A stretch of DNA of 32,000 nucleotides from Verrucomicrobia bacterium UBA3869. Its GTDB lineage: Bacteria; Verrucomicrobiota; Verrucomicrobiia; Opitutales; UBA9783. The notes beneath the pieces are model-generated. The model saw only the letters and a list, made by a program, of their open reading frames with translations, did no database searches and was not told the origin of the DNA. The stretch's first letter is position 1. Each line of letters begins with the position of its first letter. This document shows, in pieces, positions 1 through 32,000 of this stretch. A program made the position numbers and the translations under genes. Location of the stretch: assembly GCA_002392285.1 (NCBI GenBank), contig DGGR01000006.1, positions 1 to 32,000 on the forward strand, in the 5' to 3' direction.

Positions 1-33
1 TCCTTATAAGGCGTTTCCTTATAAGATTCTGGG

Positions 34-60
34 GTTTGCAGGGAATTGCAAGCTTTTTTT
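34..60 (+). terminator. Rho-independent terminator candidate for a + strand gene that ends upstream of the window
   Basis: The stem is 7 bp, GTTTGCA (34-40) paired with TGCAAGC (47-53), including one G-U pair. The loop is 6 nt (GGGAAT). An uninterrupted T7 tract (54-60) follows immediately. It lies convergent to the ymdB-like gene. Confidence 0.5.
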
Positions 61-105
61 GGGGGGGGGTAGGAGCTGTGCCGCTTCTATGGCGGAGAGG
101 ATGAG

Positions 106-906
106 TTAACAGGCTTCCATTAAGGTGATACGTTCGATCGATAAGGCCTTATGGGTTGTGCAATCGATACAAATCAAAGCTCCATTGATTTTGGCAGGAC
201 CATCTGCTGCTTCGTAGCGGCAAGGTTTCCCGTTGATAAATTTATCAATAATGGGGTCTTTTTTTGCACCAAGAATACTATTGGAAGCGCCGCACATGCC
301 CAAATCGCAAATGAATGCTGTTTGGTCGTTCAGGATGCGTTCATCGGCTGTTTGGATATGGGTGTGGGTGCCCATTACCGCGCATACTCCCAAGGTAGAA
401 CTAAACCAACCCATGGCGCATTTTTCAGAAGTGGTTTCGGCATGAAAATCGATGAGGATGTTATGAACCCCTTGCGTTTTTAACGATTCGACCAAGTGCT
501 GGGCAGTACGAAAGGGGCAATCCAGTGACATATTGATACAGGCGCGGCCCAAGAGGTTGATGATGGCTATGGATTCGCCGTTCCAATTAAAAATCAGATA
601 GGTAAGCCCTGGGCATGTAGGGGGGAGATTAGCGGGTCGACAAACATAAGGGATGCTGTTGATTTCGCCCCAAAAGGATTTTTGATCCCATGTATGATTA
701 CCCAGAGAAAGCCCTTGAATACCCATAGCATGAAGTTCTTCGGCAGTGGCTTTTGTGAGCCCAAAGCCATTGGTCGCGTTTTCGGCGTTTGCAAAGATAA
801 AATCGGGTTGATAGTGCTGCTTAATCGCAGGCAATTGGGCTTGTAGGTAACGGCGCCCTGTAGCTCCCATGATATCCCCAAAATACACTATACGGCATGC
901 TCCCAT
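106..906 (-). CDS. ymdB: YmdB-family metallophosphoesterase (2',3'-cyclic-nucleotide phosphodiesterase-like)
   Basis: ORF 106..954 is trimmed to the ATG at 906 (MGACRIVYFGDIMG...), because its first 16 codons run through the tRNA at 921..996. It aligns by eye along its whole length with B. subtilis YmdB. Shared motifs are FGD..G, NAEN, GNHTWD, DFHAETTSEK and GTHTHIQTAD. Confidence 0.9.
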   Translation of the reverse strand: MGACRIVYFGDIMGATGRRYLQAQLPAIKQHYQPDFIFANAENATNGFGLTKATAEELHAMGIQGLSLGNHTWDQKSFWGEINSIPYVCRPANLPPTCPGLTYLIFNWNGESIAIINLLGRACINMSLDCPFRTAQHLVESLKTQGVHNILIDFHAETTSEKCAMGWFSSTLGVCAVMGTHTHIQTADERILNDQTAFICDLGMCGASNSILGAKKDPIIDKFINGKPCRYEAADGPAKINGALICIDCTTHKALSIERITLMEAC

Positions 907-920
907 ATGAAAAAATGAAT

Positions 921-996
<76 letters not shown>

Positions 997-1007
997 GATG
1001 ATTCTAC

Positions 1008-1036
1008 AACATACTAAAAATAGGGTATAGCTGCAA
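1008..1036 (-). promoter_or_regulatory. Putative sigma70-like promoter for the tRNA(CAT)-ymdB unit
   Basis: On the minus strand, TTGCAG (1036-1031) is followed by a 17-nt spacer and TATGTT (1013-1008). A second -10-like TAGAAT lies at 1006-1001, just upstream of the tRNA 5' end. The hexamer matches are weak. Confidence 0.3.
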
Positions 1037-1110
1037 GATTTTTATCCTTCAGGTTTTTAGGATTAGGAGCGTATCAATCGATACAAGAGATGTTAGAAGC
1101 GCTGGAGATA

Positions 1111-1896
1111 TTAGCCGTGTTGAATTTTGGCTAGATCCAAGGTTAAGCTCACCGGTGCATGATCCGATCCCATGACTTCGGTTAACAGGGTGCAGTTGGT
1201 AATGGCCGGCAAAAGGCGTTGTGAAGCCAAAAAATAATCAATACGCCAACCGATATTGCGTTCGCGTGCCCGCATCCGATAAGACCACCACGTATACTGT
1301 TTAGAGACATTGGGGTGTTGCTGGCGAAAAACGTCTACAAAGCCCGCTGCCAGATGTTCAGAGAACGATTGCCGTTCTTCATCGGTAAATCCAGCGTTAA
1401 AATGATTCTGGTTAGGGTTGGCTAAATCAATCGGTTCATGAGCGACGTTAAAGTCTCCGCAAAGTACCACCGGTTTTTGCTTATCTAACTGACATGCTAA
1501 CGTTCGCAAAGCCTTGTCCCATACCTGAACGCGGTAGGAAAGCCGCTGTAGGAGATTTTGGGAATTCGGAACGTAGGTGTTTACCAAGAAAAACTGAGGA
1601 AATTCTGCTACCAAGATACGCCCTTCTGGATGTTCCAAATCTGCATCCAAACAGCGGATGTTAATAGGGGCGATGGTGGAAAGAATGGCTGTTCCTGAGT
1701 ACCCTTTTTTGCTTTCGCTATGGTTGAAAAACTGATGCTCAAAGCCATCTAAGTGAGGACATTGTTGAGCATCTACCCGGGTTTCTTGCAGGCATAGAAC
1801 ATCTGGGCGATAGGCTTTGACAAAATCGTAAAAATTTTTCCTTAAAATGGCACGCAACCCATTAACATTCCAGGTAATGAGTCGAATATCGGCCAT
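1111..1896 (-). CDS. xth: Exodeoxyribonuclease III (AP endonuclease, EEP fold)
   Basis: The N-terminus is typical: RLITWNVNGLRA...DVLCLQETRV. Further motifs are GDFNVAH, WSYR and the C-terminal SDHAPV. The length (261 aa) fits Xth/ExoA. Confidence 0.9.
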   Translation of the reverse strand: MADIRLITWNVNGLRAILRKNFYDFVKAYRPDVLCLQETRVDAQQCPHLDGFEHQFFNHSESKKGYSGTAILSTIAPINIRCLDADLEHPEGRILVAEFPQFFLVNTYVPNSQNLLQRLSYRVQVWDKALRTLACQLDKQKPVVLCGDFNVAHEPIDLANPNQNHFNAGFTDEERQSFSEHLAAGFVDVFRQQHPNVSKQYTWWSYRMRARERNIGWRIDYFLASQRLLPAITNCTLLTEVMGSDHAPVSLTLDLAKIQHG

Positions 1897-2051
1897 TAAT
1901 ACTTAAATTGCAGTTTGTCGGTTTCCCAAGATGTTGGCTTACCCCAAGGGATTTTAGAATCACTTAAGGTCGTCGGACAATCGGTTTTCTTGCATCCTCC
2001 CAAGCAGAATAAACTCAAAACAAACAAAATTTTACACCCAAAACGTTTCAT
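1896..2051 (-). CDS. Small (51 aa) putative lipoprotein, below the ORF-track cutoff
   Basis: My own translation gives MKRFGCKILFVLSLFCLGGCKKTDCPTTLSDSKIPWGKPTSWETDKLQFKY. It has a basic N-terminus, a hydrophobic core and a lipobox-like LGGC. Its TAA stop shares one nucleotide with the xth ATG (TAATG at 1894-1898), which suggests translational coupling. Confidence 0.5.
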   Translation of the reverse strand: MKRFGCKILFVLSLFCLGGCKKTDCPTTLSDSKIPWGKPTSWETDKLQFKY

Positions 2052-2098
2052 GTAATGGAAATTATCATGGGAATAAGGTGCGTTAAAGACAAGTTAAA

Positions 2099-3661
2099 TT
2101 ACAGCGTTGAGTATTGATTGTGTGCAATCAAGGGATGACGTTCGCACCGGATGCGTTGGTTAGCCGTTAGGTATTCCAAGAGCTTAAACACATCTTCGGT
2201 TCGGTCATCCAACTGAAGCTCATGCGCCAGTTGTTCTGCCGTAAATGAAACCGTGGGATGCTTCTGTAAATACATTAAAATAGCCTGTTGTTGCTCTAAA
2301 TAAACGCGAGCTGCTTTTTTCCCCGCTTCCACCCCTGGTTGATGGTAAGCGTTGATGTGGATAAAATTGGCATAAAAACCAACCGTTCGCTCAAATAAAG
2401 CAATGAGTGCACCTAAGCTTTTAGCATCCAGTTGTTGGAGCGTGATGGTGATGGATGGGCAATGTACTTCCGTTAAGGCATCGCGGGTTCCAAGCAAAAA
2501 CCCTTCTAGAAAATCGTTGCTAGTAAAAGTTTTTTCCACCAAAACCTTGCTGGGGTGATAGGGGCGCTGAACCTCAATAAACGTTACGAAGGCATCCCGT
2601 AAGCCATCCCGCAATTGTTGAATGTACGCATGTTGGTCGGTCGAGCCTTTGTTGCCATAAACCGTTAGCCCTTGGTTGACTTCCTGACCATCCATGGTTA
2701 AGCGCTTGCCTAGCGATTCCATGATTAATTGCTGCAAATAACGCGGGAACAGAACCAATGCGTCTTTGTAAGGCAGTACCACCATATTACGTTGCCCATG
2801 ACCACCGGAACAAATGTACCAAGCTAAGGCTAATAACAGTGCTGGGTTGTGCATTACTGAATCCGAACGGGTAAGGCGATCCATTTCAGCGGCGCCTTCC
2901 ACGAGCTCATCGATGTCAATTCCGCACAATCCTGCCGGCAATAAGCCAACGTTGCTACACCAGCTGGTTCTTCCGCCAACCCAATCCCATAGCGGGAAAC
3001 GGGCTAACCACTGCTCTTTTTGTGCGGTTTTGTCTAATTGGCTGCCGGGACAGGTGATGGCAATGGCTTGATGAGCGAAATCGAGGTGAAGGGAACGGAA
3101 CCGTGCTTGTGCCTCCATCAGGGCGTTACGGGGCTCAGCTGTGCTCCCCGACTTTGAGGTTACCAACACGAGGGTCTTATCTAAACGCTCCTGTAAGCGA
3201 TTTAAGGTGCGTTGAATGCCATCAGGATCCGTATTATCGATAAATACAGCCGATAATCCTTTGTTTTTTGGCTCTAGGGCATCGGTGAGTAATTGGGGAC
3301 CGAGTGCTGATCCTCCAATTCCGATGCACAATAAATGGGTAAAAGGCCTATCCTGAAGCACTGAATGGATAAAGGTATGCAGTTGTTCCCAATTTTGCTT
3401 CAATTCATCGTAAATAGTTGTTGTTGGTGCCAGTGAAAAGTTGCGTAACCAATAATGTCCTACCTGCCGATGTTCATCAGGATTAGCGATGGCACCTGCT
3501 TCCAGACACTCCATATCTTCCAGCGCTTTCATGATTTTAGGCTGAAAGGATTGCAGAAAGTCGTTTGTAAACCTAACTCTGCTGGTATCCAAAGCCATGT
3601 CTAAGTTCGGTAAGGGTATAAACTGTTTTTGAAACGCATCCCAATTCATATAGTTCAACAA
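2099..3661 (-). CDS. pgi: Glucose-6-phosphate isomerase (cyanobacterial/plastid-like type)
   Basis: It aligns by eye over the full length with cyanobacterial Pgi. Shared segments are EAGAIANPDE.R.VGHYWLR, IGIGGSALGP, VTSKSG.T.E, WVGGRTS, YGNKGSTDQHAY.QQLR and NAYHQPGVEAGKKAA. An alternative start is the ATG at 3649 (MNWDAF). Confidence 0.95.
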   Translation of the reverse strand: MLNYMNWDAFQKQFIPLPNLDMALDTSRVRFTNDFLQSFQPKIMKALEDMECLEAGAIANPDEHRQVGHYWLRNFSLAPTTTIYDELKQNWEQLHTFIHSVLQDRPFTHLLCIGIGGSALGPQLLTDALEPKNKGLSAVFIDNTDPDGIQRTLNRLQERLDKTLVLVTSKSGSTAEPRNALMEAQARFRSLHLDFAHQAIAITCPGSQLDKTAQKEQWLARFPLWDWVGGRTSWCSNVGLLPAGLCGIDIDELVEGAAEMDRLTRSDSVMHNPALLLALAWYICSGGHGQRNMVVLPYKDALVLFPRYLQQLIMESLGKRLTMDGQEVNQGLTVYGNKGSTDQHAYIQQLRDGLRDAFVTFIEVQRPYHPSKVLVEKTFTSNDFLEGFLLGTRDALTEVHCPSITITLQQLDAKSLGALIALFERTVGFYANFIHINAYHQPGVEAGKKAARVYLEQQQAILMYLQKHPTVSFTAEQLAHELQLDDRTEDVFKLLEYLTANQRIRCERHPLIAHNQYSTL

Positions 3662-3708
3662 CTAACGATTTTTTGTGTTTATTTCACTGGTAAGCTCAAA
3701 AGATGCCA

Positions 3709-5664
3709 TTATCTCAAACGCCTTTGGATGTTTTGTTCGATTGCGGTTTTAATCGCTTCAAGTTGCTCCTTAACGCTTTGTTGGGCAGCACTTACATCCC
3801 CATTGCTAACTGGGGCTGTCCCGAACAGATACCATTTGATTTTAGGTTCAGTTCCGCTGGGGCGCACAGCTACTTCAAAGTTATTGGCTAGGCGGAATCG
3901 GATAAAGTCGGCTTTGGGAACTTGTTCGCCATCTTCATCGCTTTCATTGTGTTCGTTGAGATAATCGATGGTTTCTTTAACCGCCTGTTGTGCAATGGTA
4001 GCTGGAGGTTGTTGTCGATAAGAGTGCATCAAAGCTTGAATGCTTGCCATACCCTCTGACCCTTCAAACGTATGGCTTAACAACGCCTCTTTGAAATAAC
4101 CATACTTTCGATAAATGTTATTGAGGTAATCGGAAAAGGTGATTCCTTCGCGCTTGAAGCATGCAATCAGTTCGTAAGCCATCAAGGTAGCTGCATTCCC
4201 ATCCTTATCCCGAACTGCATCATTGGCCAAAAATCCACCGCTTTCTTCGGCTGACAACAGAAGAGCAGTTGAATGGCGCAGTAGGTTGTTAAATCGGGCT
4301 TCAGGTGTGCATCGCATATAATCAACCTGAATGCCTTGTGTGGCTCGTTCATGCTGCAACCATTGCTGTTCATAACGGAGCAACTTACCCCCAATCCACT
4401 TAAAGCCCGTGTGGGTGTTGATGCAACGGATTCCATTGGCATTTGCAATAGCCTCGAGCAAGGGGGTCGTTACAAAGGATTTGATGATCGCAAGCTTAGC
4501 GCCTTTGGAAGGAATACGCCCTAATTTCATGAGCGTGGTTAAACGGTATTCAGCCAATAGCACGGCAATGGTATTGCCGCTTAACAGTTGCCATTGCCCT
4601 TGCGCATCCTTCAGCATCATTGCCATGCGATCCCCATCCGGATCGGTTGCAATAATACCATCTGCCTGGCTTTTTTTGGCTTCCTCCAACGCAACGGTCA
4701 ATGCGTTTGGGTTACTGGGGTCAAGCGTGGTCAGGTTAGGGAATGCGCCGTTGAATGCTTTTTGCGATTCGACAATTTGAAATGACCGGCTTAGCTCTTT
4801 CATCAGAGGCATGATGCAAACCGAGCCAGTGCCATGCAATGGCGTATAAACCACCTGGGGAGCGCAGCTTTTGTCCGCCAACAATTGAGTGTCTAATAGG
4901 ACGCTTTTGCAGGTTTCACGATACGCTTGTTCAACGTTTTCGGGGATATAGAAACAGCCGTCGATGGAGGGCGTTAAAAAGGGAGGAGTGGCTTCGTAAG
5001 GTACTTGTTCGATTGACTTGATAATGTCCTCTGCACAGGAACCATTGATTTGCGCGCCATCTTCTAAATATACCTTATAGCCGTTATCGTGAAAGGGATT
5101 GTGGCTGGCGGTAATCATAACGCCTGCTGTAGCTCTTAGATAGCGTACCGAAAAACTTAATTGGGGCGTTGACCGTGGACCATTAAAAATATAAACGATT
5201 CCGCCTAATTTTAACCAAGTCGATGCGGTGAGTTCGCAAAAGTGTTTTGAAAAATAACGTGAATCGTAAGAAATAACCAAGGATGGGGGGCGCGGGTAAT
5301 CGCTAAAATGATGTTTGCAATAAGCGAATAGGCCCAGGGTCGCTCGTATAACGTTAAAATCGTTGATGCAGTAAGTCCCAACAGCTGCATGCTGGTAGGT
5401 ATTGCCTGATTTTTCTGCGCTTGTACTGATCGAACCGATGGTGCGTCCGCGCATTCCAGCTGTTCCAAACGCAATGATTTTGAAAAATCGTTCGTTTAAC
5501 TCATGCCATTGCTGCTGCTCAATGAGCTCACGTAAACTATCTGACGCCCAATTGGGCAAGCCAGGCATAGCAAGAAATTGGCAAATAAATTGAGCGGCCG
5601 ATGAGGAGAGTTGATGGTTATGAAGTGCTTCTTCGACGGAAGCGGTTACATTACGATGCGTCAT
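3709..5664 (-). CDS. Alpha-D-phosphohexomutase (phosphoglucomutase/phosphomannomutase family)
   Basis: All four family loops are present: the catalytic Ser loop TASHNPFHDNGYK, the Mg loop ATDPDGDR, the sugar loop AEESGG and the phosphate loop RPSGTEPKIK. The start overlaps the upstream gene by 14 nt (5651-5664). Confidence 0.9.
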   Translation of the reverse strand: MTHRNVTASVEEALHNHQLSSSAAQFICQFLAMPGLPNWASDSLRELIEQQQWHELNERFFKIIAFGTAGMRGRTIGSISTSAEKSGNTYQHAAVGTYCINDFNVIRATLGLFAYCKHHFSDYPRPPSLVISYDSRYFSKHFCELTASTWLKLGGIVYIFNGPRSTPQLSFSVRYLRATAGVMITASHNPFHDNGYKVYLEDGAQINGSCAEDIIKSIEQVPYEATPPFLTPSIDGCFYIPENVEQAYRETCKSVLLDTQLLADKSCAPQVVYTPLHGTGSVCIMPLMKELSRSFQIVESQKAFNGAFPNLTTLDPSNPNALTVALEEAKKSQADGIIATDPDGDRMAMMLKDAQGQWQLLSGNTIAVLLAEYRLTTLMKLGRIPSKGAKLAIIKSFVTTPLLEAIANANGIRCINTHTGFKWIGGKLLRYEQQWLQHERATQGIQVDYMRCTPEARFNNLLRHSTALLLSAEESGGFLANDAVRDKDGNAATLMAYELIACFKREGITFSDYLNNIYRKYGYFKEALLSHTFEGSEGMASIQALMHSYRQQPPATIAQQAVKETIDYLNEHNESDEDGEQVPKADFIRFRLANNFEVAVRPSGTEPKIKWYLFGTAPVSNGDVSAAQQSVKEQLEAIKTAIEQNIQRRLR

Positions 5665-7477
5665 GCAAATACAATCCCTGTAAGGTTTTAGGTTTTGGAT
5701 CCAGCTGTTTCCAGGCTTGAATGAAATCTACTTGATTATCAGCAAATAACGGACCAATTTCCATGAGAGGTGTCGGCAAATTCGTTGAAGACTCGCTCTC
5801 GCTAGCACTGACTTCAAGCGATTCGCCAGCTGCTTGGAGCCACCGATGCCAGCGATTAATTTGGTCGCGCTGACAGGTTTCGAGCGTATCCTTGCCGACA
5901 GCATTTTTAACCGGACTAAACTCATCCTTGCGGTCTACTTCCCATAAAAGCGGACGGGTAGCGACCGGTAATACGTCAAAAATGAACTGTTCTAACTTAT
6001 GACCTTCGGTTGTGTAGGTCGTTTGAGATTGAGGGTCCCAAATAGGTATTTTTTTCCGACACACATGATAAGGGAGTGCCAATTGCGCGCATTTTTGAAT
6101 AAATTCGGTTGTAATCAGATGGATTCCAGTGTTGCCAAAGCGGTAACGAAGCGCGCCTGTTGCGGTCACTTCTTGCGATAAGGCTTCTGGAAATTGATTG
6201 TATTCAATCAGCCGCAATTGATCGGCGTCCTGTACCAACAATCCTACCCGTTCTTGCGGGTCGGTTTTAACCACTACTTTGGTCGAAAAAGAGGATTGGG
6301 ATAAGCAGTGAGTGCCTAAAAACAGGGGGTCGTCCAAATGAATCAGGGGATTATCTACCTGAAAATAATAAATCGATGTAATTCCTAGGGATTTGAAAAG
6401 CTCGATGTATCCAGCATGTTCTAAGGCTTTAAACAACCCACCATGTCCATTGGGTAGAAAACAAATGTTGCCATCTGCTTTTAAAGCGCACTGACCATCG
6501 TTCAAAAACGCAGGAATGCTTCCTTGTTTGAAAAAGTGAATATAATGCGGGTCGTACCACGCTTGTTTGGCAAATGCGATTTGCGTAGCGGTATCGGTTT
6601 CTTCACTGGTCATAATAAACCAATGGAAAGGGCGTTGGTAGCGGCGTTGAAGCGCTTTTAGCTTTTCGGCAAAAACCTGATAAAGCGGTTTGTGCTGTAG
6701 AGGGGTTACAGGAACCAACCCTTTGGGGCCGTTAAATCCTAAGCGAGAGCCTAATCCACCCGCGACGGTTAAAAACGCAACGGATCCCTTACTGAAGCAA
6801 TCGATTCCTGCTTGTAACGTGCTTTGGGGTTTATATCCCTGAGCTGCTAGGGTGTCGGGATGAAGGCTGGTTGGCTCAACCCAATGCGTTCCATCCAATT
6901 CCTCAGCAGTTTCGCTTAGTGTGTTGATTAAGCGCTTCCATTCGTTCAAGGGTACTTGTTGCGCCGAAGACCAAAAATGCTGCTGTTGGTCGGGATTTAA
7001 GCACTTCAGCAGCTCATTAATAGAAGGATTGAGTTCCTTGAAAGCCGTTTGAAATGCCGATGGGGTATCAAAAAAAGAATCGTTAACGGAGTTCATTAGC
7101 ATTGGGTGCTTCCAGGAATTGTGGGGAGCGCTTTCAGGCAAAGACCGATCAACTTCTTGTAACAAGGCAAAGGTACGGTGAGCTTTTTGCAGTTCCTTAT
7201 CCCATACGAACGAAAGCCGTGGGGTTTGTTTCATCCGCACTTCTTTCCCAATAGCGTCCTGTATGTTTTTGCGGAGTTTGATGAGCAACTTAAGTGCTTG
7301 TTCTTTCTGCTCTATTTGATAGACGGAAAAATAGACGTCAGCGACTTTTAAGTTATCCGAAGCGGTCACGCGTGTAATAGTGATACTCATGGCTTCCGAT
7401 GCGTAATGTTTAAGCAAATAATCGCCAATAACCCGTTTGAGTAACTCATTCACCCGAATGATGCGCAAATTGGTCAT
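5651..7477 (-). CDS. rbfA: In-frame fusion of an N-terminal ribosome-binding factor A (about 110 aa) to a C-terminal UDPGP-family UDP-sugar/UDP-GlcNAc pyrophosphorylase (eukaryote type)
   Basis: The start is set at the ATG at 7477-7475, which forms an ATGA overlap with the infB stop. The RbfA part reads LRIIRVNELLKRVIGDYL...VADVYFSV...TPRLSFVWD. There is no stop codon before the UDPGP part, which carries LTVAGGLGSRLG, MTSEET, PNGHGG and YFQVDNPL. Internal ATGs at 7102 and 7096 are preceded by GGAAG. Confidence 0.8.
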   Translation of the reverse strand: MTNLRIIRVNELLKRVIGDYLLKHYASEAMSITITRVTASDNLKVADVYFSVYQIEQKEQALKLLIKLRKNIQDAIGKEVRMKQTPRLSFVWDKELQKAHRTFALLQEVDRSLPESAPHNSWKHPMLMNSVNDSFFDTPSAFQTAFKELNPSINELLKCLNPDQQQHFWSSAQQVPLNEWKRLINTLSETAEELDGTHWVEPTSLHPDTLAAQGYKPQSTLQAGIDCFSKGSVAFLTVAGGLGSRLGFNGPKGLVPVTPLQHKPLYQVFAEKLKALQRRYQRPFHWFIMTSEETDTATQIAFAKQAWYDPHYIHFFKQGSIPAFLNDGQCALKADGNICFLPNGHGGLFKALEHAGYIELFKSLGITSIYYFQVDNPLIHLDDPLFLGTHCLSQSSFSTKVVVKTDPQERVGLLVQDADQLRLIEYNQFPEALSQEVTATGALRYRFGNTGIHLITTEFIQKCAQLALPYHVCRKKIPIWDPQSQTTYTTEGHKLEQFIFDVLPVATRPLLWEVDRKDEFSPVKNAVGKDTLETCQRDQINRWHRWLQAAGESLEVSASESESSTNLPTPLMEIGPLFADNQVDFIQAWKQLDPKPKTLQGLYLHDAS

Positions 7478-9651
7478 AATTCCGGCAAACTTGAAACCTT
7501 TTTGTAGCATTCAATCAAATCACCCTCTTGGCAATCGGATGCAGCGTCTTCCAATCCAATTCCACATTCGGTTCCGGATTTGACTTCTGCCACATAATCC
7601 TTGAAGTGTTTGAGGGTATATGCTTTGGTTTCGGTAATGATTTTCCCTTTGCGAATCAGGCGGACAAATGCATCGCGAACGATTTGCCCTGATACCACCA
7701 TACATCCAGCAATCGTACCTTTGGATAAAGTAATGACCTTACGGATTTCAGCAGACCCAAGCTTGGTTTCGCTCCATTCTGGTTCTAGCAATTCACGCAT
7801 GGCATTTCTTACCTGCTCAATAAGTTCGTAGATAATGTTATGCTGAATCATGCGCACGCCCTTTTGTTTAGCTGCGGCTTGCACTCCATTGGCTGGTTTG
7901 GTGTTGAATCCAACGATAATCGCTTTACCTGCATGAGCGGTTTGAATATCGTTGAGCGTAATTTGTCCGACGCGGGTATCGATAATATTGAGCGCTACCT
8001 TATCGCTATGAATGCCCTTTAGGCAGGCTTCTAGCGCCTCTAAACTACCATGGACGTCGGAACGAAGTAGAACTTTCAAAGTTTTTTGCTGCTGGGTTTC
8101 CATAGCAGCCATCAAATCATCAATGCTGGAAATTTTATGAACATTGTTGCTTTGATTCTGCTTCAGTTCGCGTTCACATGCTTCTGCTTCCTTCCGGGCT
8201 TCTTTTTCGTTTTTAGAGCCTCGGAAGGTACAGCCTGCAGAAGGCATGGTGACCCATCCCGTAATTTGAACGGGTGTTGCCGGTGTAGCTTGAGCCATGC
8301 GCTTGCCATGTTCATCCAACAAACAGCGAACCTTGCATACATGAGTACCACTAACAAGGGCATCTCCTGGCTTTAACGTTCCGCTGGTGATAATGGCGGT
8401 TGTTACAATCCCTTGACCCTCTTCCGTGCGGGATTCAACCACTACACCTTCCGGTGTTCCTTTAGGATTGGCTTTTAATTCCATCATTTCAGCCTGCAAT
8501 AACACCAACTGGAGTAATTTATCAAGGTTGGTCCCTTTGAGAGCCGAAATTTCGGTGCATAGCGTATCGCCTCCCCATTCTTCTGGAGCAATCCCGTTTG
8601 CTTGCATCTGTTGTTTAATGCGATCAATGTTGGCGCCCTTAACATCCATTTTGTTGATGGCAACCACCACAGGTACATTTTCTTTCTGTGCCAATTGCAG
8701 GGATTCTTTGGTTTGAGGCATGAAGCCATCATCAGCCGCAACCACCAAAATAATGATGTCGGTTACGGTTGCTCCGCGTTGGCGGATATTTGAAAATACA
8801 GCATGTCCCGGAGTATCGAGGAAGGTAATCTTTTTCCCTTCCACCTCTACTTGATAAGCTCCAATGTGCTGGGTGATTCCACCGGCTTCTTTGGCTGCCA
8901 CATTGGCTTTACGCAGGGTGTCTAATAGGGTGGTTTTCCCATGGTCGACGTGGCCTAAAATGCACACAATGGGTGGGCGTGGCTCTAAATGATCGGCCGG
9001 TTCAACTTTGGGTTTAACAGGGACCGGTTGAACGTTGCGTTCCTGAGAACGGCGTTTGGTTTCAACCGTAAAGTGATACTTGTCTGCTAGTACCTTTAGG
9101 GCATTTTCATCCAAAACCTGACCCATGGATGCAAAAATCTTTTGATCCATTAAATCCCTAATGAGGGTAAAGGGCTTAACCTCTAATAGGTTAGCTAGTT
9201 CGGTTAAGGTAATTGGGGGCTTAATGACCCGGTTTTGCTCCATTTTGGCTGCATCCTTGTTGGCAATCGAACCTGCTGCGCTTGGTGTATTTTCGGGCTT
9301 TGCAACAGCTTTTGGGGCGGTCGCTGGTGCGGGGCGAGCAGCGATGGGTGCAGCCGGCGCAAAACTTTTCTTAAATGCATTTAAGGCAGTTATGGATTGA
9401 GAACCTCCTAGGTTTTTAGGGGAGGCTATTCGTACAGGAGCGCTTCCTATTAAAGGTTTTTTGATCGTAGGCGAAGCAACATGGGTTGATTGAGCATTGC
9501 TTTTCACCTTCTTCAATAACGCATTTGCATCGGTATCCGATAGGGTAGAAGCTGTCTCTGGCAGTGCAATACCGTACTGTTTAATCAATAAGCGGACACT
9601 TTTAATATCCTTATGCAGTTGATGAGCTAATTGATAGATGCTAACGGTCAT
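7474..9651 (-). CDS. infB: Translation initiation factor IF-2
   Basis: The G-domain motifs are [17 protein letters not shown] and NKMD. The N-terminal region is Ala/Pro-rich and low in complexity. The gene sits in the canonical position after nusA. Confidence 0.97.
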
Positions 9652-9668
9652 GGTGCGTTTTAAATTAC

Positions 9669-10940
9669 TTACTCGTTGCTTTGCGTCCCCTGAGCTTGAA
9701 GTTTATTGATGATCTTGTCGTAATCCTCCATGTTGAGTTCAGCAGCTTTAAAATCTTCTGCGGTTAAGCTACTCAGTACTTCTGGACTATTGATACCCAT
9801 ATCTACCAATTTAGCAGCGGCTACATCCGATATGCCTGCAAATTGGATCAGTGCTTGCATCGCTTGAATCTTTTTATCTTCAAAGCTTAGGTTGATGCTA
9901 TCCGCATGCTCTACTTTGATTTCGTATCCGAGTAATTGACTGGCTAACTTTAGGTTGCGTCCGCTCTTGCCTACGAAAATAGCAAAGTCTTTTTCAGGTA
10001 ATTGAAATTGGATTGTACGCGAAGCATCATCAATCGACAGGGATTGAGGAACTGCTGGCCGTGTAATTTCACTAATAAAGGTACGCAGATCATCGGAATA
10101 ACGGATAATATCAATTTTTTCCTGTTCGCCTAATGCTTTAAGAATGCATTTAATACGTGAGCCGTGCGATCCGATGCACGCACCAACAGGGTCAATGCTA
10201 GAATCGGACGATGTAACGCAAATTTTGGTTCTATATCCTGGATCTCTTACAATGGCTTTGATTTGAATCCGTGCGGGGCGTCCGTCTGACGAAACCAATT
10301 CCGGGATTTCGCGCTCTAATAATTTAATAACAAAGCCTGGTGCGGTACGGGATAATACCAATTCAGGGCCATGAGGGGTTTCCTTGATGCTTTGTAGTAA
10401 ACAATCAATGGGATCGCCTGGTTGGAATTTATCGGACCAAATAGCTTGTTTGTGAAACAAGGTGCCTTCTGCTTTTCCAAAATCGATGATCAAATTTCCG
10501 TGTTCGCTGTAGCGCATAACTCCTTGGATGATCGTGCCTACTCGATCTTGGAATTGTTCGTAAATATGCTCTTTTTCAAAACGACGAACGCTTTGGTTGA
10601 TCATTTGACGAACCGTTTGCGCTGCAATACGTCCCAATGACTCTAATTTAAGCGGTTCTTCTATAATATCCCCCAGTTTAGCTTTTGAATTTTTCTTCAA
10701 AGCCTTACTGATATGCATTTCGACATTGTCGTTAATAACCGAATCTACGACTTTATACTGAGTATAAGCTTGTAAAACTCCAGTTTTTGGATCGATAGCT
10801 ACACGAATTTCTTTCGCATCCTGATTATCCTTCAGGGCAGCTTTTTTAATGGCATTAACAATCGCAGCGATCATGTCTTCGCGGCTAATACCTTTTTCGC
10901 GTTCCATGTATTCAAAAATGGGCAACAGATCGTCTTTCAT
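9669..10940 (-). CDS. nusA: Transcription termination/antitermination factor NusA
   Basis: The start is set at the ATG at 10940 (MKDDLLPIFEYMEREKGISREDMIAAIVNAIKKA, a typical NusA N-terminus). S1 and tandem KH regions follow (for example DPVGACIGSHGSRIK). The 21 upstream codons of the track ORF contain a promoter-like sequence. Confidence 0.95.
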   Translation of the reverse strand: MKDDLLPIFEYMEREKGISREDMIAAIVNAIKKAALKDNQDAKEIRVAIDPKTGVLQAYTQYKVVDSVINDNVEMHISKALKKNSKAKLGDIIEEPLKLESLGRIAAQTVRQMINQSVRRFEKEHIYEQFQDRVGTIIQGVMRYSEHGNLIIDFGKAEGTLFHKQAIWSDKFQPGDPIDCLLQSIKETPHGPELVLSRTAPGFVIKLLEREIPELVSSDGRPARIQIKAIVRDPGYRTKICVTSSDSSIDPVGACIGSHGSRIKCILKALGEQEKIDIIRYSDDLRTFISEITRPAVPQSLSIDDASRTIQFQLPEKDFAIFVGKSGRNLKLASQLLGYEIKVEHADSINLSFEDKKIQAMQALIQFAGISDVAAAKLVDMGINSPEVLSSLTAEDFKAAELNMEDYDKIINKLQAQGTQSNE

Positions 10941-10955
10941 AAAAACTATTGCCTT

Positions 10956-10984
10956 ACTCAATAAAATCAGACGCTGTTTGTCAA
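10956..10984 (-). promoter_or_regulatory. Putative nusA-operon promoter
   Basis: On the minus strand a perfect -35 TTGACA (10984-10979) is followed by a 17-nt spacer and TTGAGT (10961-10956), about 15 nt upstream of the nusA ATG. No rimP-like gene precedes nusA. Confidence 0.35.
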
Positions 10985-11152
10985 ACTTTCCCCAAGTAAG
11001 CACGGATGGGCTTAAGCAAAGCGTTAAGCGGAGTAAGGTGGAAGAAGGGATAGGGTGGATGAAAGGTGAGCATTTTATTTTTTCGCTTGCGGTTTCTAAA
11101 ATAAAAGCTTTACGATACCTGCATCATTTGTAATGGTTTTCTGTTAAGAGCT

Positions 11153-11365
11153 ATGAGTACTGTGAGTCAAGAAGGAAATACTGAAAGTAAAAAAGAACGC
11201 GTTAATGTATGGGAATTAACGTGGTTAGATGTGGAACAGCTCAAGAAATATACGACGGAATCAGGTAGAATTTTGCCGCGTCGTGTTACACGTTTAAGCG
11301 CTATGGAACAGCGTTATGTTACGAAGCTCATCAAACGGGCTCGTAATATGTTAGCATTGCTGTAA
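11153..11365 (+). CDS. rpsR: 30S ribosomal protein S18
   Basis: The C-terminal two thirds match the S18 pattern: L.KY.TESGRILPRRVTRLSAMEQRYVTKLIKRARNMLALL. The gene stands alone, with no rpsF, ssb or rplI next to it. Confidence 0.9.
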   Translation: MSTVSQEGNTESKKERVNVWELTWLDVEQLKKYTTESGRILPRRVTRLSAMEQRYVTKLIKRARNMLALL

Positions 11366-11372
11366 TCCTTTT

Positions 11373-12370
11373 ATGCGGGCGCAGGTTGGGGTAAGTCCTA
11401 AAGAAGCAGCTGCGTGGTTGGTTAAAGGAGAACCGGTAGCGTTACCAACCGAAACCGTTTATGGGTTAGCCGCCCCTTTGTCTGCGGTTGATACGATTAA
11501 GAAAATTTATACGCTCAAGCAGCGTCCTCAAGAAAATCCATTGATTGTCCACGTATTAGGTGTGGAACAGTTACAATGGGTTGCTGAGGTTACTCCTTTG
11601 GTGCTACGTTTGGTAAAGCATTTTTGGCCCGGGCCATTAACCCTTGTGCTAAAAAAAAAGCTTGTGTGCCAGCTTGCGTAACGGCAGGTCAACCGTCAGT
11701 AGCGGTTCGTTGCCCATCGAGTTCTTTATTTCGAGCAGTTATTGAGTTGATGGGAGAACCCTTGGTAGCTCCGAGCGCTAACCGTTTCCAGCAGATCAGT
11801 CCTACATCAGCTCAGCATGTTGCGCAAGGAATGGGGGATGTAGTGGCTTACATACTCGATGGAGGTCCGTGTTCCTTTGGATTAGAATCAACCATTCTTT
11901 CTCTGGTATCGGAAGATCAACCTACCTTGTTGCGTCAAGGACCCATTACCCAAGAGTCGTTGGAGGCGTTTTTGGAACGTCCTATCCAAACACTTTCGTC
12001 CGTATCGGTTAAGGGAGTGCATTTATCTCCAGGGCTTTATAAACGTCATTATAGCCCGCAAACCCCGCTGTATTTAGTGCGTCATTTAGAGCAATTTCAG
12101 GCGCCGATTGAGCTCCGAAAGACCTTTGAAGTGGGTGCTGCGCATGTATTTTTGTATCCCCCGTGCCATCTTTTGGCGTCCAATGAGTTTGTTTTAAGTC
12201 CAAAGGGGGATTTGTCGGAAGTAGCCACCTCTTTATTTGATTGCTTGCAGCGCTTGGATAACCAACAGTGGCAGTCTATTTGGATGGAAAAGGCCCCAGA
12301 TGCAGGCATAGGAAAGGCGATTAACGACCGTTTGTCGCGCGCCGCTGTTCGGGATTTAAGCGAACTTTAG
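11373..12370 (+). pseudogene. tsaC: L-threonylcarbamoyladenylate synthase Sua5/TsaC (long form), split by a frameshift in an A9 tract at 11651-11659
   Basis: ORF 11373..11681 carries the YrdC-domain N-terminus (PTETVYGLAA, ...PLIVHV, FWPGPLTLVLKKK). ORF 11624..12370, in the frame entered by adding one nucleotide, continues with VTAGQPSVAVRCP, APSANRFQQISPTSAQHV and DGGPCSFGLESTI. Inserting one A into the A9 run gives a continuous 332-aa protein. Confidence 0.85.
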
Positions 12371-12569
12371 CGGTTATATTGATAGAATAGGTTAGGGAGC
12401 AGGGTACCGTGTGCCCAGAATTGGTTTAACGCGCAGGCACTTTGAGTATGAATATATCAGAGGGAAGTATTGATCCGAATGAATTAAAAGTGGCAAAGCA
12501 TTCTGTTCTTTTAATAGTTGACGGAGCTGTTATTTTCACTGCTTAATATAGTTTTTAATAAGAAATCTT

Positions 12570-14075
12570 GTGGAGGAGACTAGTCAGTTTTCAAAGCTTA
12601 GGGGAATCTTTTTTCCTATCTATGCTTATGAGCTCAAAAAAATCGTTCCTTTAGCTTGTATTTTATTCTTTTCGCTTTTTAACCATTATTGTCTCAAAAA
12701 CATCAAGGATTCTTTGGTGGTAACAGCGGTGGGGGCGGAAGCAATTGCCTTTATCAAATTGTTTTTGGTGCCGCCGGCAGCGATTTTATTCATGTTGGTG
12801 TATACCAAGGTCAGCGATCGCTTGAAGAACGAGCATCTGTATTATGCAACTTTGGGTTCGTTTGTTAGCTTTTTTGTCCTATTTGTATTGGTTTTGTACC
12901 CCCTAAAGAACTATGTGTGTCCATCGGCGGACAGCATCACTCGGCTTCAAACGCAATTCCCATCGTGTGGTTTGGCGTTTGCGCTTATTGGGGTTTGGCC
13001 TTATGCGCTGTTCTTTATCTTTGCAGAATTGTGGAGTACGTTTATTTTGTCGCTTTCGTTTTGGCAATTTATGAACCAAATTACGGAGTTGCAGGAAGCA
13101 AAGCGTATTTATGGGGTTTTGTTGTTATTAGGGCAGGGAGCGGTAACGATTTCAGGAGGGGTTGGCTTTATCGCTTCAAATATCCGTGAAAAGGTGTCCT
13201 GTGCTGATCCTTGGCAAATAACGCTTTATTGGCTGATTGGGTCAGTGACCGTAACCAGCATTTTGTCGATGTGCATTTATCATTGGATTTATCGACATGT
13301 TTTGACCGACAAACGATTTTACAATAAGCCGGAATTGCCCGGATTTCACGTAAAAGATAAAAAGAAAAGTAGCCTTTGGAACAGCTTAAAGGTGGTTGTG
13401 CGTTCGCATTATGTTCGCTTACTCATCTTCTTGGTATTCTGTTATAGCGTCTGCGATAACATCTTAGAGAATTTCTGGAAACATGCAGTTAAGGTTATTT
13501 ATCCCAACATCAACGATTATAATTCCTTTATGAGCGCGTACACGTTTATATACGGTATACTGTCTATGGGTGTGGTGCTCATTACCGGCTATATATTCCG
13601 GCGATTCCAATGGGGAGTTGGGGCTATGCTAACTCCTATGGTTGTGTTGGTGGGGGGTGTTTGCTTATTTCTGTCGTTTTTGGGCGAACAGTTCTTGTCG
13701 GGGAGCGTGGGAATGGTGGTAGGAATTCAAACGACCATTGTGTATGTTGGATTGATAACGTTAGTTCTTGATAAAGGGTTTAAAATGTCCTTTTTCGATA
13801 TGAGCAAAGAGATGGCGTTTATCCCCTTGGATGATGAGCTTAAGGTAAAAGGTAAGGCAATTACGGATGTGTTTGGTTATCGCTTTGGAAAATCTTTTGG
13901 TTCGGGCTTACAGGTGATTCTGTTGTCCTTGGTAAGCGCTTTATCAGGAGTTAAGGCAACCTACGAAAGCATTGCGATCTATGCGTTTGTGGTATTTTTA
14001 ACCTGTGCGACCGTGTGGGTTATTTCGGTGTTCCGGTTGAATCGCAAAATTCAAAGAAGTCGAGAATTATCCTAA
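12570..14075 (+). CDS. tlc: TLC-family nucleotide transporter (ATP/ADP translocase type, as in Chlamydiae, Rickettsiales and plastids)
   Basis: The start is GTG. The N-terminus FSKLRGIFFPIYAYELKKIVPL...NIKDSLVV matches, from memory, the conserved start of chlamydial Npt and rickettsial Tlc proteins. The 501 aa contain about 12 hydrophobic segments. Confidence 0.85.
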   Translation: MEETSQFSKLRGIFFPIYAYELKKIVPLACILFFSLFNHYCLKNIKDSLVVTAVGAEAIAFIKLFLVPPAAILFMLVYTKVSDRLKNEHLYYATLGSFVSFFVLFVLVLYPLKNYVCPSADSITRLQTQFPSCGLAFALIGVWPYALFFIFAELWSTFILSLSFWQFMNQITELQEAKRIYGVLLLLGQGAVTISGGVGFIASNIREKVSCADPWQITLYWLIGSVTVTSILSMCIYHWIYRHVLTDKRFYNKPELPGFHVKDKKKSSLWNSLKVVVRSHYVRLLIFLVFCYSVCDNILENFWKHAVKVIYPNINDYNSFMSAYTFIYGILSMGVVLITGYIFRRFQWGVGAMLTPMVVLVGGVCLFLSFLGEQFLSGSVGMVVGIQTTIVYVGLITLVLDKGFKMSFFDMSKEMAFIPLDDELKVKGKAITDVFGYRFGKSFGSGLQVILLSLVSALSGVKATYESIAIYAFVVFLTCATVWVISVFRLNRKIQRSRELS

Positions 14076-14094
14076 AAATTTAACAAAAAGGGAG

Positions 14095-14142
14095 GATGAC
14101 CTACTAATAAAGTTTGGCAAATGGTCATCGTTACGTTTTTTT
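14095..14142 (+). terminator. Weak hairpin plus T7 tract between tlc and lptD (possible terminator or attenuator)
   Basis: GATGACC (14095-14101) pairs with GGTCATC (14123-14129) across a large 21-nt loop. The T7 run (14136-14142) starts 6 nt after the stem, so the geometry is non-canonical. Confidence 0.25.
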
Positions 14143-14151
14143 AAGGTGTAA

Positions 14152-16245
14152 ATGGTTCCATTGCAACAGCCTAAGTTGTTATTGTTAATCGGGGGGATAA
14201 TGGCTCCGGTTTGTATTTTGTCAGCTCTGGCTCTATCGTCAGATCAACCGGTTGTGTATGACCATAAAACCCGTACGTCGATTGCCGAAGGTAATGCAGA
14301 ATTGTTAAGCGAGGATGCACGTTTACAAGCTGATCGCATTTGTTATGTAACGGAAAACGCTAAGGGATTGGCAGATGGAAGGGTGCGTCTTACCCATGCG
14401 TTAGGGCGTATCGCTAGTAATTCGGGATTCTATTATGTAAACGATAAAACCTTTGCGGTGGATTCGTTTCGCATGGCTGCATTTGGCCATGGAGTACGTG
14501 GGTCTTCGATGCATGGAACTCGGGATTGCGCGTATGCAAAAGATGTTGAAATCGATGTTCATGGAGCGCGACGGGATGTGGCGGGGGTTCATATTCATGC
14601 CAAAGAAGTAGAAGTGCATCCGCGCGATGCGATTTTGAAAAAAGCAACGGTCAAAATTGGTAAGATTCCCGTTTGGTATCTACCCACCTATCATCTTAAA
14701 GATCGGTCTAACGAACAGAAGGTTTGTACGTTGTGGACGGAAGCAGATGTGTTGAGCAGCAACCGGCATATACGCAATGATTTGGTGTTGAATTATGGGC
14801 AGATTCGGCCAGGGATCATGCTCGATTATTATCACAAACGCGGCCCATTAGTGGGTGGTTTGCTTCGTTATGATACACCTTATGGGCACGGTGGGTTTCG
14901 AGCGGCTGGATTGAATGACAAAAGCTATCGGAATCGACCGAATGTCAAAAGTAAACGGCATTGGTTTGAATGGCGGCATCAGGGGCACATTGAAGACCGG
15001 GTGGATATAAGCGCTCAAGTTGAGTGGATGCGCGATAAAGAGGTTATTCGCGATATACGTCCTAATCAAAATGATGGAATGCGCCAACAGGCAGATAATT
15101 TTACCGAAGCGGTTTATCGCGGCGATGAATTTGTAGCTAATGTGGTTACGCGGCACCACTTGAACCGTTTCCATACGGTTCAAGAACGTTTGCCGGAAGC
15201 CCGTTTTGAGTACTTGCCGGTGCCGATTGGGAATAGCCCGCTTTATCATCAATTTGGCGGCGGGGTATCGCATGTTCGGGAACGTCGGTCGGGCGAGAGT
15301 ATTCGTCGTACCCTGAAACGCGGCGATCTGTATTATGGTTTATCGCTGCCGATGTCCGTTTCTAAGGCCTGTAGTATTACTCCGTTGGTGAGTGGACGTA
15401 TGATTTCCTATGCTGGATTAAACAATCCGGATCATAAGAGTACCTACACGCGTTATTTAGGGCAATTAGGAGCGGATGTGCGTTTCCATGCTTATGGGGA
15501 TTATGCACACAAGAACAAGTATTGGAATATTTACGACTTTCGTCATTTAATTCAGCCGGTAATTCAATACCGCTATATGCCGCATGGGCATCAAGGGCAG
15601 GCGTTTGTTCCGGCTATTGATCGTGAGGTAGATGGGGGAGAGAATGCATGTTCGTTGAGCGAAATCGATCTGTTGAACCGGCGGGATATCGATGATATGA
15701 ACGATATGCATTTAATGCGTTTCGGATTGGAGAATTTCTTATATGCCTTTGGCTGGGATGGCAGTGAACGCGAATGGTTATCAGCGCATATTTACCAAGA
15801 TGTACAGATGAAGCGCAATTGGGTCAATGGGCAGCAACAGCATCATTTGGGTGGTACTTGCACGAAGGTTGAATGGCGGCCTGCCGACTTTTTATCCTTT
15901 GATCAGAGTTTGTACTTCGATTTAGGCAATAAGCGCTTAAAATGGGCCAATACCGGGGTAACGTTCAAGGAAAGCGATTTGTGGGAATTTCGCATAGGGC
16001 ATATTTACTTGAGGAATACTGGGAGTATTCAGCACCAATGTTCTTTGGGTGGAACTTATTACCTTAACTCCAGAAACCAATTGTTGACTAATACGGTTCT
16101 TACCTTCAAGCAATTGGGTTTTGTATCGCAATCGTTTATGTGGAAAACGGTTATTTCGCATATTTGGTGGTTTAGTACGGAATTTAAGTGGGATAAATTG
16201 TATAAGTGGCAGCTGTTATTTGGCTTAAATTTGAGCTCTTGGTAA
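14152..16245 (+). CDS. lptD: LptD/OstA-like outer-membrane LPS-assembly protein
   Basis: An AAGGTG Shine-Dalgarno sequence lies 4 nt upstream of the ATG. The N-terminus is a signal peptide. An OstA-like repeat pattern follows (AEGNAELL...LQADRICY...ADGRVRL). The long beta-rich C-terminal part ends in an aromatic residue (...LNLSSW), as in OMP barrels. Confidence 0.65.
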   Translation: MVPLQQPKLLLLIGGIMAPVCILSALALSSDQPVVYDHKTRTSIAEGNAELLSEDARLQADRICYVTENAKGLADGRVRLTHALGRIASNSGFYYVNDKTFAVDSFRMAAFGHGVRGSSMHGTRDCAYAKDVEIDVHGARRDVAGVHIHAKEVEVHPRDAILKKATVKIGKIPVWYLPTYHLKDRSNEQKVCTLWTEADVLSSNRHIRNDLVLNYGQIRPGIMLDYYHKRGPLVGGLLRYDTPYGHGGFRAAGLNDKSYRNRPNVKSKRHWFEWRHQGHIEDRVDISAQVEWMRDKEVIRDIRPNQNDGMRQQADNFTEAVYRGDEFVANVVTRHHLNRFHTVQERLPEARFEYLPVPIGNSPLYHQFGGGVSHVRERRSGESIRRTLKRGDLYYGLSLPMSVSKACSITPLVSGRMISYAGLNNPDHKSTYTRYLGQLGADVRFHAYGDYAHKNKYWNIYDFRHLIQPVIQYRYMPHGHQGQAFVPAIDREVDGGENACSLSEIDLLNRRDIDDMNDMHLMRFGLENFLYAFGWDGSEREWLSAHIYQDVQMKRNWVNGQQQHHLGGTCTKVEWRPADFLSFDQSLYFDLGNKRLKWANTGVTFKESDLWEFRIGHIYLRNTGSIQHQCSLGGTYYLNSRNQLLTNTVLTFKQLGFVSQSFMWKTVISHIWWFSTEFKWDKLYKWQLLFGLNLSSW

Positions 16246-16296
16246 CAGCGCATAGGTCGTCTTGATGCGATTTTGCTTGGTGCCAATAGGGGAGAT

Positions 16297-17403
16297 ATGT
16301 TAAAATATCATCGATTTTTTTCCTTTTCAGATTATAGGGTAAACGATTACAAGGCTATGCTATCGAATGTTTTTACAGCGCGCGTATTACACCGTAGCCT
16401 TTTGTCTCAAGGACCAACGACAAAACCGATTTATTGCATACGGTTTTCATGTCCCAAAGGATATACGTTTGAACCGGGTGATGTGGTCTTTGTGCATGCC
16501 AAGAACGATCCTAAGTGGGTTCAGCGAGCGTTATCAATATTAAAAGCCACTGGAAAGGAGCAGGTTGCAGGCCCTAATGGAGCACAATGGACATTGGAAG
16601 AAGCTTTGTCAGAGCATTATGAGCTACGTTTTAAAGCTAGTGTTTGGGAACAGGTACCATCCGAATTGAAGGATGATTTTTGGGGATGCTTAGCTTGGTA
16701 TCAACAGCAATCGATGGGGACCCATTTAGGCCGTTATTTATTGCCGATGCGTCCACGCGCTTATTCCATTGCATCAGCACAAAAGTTAGCTCCTGATCGC
16801 TTCGATTTGATTGTCGCGTTGGTTACCTACCGAATGGTTGAAGGCAGTGTTTGCGAGGGTCTTTCCAGTGGGTTTTTGTGCAAACGGATTCAGGTAGGCG
16901 ATGAAGTACCTTTGCATATCATTGCGTCTAAGTTTCGGCTTCCCAAGGATGATTCGCGGCCGGTTATTATGGTGGGTCCCGGAACTGGGATCGCTCCCTT
17001 TAAAGCCTTTTTGGAATACCGTAAGGCGGTCGGTGCACCTGGACCCAATTGGTTGTTCTTTGGCGGTCGGCATCAGGCAAATGATTTTATCTTAAAGGAT
17101 TTTTTGGAATCGATGCAGGCGGATGGATTTTTAACCCGTTTGGATTTAGCGTTTTCGCGCGACCAAAACCATAAGGTTTATGTTCAACACCGTATGCTGG
17201 AACACGCTAAGGAGCTATGGGATTGGTTTCGTCGGGGGGCGTATTTTTATATCTGTGGCGATGCTCGAGGAATGGCAAAGGACGTTGAAAGCACGTTATT
17301 GACTATTATTCAGCAGGAAGAACGCTTGTCGTTAGCAGAAGCTCAAATTTACTTAAAGGATTTGCGACGCGAAAGCCGTTACCAAATGGATGTTTATGGG
17401 TGA
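16297..17403 (+). CDS. CysJ/CPR-like FAD- and NADPH-binding reductase module lacking the flavodoxin (FMN) domain
   Basis: The start is set at the ATG at 16297, preceded by AGGGGAG. The motifs are RAYSIASA (the FAD R.YS..S motif), GPGTGIAPFKAF, YVQHRM, YICGDARGMAKDV and the C-terminal YQMDVYG. No FMN-binding domain is present and no cysI-like gene is nearby. Confidence 0.8.
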   Translation: MLKYHRFFSFSDYRVNDYKAMLSNVFTARVLHRSLLSQGPTTKPIYCIRFSCPKGYTFEPGDVVFVHAKNDPKWVQRALSILKATGKEQVAGPNGAQWTLEEALSEHYELRFKASVWEQVPSELKDDFWGCLAWYQQQSMGTHLGRYLLPMRPRAYSIASAQKLAPDRFDLIVALVTYRMVEGSVCEGLSSGFLCKRIQVGDEVPLHIIASKFRLPKDDSRPVIMVGPGTGIAPFKAFLEYRKAVGAPGPNWLFFGGRHQANDFILKDFLESMQADGFLTRLDLAFSRDQNHKVYVQHRMLEHAKELWDWFRRGAYFYICGDARGMAKDVESTLLTIIQQEERLSLAEAQIYLKDLRRESRYQMDVYG

Positions 17404-18520
17404 TCGTATTGCTTATGTTATTTATAACACTCCACAGCAGGATAAAAACTTACTTTATTGGGGTCATTTTGATGCACCGGATCCCTTTTTTGCGTTAACA
17501 GTGGGAGGCCGAAAGTTGGCATTTGTATCGGAATTGGAATATGGCCGATGCAAGGCGAGCAGTACGTTTGACGAAGTTTTTTTGAGGTCCGATGTGCAAA
17601 AACGCTCTGTATTGGCATATCCGCAGGGAACCCCTTGGTCTGCCTTTTTCCGGTATCTTCAGCAACAGTATGCGATTGATCGCTTTGTGGTTCCGAATGA
17701 TTTTCCGGCAACGGTGTACGCTCAGTGTTATCAAACGGTGCCTTTAGGATTTGATGCTGCTGCGTTTGAAACCACGCGGGCGATTAAAACAGTTTCGGAA
17801 ATCGATGAAATCCGTAAGGCGTGTAAGGTTACAGCGGATATGTTAGGGTACGCCAAAAGTATTTTGCACCACAGTACGGTTCACAATCACCAATTGGAGT
17901 ACGAAGGGTCTGTGTTGACGTCTGAACGTTTGCGGACGTTGATGGAACAGTATGGGTTTAACCACGGCGCTTGCGCAGAGGACACCATTGTAGCAGGGGG
18001 CGAACAAGCTGTGCATCCGCATCATAGGGGCGAAGGACCTTTGTACGAAGGTCAATTGATTGTACTCGATTGCTTTCCTTATTTAAAGCAATCTGGTTAT
18101 TATGGGGATATGACCCGAACGGTCGTGAAAGGGTATGCAAAGCCAGAACAGATGCGAATGTATCAATGCGTACGGGATTGCCAACAGGCGTTGATTGAGC
18201 GTATACACCCAGGGGTATTAACATCGGATTTGATGCAATTTGCGCTGGATTTTTTTGAGCGTGCTGGGTTTGGGTTGAAGCAAACAGCCATGGGTTGCGA
18301 AGGCTTTATTCATAGTGTGGGTCATGGGGTAGGTTTAGGCCTTCATGAATACCCATCCGTAGGTGCGCAAGCGATTGCGTTGGAAGCGGGTATGGTGATT
18401 ACGGTTGAGCCGGGTTTGTATTTCCATACTATCGGAGGGGTTCGTATTGAGGATGATGTGGTGGTAACGCCTACGGGCTGCGAACGTTTATCGGACTACT
18501 CTTACGAGTTATGTGTATAA
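17390..18520 (+). CDS. pepP: M24B-family Xaa-Pro aminopeptidase/dipeptidase
   Basis: The metal-ligand motifs are DCFP...YYGDMTRT, HSVGHGVGLGLHEYP, VITVEPGLY and GGVRIEDDVVVT. The start overlaps the preceding gene by 14 nt, or by 8 nt if the second ATG is used. Confidence 0.85.
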   Translation: MFMGDRIAYVIYNTPQQDKNLLYWGHFDAPDPFFALTVGGRKLAFVSELEYGRCKASSTFDEVFLRSDVQKRSVLAYPQGTPWSAFFRYLQQQYAIDRFVVPNDFPATVYAQCYQTVPLGFDAAAFETTRAIKTVSEIDEIRKACKVTADMLGYAKSILHHSTVHNHQLEYEGSVLTSERLRTLMEQYGFNHGACAEDTIVAGGEQAVHPHHRGEGPLYEGQLIVLDCFPYLKQSGYYGDMTRTVVKGYAKPEQMRMYQCVRDCQQALIERIHPGVLTSDLMQFALDFFERAGFGLKQTAMGCEGFIHSVGHGVGLGLHEYPSVGAQAIALEAGMVITVEPGLYFHTIGGVRIEDDVVVTPTGCERLSDYSYELCV

Positions 18521-18561
18521 CGGTATAAAAGCTTGTTGTTTGTTGAGGAAAAGTGTAGAAG

Positions 18562-19872
18562 ATGGATGTGAAAAAATGGCTCAGTCAATGGGGCGTAATT
18601 CTGGCGCTTTGTGTCAGTATTATCGTGGTTTGCTTTTTGCGTTGCTGTGGCTGGCAGAATGCGACTCTAACGCAAGATTTTGTGCAGGTATGTGAGCTCA
18701 TCGGAAAAGTTTTTATGAACGGGCTCAAGATGCTTGTTGTGCCATTGATTGCGGTTTCCCTCATCTGTGGCATGATGGGATTTGGTTCAAAATCTGAATT
18801 TAAACGCTTGGGGCTCAAAACCTTCTTGTTTTATTTTTTAAGCTGTTTTTCGGCCGTGTTGATTGGCTTGTTCTTGGTCAACGTGTTGCGTCCAGGATGC
18901 GTTGAAAAGGATTTAGCGGCTAAAATTCTAGGGCAAGCCAATGTGCTGCCTCAGCAGTTTATTCAATTGGCACACATGGATTCTTCCCGCCTATCGGACT
19001 TTTTTTTGCGCATTATTCCTTCCAACGTGATTCATGCGGCTTCGGATAATACCCAAATTTTGGGTATCATTACCTTTGCTTTGCTATTTGGTTTCTTTGT
19101 CGGGCGTTTACCGGAAGACTTACGGAAACCGCAATTGGTGTTTTGGGAAGGGATCCAGCATGTTTTGCGCGATATTACCCGCATTGTCATTGCATTTTCA
19201 CCTATCGGGGTGTTTGGGTTGGTGACTCCCATTTTGCTGCATACCGGTATCGGTGTTATCCGCCCTCTGTTGTATTTCGTTATGACAGTGTTGATCGGAT
19301 TTTTCCTGTATATGTTCGGGGTCTTGTATCTTCTGTTGCGTTTTGTTGGCAAACTAAAACCTTGGGCGCATTATAAAGCCATGTTTCCGGTTATGTTGAT
19401 GGCGTTTTCAACCTCCTCATCGGCAGCCGTTTTGCCTTTGGCGTTGGATAGAGTAGAAACAGTAGCGAAGGTATCACCGCGTATCGCACGCTTTACCTTG
19501 CCTTTGGGCATTACCATCAATATGTGTGGTACGGCGTTGTATGAATGCGTGGTGGTGCTATTCATTGCCCAGTTGTACCAAGTGACTCAGGGAATTTCTT
19601 TCGGGGTGCTCGATCAATTGATTGTGGTACTGATGGCGTTATTAACCTCCGTTGGGGTTGCAGGAATTCCAGCATCAGCTTTGATTGCTATTACCATGAT
19701 TGTCAGTTCTGTTGGCTTACCGATCGAATCAATCGGGGTTATTTGGGTGGTCGAACGTTTATTGGATATGTTCCGTACGCTGGTTAATGTCTTTAATGAT
19801 ACCTGTGGAACGGTGATTATTGCTCGAACCGAAGGCGAAACCTTGGCGTATACGACGTCTCATTCTGCTTAA
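18562..19872 (+). CDS. Dicarboxylate/amino acid:cation symporter (DAACS family, GltT/SstT-like)
   Basis: This is a polytopic membrane protein with family motifs FMNGLKMLVVPLI, SSSAAVLP, NMCGTALYE, GVAGIPASAL and DMFRTLVNVFND. Its substrate cannot be assigned by eye. Confidence 0.85.
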   Translation: MDVKKWLSQWGVILALCVSIIVVCFLRCCGWQNATLTQDFVQVCELIGKVFMNGLKMLVVPLIAVSLICGMMGFGSKSEFKRLGLKTFLFYFLSCFSAVLIGLFLVNVLRPGCVEKDLAAKILGQANVLPQQFIQLAHMDSSRLSDFFLRIIPSNVIHAASDNTQILGIITFALLFGFFVGRLPEDLRKPQLVFWEGIQHVLRDITRIVIAFSPIGVFGLVTPILLHTGIGVIRPLLYFVMTVLIGFFLYMFGVLYLLLRFVGKLKPWAHYKAMFPVMLMAFSTSSSAAVLPLALDRVETVAKVSPRIARFTLPLGITINMCGTALYECVVVLFIAQLYQVTQGISFGVLDQLIVVLMALLTSVGVAGIPASALIAITMIVSSVGLPIESIGVIWVVERLLDMFRTLVNVFNDTCGTVIIARTEGETLAYTTSHSA

Positions 19873-20792
19873 TGTACGATGGAATGACCGAACGAAAACG
19901 ATGCGTTGGGAAGGAACAATGGAGCGCATTAATCGAATCCTTCTTGGGTTATTTAGCGATTGAATGTGGTTTGTCGGCCAACACACAAGCTTCCTACCGT
20001 TATGATTTACAGCAGTTTTGTGAGCTAAACGCAGGCGTTTCGGTAGAGCGTATCACCCCAGAGCATATTGACCAATGGCAGCAAGCGTTACTGTCGATGA
20101 GTCCAACCTCTCGTGCGCGAAAACTGGCCTGTTTGCGGCGTTTTTTTACCTTTTTATCTAACAGTGGGCAGTTAAAAACGAATCCAATGGTTCAGGCGGT
20201 CGCTCCTAAATGCGCGCGTCCTTTGCCGCAAACCTTATCAGTCAATGAGGTGGAAGCCTTGCAGAAAAGCATGAGTTTGGTAAGCCCTCAAGGGATGCGC
20301 AATCGCGCCATGATTTCCTTGATGTATGGCTGTGGGTTGCGTATTTCAGAGGTATGTGGTTTAACCTTGCAGGCGCTGTTCCTTGAGGAAGATGCGCTCA
20401 AAATTTACGGTAAAGGCAGCAAGGAGCGTTGGGTCCCATTAGGGTCAGTCGCCAAAGAGCATTTGCAGTATTATTTGGTTCATGGACGTCCTAAGTTGTT
20501 GCGGCCAAAAAGCGGCAATTTTGTGTTCTTAACCCAACGCGGTACGCCGGTTTCCCGCAAAACCCTTTGGTGTTATTTAAAAGCTTATGGGCAAGCGGTC
20601 GGCTTAGGCCATTCCGTCAAACCCCATGAGTTGCGCCATACCTTTGCAACACATTTGCTGTGTAATGGAGCAGATTTACGCAGCATTCAAGCAATGCTAG
20701 GGCACAGCAATATTTCCACAACTCAAATTTATACGCACCTCAACCCAACGCAGTTGCGCGAAACCTACGACCGTTATCATACGCGCGCGTAA
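19872..20792 (+). CDS. xerD: Tyrosine recombinase XerD-like (chromosome dimer resolution)
   Basis: The N-terminal SAM-like domain reads FLGYLAIECGLSANTQASYRYDL. The catalytic region reads GLRISE..., HELRHTFATHLLCNGADLRSIQAMLGHSNISTTQIYTHL. The ATG shares one nucleotide with the upstream stop (TAATG). XerD versus XerC is a by-eye call. Confidence 0.8.
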   Translation: MYDGMTERKRCVGKEQWSALIESFLGYLAIECGLSANTQASYRYDLQQFCELNAGVSVERITPEHIDQWQQALLSMSPTSRARKLACLRRFFTFLSNSGQLKTNPMVQAVAPKCARPLPQTLSVNEVEALQKSMSLVSPQGMRNRAMISLMYGCGLRISEVCGLTLQALFLEEDALKIYGKGSKERWVPLGSVAKEHLQYYLVHGRPKLLRPKSGNFVFLTQRGTPVSRKTLWCYLKAYGQAVGLGHSVKPHELRHTFATHLLCNGADLRSIQAMLGHSNISTTQIYTHLNPTQLRETYDRYHTRA

Positions 20793-20832
20793 AGCAAGGT
20801 ACAAGATTAGGGGAGGCATTCGCAAAACACGC

Positions 20833-20861
20833 TTGACAAGGGAGGGATAGTTTGTGGAAAT
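20833..20861 (+). promoter_or_regulatory. Putative rpsT promoter
   Basis: A perfect -35 TTGACA (20833-20838) is followed by a 17-nt spacer and a poor -10 GGAAAT (20856-20861) preceded by TGT. It lies about 30 nt upstream of the rpsT ATG. Confidence 0.35.
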
Positions 20862-20891
20862 AAAACAAAAATTTTTTAGAAGCGATTATTC

Positions 20892-21155
20892 ATGCCTAAC
20901 CTTAAATCATCGAAAAAATCTGTTCGTAAGATAGCAAAATTAACGGCTAAAAATAAGGCCGAAAAGACACGGTTAAAGACCTACACGAAGTATTTAAAGG
21001 AAGCTCAGGAAGCAAAAAATTCCGATCAAATCAAAACGTTGGCCATTAAAGTGATGTCCTTAACGGATAAGGCTCGTAAACATGGGGTTTTGCATCGTAA
21101 CAAAGCCAATCGTGTAAAAAGCCGTTTGTCCGCGCTTATTTTTAAGGCTAAATAA
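20892..21155 (+). CDS. rpsT: 30S ribosomal protein S20
   Basis: This is an 87-aa, highly basic, helical protein. The start is typical of S20 (MPNLKSSKKSVRK...N...K...KT). Confidence 0.9.
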   Translation: MPNLKSSKKSVRKIAKLTAKNKAEKTRLKTYTKYLKEAQEAKNSDQIKTLAIKVMSLTDKARKHGVLHRNKANRVKSRLSALIFKAK

Positions 21156-21184
21156 GTGAGTTTTTCGGTCGATTGTTAAGAATA

Positions 21185-22255
21185 ATGAATAAGATACGCT
21201 TGCCAAGGTTTATTGCATGGGTATTGTTGGGGCTATTCCCAATGGGAGCCTTACAAGCAGCGACTATTCATGCGTTAGCAGATGCAGCAAGAGCGGAGGT
21301 CGCTGATAAAGTTAAAGAAAAGCAAGAAGTAGAAAAGGTTTTCGCAGCCGCTGAAAAACCTGCACAGCCACATCCGGTTGAGCAGGAGGTTCCTAAAGTA
21401 CCTGCAAAAGCAACCGCGCCGGTTGATTCATTTGCGATAAAAGCTGCTCAGGTTAATGATAAGGTTATTTTTTGTAATGAGGTGTATGACCGTATGAATG
21501 CTTGGAATGTGTCGTACGCTAAAGCATTGGATAGCTTGATCGAAGCACAGCTCGTTTTACAGTATTTCGAAAAGAATAAAGGAAAGATTCCTGAAGCCCA
21601 TATTGAGTTGGAAATGGAAGGAATCGAGGAGAAAAATTTCAAAGGGGATCGTAGCCGTTTGCATCAAGCGTTGAGCAGCGAAGGGAAATCCTTATACGGC
21701 GTTAAAGAAAACATCCGCAATTCCATTATTATTGATGTTGTACGCGGACAAATTATGCGCGAAGGAACTAATGCGGCTCCTAAGAAGATTCGTCGGTATT
21801 ATGATACCCATTTGGATCAATTTAAAGTTAATGCGCGCTACTGCATCCAACACAGCGGGTTTAAAGATTCTGACAGTATTCAAACGGATAACGGAGAAAT
21901 GACCAAGGGTGATTATTTCCGAAAATTATTGATGAAGAAGATGGAGCTAGCTAAGATGCAAAAGTTGTTAGATAGCTTTAAAAACAAGCCGGTTTGGTAT
22001 GATGAAACGGAACTTGATCCGGAGCTATGCAAATTACCCGTTGGTGGTCATACGCAGTATCAAAAGAGTGGCGATCTATGGGTGGTGAGTACGCTGGTAG
22101 ATAAGCAAGAAGCTTATGTAAAATCTTATACGGATGTTTATACCGAAATTGAACGTTATTTAAAGCGGCAAAATGGGCAAAAGCGTTATCGTGATTTCAT
22201 AGAACAGTTGCGCAATGACGCTTCGATTGAAATTTATCCGCAGCCTGCTCATTAA
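21185..22255 (+). CDS. Secreted SurA/PpiD-like periplasmic chaperone candidate with a degenerate or absent parvulin domain
   Basis: The start is set at the ATG at 21185, since the track start is a TTG. The signal peptide reads MNKIRLPRFIAWVLLGLFPMGALQAA. An Ala/Pro/Glu-rich linker follows. The next segment resembles a SurA N-terminal domain (AAQVNDKVI...LDSLIEAQLVLQYFEKNKGKI...EIE). The assignment is by pattern only. Confidence 0.4.
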   Translation: MNKIRLPRFIAWVLLGLFPMGALQAATIHALADAARAEVADKVKEKQEVEKVFAAAEKPAQPHPVEQEVPKVPAKATAPVDSFAIKAAQVNDKVIFCNEVYDRMNAWNVSYAKALDSLIEAQLVLQYFEKNKGKIPEAHIELEMEGIEEKNFKGDRSRLHQALSSEGKSLYGVKENIRNSIIIDVVRGQIMREGTNAAPKKIRRYYDTHLDQFKVNARYCIQHSGFKDSDSIQTDNGEMTKGDYFRKLLMKKMELAKMQKLLDSFKNKPVWYDETELDPELCKLPVGGHTQYQKSGDLWVVSTLVDKQEAYVKSYTDVYTEIERYLKRQNGQKRYRDFIEQLRNDASIEIYPQPAH

Positions 22256-22263
22256 AACACAAG

Positions 22264-22334
22264 CCCATTGTTATTTAAAATGGGATGCAGCTTTTCTCTT
22301 AACTGTTACGCCTGACCATGTACCCTGTTGGTAC
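22264..22334. terminator. Two small hairpins between the convergent SurA-like gene and ychF (possible bidirectional termination region)
   Basis: CCCATT (22264-22269) pairs with AATGGG (22279-22284) across a 9-nt loop. GTACC (22320-22324) pairs with GGTAC (22330-22334) across a 5-nt loop and abuts the ychF stop codon. The flanks are T-rich on both strands but contain no clean U-tract. Confidence 0.25.
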
Positions 22335-23444
22335 TTATTGCGTTTTATTGAATTTAAATACGGCAATATCGCCTTCTTGGAAGACGTAATCTTTGCCTTC
22401 TAAGCGAATTTTCCCTTTATCCCGTGCGCCTAAAAATCCGTTGTAGGCAATGAAGTCTTCGTAGGATAAGATTTCTGCCTTGATAAACCCTTTTTGGAAA
22501 TCGGTATGAATAATACCTGCGCATTCGGGAGCTTTCATGCCGAGTTTAAAAGTCCAAGCGTGTACTTCTTTAGGGCCTGCTGTAAAAAAAGAGGCAAGCC
22601 CCAAGAGGCGATAGGCGCTTTGAATCAATTGTTGAGCACCGCTGCTTTTTACCCCTAATTCTTTAAGGTATTGAGCGGCTTCATCGGGAGCCAGTGCCTG
22701 CAAATCTGATTCTAGCTTACCGGATATAAAACAAAGGCTATTGGGATCCTTGATGTACGCTTGCAGCTGACATACATGCGGATTGGCGTTCAAATCTTGT
22801 AAATCGGATTCAGCCACATTACCGACATATAGGGTCGGCTTTTGGGTCAGCAAACAAAAGGTTTTAATAAATTCTGTTTCTTCCGGATCTAACGGCAAAG
22901 TACGTGCAGGGTGACCCGCATTTAAATGCGCGTTTAGCTTTTTGAGTAATTCAAGCGTTTTTTTAGCCACCTTATCGTTTGATTTGGCTTTTTTCTCCCA
23001 TGAATCAAGCTGCTTTTGAATGGATTGAAGGTCGGCGAGCAAAAGTTCAGTCTGTATCACTTCAATATCCCGGACAGGATCAATGGAATCTAAGGTATGC
23101 GTTATGTTGGAGTCTTCAAAACAACGAACTACTTGAACAATCGCATGGGTTTCGCGGATATGAGCTAAGAATTTGTTCCCGAGGCCTTCTCCTTGACTGG
23201 CTCCTTTAACCAAACCTGCTATGTCCACTAATTCAATAGCAGCTGGGACGATTTTTTCGGTATGAACCAACCGCGCTAATGCTTCCAAACGGTCATCAGG
23301 AACGGTTACGGTCCCCACATTGGGTTCAATCGTACAAAATGGATAATTAGCAGCTTCTGCGTTATAACCCTTTGTGATGGCATTGAACAAAGTACTTTTC
23401 CCAACGTTCGGTAGACCAACAATCCCTACACTTAACATAATCAA
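22335..23444 (-). CDS. ychF: Ribosome-binding ATPase YchF (Obg-family GTPase-like)
   Basis: The motifs are GIVGLPNVGKSTLFNAIT, CTIEPN and DIAGLVKGASQGEGLGN. The C-terminal TGS-like part reads HAWTFKLGMKAPECAGIIHTDFQKGFIKAE. The start could instead be the third codon (ATG at 23438). Confidence 0.95.
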   Translation of the reverse strand: MIMLSVGIVGLPNVGKSTLFNAITKGYNAEAANYPFCTIEPNVGTVTVPDDRLEALARLVHTEKIVPAAIELVDIAGLVKGASQGEGLGNKFLAHIRETHAIVQVVRCFEDSNITHTLDSIDPVRDIEVIQTELLLADLQSIQKQLDSWEKKAKSNDKVAKKTLELLKKLNAHLNAGHPARTLPLDPEETEFIKTFCLLTQKPTLYVGNVAESDLQDLNANPHVCQLQAYIKDPNSLCFISGKLESDLQALAPDEAAQYLKELGVKSSGAQQLIQSAYRLLGLASFFTAGPKEVHAWTFKLGMKAPECAGIIHTDFQKGFIKAEILSYEDFIAYNGFLGARDKGKIRLEGKDYVFQEGDIAVFKFNKTQ

Positions 23445-23485
23445 CCTTAGCGTAGAGATTGCAGGGGAAAAGGAAATATAAAAAA

Positions 23486-24031
23486 TTATAATTCTAATGC
23501 TTTGTACGCTAAGGGATTTTTGTCCGGTTCATGTTCCACAATGTAAAAAACAGTGCTGTTTTGTACAGGAACAACCGTAGCTTTTTGAGGAATTTCCAGC
23601 TGTTGATCGGATATAGGATAAGTTTGGTTCGAACGCTTATCGCGTAGCGTTGCGGTAAAACGATTGGGAATCGAGGTATAGCGGTTGAGCTTGAGTATAT
23701 AACACACGCCGCTCGTTGAGCTTTTAACCTCAAGGGAATCACTATCCTTTAGGTAACGAAGCAAAGTGATATCCTTATAAGTTTCTTTAAGTGATAGCAT
23801 ACCTACCGAACCATCATCAGATTTGATAATAAATTGCGTACCTTTGACTCCCGCAATGCATCCCTGATAACGATAGGGATAATGAGCTGGCTGAAAGTCT
23901 TCTAGGACAAAGTGTTGTTGATTTTTATAGGTTTTAAGGGCGTCGAAAAGGTCGTCAGCGTGTACATGCGGATATCCTAAGACCATTAGGGCTAAAATGA
24001 AATAGCAGCGGGATCGGTTGAAGTGCATCAT
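23486..24031 (-). CDS. Hypothetical secreted protein (181 aa)
   Basis: The signal peptide reads MMHFNRSRCYFILALMVLGYPHVHA, with cleavage predicted before DD. I recognise no motif. The gene lies 4 nt downstream of the GspE-like ATPase on the same strand, and there is no competing ORF. Confidence 0.5.
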   Translation of the reverse strand: MMHFNRSRCYFILALMVLGYPHVHADDLFDALKTYKNQQHFVLEDFQPAHYPYRYQGCIAGVKGTQFIIKSDDGSVGMLSLKETYKDITLLRYLKDSDSLEVKSSTSGVCYILKLNRYTSIPNRFTATLRDKRSNQTYPISDQQLEIPQKATVVPVQNSTVFYIVEHEPDKNPLAYKALEL

Positions 24032-24035
24032 AACG

Positions 24036-25226
24036 TTAGTCGGTTGAAGTTAACTCCCACTCAAACGTGGGTTGTTGCTCAGGGGTATTAGGGTCCCAAG
24101 TTTGGTGAATTTGCAAACGAACACTGTTTTTGAATTCCCCTAAATCAATCCCCAATTCCTGGCAACGGGTTGCGGTAAGTCCTAGGTGGTTAACATGGAG
24201 CGTTGCGATTACTAGATAACCCGCCAAACTGGCGTGAAAAGCTGCTTGGGCACTTTGTTTATCACGCACCTCACCCACCATAACCACATCGGGGTCTTGC
24301 CGCAGAATGCACTTAAGCGCTTCATCAAAGGTATAACCAATCGATTCCTTTATTTCCGTTTGCACCCAATCATCCTGAATAGCTTCAATCGGGTCTTCTA
24401 CCGAGATAACCTGCTTCCCTTGCCGCGACAAAAATTGTCCCAGGGCATAGAGCGTGGTGGTTTTACCGCTACCGGTTGTTCCGGAAATGAGGATCATTCC
24501 ATTGCGCCATTGGGGTAGCGATTGGGTTAACAACTGTAATAATTCTGATGGGAGTGCTAACCGATGGAGGTCGAACGAAAAAAGCGATGGATTGAAGAGG
24601 CGAAGGTTGATAGTTTGCGAATCCGCAGTAGACAAGTAAGATACGCGGCAAAAATACGATTGGTTGTTGTTGGTATAGTGGCAATGCCCTTCCTGTTGAT
24701 TAACGCTTTCATTCGGCGTTAGGTTGCTGATGGCCAACAAACTGCGGATGTAGGTTAGCCCTTGCTTAAATTCCAACGGTTTGGGTTCAGTTAATGTACG
24801 TTGGCAGCGGAATTGTAGGGTAGCATTGGGTTGGCTTAGGTTGATGAAAATATCGGAGGCTTTTAATTGAAGAGCCTTTTGAAATAGTGGTTTAAAGGGC
24901 AAAGTTGGGGTTAGCTCTTCCGTTTGCTTTTCTAAAAAAGACGACTTTTCTGCCAAAACCCAATGGCAATCGGTTGCCCATTCGAGTGCTTGTAAATCTT
25001 GCGCCTGAATCCCTTTAGGTGCGTATAAAATATAAGTATTATCCCCAACGGATTGATAATGAAAACCCAGTTGGTTCAGCAAAAGAAACGCATCCTTAGC
25101 TTGATGGGGCTTAAGGTGAGTAAAGCTTTGTCCTAAATTATGCCGTTTTATGGCACTGAGAACATGAATTACCGCTGCCTTTAGAGCAGTTCGAACAGGA
25201 TGAGTTACCTTTGAAATCTGTTTCAT
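24036..25226 (-). CDS. Type II/IV secretion-family ATPase (short GspE/PilB/ComGA-like form)
   Basis: The Walker A motif is SGTTGSGKTTTLYA. It is followed by SVEDPIE, the Walker B/Asp box LRQDPDVVMVGEVRD and the His box ATLH. The N2-like segment reads FRCQRT...IRSLL...EGHCHYTN...FCRVSYLST...INLRLF. The C-terminal tetracysteine motif is absent. If the ATG at 25226 is used, the 5' end overlaps the FmdB-like gene by 89 nt. Confidence 0.8.
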   Translation of the reverse strand: MKQISKVTHPVRTALKAAVIHVLSAIKRHNLGQSFTHLKPHQAKDAFLLLNQLGFHYQSVGDNTYILYAPKGIQAQDLQALEWATDCHWVLAEKSSFLEKQTEELTPTLPFKPLFQKALQLKASDIFINLSQPNATLQFRCQRTLTEPKPLEFKQGLTYIRSLLAISNLTPNESVNQQEGHCHYTNNNQSYFCRVSYLSTADSQTINLRLFNPSLFSFDLHRLALPSELLQLLTQSLPQWRNGMILISGTTGSGKTTTLYALGQFLSRQGKQVISVEDPIEAIQDDWVQTEIKESIGYTFDEALKCILRQDPDVVMVGEVRDKQSAQAAFHASLAGYLVIATLHVNHLGLTATRCQELGIDLGEFKNSVRLQIHQTWDPNTPEQQPTFEWELTSTD

Positions 25227-25389
25227 AAAACCCGGTGCCTTTAAAGATAAACCCTGATCCGGTTCCCCATTGCTTTTTTAACGTTGGTTTCTTACATTTG
25301 GGGCATATCGTTTTAGGTGCCTCAGACATGGAATGATATATTTCAAACCGTTCGTTACACGCTTTACAGATATAATCGTAAGTAGGCAT
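25138..25389 (-). CDS. FmdB-family zinc-ribbon protein
   Basis: The sequence MPTYDYICKACNERFEIYHSMSEAPKTICPKCKK gives the CxxC...CxxC ribbon. FKGTGFYETDF follows. The tail is Cys/Ser-rich (SSCSNCSKGSGNSCSQC). Confidence 0.75.
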   Translation of the reverse strand: MPTYDYICKACNERFEIYHSMSEAPKTICPKCKKPTLKKQWGTGSGFIFKGTGFYETDFKGNSSCSNCSKGSGNSCSQCHKTA

Positions 25390-25452
25390 AATTCTATTAA
25401 TGCAGTACCCTTTGGCGAAGTTGCAAGTTTAAAATACCCTGAATTGCTTACA

Positions 25453-26466
25453 TTAGCTAAGAGAGGTCAAAATGGCTTGAATCCATCGTTTATGGGGACC
25501 GCTCAATGGGTATTGGTTGAGTGCTTTGATCGGAAGCCATTGAGCCTTCCATTGATGAATGAGCTTGGTTGGTAATGCGACAGATGGAGGCAGGCTATAG
25601 AGCGTTTCGGTATAGGTTGTATTACCGATGCGACGTTTCCCAGTAAAAATAGGCTGTAACTCAGGTAGTTGGGTGCGCTGATCAGGACTTAACTCAGGCA
25701 GTTCGAGTAAGGTTACCGAGGTGCGGGTTGCAATCGTAGAAGGGGCTAATAATAAGGCATTGGCGTTAAGATGCCACAAGCGGTGTTTTTGCTTTTGAAG
25801 CTCCTTTGCCTTAAGAAATTGCGGGCAAGTGCTTTGGGTATGAAGCTGAAAAGCTTGGCAATCAACGCGTAACGGGCATTGGGAGCACACAGGATGCGTT
25901 TTGGTACAAACGGTAGCACCGCATTCCATCAAAGCTTCGTTAAATACCCCCGGATGGGTTTGGTCAAAGTACCGTTGTAAATAAGGTTGTACCCAGGTTC
26001 GAGCAGTTGCTTGGCTCGTAAATACTTCTGAGTGGTTGAGCAAGCGTGCTAACACACGGATGACATTACCATCGATGGTCATGACCGGTTCGTTAAACGC
26101 AATGCTGGCAATAGCTGCAGCTGTGTAGGGTCCTATGCCGGGACAAGTCAGTAATTCCGCATAGGTCGTTACGGGTCGATGGATAAAGGTTTGCGCAAAC
26201 GCATGCAGGTGCTTTGCCCGTGTATAGTATCCGAGCCCTGACCATACAGCTAAAACGGAGGTCAAAGGGGCTTGCGCTAACGCTTGGAAGGATGGAAATT
26301 CCTGCATCCACCGTTCAAAGTAAGGCAGCATGGTTTTAATTTGGGTTTGCTGCAGCATAAATTCCGACACAACGGTTTTATAGACGGATGGATTTTGACG
26401 CCACGGCAAGCGGCGTGCGTGTTGTTTAAACCAAGCGATTAGGTTGAGCGTAGCGGGATTCTGCAT
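25453..26466 (-). CDS. mutY: A/G-specific adenine DNA glycosylase MutY
   Basis: The HhH-GPD motifs are FMLQQTQ, GLGYYTRA, PGIGPYTAAAIASIAF and DGNVIRVL. The Fe-S cluster loop reads CTKTHPVCSQCPLRVDC. A C-terminal NUDIX-like extension is present. Confidence 0.9.
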   Translation of the reverse strand: MQNPATLNLIAWFKQHARRLPWRQNPSVYKTVVSEFMLQQTQIKTMLPYFERWMQEFPSFQALAQAPLTSVLAVWSGLGYYTRAKHLHAFAQTFIHRPVTTYAELLTCPGIGPYTAAAIASIAFNEPVMTIDGNVIRVLARLLNHSEVFTSQATARTWVQPYLQRYFDQTHPGVFNEALMECGATVCTKTHPVCSQCPLRVDCQAFQLHTQSTCPQFLKAKELQKQKHRLWHLNANALLLAPSTIATRTSVTLLELPELSPDQRTQLPELQPIFTGKRRIGNTTYTETLYSLPPSVALPTKLIHQWKAQWLPIKALNQYPLSGPHKRWIQAILTSLS

Positions 26467-27162
26467 TTACCACAACATGCCGTCGAATCCATATGCATGG
26501 ACTCCTGTCGGAACTGCTTGTTGAATGTTTTGAATTGGTTTGCCTGTCTGGTAATCTACTAAGACTTCTTGTGCATTGGTACAGAATTTAGTATGGCCGT
26601 CCAAGAATACGATGATGCCGCCGCTAGTTCCATAGGGGCTGTCAGACGACCAGGTGCCATCGATCTGTAATCCTTTTGAAAACAAAATGGGGGTAGTATC
26701 CGCTGGATCATCGGATGGTATAGGGTATAAGAAGATGTAATCGCTGTGCTGGAGATTCCCTAAATCATGGCCTGCCTTATCCACAACTGCCAGATTTTTT
26801 CGGGTGCGTAGATTGGAATAATAATAGCGAATGTTGTTTAAATGATGCCGATAAGCTAGTTCGAAAATCAACGGTTTGCTGCTGGTAATAGGCTGATCAT
26901 CGGGCATACTACATGCTTCCCAAGTTTCACGATAGATAAGTGCCATTTGATGAACATTCTGTAGGTCGATGGTAATGTACGCCTTTTGCAGGATTTTGTT
27001 TCCTAGGGGGAAGAGGATCGACATCAAAATTCCTATGATAGATAGCACAATCATAAGCTCGGTAAGCGTAAATCCAAAACACTTTTGTAGCTCTTTGAAA
27101 TAGGGAATAGATACGGTAGGAGTTTTGTTGGATTGTCTTACCGTGAATTTCTTAACTATCAT
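26467..27162 (-). CDS. Prepilin-type N-terminal cleavage/methylation domain protein (pseudopilin-like, PVC style)
   Basis: The class III signal is ...QKCFG/FTLTELMIVLSIIGILMSILFP, with Glu at +5. The leader is unusually long, about 30 aa. The C-terminal ...GGIIVFLDGHTKF resembles the DG(H)-type motif common in Verrucomicrobia, Planctomycetes and Lentisphaerae prepilin-like families (from memory). The stop codon abuts the mutY ATG with no spacer. Confidence 0.8.
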   Translation of the reverse strand: MIVKKFTVRQSNKTPTVSIPYFKELQKCFGFTLTELMIVLSIIGILMSILFPLGNKILQKAYITIDLQNVHQMALIYRETWEACSMPDDQPITSSKPLIFELAYRHHLNNIRYYYSNLRTRKNLAVVDKAGHDLGNLQHSDYIFLYPIPSDDPADTTPILFSKGLQIDGTWSSDSPYGTSGGIIVFLDGHTKFCTNAQEVLVDYQTGKPIQNIQQAVPTGVHAYGFDGMLW

Positions 27163-27183
27163 GTAGAAGAAACGTTTCCCTTT

Positions 27184-29229
27184 ATGAATGCTGAGAATCT
27201 TTTAGAAATCAAGCGCATTTCTTGCCTATCAGCAAAGGACGCTTTTCAAACACTCATGGCTTCTGTACATCGGGGAATGAGGATTGTGATCCCTGATGAA
27301 TCTTTTCGCATGCAGTTTATATCGGCTTACTCATCGGATGAATGGGGGGCAACGGTATCGGTTGATACTCCAGGGTCGCTAGGCAAGGCTTTGTATGGTA
27401 TTGATTATGAGGCATGGGCTGCCTGGGACGAGCGTTATCATGGAGGGAAGGACCCTGCAGATTTATTTAAAGACAACGCTCCTTGGAAGGAAGCATTCGA
27501 GCAGTATGTGAATCAGTATAAGCATGAGGGTGGAGCTCAAACAGCAGCGGTTCAATCCACAGGATGTGTTTTGTTCGGTTATTTTTCAGAAAAAAATCTC
27601 AAGACATTATTTCAATGGTTTCCCGGTGTTTTTAGGGTTTATATTGAACGGAAATTGGGGATTGATGGGGCTGCAGTTCCCTTATCTGCTGAACCGATTG
27701 CAAGCGATGGGCTTGGTTATGCTTGGATGCTGCACAACGCGCAATCCAATCAGCAGATGATTATCGGTTCTCAAAACCCTGAGGTGGTTGACCTAACGCC
27801 TTTAGGCCAAACTCCCTTGCCGCTTTTGATGAGCGCCTGGCTGGATTGGCAGGAATATGGGAGCGTGAACCACTTTAGGATTTATCTACGGGAGTGGGAA
27901 AAACAATCGAGAGAGGCAAATTGCGGTAAATGGAAGGAAGATTTGAAGCAAGCATCGGGCTTATATCATCAATTTTCGAACGCAAAAGCATGGCTTTTAA
28001 GACACAACAAGGATTGGATTAAGCAGTTTGAATGGATTGAAAGTCCGTTTGATGGCTTAGTAGAAACGTTTGTTGCTCAATACCGAACCGCTTTGCGCAA
28101 CCATTTGTTGTTAGCCCTTGAGCCTTTTTGGGATACTTGTATGTTACCCATCAACCGGCAGCAATTTTTTGCGTATGTACGCCGACGTATGCAATTGAAA
28201 ATGGGTGTTAAAGGGATAACGCTTGAAAACGCTTTGTACTTACCGATGAGCGCCTGCAAGGTGTTGTTGAAGGTAAATGAAAACACCCCCCTGACTCCTA
28301 AGACTTTACGGGCATTACAAGCGTTGCAAGCGGATGGGTGTCAGGTGCAGCTAGGAGTTATTCAGGATGTAAACCGTGAGGATACGAACAGCCAATGTTC
28401 CGATGAGTTGGATTGGCATGATGAGTTTCAGGTGACATGCACAGGCGATTCGCTTTATAATCCTCAAAATTTGCTCGTTCCTACCTCCTTTATTAATTTT
28501 TCGTGTACCGACTGGGAAAATGTGCGCAAACGCCCCCTAAACACTTGGTTTTCTGCAGTCTTAAAGACGCATGCAGAGCCTTTATCTGAACGCTTTTCAG
28601 GAGAAAAGTTATTGGGAGAATGGACGCATGCGATTCTGCGTTTTGAACAGCGGATTCAGAATTTGGAGGAATGGAAAGCCCATCGGGAAGAACGCATGCA
28701 TCAATTGCTGCAGGATTCGGGTAACACCTTGGTTTTGCAGCATTTAGGCCAACGTGCGTTGTATATCAGCAACTTAATGGCTGCAGCGTGTGAGGAGTTG
28801 TTGAGTAAGCATTGGGAGTTGAAATGCGAATGGACACTGCCGGATTCGAGCCCTTATCGCGGCCGTATTGACCTATTGGCCATTAATGCAAAGGAGCGGC
28901 GTATTGTGATTGTGGATTACAAAACCAGCAATCAGGCCAAGTTTCAGCCTAAAAAGGACGGTTCTTGTTGGCAATTGATTCTGTATGGGAAGGCGCTGCA
29001 AAAGGAATATCCGACCTATAAGATTCAAGTGTGGATGGTTAAGCCTACGGGCGAAAAGCAAGAAATTCCATTGGACGCTAGCGATAAAGTCGAGCAATGG
29101 ATAGAAGCGTTTAAGAAAACCGGCTGGTATGATGACTTGCCTGAGATTGATGACAGGCAATTGGATGAGTTGCCGCTTATGTATAGCCCAGCCAAGCTTA
29201 GGGATTTGAGCGACAACAGCAGCAGTTAG
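27184..29229 (+). CDS. Large PD-(D/E)xK (RecB/AddB-type) nuclease-domain protein without a recognisable Walker A motif
   Basis: The start is set at the ATG at 27184, since the track start at 27133 is a TTG overlapping the pilin gene. The C-terminal nuclease core reads YRGRIDLLAI...RRIVIVDYKTS...CWQLILYG (D...D.K plus Q...Y). In the roughly 560 N-terminal residues I found no GxxxxGK[ST] motif and no Cys cluster. Confidence 0.6.
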   Translation: MNAENLLEIKRISCLSAKDAFQTLMASVHRGMRIVIPDESFRMQFISAYSSDEWGATVSVDTPGSLGKALYGIDYEAWAAWDERYHGGKDPADLFKDNAPWKEAFEQYVNQYKHEGGAQTAAVQSTGCVLFGYFSEKNLKTLFQWFPGVFRVYIERKLGIDGAAVPLSAEPIASDGLGYAWMLHNAQSNQQMIIGSQNPEVVDLTPLGQTPLPLLMSAWLDWQEYGSVNHFRIYLREWEKQSREANCGKWKEDLKQASGLYHQFSNAKAWLLRHNKDWIKQFEWIESPFDGLVETFVAQYRTALRNHLLLALEPFWDTCMLPINRQQFFAYVRRRMQLKMGVKGITLENALYLPMSACKVLLKVNENTPLTPKTLRALQALQADGCQVQLGVIQDVNREDTNSQCSDELDWHDEFQVTCTGDSLYNPQNLLVPTSFINFSCTDWENVRKRPLNTWFSAVLKTHAEPLSERFSGEKLLGEWTHAILRFEQRIQNLEEWKAHREERMHQLLQDSGNTLVLQHLGQRALYISNLMAAACEELLSKHWELKCEWTLPDSSPYRGRIDLLAINAKERRIVIVDYKTSNQAKFQPKKDGSCWQLILYGKALQKEYPTYKIQVWMVKPTGEKQEIPLDASDKVEQWIEAFKKTGWYDDLPEIDDRQLDELPLMYSPAKLRDLSDNSSS

Positions 29230-29665
29230 GGGGTTCCGTTGGCTCATTGCGCAAAGCTTTTAAAAAGGTATGCCACGCTAAGGTAGCACATTTGACACGC
29301 ATAGGGAATTTGCGAACCCCCATTAAGGCTTTTAATTCATCCAAATGGTTTGGAAGTGCCGCATTGGGGTCGTTTAACACCTGTAGGACTTGATTAGCAT
29401 CCGCTTCAGCTTGAGCAATTGTTTTTCCCTGCAAGTGCAAGGTCATAATCGATGCTGAGGCTTTGCAAATGGCGCACCCTTGGCCGGTAAAACTGACTGT
29501 TTCTAAGGTTCCTTCTTTGTTGAGCAGTAAATAGACGGAAATTTCGTCACCGCAGGTAGGATTAACCCCATACGCTTTGTTAGTGGGATGCTCGATCGCA
29601 TAAAAGTTATTCGGATTCTCGTTGTGAGCCAACAGTACCTCTTGGTAGATTTCAAGCGTGTTCAT
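29198..29665 (-). CDS. sufU: SufU/IscU-type Fe-S cluster assembly scaffold/sulfur acceptor
   Basis: The three conserved Cys motifs are NPTCGDE, GQGCAICKASAS and RVKCATLAW. The start forms an ATGA overlap with the sufS stop. The last 18 codons (...NCCCCRSNP) extend beyond the usual end and overlap the convergent nuclease gene. Confidence 0.85.
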   Translation of the reverse strand: MNTLEIYQEVLLAHNENPNNFYAIEHPTNKAYGVNPTCGDEISVYLLLNKEGTLETVSFTGQGCAICKASASIMTLHLQGKTIAQAEADANQVLQVLNDPNAALPNHLDELKALMGVRKFPMRVKCATLAWHTFLKALRNEPTEPPNCCCCRSNP

Positions 29666-30897
29666 TTCCTAAAAAACTTTAAGGTTCGTTCAATGGATTG
29701 TGCCAAATGGTCTACATCTTCGCAGGTATTATAAATTCCAAAAGAAGCCCGCAAAACCCCTCCGTTTAAGCATTGTAAGCGGCGAATCAAGGGTTGACTG
29801 CAATGGTAACCGCCGCGTATCGCAACATTATCGTCGCTCATCAATTGCGCTGCGTCGTGCGGATGTACGCCATCCAAAATAAAGGGTACGACCGCTGTTC
29901 GGTGTTTAGGATGACCTAAAACCTGTACTTGCGGGATGGATTTGAGGGTTTTTTCGGTATAGCGAATGACGGAATCTTCGTAAGCCGTGATTGCGTCCCA
30001 TGAAAACTGTTGTAGGTAATCGATGGCTGCTCCCATCCCGATGATATCGGCAATAGGCGGTGTGCCTGCTTCGAAGCGAAAAGGAACATCCGCTGGGGTA
30101 AACCCTTCCGCTGTTACCTCTTGCATCATGGTTCCTCCGCCCTGATAGGGGGGTAGGGTTTCAAGCAAGGCTTGTTTCCCGTAAAAAAATCCAGAACCGG
30201 TTGGTCCATACATTTTGTGCCCCGATGCGACCAAAAAATCGCAATCCAAGCTGCGAACTGAAATCGGTAGGTGCGCGACGGTTTGAGCTGCATCGACAAT
30301 CACCAGCGTTCCGTTAGCATGAGCGCGTGCAATGATTGCTTTCATATCCGGTGTGGTGCCTAAGACATTGGATACATGGGTTAGGGTTAACAGTTTTGTT
30401 TTTGGAGTTAACAACCGATCGAGCGTTGCGAGTTCCAACTCACCTTCCGCATTGATAGGGAACAGCTTTACCTTAATTCCCCGCTTATATTGCTGTATCT
30501 GCCAAGGGATTAAGTTGGAATGATGCTCCAGCTCGGATACAATTACCTCATCGCCAGGCTTAAAATAGCGCTGGCCAATAATTTCTGCGAGGCAATTGAG
30601 CGCTTCGGTAGCGCCGCGGGTAAATACAATTTCGTTTGGCGAAGCGGCATCGATAAAATGAGCTACGCGTGATCTTACCCCCTCATAGGCTTCGGTTGAA
30701 CGTTCGCCCCATGTATAGAAGCTGCGATGTACGTTAGCGTTATAATGAAGATAAAAATCACTGATGGCATCAATAACCGACCGGGGCTTTTGGGTGGTTG
30801 CAGAATTATCCAGATAAGCAATCGGCTGGTTTTTCGAATTGCAATACCCTAGCGCAGGAAAATCCTTGCGGATTTTATGGATATCCAATGGCTGCAT
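29662..30897 (-). CDS. sufS: Cysteine desulfurase, SufS/Csd class (PLP-dependent)
   Basis: The motifs are LDNSATTQKP, ELEHHSN, the PLP-lysine motif SGHKMYGPTGSG and the catalytic Cys loop RGGYHCSQP. Confidence 0.9.
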   Translation of the reverse strand: MQPLDIHKIRKDFPALGYCNSKNQPIAYLDNSATTQKPRSVIDAISDFYLHYNANVHRSFYTWGERSTEAYEGVRSRVAHFIDAASPNEIVFTRGATEALNCLAEIIGQRYFKPGDEVIVSELEHHSNLIPWQIQQYKRGIKVKLFPINAEGELELATLDRLLTPKTKLLTLTHVSNVLGTTPDMKAIIARAHANGTLVIVDAAQTVAHLPISVRSLDCDFLVASGHKMYGPTGSGFFYGKQALLETLPPYQGGGTMMQEVTAEGFTPADVPFRFEAGTPPIADIIGMGAAIDYLQQFSWDAITAYEDSVIRYTEKTLKSIPQVQVLGHPKHRTAVVPFILDGVHPHDAAQLMSDDNVAIRGGYHCSQPLIRRLQCLNGGVLRASFGIYNTCEDVDHLAQSIERTLKFFRK

Positions 30898-30920
30898 GAT
30901 TAAATAAAATCTATTTGGTT

Positions 30921-30994
30921 TGGCTGCCCTGCAAGGATTCGAACCTTGACTAAATGAACCAAAATCACTTGTGCTACCATTACACCACTGGGCA
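30921..30994 (-). tRNA. tRNA-Gln (anticodon TTG), CCA encoded
   Basis: The reverse complement is TGCCCAG TG GTGT AATGGTA GCAC A AGTGA TTTTGGT TCATT TAGT CAAGG TTCGAAT CCTTG CAGGGCA G CCA. U1-A72 and discriminator G fit Gln identity. There is one A-A mismatch at 6:67. The tRNA ends 23 nt upstream of the sufS ATG. Confidence 0.85.
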
Positions 30995-31051
30995 TTAGAA
31001 CCTTACCCACTAAGATGGTTTTTCTCCTTTATCCCGTCAAGTAAATTTGTA

Positions 31052-31079
31052 TTGACCTGGGGAGAAGTGATTTTAGATA
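31052..31079 (+). promoter_or_regulatory. Putative promoter for the SemiSWEET-TPK pair
   Basis: TTGACC (31052-31057) is followed by a 16-nt spacer and TAGATA (31074-31079). A second -10-like TAGAAT lies at 31102-31107. This is by-eye matching only. Confidence 0.3.
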
Positions 31080-31125
31080 AAAACAATAAGCAAATAGCTT
31101 ATAGAATAGTTAATAATTTCCCCTT

Positions 31126-31380
31126 ATGATCGATACGATTGCTTGCAGTGTTGCATTTGTTACCACTATGATTGGTGTGGTGCCGCAAATTATTAAAGGA
31201 TACCGTACGAAATCCATGAAAGATGTATCGTTAGTGATGCTCTTAAATTGTTTACTTTGCTGTATTGCTTGGCTTATCCATGCAATGTATGTTGCAGATT
31301 ATACTCTCATGTGGAGCGAAGTGTTTTGTACCATCACCACGATTATCGCACTCATTCAAAAGCATCAATATGCTGCTTGA
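31126..31380 (+). CDS. SemiSWEET / PQ-loop family mini-transporter (84 aa, 3 TM)
   Basis: Three hydrophobic helices are present. The PQ motif sits at the end of TM1 in the canonical context (FVTTMIGVVPQIIKGYRTKSMKDVS). A conserved Trp lies in TM2 (IAWLIHAMY). The length is typical of bacterial SemiSWEETs. Confidence 0.75.
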   Translation: MIDTIACSVAFVTTMIGVVPQIIKGYRTKSMKDVSLVMLLNCLLCCIAWLIHAMYVADYTLMWSEVFCTITTIIALIQKHQYAA

Positions 31381-32000
31381 TTTAGAGCGCTATAAAAGTG
31401 TTTTGTGCTTACATGGCGATTTGCCATTGACGTGGCTAAAAAGCAGTACGCTGCCCATTATTGCAACCGATGGGGCGGCTAATGACTTAATTGCTGCTGG
31501 TATTTATCCTGCTATGATTATTGGGGATTGCGATAGTATTCATCCTGATTTACTCAAAACCTATCCTCATCGGCGAATTCAGGATCAAAATTCAACCGAT
31601 TTCGAGAAAGCCCTTCAGTATTTAGCCGAAACCAACCAACTTCCAACGATTATTACGGGAATCAACGGTGGATTTTTAGACCAAATCATTGCGAATATCG
31701 GCATTTTTGCTCGCACGGATGCGTTGTATTATTCGGACACCTTGTTGGGATGGGCCATGAATGAAGGAAGTCATAGCTTTACCTTCCCCCAAGATACCAA
31801 AATTTCTCTTTTTGGATGCCCACAAGCACTCATTACCAGTGAAGGCCTTCGGTGGGAATTGAAGCAGTCCCATTTAATCTTTGGCACATTCTGCTCCTCA
31901 TCCAATCGCGTACAAACTGCCCCATTACGCATAACCGTCCACAAAGGTAAGGTATTGGCCTTTGCCTACTGCAATCCGGTTATCGATGCCGGCAGTATCC
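31370..32000 (+). CDS. thiN: Thiamine pyrophosphokinase (TPK/ThiN), 3'-truncated by the window end
   Basis: This is my own translation from the ATG at 31370, open to position 32000. It reads MLLDLERYKSVLCLHGDLP...IIATDGAANDL...MIIGDCDSI...QDQNSTDFEKAL...GINGGFLDQ. The GD.DS and TDFE.A motifs are typical of TPK. The gene is absent from the ORF track because no stop falls in the window. It overlaps the SemiSWEET gene by 11 nt. Confidence 0.8.
   Translation, partial: MLLDLERYKSVLCLHGDLPLTWLKSSTLPIIATDGAANDLIAAGIYPAMIIGDCDSIHPDLLKTYPHRRIQDQNSTDFEKALQYLAETNQLPTIITGINGGFLDQIIANIGIFARTDALYYSDTLLGWAMNEGSHSFTFPQDTKISLFGCPQALITSEGLRWELKQSHLIFGTFCSSSNRVQTAPLRITVHKGKVLAFAYCNPVIDAGSI

What the first reader, a model, noticed from the sequence alone, without database searches (positions are those of the whole stretch)
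5651..7477. In-frame fusion of ribosome-binding factor A to a eukaryote-type UDP-sugar pyrophosphorylase
Seen in sequence: the rbfA reading frame starts with an ATGA overlap on the infB stop. It never meets a stop at the usual RbfA end (about 110 aa) and runs through a linker of about 20 aa into a complete UDPGP-family enzyme (VAGGLGSRLG, PNGHGG, FQVDNPL), 608 aa in total. Internal ATGs at 7102 and 7096 are preceded by GGAAG and lie where a stand-alone UDPGP would be expected to start. A free enzyme might therefore also be made by internal initiation. A ribosome-maturation factor covalently joined to a sugar-nucleotide enzyme is not an architecture I know of. It could be a recent stop-codon loss tolerated in a reduced genome, or a real bifunctional or regulatory coupling.
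Basis: partly seen in the sequence, partly recalled or inferred. Interest (0 to 1): 0.7.

Follow-up and report, generated by a model that had tools for sequence, protein, structure and literature searches.

The report
Strain-specific frameshift fusing rbfA to UDPGP
In one clonal strain of an uncultured Opitutales bacterium, a single extra C near the end of the ribosome-maturation gene rbfA shifts it into the frame of the sugar-nucleotide enzyme gene that overlaps it, giving a real 608-codon fused gene; every relative keeps two genes, so it looks like a recent accident, not an evolved bifunctional protein.

Summary
ORF 7477..5651 (- strand) is 608 codons. It starts in an ATGA overlap with infB and carries a full RbfA domain (aa 5-105) and a full PF01704 UDPGP domain. 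The enzyme is UAP1/AGX-like.

The cause is one inserted C. The window has GCTCCCCAC (7126-7123), where all relatives have GCTCCCAC or GCTCCTAC. In relatives, rbfA (126 aa) ends at a TAA that overlaps the enzyme's start (ATGCTAATG) in another frame.

It is not an assembly error. The identical fused ORF occurs in six fetched contigs from four samples plus one NCBI MAG, with two genotypes that differ by one SNP.

It is confined to that clone. The nearest unfused relatives are 98.3% identical over 4.9 kb, and their only indel against the window is this C. No unfused locus from 98% down to about 52% identity, no RbfA homologue (29, all 115-142 aa), and none of the top 150 representative UDPGP homologues shows the fusion.

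The internal GGAAG and ATGs at 7102 and 7096 are unchanged, so free enzyme is probably still made. The new in-frame CCC-C is a known +1 slippery codon, and a slip there would restore native RbfA.

Verdict: a real, young, probably neutral or mildly deleterious gene fusion. Interest is low.

The parts
5651..7477 (-). Fused rbfA-UDPGP ORF, 608 codons plus stop
   Evidence: ORF list and sequence. Pfam RBFA plus UDPGP. The exact protein is on record from NCBI, ENA and Logan.
7163..7465 (-). RbfA KH-type domain (aa 5-105)
   Evidence: PF02033 at 69.3 bits (cut-off 34.7) and TIGR00082 at 54.1 bits (cut-off 51.15). Aa 1-118 are identical to the stand-alone 126-aa RbfA of L011.
7123..7126 (-). CCCC run, the site of the 1-nt insertion. 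In frame it reads CCC (Pro118) followed by C.
   Evidence: The window and L006-L010 have GCTCCCCAC. L001, L002, L004, L011 and L012 have GCTCCCAC, and L013 has GCTCCTAC. It is the only indel inside a called gene in 12 kb against L001, and the only indel in 4.9 kb against L011.
7103..7123 (-). Seven frameshifted codons (HNSWKHP, aa 119-125) that replace the native RbfA tail TIPGSTQC*
   Evidence: Translations of the window and of L011/L012.
7109..7113 (-). SD-like GGAAG, 6 nt upstream of ATG 7102 and 12 nt upstream of ATG 7096
   Evidence: Sequence. The same GGAAG is in unfused L011, L012, L013 and L004; L001 and L002 have GGAGG.
7094..7102 (-). The two internal ATGs (7102-7100 and 7096-7094), which are the native UDPGP start codons. 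The second is the conserved one.
   Evidence: Stand-alone proteins start at MLMNS (483 aa) or MNS (480-481 aa). L013 and L004 have only the second ATG.
7096..7098 (-). Ancestral rbfA stop TAA (TAATG overlap with the UDPGP start), out of frame in this strain
   Evidence: Junction ATGCTAATG in L001, L002, L011 and L012, with rbfA ending at this TAA.
5651..7102 (-). UAP1/AGX-type UDP-sugar pyrophosphorylase module (483 codons, PF01704)
   Evidence: Pfam. Best PDB matches are eukaryotic UDP-GlcNAc pyrophosphorylases, 2yqc at E 7e-58, against about 1e-10 for UGPases. The AF2 model has pLDDT above 90 over most of aa 137-608.
7474..9651 (-). infB (IF-2), upstream gene, 4-nt ATGA overlap with rbfA
9669..11003 (-). 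nusA, first gene of the conserved nusA-infB-rbfA block
   Evidence: ORF. NusA Pfam families on the homologous genes in L001 and L016.
3709..5664 (-). Phospho-sugar mutase (PGM/PMM family), 14-nt overlap with the end of the fused ORF
2099..3661 (-). Glucose-6-phosphate isomerase (PGI), last sugar-phosphate gene of the block

Best explanation
This is a real, recent, strain-specific gene fusion made by one inserted nucleotide.

**Ancestral state.** In this Opitutales lineage, rbfA (126 codons) and a UAP1-type UDPGP gene lie in one compact operon: nusA-infB-rbfA-UDPGP-PGM-PGI. The rbfA stop and the UDPGP start overlap (ATGCTAATG) in different frames.

**The mutation.** In the window's strain a C was inserted into a CCC run, 21 nt upstream of the first UDPGP ATG. 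This moves the last codons of rbfA into the UDPGP frame. No stop lies in between, so translation from the rbfA ATG now continues through the whole enzyme.

**Shown:** the insertion, its presence in independent data sets, its absence from all relatives, and the intact domains.

**Inferred:**
- (a) Ribosomes starting at rbfA make a 608-aa RbfA-linker-UDPGP polypeptide. Only the last 8 residues of RbfA's variable tail are replaced, and the two modules fold independently, joined by a disordered linker.
- (b) Free UDPGP is still made by internal initiation at the unchanged GGAAG/ATG signals.
- (c) A small fraction of ribosomes may slip +1 on the new CCC-C codon. That would restore the native 126-aa RbfA and its TAATG termination-reinitiation site.
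- (d) The allele is neutral or mildly deleterious. It is not an adaptation that couples ribosome maturation to sugar-nucleotide synthesis.
For: **The insertion**
- There is one extra C compared with L001 and L002.
- Compared with L011 and L012, which are 98.3% identical, it is the only gap in 4892 bp, and the junction is otherwise identical.

**Not an error**
- The identical fused ORF is found in ENA assemblies ERZ12302818 and ERZ12302853, Logan assemblies of SRR873608 and SRR5322985, and NCBI MAG GCA_003521725.1 (protein HCI56904.1).
- These are 99.98-100% identical to the window and fall into two genotypes that differ by a SNP at 8261. Both genotypes carry CCCC.

**Confined to this clone**
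- All other listed members of the same 90% protein cluster are 480-483 aa stand-alone enzymes.
- Separate rbfA and UDPGP genes occur in L001, L002, L011, L012 and L013. In L004 the two reading frames are separate by translation, and the MAG annotates a 481-aa stand-alone enzyme.
- The 52-55% relatives L014 and L016 also have separate genes, and they keep the same gene order.
- None of the 120 listed of 665 homologues carries PF02033.
- All 29 RbfA homologues are single-domain proteins of 115-142 aa, apart from one 77-aa fragment.
- None of the top 150 hits among 1.84 billion representatives matches the query before residue 137. Eight of the longest hits carry no RBFA domain; among them are fusions to MerR, PGI and Ddl.

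**Both modules look intact**
- Pfam and TIGRFAM scores are above their cut-offs.
- RbfA aa 1-118 is identical to the sister strain's. dN/dS is 0.04-0.14 in the clade.
- The AF2 model gives two confident modules joined by a segment with pLDDT below 50, aa 85-136.

**Literature**
- The part of RbfA after beta3 varies in length and sequence and points away from the KH-rRNA interface. Mitochondrial RBFA tolerates a long C-terminal extension (PMC9917171, PMC8177701).
- CCC-(U/C) is a +1 slippery proline codon (PMC7577736).
Against: - No read-level data were available, so within-sample heterogeneity (CCC against CCCC) is unknown.
- Contig coverage labels are low (about 5.6 to 7.2).
- Some of the assemblies may derive from the same runs, so the number of truly independent samples may be only 2 or 3.
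- Nothing here shows which proteins are actually made, or whether RbfA carrying a roughly 54-kDa appendage still binds the pre-30S and is released from it.
- With only 0-1 SNPs inside the fused clone, there is no power to detect selection for or against the fusion.
- The AF2 model of the RbfA C-terminal third has low confidence. The 'flexible linker' statement is therefore soft.
Confidence: 0.78

Rival explanations
1. Sequencing or assembly artefact. The extra C is an error in a short homopolymer, and the strain really has two genes.
For: The difference is a single base in a C-run. The contigs have modest coverage (NODE cov 7.2 and 5.6). All relatives have the two-gene arrangement.
Against: The same CCCC appears in SPAdes-style ENA assemblies, in Logan assemblies of two SRA runs with widely separated accession numbers, and in an NCBI third-party MAG. 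It appears in two genotypes that differ by one SNP. Apart from this C, all indels against L001 over 12 kb fall outside the called genes, so the assembly is not indel-prone. A run of only 3-4 bases is not a typical error site; that last point rests on general knowledge.
Confidence: 0.04
2. Selected bifunctional or regulatory fusion. Tethering a UDP-sugar pyrophosphorylase to RbfA couples envelope or sugar-nucleotide synthesis to 30S maturation, or regulates one through the other.
For: rbfA and the UDPGP-PGM-PGI genes are conserved neighbours in one tightly overlapping operon, down to relatives about 52% identical. Co-expression is therefore ancient. Both domains are intact.
Against: The fusion is restricted to one near-clonal genotype. 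The sister strain at 98.3% identity, and every other relative, is unfused. No such architecture appears in the database searches. The linker is simply the out-of-frame reading of 21 nt. A one-base indel in overlapping genes produces such a fusion automatically, without selection.
Confidence: 0.06
3. Recoding. The CCC-C created by the insertion is decoded with efficient +1 frameshifting, so the main product from the rbfA start is still the native 126-aa RbfA, and the fusion protein is a minor by-product.
For: In frame the site reads GCT CCC CAC. CCC-(U/C) is a classical +1 slippery proline codon (PMC7577736). A +1 slip restores exactly the ancestral tail TIPGSTQC and the TAATG stop-start overlap. 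The neighbouring sua5 gene carries a frameshift at an A9 run that is conserved across strains, which hints that this lineage lives with frame errors.
Against: With normal m1G37 modification and EF-P, slippage at such sites is low (discussion in PMC7577736; rates are from general knowledge). No stimulatory element is evident: there is no SD-like sequence just upstream and no stop or rare codon in the A site. The site is not conserved, because relatives do not need it.
Confidence: 0.08
4. Loss of function of rbfA. The fusion is real, but the appended 54-kDa enzyme prevents RbfA from working on the 30S. rbfA is then in effect a pseudogene, tolerated because it is dispensable.
For: RbfA sits inside the mRNA exit channel, and its C-terminal helix reaches toward S7 (PMC8177701, PMC9917171). 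A bulky C-terminal domain could clash with the subunit, or hinder release by RsgA or IF3. The allele is young, so purifying selection may not yet have removed it. rbfA is non-essential in E. coli (general knowledge).
Against: The KH domain and the first 118 residues are untouched. About 30 low-confidence residues separate the modules in the model. The exit channel opens on the solvent side (PMC8177701). Mitochondrial RBFA works with a long C-terminal extension (PMC9917171).
Confidence: 0.2

Closest known systems
Canonical stand-alone RbfA in the nusA-infB-rbfA operon
   Same: It has the same position immediately after infB, with an ATGA overlap. It has the same KH-type domain, with PF02033 and TIGR00082 above their cut-offs. 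Aa 1-118 are identical to the 126-aa RbfA of the sister strain.
   Different: The last 8 tail residues and the stop are replaced by 7 out-of-frame residues plus a 483-aa enzyme. The usual downstream truB is replaced in this clade by UDPGP-PGM-PGI.
Eukaryote-type UDP-N-acetylglucosamine pyrophosphorylases (UAP1/AGX1, PF01704) and their bacterial 'UDPGP type 1 family' homologues in Opitutales and Puniceicoccales
   Same: The PF01704 domain covers the catalytic core, and the glycine-rich loop is present (VAGGLGSRLG...GPKG). The best solved relatives are UAP1 and AGX (E 7e-58 to 1e-49), aligned from residue 21 of the 483-aa module. Hundreds of stand-alone bacterial homologues of 450-480 aa exist.
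   Different: Here it is translated in frame behind RbfA. Its substrate (UDP-GlcNAc, UDP-Glc or another UDP-sugar) was not determined.
Mitochondrial RBFA with a long C-terminal extension
   Same: It is an RbfA KH domain followed by a long C-terminal polypeptide, and it still acts on the small subunit (PMC9917171).
   Different: The mitochondrial extension is a conserved, ribosome-interacting segment that occupies the mRNA path. The extension here is an unrelated metabolic enzyme acquired through a one-base frameshift in a single strain.
Gene fusions created by indels or stop loss between overlapping or adjacent co-directional genes (a general prokaryotic fusion route; general knowledge)
   Same: Two overlapping, translationally coupled genes were merged by one nucleotide. 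Relatives of the same enzyme are found fused to other partners: MerR-UDPGP, UDPGP-PGI and UDPGP-Ddl.
   Different: Those other fusions were found as representatives of protein clusters, and their conservation was not examined. The partner here (a ribosome assembly factor) has no pathway link to the enzyme, and the fusion is not fixed beyond one clone.

Membership tests
RbfA (PF02033 / TIGR00082) | Profile match above the curated cut-off over the whole KH-type domain | tested here: met
   PF02033 scores 69.3 bits against 34.7, covering profile positions 1-104 of 105. TIGR00082 scores 54.1 against 51.15.
RbfA (PF02033 / TIGR00082) | Helix-kink-helix AxG motif of the type II KH domain | tested here: met
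   The sequence ...IQDAIGKEV... contains A-I-G at the position of the E. coli A-S-G motif. This was read directly from the translation; the motif is described in PMC8177701. The residue after the motif is K, not the E. coli Phe78.
RbfA (PF02033 / TIGR00082) | Small stand-alone protein (about 110-140 aa) encoded directly downstream of infB | tested here: not met
   The position after infB is met. The size is not: 608 aa here against 115-142 aa in 28 of the 29 homologues, the other being a 77-aa fragment.
RbfA (PF02033 / TIGR00082) | Binds pre-30S and promotes 16S 3'-end and h28 maturation | not testable with these tools
   This needs ribosome binding or complementation assays.
UDPGP family, UAP1/AGX-like branch (PF01704) | PF01704 match above the cut-off, with the nucleotide-binding glycine-rich loop | tested here: met
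   122.2 bits against 22. VAGGLGSRLGFNGPKG is present.
UDPGP family, UAP1/AGX-like branch (PF01704) | Closer to UDP-GlcNAc pyrophosphorylases than to UGPases or USPs | tested here: met
   PDB search: UAP1 and AGX at E 7e-58 to 6e-38, USP at 2e-14, UGPases at 1e-10 or weaker.
UDPGP family, UAP1/AGX-like branch (PF01704) | Catalyses UTP + sugar-1-phosphate to UDP-sugar + PPi, with a defined sugar specificity | not testable with these tools
   This needs an enzyme assay. The context (PGM and PGI neighbours) fits hexose-phosphate supply but does not fix the substrate.
Conserved multidomain ('Rosetta-stone') bifunctional protein | The same domain fusion is present in several diverged lineages | tested here: not met
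   It is found only in near-identical contigs (at most 1 SNP per 7.8 kb). It is absent from all relatives and from the database searches.
Programmed +1 ribosomal frameshift gene (prfB-like) | A conserved slippery site with stimulators, and a frameshift requirement conserved among orthologues | tested here: not met
   A CCC-C slippery codon exists (PMC7577736), but orthologues are in frame without it. No upstream SD-like sequence or A-site stop is present.

The most novel reading that the evidence does not exclude
The fused allele is expressed and maintained because it is useful. One possibility is that a UDP-GlcNAc-forming enzyme tethered to RbfA is sequestered on immature 30S particles, or released from them, so that envelope-precursor synthesis tracks ribosome production. 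Another is that CCC-C slippage sets a tunable ratio of native RbfA to fusion protein. Either would be the first case of a ribosome assembly factor covalently coupled to a sugar-nucleotide enzyme.
Probability: 0.05. Interest if true: 0.55.

Novelty: new variant of a known kind. Interest (0 to 1): 0.2.

Why it matters
The main value is as a well-documented natural example of how overlapping, translationally coupled genes turn into a multidomain ORF through a single-base indel. It also shows how such an ORF gets mis-annotated: NCBI lists the 619-aa product simply as 'RbfA'.

The RbfA+UDPGP architecture itself is not seen elsewhere, but nothing indicates it is selected. If the fusion protein proved functional, it would show that RbfA tolerates a 54-kDa C-terminal cargo on the 30S. 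That would be of modest interest to ribosome-assembly researchers, for example for tagging.

The surrounding lineage may be more interesting than the fusion. It is an Opitutales bacterium, possibly gut-associated (one relative is a horse-faeces MAG), with a TLC ATP/ADP translocase and a conserved poly(A) frameshift in sua5.

Tried and rejected
- **JGI metagenome scan.** I scanned for the junction with a pattern that accepts both CCC and CCCC alleles. There were 0 hits, so it gave no extra allele counts.
- **Species-representative genome scan.** It returned only two loci: a horse-faeces Opitutales MAG at 94% protein identity, unfused, and a 42% Opitutaceae relative. It gave a taxonomic label but no further fusions.
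- **Literature search for the run and assembly accessions.** SRR873608 is only listed among comparison metagenomes in a sewage study. The sample origin remains unknown.
- **Assembly artefact.** Rejected on multi-run reproducibility.
- **Weakened SD in the fused strain.** I asked whether GGAAG here, against GGAGG in L001, is a linked change. It is not: the unfused sister L011/L012 has the same GGAAG.
- **Decay since the fusion.** RbfA aa 1-118 has 0 non-synonymous differences from L011. UDPGP has 6 non-synonymous and 12 synonymous differences. There is no sign of decay, but the comparison has little power.
- **AF2 model.** It is informative for the enzyme. It is poor for the C-terminal third of RbfA (a beta3 region modelled as helix, pLDDT below 50). 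I therefore did not run fold searches or dock it on the 30S.
- **Third large protein search.** I ran no further search on the sua5 side observation.

Full report
**1. Observation**

On the - strand, infB (725 aa) ends at 7474. Its TGA shares three bases with the ATG at 7477-7475, giving ATGA. From that ATG the frame stays open for 608 codons, to a TAA at 5653-5651.

Pfam places a full RBFA domain at aa 5-105 (69.3 bits, cut-off 34.7) and a UDPGP domain at aa 231-526 (122.2 bits, cut-off 22). TIGR00082 rbfA also passes its cut-off.

**2. What causes it**

The best database hit, P0001, is 98% identical but only 483 aa, with PF01704 alone. Its contigs (L001 and L002, from Logan assemblies of SRR32214324 and SRR32214392) carry the same operon. 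There, rbfA is a separate 126-aa gene that overlaps the 483-aa enzyme gene by 7 nt, in a different frame.

The DNA alignment shows the reason. The window reads GCTCCCCAC where L001 and L002 read GCTCCCAC. That is one extra C, at window 7126-7123.

In the relatives, rbfA continues ...SAP-TTPGGTQC (TIPGSTQC in L011) and stops at the TAA of ATGCTAATG. That stop overlaps both candidate start codons of the enzyme. The TAATG overlap with the second ATG is the conserved arrangement, also seen in L013.

In the window the extra C shifts rbfA into the enzyme's frame after Pro118. It reads HNSWKHP and then MLMNSVND..., the native N-terminus of the enzyme.

The old TAA is still present at 7098-7096. This is therefore a frameshift fusion of two overlapping genes, not a loss of a stop codon.

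Over 12.15 kb, the window and L001 differ by 391 substitutions and 11 gapped positions. All gaps other than this one fall outside the called genes.

**3. Real or artefact**

The exact 608-aa protein, and the 619-aa version that NCBI annotates as 'RbfA' (HCI56904.1), are on record. They come from these sources:

- ENA assemblies ERZ12302818 and ERZ12302853
- Logan assemblies of SRR873608 and SRR5322985
- NCBI MAG GCA_003521725.1

These contigs are 99.98-100% identical to the window. They form two genotypes that differ by a single SNP in infB (window 8261), and both carry CCCC. An error reproduced in several runs, assemblers and genotypes is very unlikely.

I could not inspect reads. Some assemblies may share runs, so I count at least 2-3 independent observations.

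**4. How widespread**

The fusion is confined to that clone.

| Locus | Nucleotide identity to window | Junction |
|---|---|---|
| L011, L012 (ERZ27279893, ERZ1064552) | 98.3% over 4892 bp, one gap (the C) | 7-nt overlap; otherwise identical, including GGAAG |
| L001, L002 | 97.4-97.5% | 7-nt overlap |
| L004 (horse-faeces Opitutales MAG) | 93.8% | longer overlap |
| L013 | 89.6% | 1-nt overlap |
| L016 | enzyme 52% identical | 11-nt spacer |
| L014 | enzyme 55% identical | 49-nt spacer |

All of these have separate genes. L014 and L016 keep the order rbfA-UDPGP-PGM-PGI-Exo_endo_phos, and L016 also shows nusA-infB upstream.

The database searches agree:

- None of the 120 listed homologues (of 665 found) carries PF02033.
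- All 29 RbfA homologues found are single-domain proteins of 115-142 aa, apart from one 77-aa fragment.
- A full HMMER pass over 1.84 billion representative proteins gave 150 top hits, and none matches the query before residue 137.
- I scanned eight of the longest hits against Pfam. None has an RBFA domain. They include MerR-UDPGP, UDPGP-PGI, UDPGP-Ddl and multi-copy UDPGP proteins.

**5. State of the two modules**

RbfA aa 1-118 is identical to the sister strain's protein. Within the clade, rbfA and the enzyme gene evolve under purifying selection, with dN/dS of 0.04-0.14.

The enzyme module is closest to eukaryotic UAP1/AGX UDP-GlcNAc pyrophosphorylases: 2yqc at E 7e-58, against about 1e-10 for UGPases. 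The alignment starts at residue 21 of the 483-aa module, so the native N-terminus is complete. Hundreds of stand-alone bacterial homologues exist in Opitutales and Puniceicoccales. The 'eukaryote-type' enzyme is therefore ordinary for this phylum.

An AF2 model built with homologues of both halves gives a confident enzyme (pLDDT above 90 over most of aa 137-608), a moderately confident RbfA core (about 80-89 for aa 10-84), and a low-confidence connection (below 50 for aa 85-136). This fits two independent modules on a flexible tether. The RbfA C-terminal third is poorly modelled, so this point is soft.

**6. How it most likely works (inference)**

Ribosomes that initiate at rbfA, probably coupled to infB termination through ATGA, no longer terminate at TAATG. 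They run on to make a 608-aa RbfA-UDPGP polypeptide.

The enzyme's own signals, GGAAG at 6 nt and 12 nt before the two ATGs, are unchanged from the unfused sister. Free enzyme can therefore still be made by internal initiation, although the former termination-reinitiation coupling is lost.

The insertion also created an in-frame CCC-C. CCC-(U/C) is a classical +1 slippery proline codon (PMC7577736). A +1 slip there restores exactly the ancestral tail and stop. I expect this to be a minor route, because no stimulatory element is visible.

RbfA binds with its KH domain in the mRNA exit channel. The part after beta3 is variable and forms a helix toward S7, and mitochondrial RBFA carries a long C-terminal extension (PMC8177701, PMC9917171). 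A tethered cargo may thus be tolerated, but it could also hinder binding or release. That question needs experiments.

**7. Verdict**

This is a real but evolutionarily very young frameshift fusion, seen in one clonal Opitutales strain. It is best read as a neutral or mildly deleterious accident of the overlapping gene arrangement. There is no evidence for a selected bifunctional or regulatory protein.

Its 'recent event' reading is supported, with a corrected mechanism. Its 'bifunctional coupling' reading is not supported.

**8. Seen in passing**

- **sua5.** The threonylcarbamoyl-AMP synthase gene is split at an A9 run (11651-11659) into 102-aa and 248-aa ORFs. The same A9 and the same split occur in L001 and L002, and L004 has the same A9 in an almost identical context. 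One extra A gives a complete 332-aa Sua5 with a full-length Pfam match. This suggests rescue by slippage, not a dead gene.
- **TLC translocase.** A TLC ATP/ADP translocase lies at 12570-14075 (E 1e-136).
- **Operon layout.** The usual truB after rbfA is replaced by a UDPGP-PGM-PGI sugar-phosphate block across the clade.

Noticed in passing
window 11373-12370 (+), A9 run at 11651-11659: sua5/tsaC (threonylcarbamoyl-AMP synthase) is split into two overlapping ORFs (102 aa and 248 aa) by a frameshift at a run of nine A's. Adding one A gives a complete 332-aa protein with a full-length Sua5_yciO_yrdC plus Sua5_C match. L001 and L002 (about 97% identical) have the same A9 and the same split gene calls, and L004 (about 93% identical) has the same A9 in an almost identical context. 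This looks like a conserved slippage-dependent or programmed frameshift, not an error or a dead gene.
   Followed up: partly
window 12570-14075 (+): A TLC-family ATP/ADP translocase (PF03219, E 1e-136, full length) sits in an Opitutales (Verrucomicrobiota) genome. One close relative comes from a horse-faeces MAG. This transporter is typical of energy-parasitic or intracellular bacteria, and it hints at a host-associated or protist-associated lifestyle.
   Followed up: no
window 2099-11003 (-); L014, L016: In this clade the conserved nusA-infB-rbfA block is followed not by truB but by UDPGP-PGM-PGI and then an Exo_endo_phos gene. The overlaps are tight (4, 7 and 14 nt in the window). The order is kept down to relatives with about 52% identical enzymes.
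   Followed up: partly
proteins P0210, P0250, P0263: Other bacterial relatives of this UAP-type enzyme occur as fusions with a MerR HTH domain, with phosphoglucose isomerase, and with D-Ala-D-Ala ligase. The last of these hints at a peptidoglycan or UDP-GlcNAc role for the family.
   Followed up: no
window 7478-7510 (-): NCBI's annotation of the same ORF (HCI56904.1, 619 aa, named only 'RbfA') starts at an ATG 33 nt upstream, inside infB. The relatives' gene calls and the Pfam alignment favour the ATGA start at 7477. The public name hides the enzyme domain.
   Followed up: yes
window 19872-20792 (+) and 21173-22255 (+): There is a tyrosine recombinase (Phage_integrase plus SAM-like N domain; it could be XerC/D-type), followed by a 360-aa ORF with no Pfam match.
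   Followed up: no

What the first reader, a model, noticed from the sequence alone, without database searches (positions are those of the whole stretch)
11651..11659. A9 homopolymer frameshift splits sua5/tsaC (t6A synthesis); one extra A restores a 332-aa protein
Seen in sequence: the first frame reads ...WPGPLTLVLKKKLVCQLA and then stops. With a tenth A it reads ...WPGPLTLVLKKKACVPACVTAGQPSVAVRCP... and continues through the whole Sua5 C-terminal region to 12370. Established knowledge: TsaC/Sua5 makes threonylcarbamoyl-AMP for the near-universal tRNA t6A37 modification. In reduced insect-endosymbiont genomes (Buchnera, Blochmannia), frameshifts in long poly(A) tracts are known to be partially rescued by transcriptional slippage. 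Inference: this is a sequencing or assembly indel, a slippage-dependent gene, or a very young pseudogene. The downstream part looks undegraded, which argues against long-term inactivation.
Basis: partly seen in the sequence, partly recalled or inferred. Interest (0 to 1): 0.6.

Follow-up and report, generated by a model that had tools for sequence, protein, structure and literature searches.

The report
Conserved poly-A frameshift in sua5 gene
The gene for a near-universal tRNA-modification enzyme (Sua5/TsaC) is split by a run of nine A's in a whole group of gut Opitutales bacteria, yet both halves are under normal purifying selection, so the cell most likely makes the full enzyme by slipping one base at the A run.

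Summary
An A9 run at 11651-11659 ends the sua5 reading frame after 102 codons, and one extra A gives a 332-aa Sua5 that matches solved structures without a gap across the junction.

It is not an assembly error. Seventeen of 18 independently assembled relatives (87.6-98% nucleotide identity) carry the same A9 and the same split. These include a horse-faeces Opitutales MAG and many ENA and Logan contigs.

It is not a pseudogene. Among A9 carriers the downstream part has dN/dS 0.07-0.12 at dS up to 0.5, the same as neighbouring genes (0.03-0.14). It has no stops or indels.

A9 is ancestral to the clade. The single in-frame A10 contig is a recent revertant nested inside it.

The zero frame reads CUA AAA AAA AAG. 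This is both an A9 transcriptional-slippage tract and the classic -1 ribosomal frameshift heptamer A_AAA_AAG, in phase. Both routes give the same protein (...LKKKACVP...). I found no RNA stimulator, so I favour transcriptional slippage, with ribosomal frameshifting possibly contributing.

This is a new member of a known kind: a conserved homopolymer frameshift rescued by slippage.

One idea is untested. Sua5 makes t6A37 on the tRNA-Lys that reads the slip site, so feedback control is conceivable.

The parts
11153..11365 (+). rpsR (ribosomal protein S18). It ends 8 nt before the sua5 start and is probably co-transcribed with it.
   Evidence: ORF. Pfam Ribosomal_S18 is recorded on the orthologous genes. 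The consensus scan found no promoter-like or terminator-like site on this strand between the two genes.
11373..11681 (+). sua5 zero-frame part (ORF1, 102 codons). Residues 1-96 are the N-terminal half of the YrdC-like catalytic domain and include the KxR motif (K49-R51). They are followed by a 6-residue out-of-frame tail (LVCQLA) and a TAA stop at 11679-11681.
   Evidence: The tail differs between relatives (LVCQLA or PVCQLA).
11651..11659 (+). A9 homopolymer, the proposed slippage tract. Codon phase: CTA 11649-51, AAA 11652-54, AAA 11655-57, AAG 11658-60.
   Evidence: The tract is identical in 17 of 18 related loci.
11654..11660 (+). A_AAA_AAG heptamer in the zero-frame phase, the classic bacterial -1 ribosomal frameshift site. 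A second in-phase heptamer, A_AAA_AAA, lies at 11651-11657.
   Evidence: Phase is derived from the ORF1 start at 11373. A_AAA_AAG is the dnaX shift site and the most shift-prone such heptamer tested in E. coli (PMC5009743).
11660..12370 (+). sua5 -1-frame part (residues 97-332). It holds the rest of the YrdC-like domain, including the SxN motif (S134-N136), and the Sua5_C domain. The stop is at 12368-12370.
   Evidence: dN/dS is 0.07-0.12 among the more diverged A9 carriers, against 1.6-2.5 for the other two frames of the same DNA in those comparisons. The binomial test gives p of about 1e-17.

Best explanation
This is a functional sua5 (threonylcarbamoyl-AMP synthase) gene whose full-length 332-aa product depends on a one-base slip at the A9 run.

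Standard decoding gives a 102-aa truncated peptide. This peptide lacks the SxN half of the active site and is probably useless.

A fraction of expression events move to the -1 frame. There are two possible routes:
- RNA polymerase adds one untemplated A while transcribing the A9 tract. I favour this as the main route.
- The ribosome slips back one base on A_AAA_AAG.

Both routes yield ...LVLKKK-ACVPACVTAG... and the complete enzyme.

**Shown:** the split is real, it is ancestral to a clade of gut Opitutales, and the downstream frame is under normal purifying selection.

**Inferred:** the shift happens at the A run, the mechanism is slippage, and the frameshift lowers Sua5 output relative to the co-transcribed rpsR.
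For: 1. The A9 run and the same 102-codon ORF1 plus -1-frame ORF2 arrangement occur in 17 of 18 independently assembled loci. They come from different samples and assemblers (ENA MEGAHIT and SPAdes scaffolds, Logan contigs, and the NCBI horse-faeces MAG JAKSVZ01). Their sua5 sequences are 87.6-98% identical to the window at the nucleotide level.
2. A tree rooted with intact relatives is ((L002,L013),(L008,(L012,(window,L001,L014-16)))). A9 is therefore ancestral, and the single A10 contig (L012) is nested within the clade. Its closest relatives at 97.5% identity (L024, L025) are A9.
3. dN/dS of the downstream part among the more diverged A9 carriers is 0.07-0.12 at dS 0.32-0.50. For example, one pair shows 60.5 synonymous against 29.5 non-synonymous differences, binomial p = 1e-17. 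The other two frames of the same DNA give 1.6-2.5 in those comparisons. There are no internal indels or premature stops in about 236 codons (L008 merely ends two codons early). A neutral simulation gives a mean of 3.6 stops and P(no stop) = 0.02.
4. Thirteen neighbouring genes in the same genome pairs have dN/dS 0.03-0.21, twelve of them 0.03-0.14, so selection on sua5 is not relaxed.
5. Solved Sua5 structures align continuously across the junction, which places the shift between L93 and A97, inside the run.
6. More distant relatives (64-66% identity) are intact. They encode the same LKKK(A/L/P) without an A run, for example TTG AAG AAG AAA GCG.
7. Literature precedent:
   - An A9 run gives about 50% non-standard product in Thermus dnaX. 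Conservation of the ORF organisation between non-identical homologues is the published criterion for functional slippage (PMC1088944).
   - Conserved poly(A) frameshifts in Blochmannia and Buchnera yield about 30% full-length transcripts (PMC3017870).
   - A_AAA_AAG is the E. coli dnaX site, and a 3' CC is the most shift-prone context (PMC5009743). Most clade members read AAG CC.
Against: - There is no direct RNA or protein evidence.
- No stimulatory RNA structure was found downstream. The MFE z-score is -0.32, and the 8-sequence consensus fold has a covariation term near zero, with one compensatory change among 32 predicted pairs.
- By eye, there is no Shine-Dalgarno-like element upstream. 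Efficient -1 ribosomal frameshifting is therefore not supported.
- Synonymous sites around the tract are not unusually conserved, so tract conservation alone is not statistically compelling.
- Sequence alone cannot exclude that the two halves are made as separate polypeptides.
- Whether the genome has a second TsaC/Sua5 copy could not be checked.
Confidence: 0.8

Rival explanations
1. Split gene. The two halves are translated as separate polypeptides: ORF1, and ORF2 started at an internal GTG or TTG or by termination-reinitiation near the TAA at 11679. The halves then assemble non-covalently into an active enzyme.
For: Both halves are under purifying selection. In the -1 frame, a GTG at 11666 lies 13 nt before the ORF1 stop, and gene callers used it or the TTG at 11624 as a start. 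The break falls between conserved blocks (FWPGPLT and SVAVR) and so could be in a loop (this is an inference).
Against: All other Sua5 homologues are single chains. The split separates the KxR and SxN halves of one catalytic domain. By eye, no ribosome-binding site precedes the candidate starts. A lineage nested in the clade reverted to a single in-frame ORF by a change in the tract (L012). The break sits exactly on a slippage-prone A9 / A_AAA_AAG site.
Confidence: 0.09
2. Phase-variable (contingency) locus. Replication slippage switches the tract between A9 (off) and A10 (on) at the DNA level, and selection acts only on the on-cells.
For: Homopolymers of 9-10 A are highly mutable (established knowledge). 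One relative carries an in-frame A10 (L012).
Against: The consensus is A9 in 17 of 18 assemblies. The off state would therefore dominate for a near-universal housekeeping function. dN/dS is as low as in neighbouring housekeeping genes.
Confidence: 0.05
3. Decaying pseudogene. t6A synthesis would be supplied by another copy or lost.
For: The ORF is formally disrupted. Public annotations list two separate proteins. The lineage carries an ATP/ADP translocase, which hints at a host-dependent lifestyle.
Against: dN/dS is 0.07-0.12 over dS of about 0.5. There are no stops or internal indels (neutral P(no stop) = 0.02). Selection equals that on neighbours.
Confidence: 0.03
4. Sequencing or assembly error. 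The true tract is A10.
For: Homopolymers are error-prone on some platforms.
Against: Seventeen independent assemblies from different studies and assemblers agree on A9 while differing at many flanking synonymous sites. An A10 variant was assembled where it exists.
Confidence: 0.02

Closest known systems
Conserved poly(A)-tract frameshifts rescued by transcriptional slippage in Blochmannia and Buchnera (Tamas et al. 2008; Wernegreen et al. 2010; summarised in PMC3017870)
   Same: A single-base frameshift inside a long A run of an essential housekeeping gene. It is conserved between species, with no degradation of the downstream frame. Full-length product is expected from a minority of slipped transcripts.
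   Different: Those genomes are tiny and very AT-rich, with many such tracts and frameshifts. This window is 45% G+C, densely coding, and has only one A run of 8 or more. The gene affected (sua5) was not found reported in the library.
Thermus thermophilus dnaX A9 transcriptional slippage; Shigella mxiE; Citrobacter and Yersinia tssM A11 (PMC1088944, PMC4256274)
   Same: A homopolymer of nine or more A/T inside a chromosomal gene. As in mxiE and tssM, slippage is needed to make the longer, full-length protein.
   Different: In dnaX and tssM both products are functional. Here there is no evidence that the 102-aa product has a role.
E. coli dnaX and IS3-family -1 programmed ribosomal frameshifting at A_AAA_AAG (PMC5009743)
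   Same: The identical heptamer in the correct zero-frame phase, with a -1 shift into the extending frame as in IS3 OrfAB.
   Different: dnaX and IS3 have an upstream SD-like element and/or a downstream stem-loop or pseudoknot. None is detectable here.
prfB (RF2) +1 frameshift autoregulation
   Same: Only as a concept. The gene product's own activity could set the frameshift efficiency, because Sua5 leads to t6A37 on tRNA-Lys, which decodes the slip site.
   Different: The direction and mechanism differ, and the feedback here is purely hypothetical.

Membership tests
Sua5/TsaC L-threonylcarbamoyladenylate synthase (TIGR00057; Pfam PF01300 + PF03481) | YrdC-like catalytic domain scoring above the curated cut-off | tested here: met
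   On the restored protein, PF01300 scores 180.7 bits (cut-off 25.1) and TIGR00057 scores 157.5 bits (cut-off 123.2).
Sua5/TsaC L-threonylcarbamoyladenylate synthase (TIGR00057; Pfam PF01300 + PF03481) | Sua5-type C-terminal domain (the long form, as opposed to the short TsaC/YrdC form) | tested here: met
   PF03481 scores 78.5 bits over residues 192-325. The protein aligns end to end with Sua5 structures 9d3h, 6f87 and 2eqa.
Sua5/TsaC L-threonylcarbamoyladenylate synthase (TIGR00057; Pfam PF01300 + PF03481) | Conserved KxR and SxN active-site motifs | tested here: met
   LKQRP (K49-R51) and APSAN (S134-N136) align with the same motifs in the PDB homologues. The motif names come from my own knowledge of the Sua5 literature.
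Sua5/TsaC L-threonylcarbamoyladenylate synthase (TIGR00057; Pfam PF01300 + PF03481) | Encoded as one continuous ORF | tested here: not met
   The gene is split after codon 96 by the A9 run. Making the full protein requires recoding.
Sua5/TsaC L-threonylcarbamoyladenylate synthase (TIGR00057; Pfam PF01300 + PF03481) | Makes TC-AMP for t6A37, with TsaB/D/E partners present in the genome | not testable with these tools
   Only about 32 kb of the genome is available, and no tsaB, tsaD or tsaE lies in the window.
Functionally utilised transcriptional slippage (criteria of Baranov et al. 2005) | A run of nine or more A or T at the junction of two overlapping ORFs, where slippage gives a longer product | tested here: met
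   A9 at 11651-11659 lies inside the 58-nt overlap of ORF1 and ORF2.
Functionally utilised transcriptional slippage (criteria of Baranov et al. 2005) | [quoted passage not shown] | tested here: met
   About ten distinct sequences, down to 87.6% nucleotide identity, share it.
Functionally utilised transcriptional slippage (criteria of Baranov et al. 2005) | A heterogeneous mRNA population (A10 transcripts from an A9 template) | not testable with these tools
   This needs RNA-seq or cDNA amplicon sequencing.
-1 programmed ribosomal frameshifting (dnaX / IS3 type) | Slippery heptamer X_XXY_YYZ in the zero-frame phase | tested here: met
   A_AAA_AAG at 11654-11660 (PMC5009743).
-1 programmed ribosomal frameshifting (dnaX / IS3 type) | A downstream stimulatory stem-loop or pseudoknot 5-9 nt after the heptamer | tested here: not met
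   The MFE z-score is -0.32. The consensus fold has a covariation term near zero (+0.05 kcal/mol), with one compensatory change among 32 pairs. The only local hairpin is weak (6 pairs, 2 of them G-U) and begins 11 nt downstream.
-1 programmed ribosomal frameshifting (dnaX / IS3 type) | An upstream internal Shine-Dalgarno-like stimulator | tested here: not met
   No GGAGG-like element occurs in the 30 nt upstream (GGCCCGGGCCATTAACCCTTGTGCT, by inspection).
Endosymbiont poly(A) frameshift syndrome (Buchnera / Blochmannia) | An AT-rich reduced genome with many long poly(A) tracts and several frameshifted genes | tested here: not met
   The window is 42-47% G+C. It has one A run of 8 or more in 32 kb. 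All other large ORFs have full-length family matches.

The most novel reading that the evidence does not exclude
The frameshift is a self-regulating sensor of t6A status. Sua5 produces the TC-AMP needed for t6A37, and in bacteria this modification is carried by the tRNA-Lys(UUU) that decodes the AAA AAA AAG slip site.

When t6A is scarce, under-modified tRNA-Lys would hold the frame less well and slip to -1 more often on A_AAA_AAG. That would make more full-length Sua5. When t6A is sufficient, most ribosomes would terminate after 102 codons.

This would be a homeostatic recoding loop analogous to RF2/prfB, but sensing a tRNA modification.
Probability: 0.1. Interest if true: 0.8.

Novelty: new member of a known kind. 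Interest (0 to 1): 0.5.

Why it matters
First, it corrects annotation. Public records list the two halves as a "hypothetical protein" plus a truncated "TsaC". Metabolic reconstructions could therefore score this lineage as lacking or having a broken t6A pathway.

Second, it adds a clear, phylogenetically supported case of a long-maintained homopolymer frameshift in a housekeeping gene. This case lies outside the AT-rich insect endosymbionts where the phenomenon was defined.

Third, the slip site is read by a tRNA that depends on the gene's own product. That gives a directly testable model for feedback between tRNA modification and recoding.

Tried and rejected
- **Downstream frameshift stimulator.** A single-sequence fold (z = -0.32) and an 8-sequence consensus fold (covariation term near zero) gave no support.
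- **Extra conservation of synonymous sites around the tract.** The invariant run of 6 codons after the tract is shorter than other invariant runs in the gene (11, 10 and 9 codons). This is not evidence.
- **Exact-pattern scan of JGI metagenome contigs for A8-A11 variants of the site.** No hits. All relatives came from the protein index instead.
- **tRNA-Lys complement.** I looked for tRNA-Lys genes to judge AAG decoding. Only tRNA-Met and tRNA-Gln are in the window, and none is in L006, L008 or L013.
- **Rfam scan of the window.** It found only the two tRNAs.
- **Promoter and terminator scan of 10900-12700.** No promoter-like or terminator-like site on the coding strand between rpsR and sua5.
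- **Literature search for a reported frameshift in sua5, tsaC or yrdC.** None found.
- **Truncated homologues P0058 and P0059 as possible further split genes.** They are contig-edge fragments that read straight through the site.
- **GCAAGCTTTTT as a recurring motif.** At chance level in the window.

Full report
**1. The observation**

The window reads ...GTG CTA AAA AAA AAG CTT GTG TGC CAG CTT GCG TAA. The A9 run is at 11651-11659. It is the only A run of 8 or more in the 32 kb.

ORF1 (11373-11681) ends ...WPGPLTLVLKKKLVCQLA followed by a stop. A second ORF in the -1 frame runs to 12370. Inserting one A gives a 332-aa protein.

That protein matches Pfam Sua5_yciO_yrdC (16-190) and Sua5_C (192-325). 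It also passes the NCBIfam equivalog TIGR00057 for L-threonylcarbamoyladenylate synthase. Solved Sua5 structures (9d3h, 6f87, 2eqa) align from about residue 10 to about 326. Across the junction 6f87 aligns with no gap and 9d3h with a one-residue gap. The frame change therefore has to occur between Leu93 and Ala97, inside the run.

**2. Not an assembly error**

The closest database proteins were only the C-terminal part (P0001 at 97% identity, P0002 at 89%). Their contigs show the same 102-codon ORF1 plus a -1-frame ORF2 and the same A9.

A scan of GTDB species representatives found a syntenic horse-faeces MAG, "Opitutales bacterium Horse_feces372" (JAKSVZ010000006). It is 93% identical to the window over about 19 kb and also carries A9.

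The protein clusters hold about 30 member sequences of the split form on dozens of contigs from ENA, Logan, NCBI and JGI. I read 18 loci of the clade. Seventeen have A9 with the downstream frame open to its stop, to the contig end, or (L018) to a scaffolding gap of Ns.

These loci differ from one another at many synonymous positions and come from different assemblers. A shared artefact is therefore not credible.

Public annotation treats the halves as two proteins: HCI56900.1 "hypothetical" plus HCI56899.1 "TsaC", and MCQ2955936.1 plus MCQ2955935.1.

**3. Not a pseudogene**

Pairwise Nei-Gojobori estimates among A9 carriers:

| Region or control | dN/dS | Source |
|---|---|---|
| sua5 upstream part | 0.05-0.09 | |
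| sua5 downstream part, more diverged pairs (dS 0.32-0.50) | 0.07-0.12 | |
| Same downstream DNA read in the other two frames, same pairs | 1.6-2.5 | |
| Thirteen neighbouring genes, same genome pairs | 0.03-0.21 (twelve at 0.03-0.14) | |

- For window versus L002 the downstream part has 60.5 synonymous and 29.5 non-synonymous differences. The binomial test against neutrality gives p = 1e-17.
- A neutral simulation with 90 substitutions gives a mean of 3.6 stop codons and P(no stop) = 0.02. None is observed, and there are no internal indels.
- Selection on sua5 is therefore not relaxed relative to its neighbours.

**4. Age and polarity**

More distant relatives (64-66% identity, also next to rpsR and often next to a TLC gene) are intact. 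They encode the same Leu-Lys-Lys-Lys without a homopolymer (TTG AAG AAG AAA GCG).

A neighbour-joining tree of the codon alignment, rooted with them, gives ((L002,L013),(L008,(L012,(window,L001,L014-16)))).

A9 is found on every deep branch and so is ancestral to the clade. The only in-frame sequence is L012, which has A10 followed by TCC and encodes the 332-aa P0150. It is nested in the clade. Its two nearest relatives at 97.5% identity, L024 and L025, are A9. L012 is therefore a recent reversion.

The reversion shows that the single-chain protein is the functional form. It also shows that tract-length change happens, yet A9 has persisted through dS of about 0.5.

**5. Mechanism**

In the zero frame the site is CUA AAA AAA AAG. 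Two established routes lead from it to the -1 frame, and they give the same protein.

*(a) Transcriptional slippage on the A9 tract.*
- An A9 run gives about 50% non-standard product in Thermus dnaX.
- Shigella mxiE and Citrobacter tssM need such slippage to make the long product.
- Baranov et al. treat conserved ORF organisation between non-identical homologues as the sign of functional use (PMC1088944; PMC4256274).
- In Blochmannia and Buchnera, conserved poly(A) frameshifts give about 30% full-length transcripts (PMC3017870).

*(b) -1 ribosomal frameshifting on A_AAA_AAG (11654-11660).*
- This is the E. coli dnaX site and the most shift-prone such heptamer tested in that organism. A 3' CC is the most shift-prone context (PMC5009743).
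- Most clade members read AAG CC, while the window reads AAG CU.

I found no downstream stimulatory structure (z = -0.32; covariation term near zero) and no upstream SD-like element. I therefore rank transcriptional slippage as the main route, with unstimulated ribosomal slippage as a possible contributor. This ranking is inference, because sequence alone cannot separate the two.

sua5 starts 8 nt after rpsR, with no promoter or terminator signal on that strand between them. A plausible but untested consequence is that the frameshift scales Sua5 output down relative to a highly expressed ribosomal protein gene.

**6. Rivals**

- **Split gene with two polypeptides.** This cannot be excluded from sequence. 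It is disfavoured because the break separates the KxR (ORF1) and SxN (ORF2) halves of one catalytic domain. All other homologues are single chains. A nested lineage re-fused the frames. The break also lies exactly on a slippery site.
- **Phase variation.** This is disfavoured because the "off" length is the consensus in 17 of 18 assemblies.
- **Pseudogene and assembly error.** Both are effectively refuted (sections 2 and 3).

**7. Comparison with known systems and novelty**

This is the same kind of feature as the "ancient frameshifts in homopolymeric tracts" of insect endosymbionts and the slippage-dependent mxiE and tssM genes. It differs in genomic setting: 45% G+C, dense intact genes, and a single long A run in 32 kb. 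It also differs in the gene affected.

I found no report of a frameshifted sua5, tsaC or yrdC in the searchable literature. I classify it as a new member of a known kind.

**8. The most novel reading**

t6A37 is present on ANN-decoding tRNAs, including tRNA-Lys(UUU), and contributes to frame maintenance. Loss of Sua5 or Kae1 in yeast increases +1 and -1 frameshifting (PMC4717488). However, a human-cell reporter saw no +1 shift at AAA on t6A depletion (PMC8887486).

The slip site of this sua5 gene consists entirely of Lys codons. A negative feedback loop is therefore conceivable: low t6A leads to more slipping, which leads to more Sua5. Nothing in the sequence data tests this. It would require the ribosomal route to contribute substantially, and the lack of stimulators argues against that. 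I give it about 10%.

**9. Verdict**

The frameshift is old, conserved and tolerated or used, most probably through slippage at the A run. Interest is moderate. It is a clean comparative case and an annotation correction, with one attractive experimental hypothesis.

Noticed in passing
window 12570-14075 (+): A TLC-family ATP/ADP translocase (Pfam TLC, 457 bits) lies directly downstream of sua5 in this gut Opitutales lineage. It is also next to sua5 in the 65%-identity relatives L003 and L004. It suggests nucleotide or energy scavenging from a eukaryotic host, for example a hindgut protist.
   Followed up: no
window 5651-7510 (-): rbfA and a UDP-glucose pyrophosphorylase gene form one continuous 619-aa ORF in the window. 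A one-base difference in a C run (GCTCCCCACAATT here, GCTCCTACGATT in L013) removes rbfA's own stop. In L013 they are two genes overlapping at TAATG. L008 has a third version of the RbfA tail.
   Followed up: partly
L026 1084-1140 (ENA ERZ914824 scaffold_98660): A different lineage (N-terminal part 71% identical, similar to P0003) has an independent frameshift at the homologous Lys-Lys-Lys site. It has an A7 run (TTGAAAAAAAGCCG), where A8 would be in frame. The -1 frame stays open for more than 150 codons to the contig end. This rests on a single contig, so it may be an error. It suggests the site is a hotspot for A-run indels.
   Followed up: partly
L012 1476-1488 (Logan SRR24912631): This is the only in-frame relative. 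It has A10 followed by TCC (Lys-Lys-Lys-Ser), giving a 332-aa Sua5 (P0150). It is nested within the A9 clade, and its 97.5%-identical neighbours L024 and L025 are A9.
   Followed up: yes
L008 10993-12249, compared with window 12371-12569: The horse-faeces MAG has a 1.2-kb AT-rich stretch between sua5 and the TLC gene, with no ORF longer than 69 codons. It contains two copies of CCAGAATTGGCTTGAC. The window has one copy (CCAGAATTGGTTTAAC at 12415-12430; chance expectation 0.01).
   Followed up: partly
window 54-69: A T7 run is followed immediately by a G9 run (TTTTTTTGGGGGGGGG) in the intergenic DNA 3' of ymdB. It is the longest G run in the window.
   Followed up: no
L027 92-400 (ENA ERZ28613795, 516-bp contig): An ORF1 variant (P0152) has an unrelated N-terminus of about 25 residues, followed by sequence nearly identical to the clade (one difference, V to E just before the tract) and the same A9. 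It may be a chimeric assembly or a recombinant.
   Followed up: no
window 11373-12370; public records HCI56900.1/HCI56899.1 and MCQ2955936.1/MCQ2955935.1: Public MAG annotations list the two halves as separate proteins ('hypothetical protein' or 'Sua5/YciO/YrdC/YwlC family protein', plus 'TsaC'). The frameshift is not flagged.
   Followed up: yes

What the first reader, a model, noticed from the sequence alone, without database searches (positions are those of the whole stretch)
31126..32000. SemiSWEET/PQ-loop mini-transporter overlapping thiamine pyrophosphokinase: candidate thiamine uptake-and-trap module
Seen in sequence: an 84-aa, three-helix protein with a canonical PQ motif (VVPQIIKGYRTKS) ends 11 nt inside the start of a TPK gene (GDCDS, STDFEKAL). 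The two are therefore almost certainly co-transcribed and translationally coupled. Established knowledge: characterised bacterial SemiSWEETs are sugar uniporters. The facilitators known to pair with TPK for metabolic trapping of thiamine are PnuT proteins, whose fold is related to SWEETs. Inference: this SemiSWEET-like protein may import host thiamine, with TPK trapping it as TPP. That fits a host-dependent organism that also carries an ATP/ADP translocase. In my by-eye alignment the TM3 position that holds the pocket Asn in characterised SemiSWEETs reads ...LMWSEVF... (Ser-Glu). An acidic residue there would suit a cationic substrate. That alignment is from memory and needs verification. I am not aware of a thiamine-transporting SemiSWEET having been described.
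Basis: partly seen in the sequence, partly recalled or inferred. Interest (0 to 1): 0.8.

Follow-up and report, generated by a model that had tools for sequence, protein, structure and literature searches.

The report
SemiSWEET-like thiamine importer with kinase
An 84-residue, three-helix membrane protein of the SemiSWEET "sugar transporter" fold overlaps the thiamine pyrophosphokinase gene, and in relatives the pair sits behind a thiamine-pyrophosphate riboswitch or is fused into one protein, so it is very probably an undescribed, very small vitamin B1 importer of intracellular bacteria.

Summary
ORF 31126-31380 (+) encodes an 84-aa SemiSWEET/PQ-loop protein: Pfam PF04193 and PF03083 score above threshold, and an AlphaFold model (pLDDT 94) matches solved SemiSWEETs at TM about 0.8. 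It overlaps by 11 nt a genuine thiamine pyrophosphokinase (TPK) gene (TIGR01378, 120.8 bits) that runs off the window.

Among 59 species-level relatives that share a distinct TM2 signature (N41-x3-C45-S46-x-[AS]-W49):
- 48 have TPK immediately downstream, and in 44 of 47 the start overlaps the stop.
- 30 have a TPP riboswitch (Rfam RF00059, above gathering score) ending on the SemiSWEET ribosome-binding site and start codon.
- TPK is the only neighbour conserved across lineages.

Two SemiSWEET-TPK fusion proteins exist, 56% identical to each other. Carriers are almost all labelled as intracellular lineages: Legionella, Coxiellaceae, Rickettsiales, Holosporales, Chlamydiota, and this Opitutae MAG, which also has an ATP/ADP translocase.

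The Glu at the pocket-Asn position is real, but only this Opitutae lineage has it, and that lineage lacks the riboswitch. Databases name these proteins sugar transporters or hypothetical. The literature I could search holds only a one-line note of the adjacency in Legionella cherrii (2018). No transport experiment exists.

The parts
30995..31125 (+). 131-nt intergenic leader between tRNA-Gln (-) and the SemiSWEET-like gene. The promoter and 5'UTR are presumed to lie here. It contains no TPP riboswitch.
   Evidence: An Rfam E-value scan of 30850-31450 at E<=10 gave no TPP hit. No sigma-70-like consensus was found. The same is true of the syntenic relatives L001 and L064.
31126..31380 (+). 84-aa SemiSWEET-fold protein of the TPK-linked subfamily, proposed to be a thiamine facilitator. 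Key residues are P20-Q21 (hinge), T13, N41, C45, W49 (pocket Trp) and E65 (in place of the pocket Asn).
   Evidence: The protein is identical to NCBI HCI56779.1, 'hypothetical protein [Opitutae bacterium]'.
31370..31380 (+). 11-nt overlap in which the TPK ATG lies inside the last codons of the SemiSWEET gene. No Shine-Dalgarno sequence precedes it, so translational coupling is inferred.
   Evidence: The sequence shows this directly. An overlapping start and stop is inferred in 44 of 47 related loci.
31370..32000 (+). Thiamine pyrophosphokinase (TPK/ThiN), with codons 1-210 of 212; it runs off the window end.
   Evidence: TIGR01378 120.8 bits, PF04263 E=1.1e-17, PF04265 E=1.2e-6. The full-length 212-aa orthologue is in L001/L002, followed by ffh and pgpA.
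30921..30994 (-). tRNA-Gln (UUG). It marks the upstream boundary of the module and is syntenic in relatives.
   Evidence: ARAGORN and Rfam. A tRNA lies at the same place in L001, L003 and L064.
12570..14075 (+). TLC-family NTP/NDP (ATP/ADP) translocase. This is context that points to a host-dependent lifestyle.
   Evidence: Pfam PF03219, E=1.1e-136, full length. Cluster members are named 'NTP/NDP exchange transporter [Opitutales bacterium]'.

Best explanation
The 84-aa protein is a SemiSWEET-fold membrane facilitator, presumably a homodimer of three-helix bundles. It belongs to a distinct subfamily whose substrate is thiamine rather than sugar.

Proposed mechanism: thiamine from the host cytosol or environment passes down its gradient through the dimer. 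For a cation, the membrane potential would add to the drive. The co-translated cytoplasmic TPK then converts it to thiamine diphosphate, which cannot leave, so the vitamin accumulates by metabolic trapping. This is the same logic as the PnuT-TPK pair. In many relatives a TPP riboswitch that covers the ribosome-binding site shuts the operon off when TPP is replete. The window's lineage has lost or never had that control. It also carries Glu instead of the pocket Asn, which may strengthen binding of the cationic vitamin.

Shown: the fold and family, the overlap with TPK, conservation of the pair, riboswitch control in relatives, and the fusions. Inferred: the substrate, the direction of transport, uniport, the dimer, and the role of E65.
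For: (1) Family and fold. Pfam PQ-loop and MtN3 score above cut-off. The only PDB sequence hits below E=0.01 are SemiSWEETs. The AF2 model has pLDDT 94 with three helices, and its top Foldseek matches are 4rng, 4qnc and 5uhs at TM 0.78-0.86.

(2) Gene linkage. TPK lies immediately downstream on the same strand in 48 of 59 GTDB species representatives. Start and stop overlap in 44 of 47. TPK is the only neighbour family shared across lineages.

(3) Regulation. RF00059 TPP riboswitches at 56-73 bits (gathering score 54.3) lie directly upstream in 30 of the 48 TPK-linked loci and in 0 of the 11 unlinked loci (Fisher p=1.2e-4). Their 3' end, 'cggaggaaaatgtg', contains the Shine-Dalgarno sequence and the start codon.

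(4) Fusion evidence. P0007 (319 aa) was seen on 4 contigs from at least 3 samples with identical neighbours, and P0321 (320 aa) is 56% identical to it. Both carry PQ-loop/MtN3 plus both TPK domains. The TPK is fused to the end of the protein that the positive-inside rule places in the cytoplasm (inference).

(5) Subfamily signature. The signature lies on the same TM2 helical face as the pocket Trp (N41, C45, W49 at i, i+4, i+8). Sugar SemiSWEETs have Met/Ile and Gly there.

(6) Controls. Two canonical-type SemiSWEETs (P0025, P0038) have no TPK nearby.

(7) Precedent. PnuT is a thiamine facilitator with kinase trapping (PMC5749112). Rickettsia lacks any recognised thiamine or ThDP importer (PMC5615194).

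(8) Lifestyle. The window carries a TLC translocase, and nearly all carriers are labelled as intracellular lineages.
Against: There is no transport or binding experiment for any member. The window's own copy has no riboswitch and deviates at 3 of 23 signature positions, including the pocket Asn (E65), so its substrate could have shifted. The 59 loci were retrieved with a peptide pattern built from the subfamily signature, so the 81% adjacency describes that subfamily and not SemiSWEETs in general. I could not check whether the genomes lack de novo thiamine synthesis. The pocket of a SemiSWEET dimer has not been shown to take a charged heterocycle. The homodimer could not be modelled with the tools allowed. 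MAG taxonomic labels are the depositors' own. Subscription-only literature was not searchable.
Confidence: 0.75

Rival explanations
1. The protein transports a thiamine-related compound other than free thiamine. Candidates are a precursor (HMP, thiazole), a degradation product, or a phosphorylated form (TMP or ThDP) taken from the host.
For: TPP riboswitches also control precursor transporters such as CytX, ThiW and HmpT (established knowledge from comparative genomics of the THI regulon). Rickettsia is thought to need ThDP import (PMC5615194). The E65 variant might indicate altered specificity.
Against: The invariable partner is TPK, whose only substrate is unphosphorylated thiamine. No thiD, thiM or thiE-type salvage gene recurs in the neighbourhoods. 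Fusion to TPK makes sense only if the transported species is the kinase's substrate. Importing ThDP would make TPK unnecessary.
Confidence: 0.1
2. It is an ordinary SemiSWEET sugar uniporter, and its position next to TPK is coincidental or reflects only operon packing in a small genome.
For: All characterised SemiSWEETs transport sugars. The protein keeps the PQ hinge and the pocket Trp. NCBI names relatives 'SemiSWEET family sugar transporter'.
Against: The adjacency holds across depositor-labelled Alpha- and Gammaproteobacteria, Chlamydiota and Verrucomicrobiota in otherwise unrelated contexts. TPP riboswitches precede the gene in 30 loci. Two fusion proteins exist. The protein scores below the NCBIfam SemiSWEET_2 cut-off (43.8 vs 80). 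The window copy lacks the pocket Asn, and N66A significantly decreased sucrose uptake by EcSemiSWEET (PMC4309421).
Confidence: 0.03
3. The small membrane protein is not a transporter. It acts as a membrane anchor or regulatory partner that localises TPK at the membrane, for example next to another, unidentified importer.
For: The fusion proteins and the tight translational coupling imply a physical association.
Against: The full transporter apparatus is conserved under selection: the PQ hinge, the pocket Trp, the Asn/Glu position, and T13, which aligns with the Trp-buttressing Thr15 of EcSemiSWEET. A mere anchor would not need these. Eleven relatives keep the gene without an adjacent TPK.
Confidence: 0.05
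4. In the window's Opitutae lineage the N65E change has turned the facilitator into a proton-coupled, or otherwise mechanistically different, thiamine transporter. In the sister lineage it acts as a heterodimer of two paralogues.
For: Glu at the pocket position is kept in lineages only 50% identical to each other and in both tandem paralogues of L064-L067. Membrane-embedded carboxylates are typical coupling sites in secondary transporters (established knowledge).
Against: There is no direct evidence. The Glu could simply bind the cationic or aminopyrimidine part of thiamine. This idea refines the main explanation rather than replacing it.
Confidence: 0.07

Closest known systems
PnuT-TPK thiamine uptake-and-trap module (Pnu family; Shewanella woodyi PnuT, PMC5749112)
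   Same: A small energy-independent facilitator gene is co-localised with the kinase that phosphorylates the vitamin, often behind a TPP riboswitch. The logic is the same: diffusion followed by metabolic trapping. The Pnu fold is distantly related to SWEET.
   Different: Pnu proteins have a 7-TM core in one chain and belong to Pfam NMN_transporter. This protein is 84 aa with 3 TM helices, gives no Pnu profile hit, and matches SemiSWEET structures. It is an analogue of PnuT, not a member of its family.
Characterised SemiSWEET sugar uniporters (LbSemiSWEET 4QNC, EcSemiSWEET 4X5M/N, TySemiSWEET 4RNG, BjSemiSWEET 9KAX)
   Same: Shared features are length, three-helix fold (TM 0.78-0.86), PQ hinge, pocket Trp, T13 aligned with Ec Thr15, and Pfam membership.
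   Different: The TM2 face carries N41 and C45 instead of Met/Ile and Gly. The window copy has Glu in place of the pocket Asn. The protein scores below the NCBIfam SemiSWEET_2 cut-off. It is genetically tied to TPK and TPP riboswitches rather than to carbohydrate genes.
Legionella cherrii SemiSWEET next to TPK (gene-context remark in Jia et al. 2018, PMC5972207)
   Same: This is the same two-gene arrangement. Related Legionella species in my survey (anisa, bozemanae, parisiensis, steelei, steigerwaltii, tucsonensis and others) show it.
   Different: The paper gives one sentence and a figure panel. It does not mention the riboswitch, the fusions, the subfamily signature or the distribution, and it reports no experiment. 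The window protein is an E65 variant from Verrucomicrobiota and has no riboswitch.
ThiT (ECF-type thiamine S-component) and ThiBPQ
   Same: These are bacterial thiamine importers, and ThiT genes are often TPP-riboswitch controlled (established knowledge).
   Different: They are ATP-driven, high-affinity systems with unrelated folds, and they are not paired with TPK for trapping.

Membership tests
SemiSWEET (MtN3/PQ-loop clan) | About 80-100 aa forming three transmembrane helices | tested here: met
   84 aa. The AF2 model (pLDDT 94) has helices at 2-28, 36-55 and 59-83.
SemiSWEET (MtN3/PQ-loop clan) | PQ-loop hinge motif in TM1 and Pfam PF04193/PF03083 scores above gathering | tested here: met
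   P20-Q21 is present. PF04193 scores 33.3 bits (cut-off 22) and PF03083 scores 25.7 bits (cut-off 23.7).
SemiSWEET (MtN3/PQ-loop clan) | NCBIfam NF037968 SemiSWEET_2 curated cut-off | tested here: not met
   43.8 bits against a cut-off of 80. This marks a divergent subfamily.
SemiSWEET (MtN3/PQ-loop clan) | Three-helix-bundle fold superposable on solved SemiSWEETs | tested here: met
   Foldseek against the PDB: ranks 1-13 are SemiSWEET chains, and 16 of the top 17 are (rank 17 superposes poorly, rmsd 20.5). The best have TM 0.78-0.86 and rmsd 1.7-2.2 A.
SemiSWEET (MtN3/PQ-loop clan) | Pocket Trp (Lb W48 / Ec W50) | tested here: met
   W49 aligns with it and is invariant in alignment A1.
SemiSWEET (MtN3/PQ-loop clan) | Pocket Asn (Lb N64 / Ec N66), important for sugar uptake | tested here: not met
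   E65 occupies that column. Of 346 aligned rows, 293 have N. Only the window lineage and its sister lineage have E. The role of the Asn is taken from PMC4309421.
SemiSWEET (MtN3/PQ-loop clan) | Functional homodimer; sugar uniport | not testable with these tools
   Only monomer prediction was possible, and no assay is available.
Pnu family (PnuT/PnuC) | Pfam NMN_transporter profile and a 7-TM core in one chain | tested here: not met
   No Pnu family appears among Pfam hits at E<=1. The protein is 84 aa with 3 helices. No Pnu structure appears among the fold matches.
Pnu family (PnuT/PnuC) | Co-localisation with the kinase of the transported vitamin (functional hallmark) | tested here: met
   There is an 11-nt overlap with TPK, and the adjacency is conserved in 48 of 59 relatives. 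This is a functional resemblance only.
Thiamine pyrophosphokinase (TPK/ThiN) | TIGR01378 equivalog cut-off; catalytic and B1-binding domains | tested here: met
   120.8 bits against a cut-off of 76.4. PF04263 scores 64.5 bits and PF04265 scores 28.5 bits.
TPP-riboswitch (THI element) regulon | RF00059 aptamer in the 5' leader of the gene | tested here: not met
   The window leader has no hit at E<=10, and the same holds for L001 and L064. The feature is met in 30 related loci.
TPK-linked SemiSWEET subfamily (defined here) | Signature T13 [ST]14 G17 P20 Q21 K24 [KR]29 S30 D33 S35 M38 N41 [YFC]42 C45 S46 [AS]48 W49 [YH]52 G53 S64 N65 K79 Y82, with TPK directly downstream | tested here: met
   The window protein matches 20 of 23 positions; the exceptions are C46, A53 and E65. 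TPK is adjacent.

The most novel reading that the evidence does not exclude
This gene represents a previously unrecognised family of vitamin B1 transporters and, as far as I know, the smallest vitamin importer yet proposed (an 84-aa protomer). It would have arisen by re-tuning the SemiSWEET sugar pocket. It travels as a [TPP riboswitch]-transporter-TPK cassette among bacteria that depositors label as intracellular lineages of three phyla: Pseudomonadota, Chlamydiota and Verrucomicrobiota. It would be the missing thiamine entry route of Holosporales, many Rickettsiales, Coxiellaceae and a Legionella clade. The Opitutae lineage has additionally evolved an acidic-pocket (N65E) version, which in its sister lineage is a two-paralogue version and probably a heterodimer.
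Probability: 0.6. Interest if true: 0.85.

Novelty: new variant of a known kind. Interest (0 to 1): 0.8.

Why it matters
SemiSWEETs are textbook minimal sugar uniporters, and no physiological role has been proven for any bacterial member (PMC5972207). A thiamine-specific branch would widen the substrate range of the SWEET fold to a charged vitamin. It would show that two related folds, Pnu and SemiSWEET, arrived at the same facilitator-plus-kinase trapping strategy. It would also give a concrete, testable answer to how many obligate intracellular bacteria acquire vitamin B1. For Rickettsia, no thiamine or ThDP importer has been identified (PMC5615194). About 570 database proteins now labelled 'sugar transporter', 'MtN3/saliva-related' or 'hypothetical' would need re-annotation. 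The 84-aa size makes the protein an attractive model for how a tiny pocket switches specificity, and the N-to-E variant is a natural experiment on that question.

Tried and rejected
- **TPP riboswitch in the window leader:** none was found, so the window itself gives no regulatory evidence. The evidence comes from relatives.
- **Sigma-70 promoter scan of 30800-32000:** no site was found, so it was uninformative.
- **First word-indexed protein search with the single sequence:** it found only 3 near-identical proteins. The exhaustive representative search was needed.
- **The search for related loci with the 38-sequence alignment A1:** it failed because no conserved stretch was available. The 10-sequence alignment A2 worked.
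- **Short-PnuT hypothesis:** rejected.
- **E65 as the thiamine-specificity determinant of the family:** rejected, because riboswitch-linked and fused members have Asn.
- **Third conserved operon gene:** none was found. Other neighbours are lineage-specific synteny such as rpsA in Holosporales.
- **Plasmid carriage as a clue to transfer:** no tblastn match in PLSDB.
- **Literature searches:** SemiSWEET+thiamine; riboswitch+SemiSWEET; riboswitch+MtN3; COG4095+thiamin; pyrophosphokinase+PQ-loop; TPP riboswitch+Legionella. They returned only the 2018 one-line remark.
Full report
**1. What is in the window**

The + strand ORF 31126-31380 (ATG to TGA) encodes 84 aa:
MIDTIACSVAFVTTMIGVVPQIIKGYRTKSMKDVSLVMLLNCLLCCIAWLIHAMYVADYTLMWSEVFCTITTIIALIQKHQYAA

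Its family assignment rests on these results:
- Pfam PQ-loop scores 33.3 bits (cut-off 22) and MtN3_slv scores 25.7 bits (cut-off 23.7).
- NCBIfam SemiSWEET_2 aligns end to end but scores only 43.8 bits against a curated cut-off of 80.
- Among solved structures, the only sequence matches below E=0.01 are SemiSWEETs: 9kax, 4rng, 4x5m, 4qnc and the 4qnc point mutants.
- An AlphaFold2 model built on 115 homologues has mean pLDDT 94 and three helices (2-28, 36-55, 59-83).
- Its Foldseek matches in the PDB start with 13 SemiSWEET chains, the best at TM 0.78-0.86 and rmsd about 2 A. Eukaryotic SWEET half-domains and cystinosin follow, and no Pnu protein appears.

A second ORF starts at ATG 31370, 11 nt before the TGA of the first, and runs off the window.
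- It is a bona fide thiamine pyrophosphokinase: TIGR01378 equivalog 120.8 bits (cut-off 76.4), plus PF04263 and PF04265.
- In a syntenic contig of a close relative the protein is 212 aa, so the window holds 210 codons. There the gene is followed by ffh and pgpA.
- No Shine-Dalgarno-like sequence precedes the TPK start. Termination-reinitiation coupling is therefore a reasonable inference.

Upstream lie tRNA-Gln (30921-30994, -) and sufS/nifU on the minus strand.

Both genes are under purifying selection. Against L001, the SemiSWEET gene shows 17 synonymous and 9 non-synonymous codon differences, and TPK shows 52 and 24.

The protein is identical to NCBI HCI56779.1, 'hypothetical protein [Opitutae bacterium]' from a MAG. 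The window also encodes a full-length TLC NTP/NDP translocase at 12570-14075.

**2. The pocket residue**

HMMER alignments to LbSemiSWEET (4qnc), EcSemiSWEET (4x5m), TySemiSWEET (4rng) and BjSemiSWEET (9kax) give this mapping:
- W49 falls on the pocket Trp (Lb W48, Ec W50).
- E65 falls on the pocket Asn (Lb N64, Ec N66).
- T13 falls on Ec Thr15, which buttresses the Trp.

Lee et al. 2015 describe the pocket as lined by Trp50 and Asn66 and found that N66A significantly decreased sucrose uptake (PMC4309421).

In a profile alignment of 346 family rows, the column holds N in 293 and E in 16. All 16 E rows belong to the window lineage and one sister lineage.

**3. Relatives and their gene context**

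An exhaustive HMMER search of 1.84 billion representatives found 174 relatives at E<=1e-3. The nearest share a signature that is absent from the characterised sugar SemiSWEETs:

T13 [ST]14 G17 P20 Q21 K24 [KR]29 S30 D33 S35 M38 N41 [YFC]42 C45 S46 [AS]48 W49 [YH]52 G53 ... S64 N65 ... K79 Y82

Sugar SemiSWEETs have Met/Ile at the N41 position and Gly at the C45 position. N41, C45 and W49 are spaced i, i+4, i+8. By helical periodicity they lie on one face of TM2, the face that carries the pocket Trp (inference).

A scan of one genome per GTDB species, using a peptide pattern from that TM2 signature, returned 59 loci.
- By the depositors' labels they come from Holosporales/Holosporaceae, Rickettsiales/Rickettsiaceae/Midichloriaceae, about 15 Legionella species, Coxiellaceae and other Legionellales, unclassified Alpha- and Gammaproteobacteria, and one Chlamydiota MAG.
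- The 89%-identical nearest relative is an 'Opitutales' MAG from horse faeces.

I translated all ORFs of these loci and searched them with TPK sequences.
- 48 of 59 loci have TPK directly downstream on the same strand.
- The inferred TPK start overlaps the SemiSWEET stop by 4-77 nt (4-35 nt in all but one locus) in 44 of 47 loci.
- All-against-all clustering of neighbouring ORFs showed that TPK is the only neighbour family shared across lineages. Everything else is local synteny, such as rpsA upstream in Holosporales.
- Two canonical-type SemiSWEETs looked up as controls have no TPK nearby.

**4. Two further lines that point to thiamine**

(a) Riboswitch. Rfam scans at gathering thresholds found RF00059 TPP riboswitches (56-73 bits; gathering score 54.3) in 30 loci.
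- Each is on the same strand and ends at the SemiSWEET start.
- The carriers are Legionella, Coxiellaceae, other Legionellales and Gammaproteobacteria, Rickettsiales, other Alphaproteobacteria, and the Chlamydiota MAG.
- None occurs in the 11 loci without adjacent TPK (Fisher p=1.2e-4).
- The 3' end of the aptamer match reads 'cggaggaaaatgtg' or a close variant. It therefore includes the Shine-Dalgarno sequence and the start codon, the usual layout for translational repression by TPP.
- Repression when TPP is high argues for an uptake or salvage role and against export (inference).

(b) Fusion. P0007 (319 aa) is a SemiSWEET domain (residues about 1-90), a linker of about 30 residues, and a complete TPK.
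- It is encoded on four contigs from at least three samples with identical neighbours.
- A second fusion, P0321 (320 aa), is 56% identical and has the same four Pfam domains.
- The loop between TM1 and TM2 (KGYRTKSMKD) is basic. The positive-inside rule therefore puts the C-terminus in the cytoplasm, where TPK must act (inference).
- SemiSWEETs and TPKs are both homodimers (established knowledge), which fits a fused 2:2 unit.

**5. The window's own lineage**

The window, L001-L003, and a sister lineage (L064-L067; 50% identity for the transporter, 49% for TPK) share the synteny PDDEXK nuclease, nifU, sufS, tRNA-Gln, SemiSWEET, TPK. They also share the 11-nt overlap, the absence of a riboswitch, and Glu at position 65.

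The sister lineage has two tandem SemiSWEET-like genes before TPK. The upstream copy (P0024) has PM instead of PQ and no longer hits Pfam. Both copies carry the Glu, and a TLC gene follows TPK.

E65 is thus a conserved trait of this Opitutae clade. It is not a family-wide determinant of thiamine specificity.

**6. Mechanism proposed**

By analogy with PnuT, the protein is most likely a thiamine facilitator. PnuT is a pure facilitator that carries thiamine but not TMP or TPP and relies on kinase trapping (PMC5749112). The flux here would be made unidirectional by the co-translated TPK.
- Shown: family and fold, overlap with TPK, conservation of the pair, riboswitch control, and fusions.
- Inferred: substrate, direction, uniport, dimer, and any role of E65 in binding the cation or in proton coupling.

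Rivals are listed with their weights: transport of a precursor or phosphorylated vitamer, a coincidentally placed sugar porter, a membrane anchor for TPK, and a mechanistically altered E65 form. The constant partnership with TPK, whose substrate is free thiamine, is the main argument against the first three.

**7. Comparison with what is known**

The protein works like PnuT-TPK but is not a Pnu protein. It is a member of the SemiSWEET/PQ-loop fold family, yet it fails the NCBIfam subfamily cut-off and, in the window, the pocket-Asn criterion.

Source databases call these proteins 'SemiSWEET family (sugar) transporter', 'MtN3 and saliva related transmembrane protein', 'PQ-loop repeat-containing protein' or 'hypothetical protein'. 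None of the names says thiamine.

In the searchable literature the only link is one sentence and a figure panel in Jia et al. 2018, which note TPK beside a SemiSWEET in Legionella cherrii and suggest non-sugar substrates (PMC5972207). Searches that combined riboswitch with SemiSWEET or MtN3, or COG4095 with thiamin, found nothing relevant. Driscoll et al. 2017 state that Rickettsia has no recognisable thiamine or ThDP importer (PMC5615194). Subscription-only papers could not be searched.

**8. Verdict**

I rate it a new variant of a known kind: a SemiSWEET fold with a new substrate class, analogous to PnuT-TPK. Interest is high because the idea is directly testable and would re-annotate a widespread family in intracellular bacteria.

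Limits:
- No experiment exists for any member.
- The locus sample was selected by the subfamily signature.
- Taxon labels are the depositors' own.
- Thiamine auxotrophy of the carrier genomes was not checked.
- The dimer pocket was not modelled.

Noticed in passing
L064:4001-5155 (also L065-L067): In the sister lineage of the window organism, two tandem 84-aa SemiSWEET-like genes precede TPK. Copy A (P0024) has PM instead of PQ and no Pfam hit; copy B is 50% identical to the window protein. Both have Glu at the pocket-Asn column, so they may form a heterodimer. A TLC translocase gene follows TPK on the opposite strand.
   Followed up: partly
L062:4001-4960, L063:4001-4960; proteins P0007 and P0321: These are single-chain SemiSWEET-TPK fusion proteins of 319 and 320 aa, 56% identical to each other. 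P0007 lies next to ankyrin-repeat and HIT genes, with no riboswitch upstream. JGI names them simply 'thiamine pyrophosphokinase'.
   Followed up: partly
window 5651-7510 (-): One uninterrupted 619-aa ORF carries a ribosome-binding factor A domain (residues 16-116) and a UDP-glucose pyrophosphorylase domain (242-537). It is an apparent RbfA-UDPGP fusion downstream of infB and nusA.
   Followed up: no
window 12570-14075 (+): A full-length TLC NTP/NDP exchange transporter sits in a MAG labelled Opitutae/Opitutales (Verrucomicrobiota). Relatives come from horse-faeces and other metagenomes. This suggests an intracellular, perhaps protist-associated, verrucomicrobial lineage.
   Followed up: partly
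L004, L006, L007, L008, L012, L014, L018, L021: In Holosporales the SemiSWEET-like gene follows rpsA. TPK is downstream in L004 and L006 but absent from the neighbourhood in the other six. Either TPK moved elsewhere or the pairing was lost.
   Followed up: partly
window 21173-22255 (+) and 23486-24031 (-): Two sizeable ORFs of 360 and 181 aa have no Pfam hit at E<=1e-5.
   Followed up: no
L070:2501-3055, L071:1725-2279: A canonical-type SemiSWEET (P0038) sits in tandem with a second MtN3-like gene between gatD and an HD-domain gene, in what looks like an archaeal contig. This is another possible heterodimeric SemiSWEET, unrelated to thiamine.
   Followed up: no
protein P0004 (122 aa): The best-scoring representative hit contains the SemiSWEET N-terminal half twice (an internal repeat of about 60 residues). 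It is probably an assembly or gene-calling artefact.
   Followed up: no
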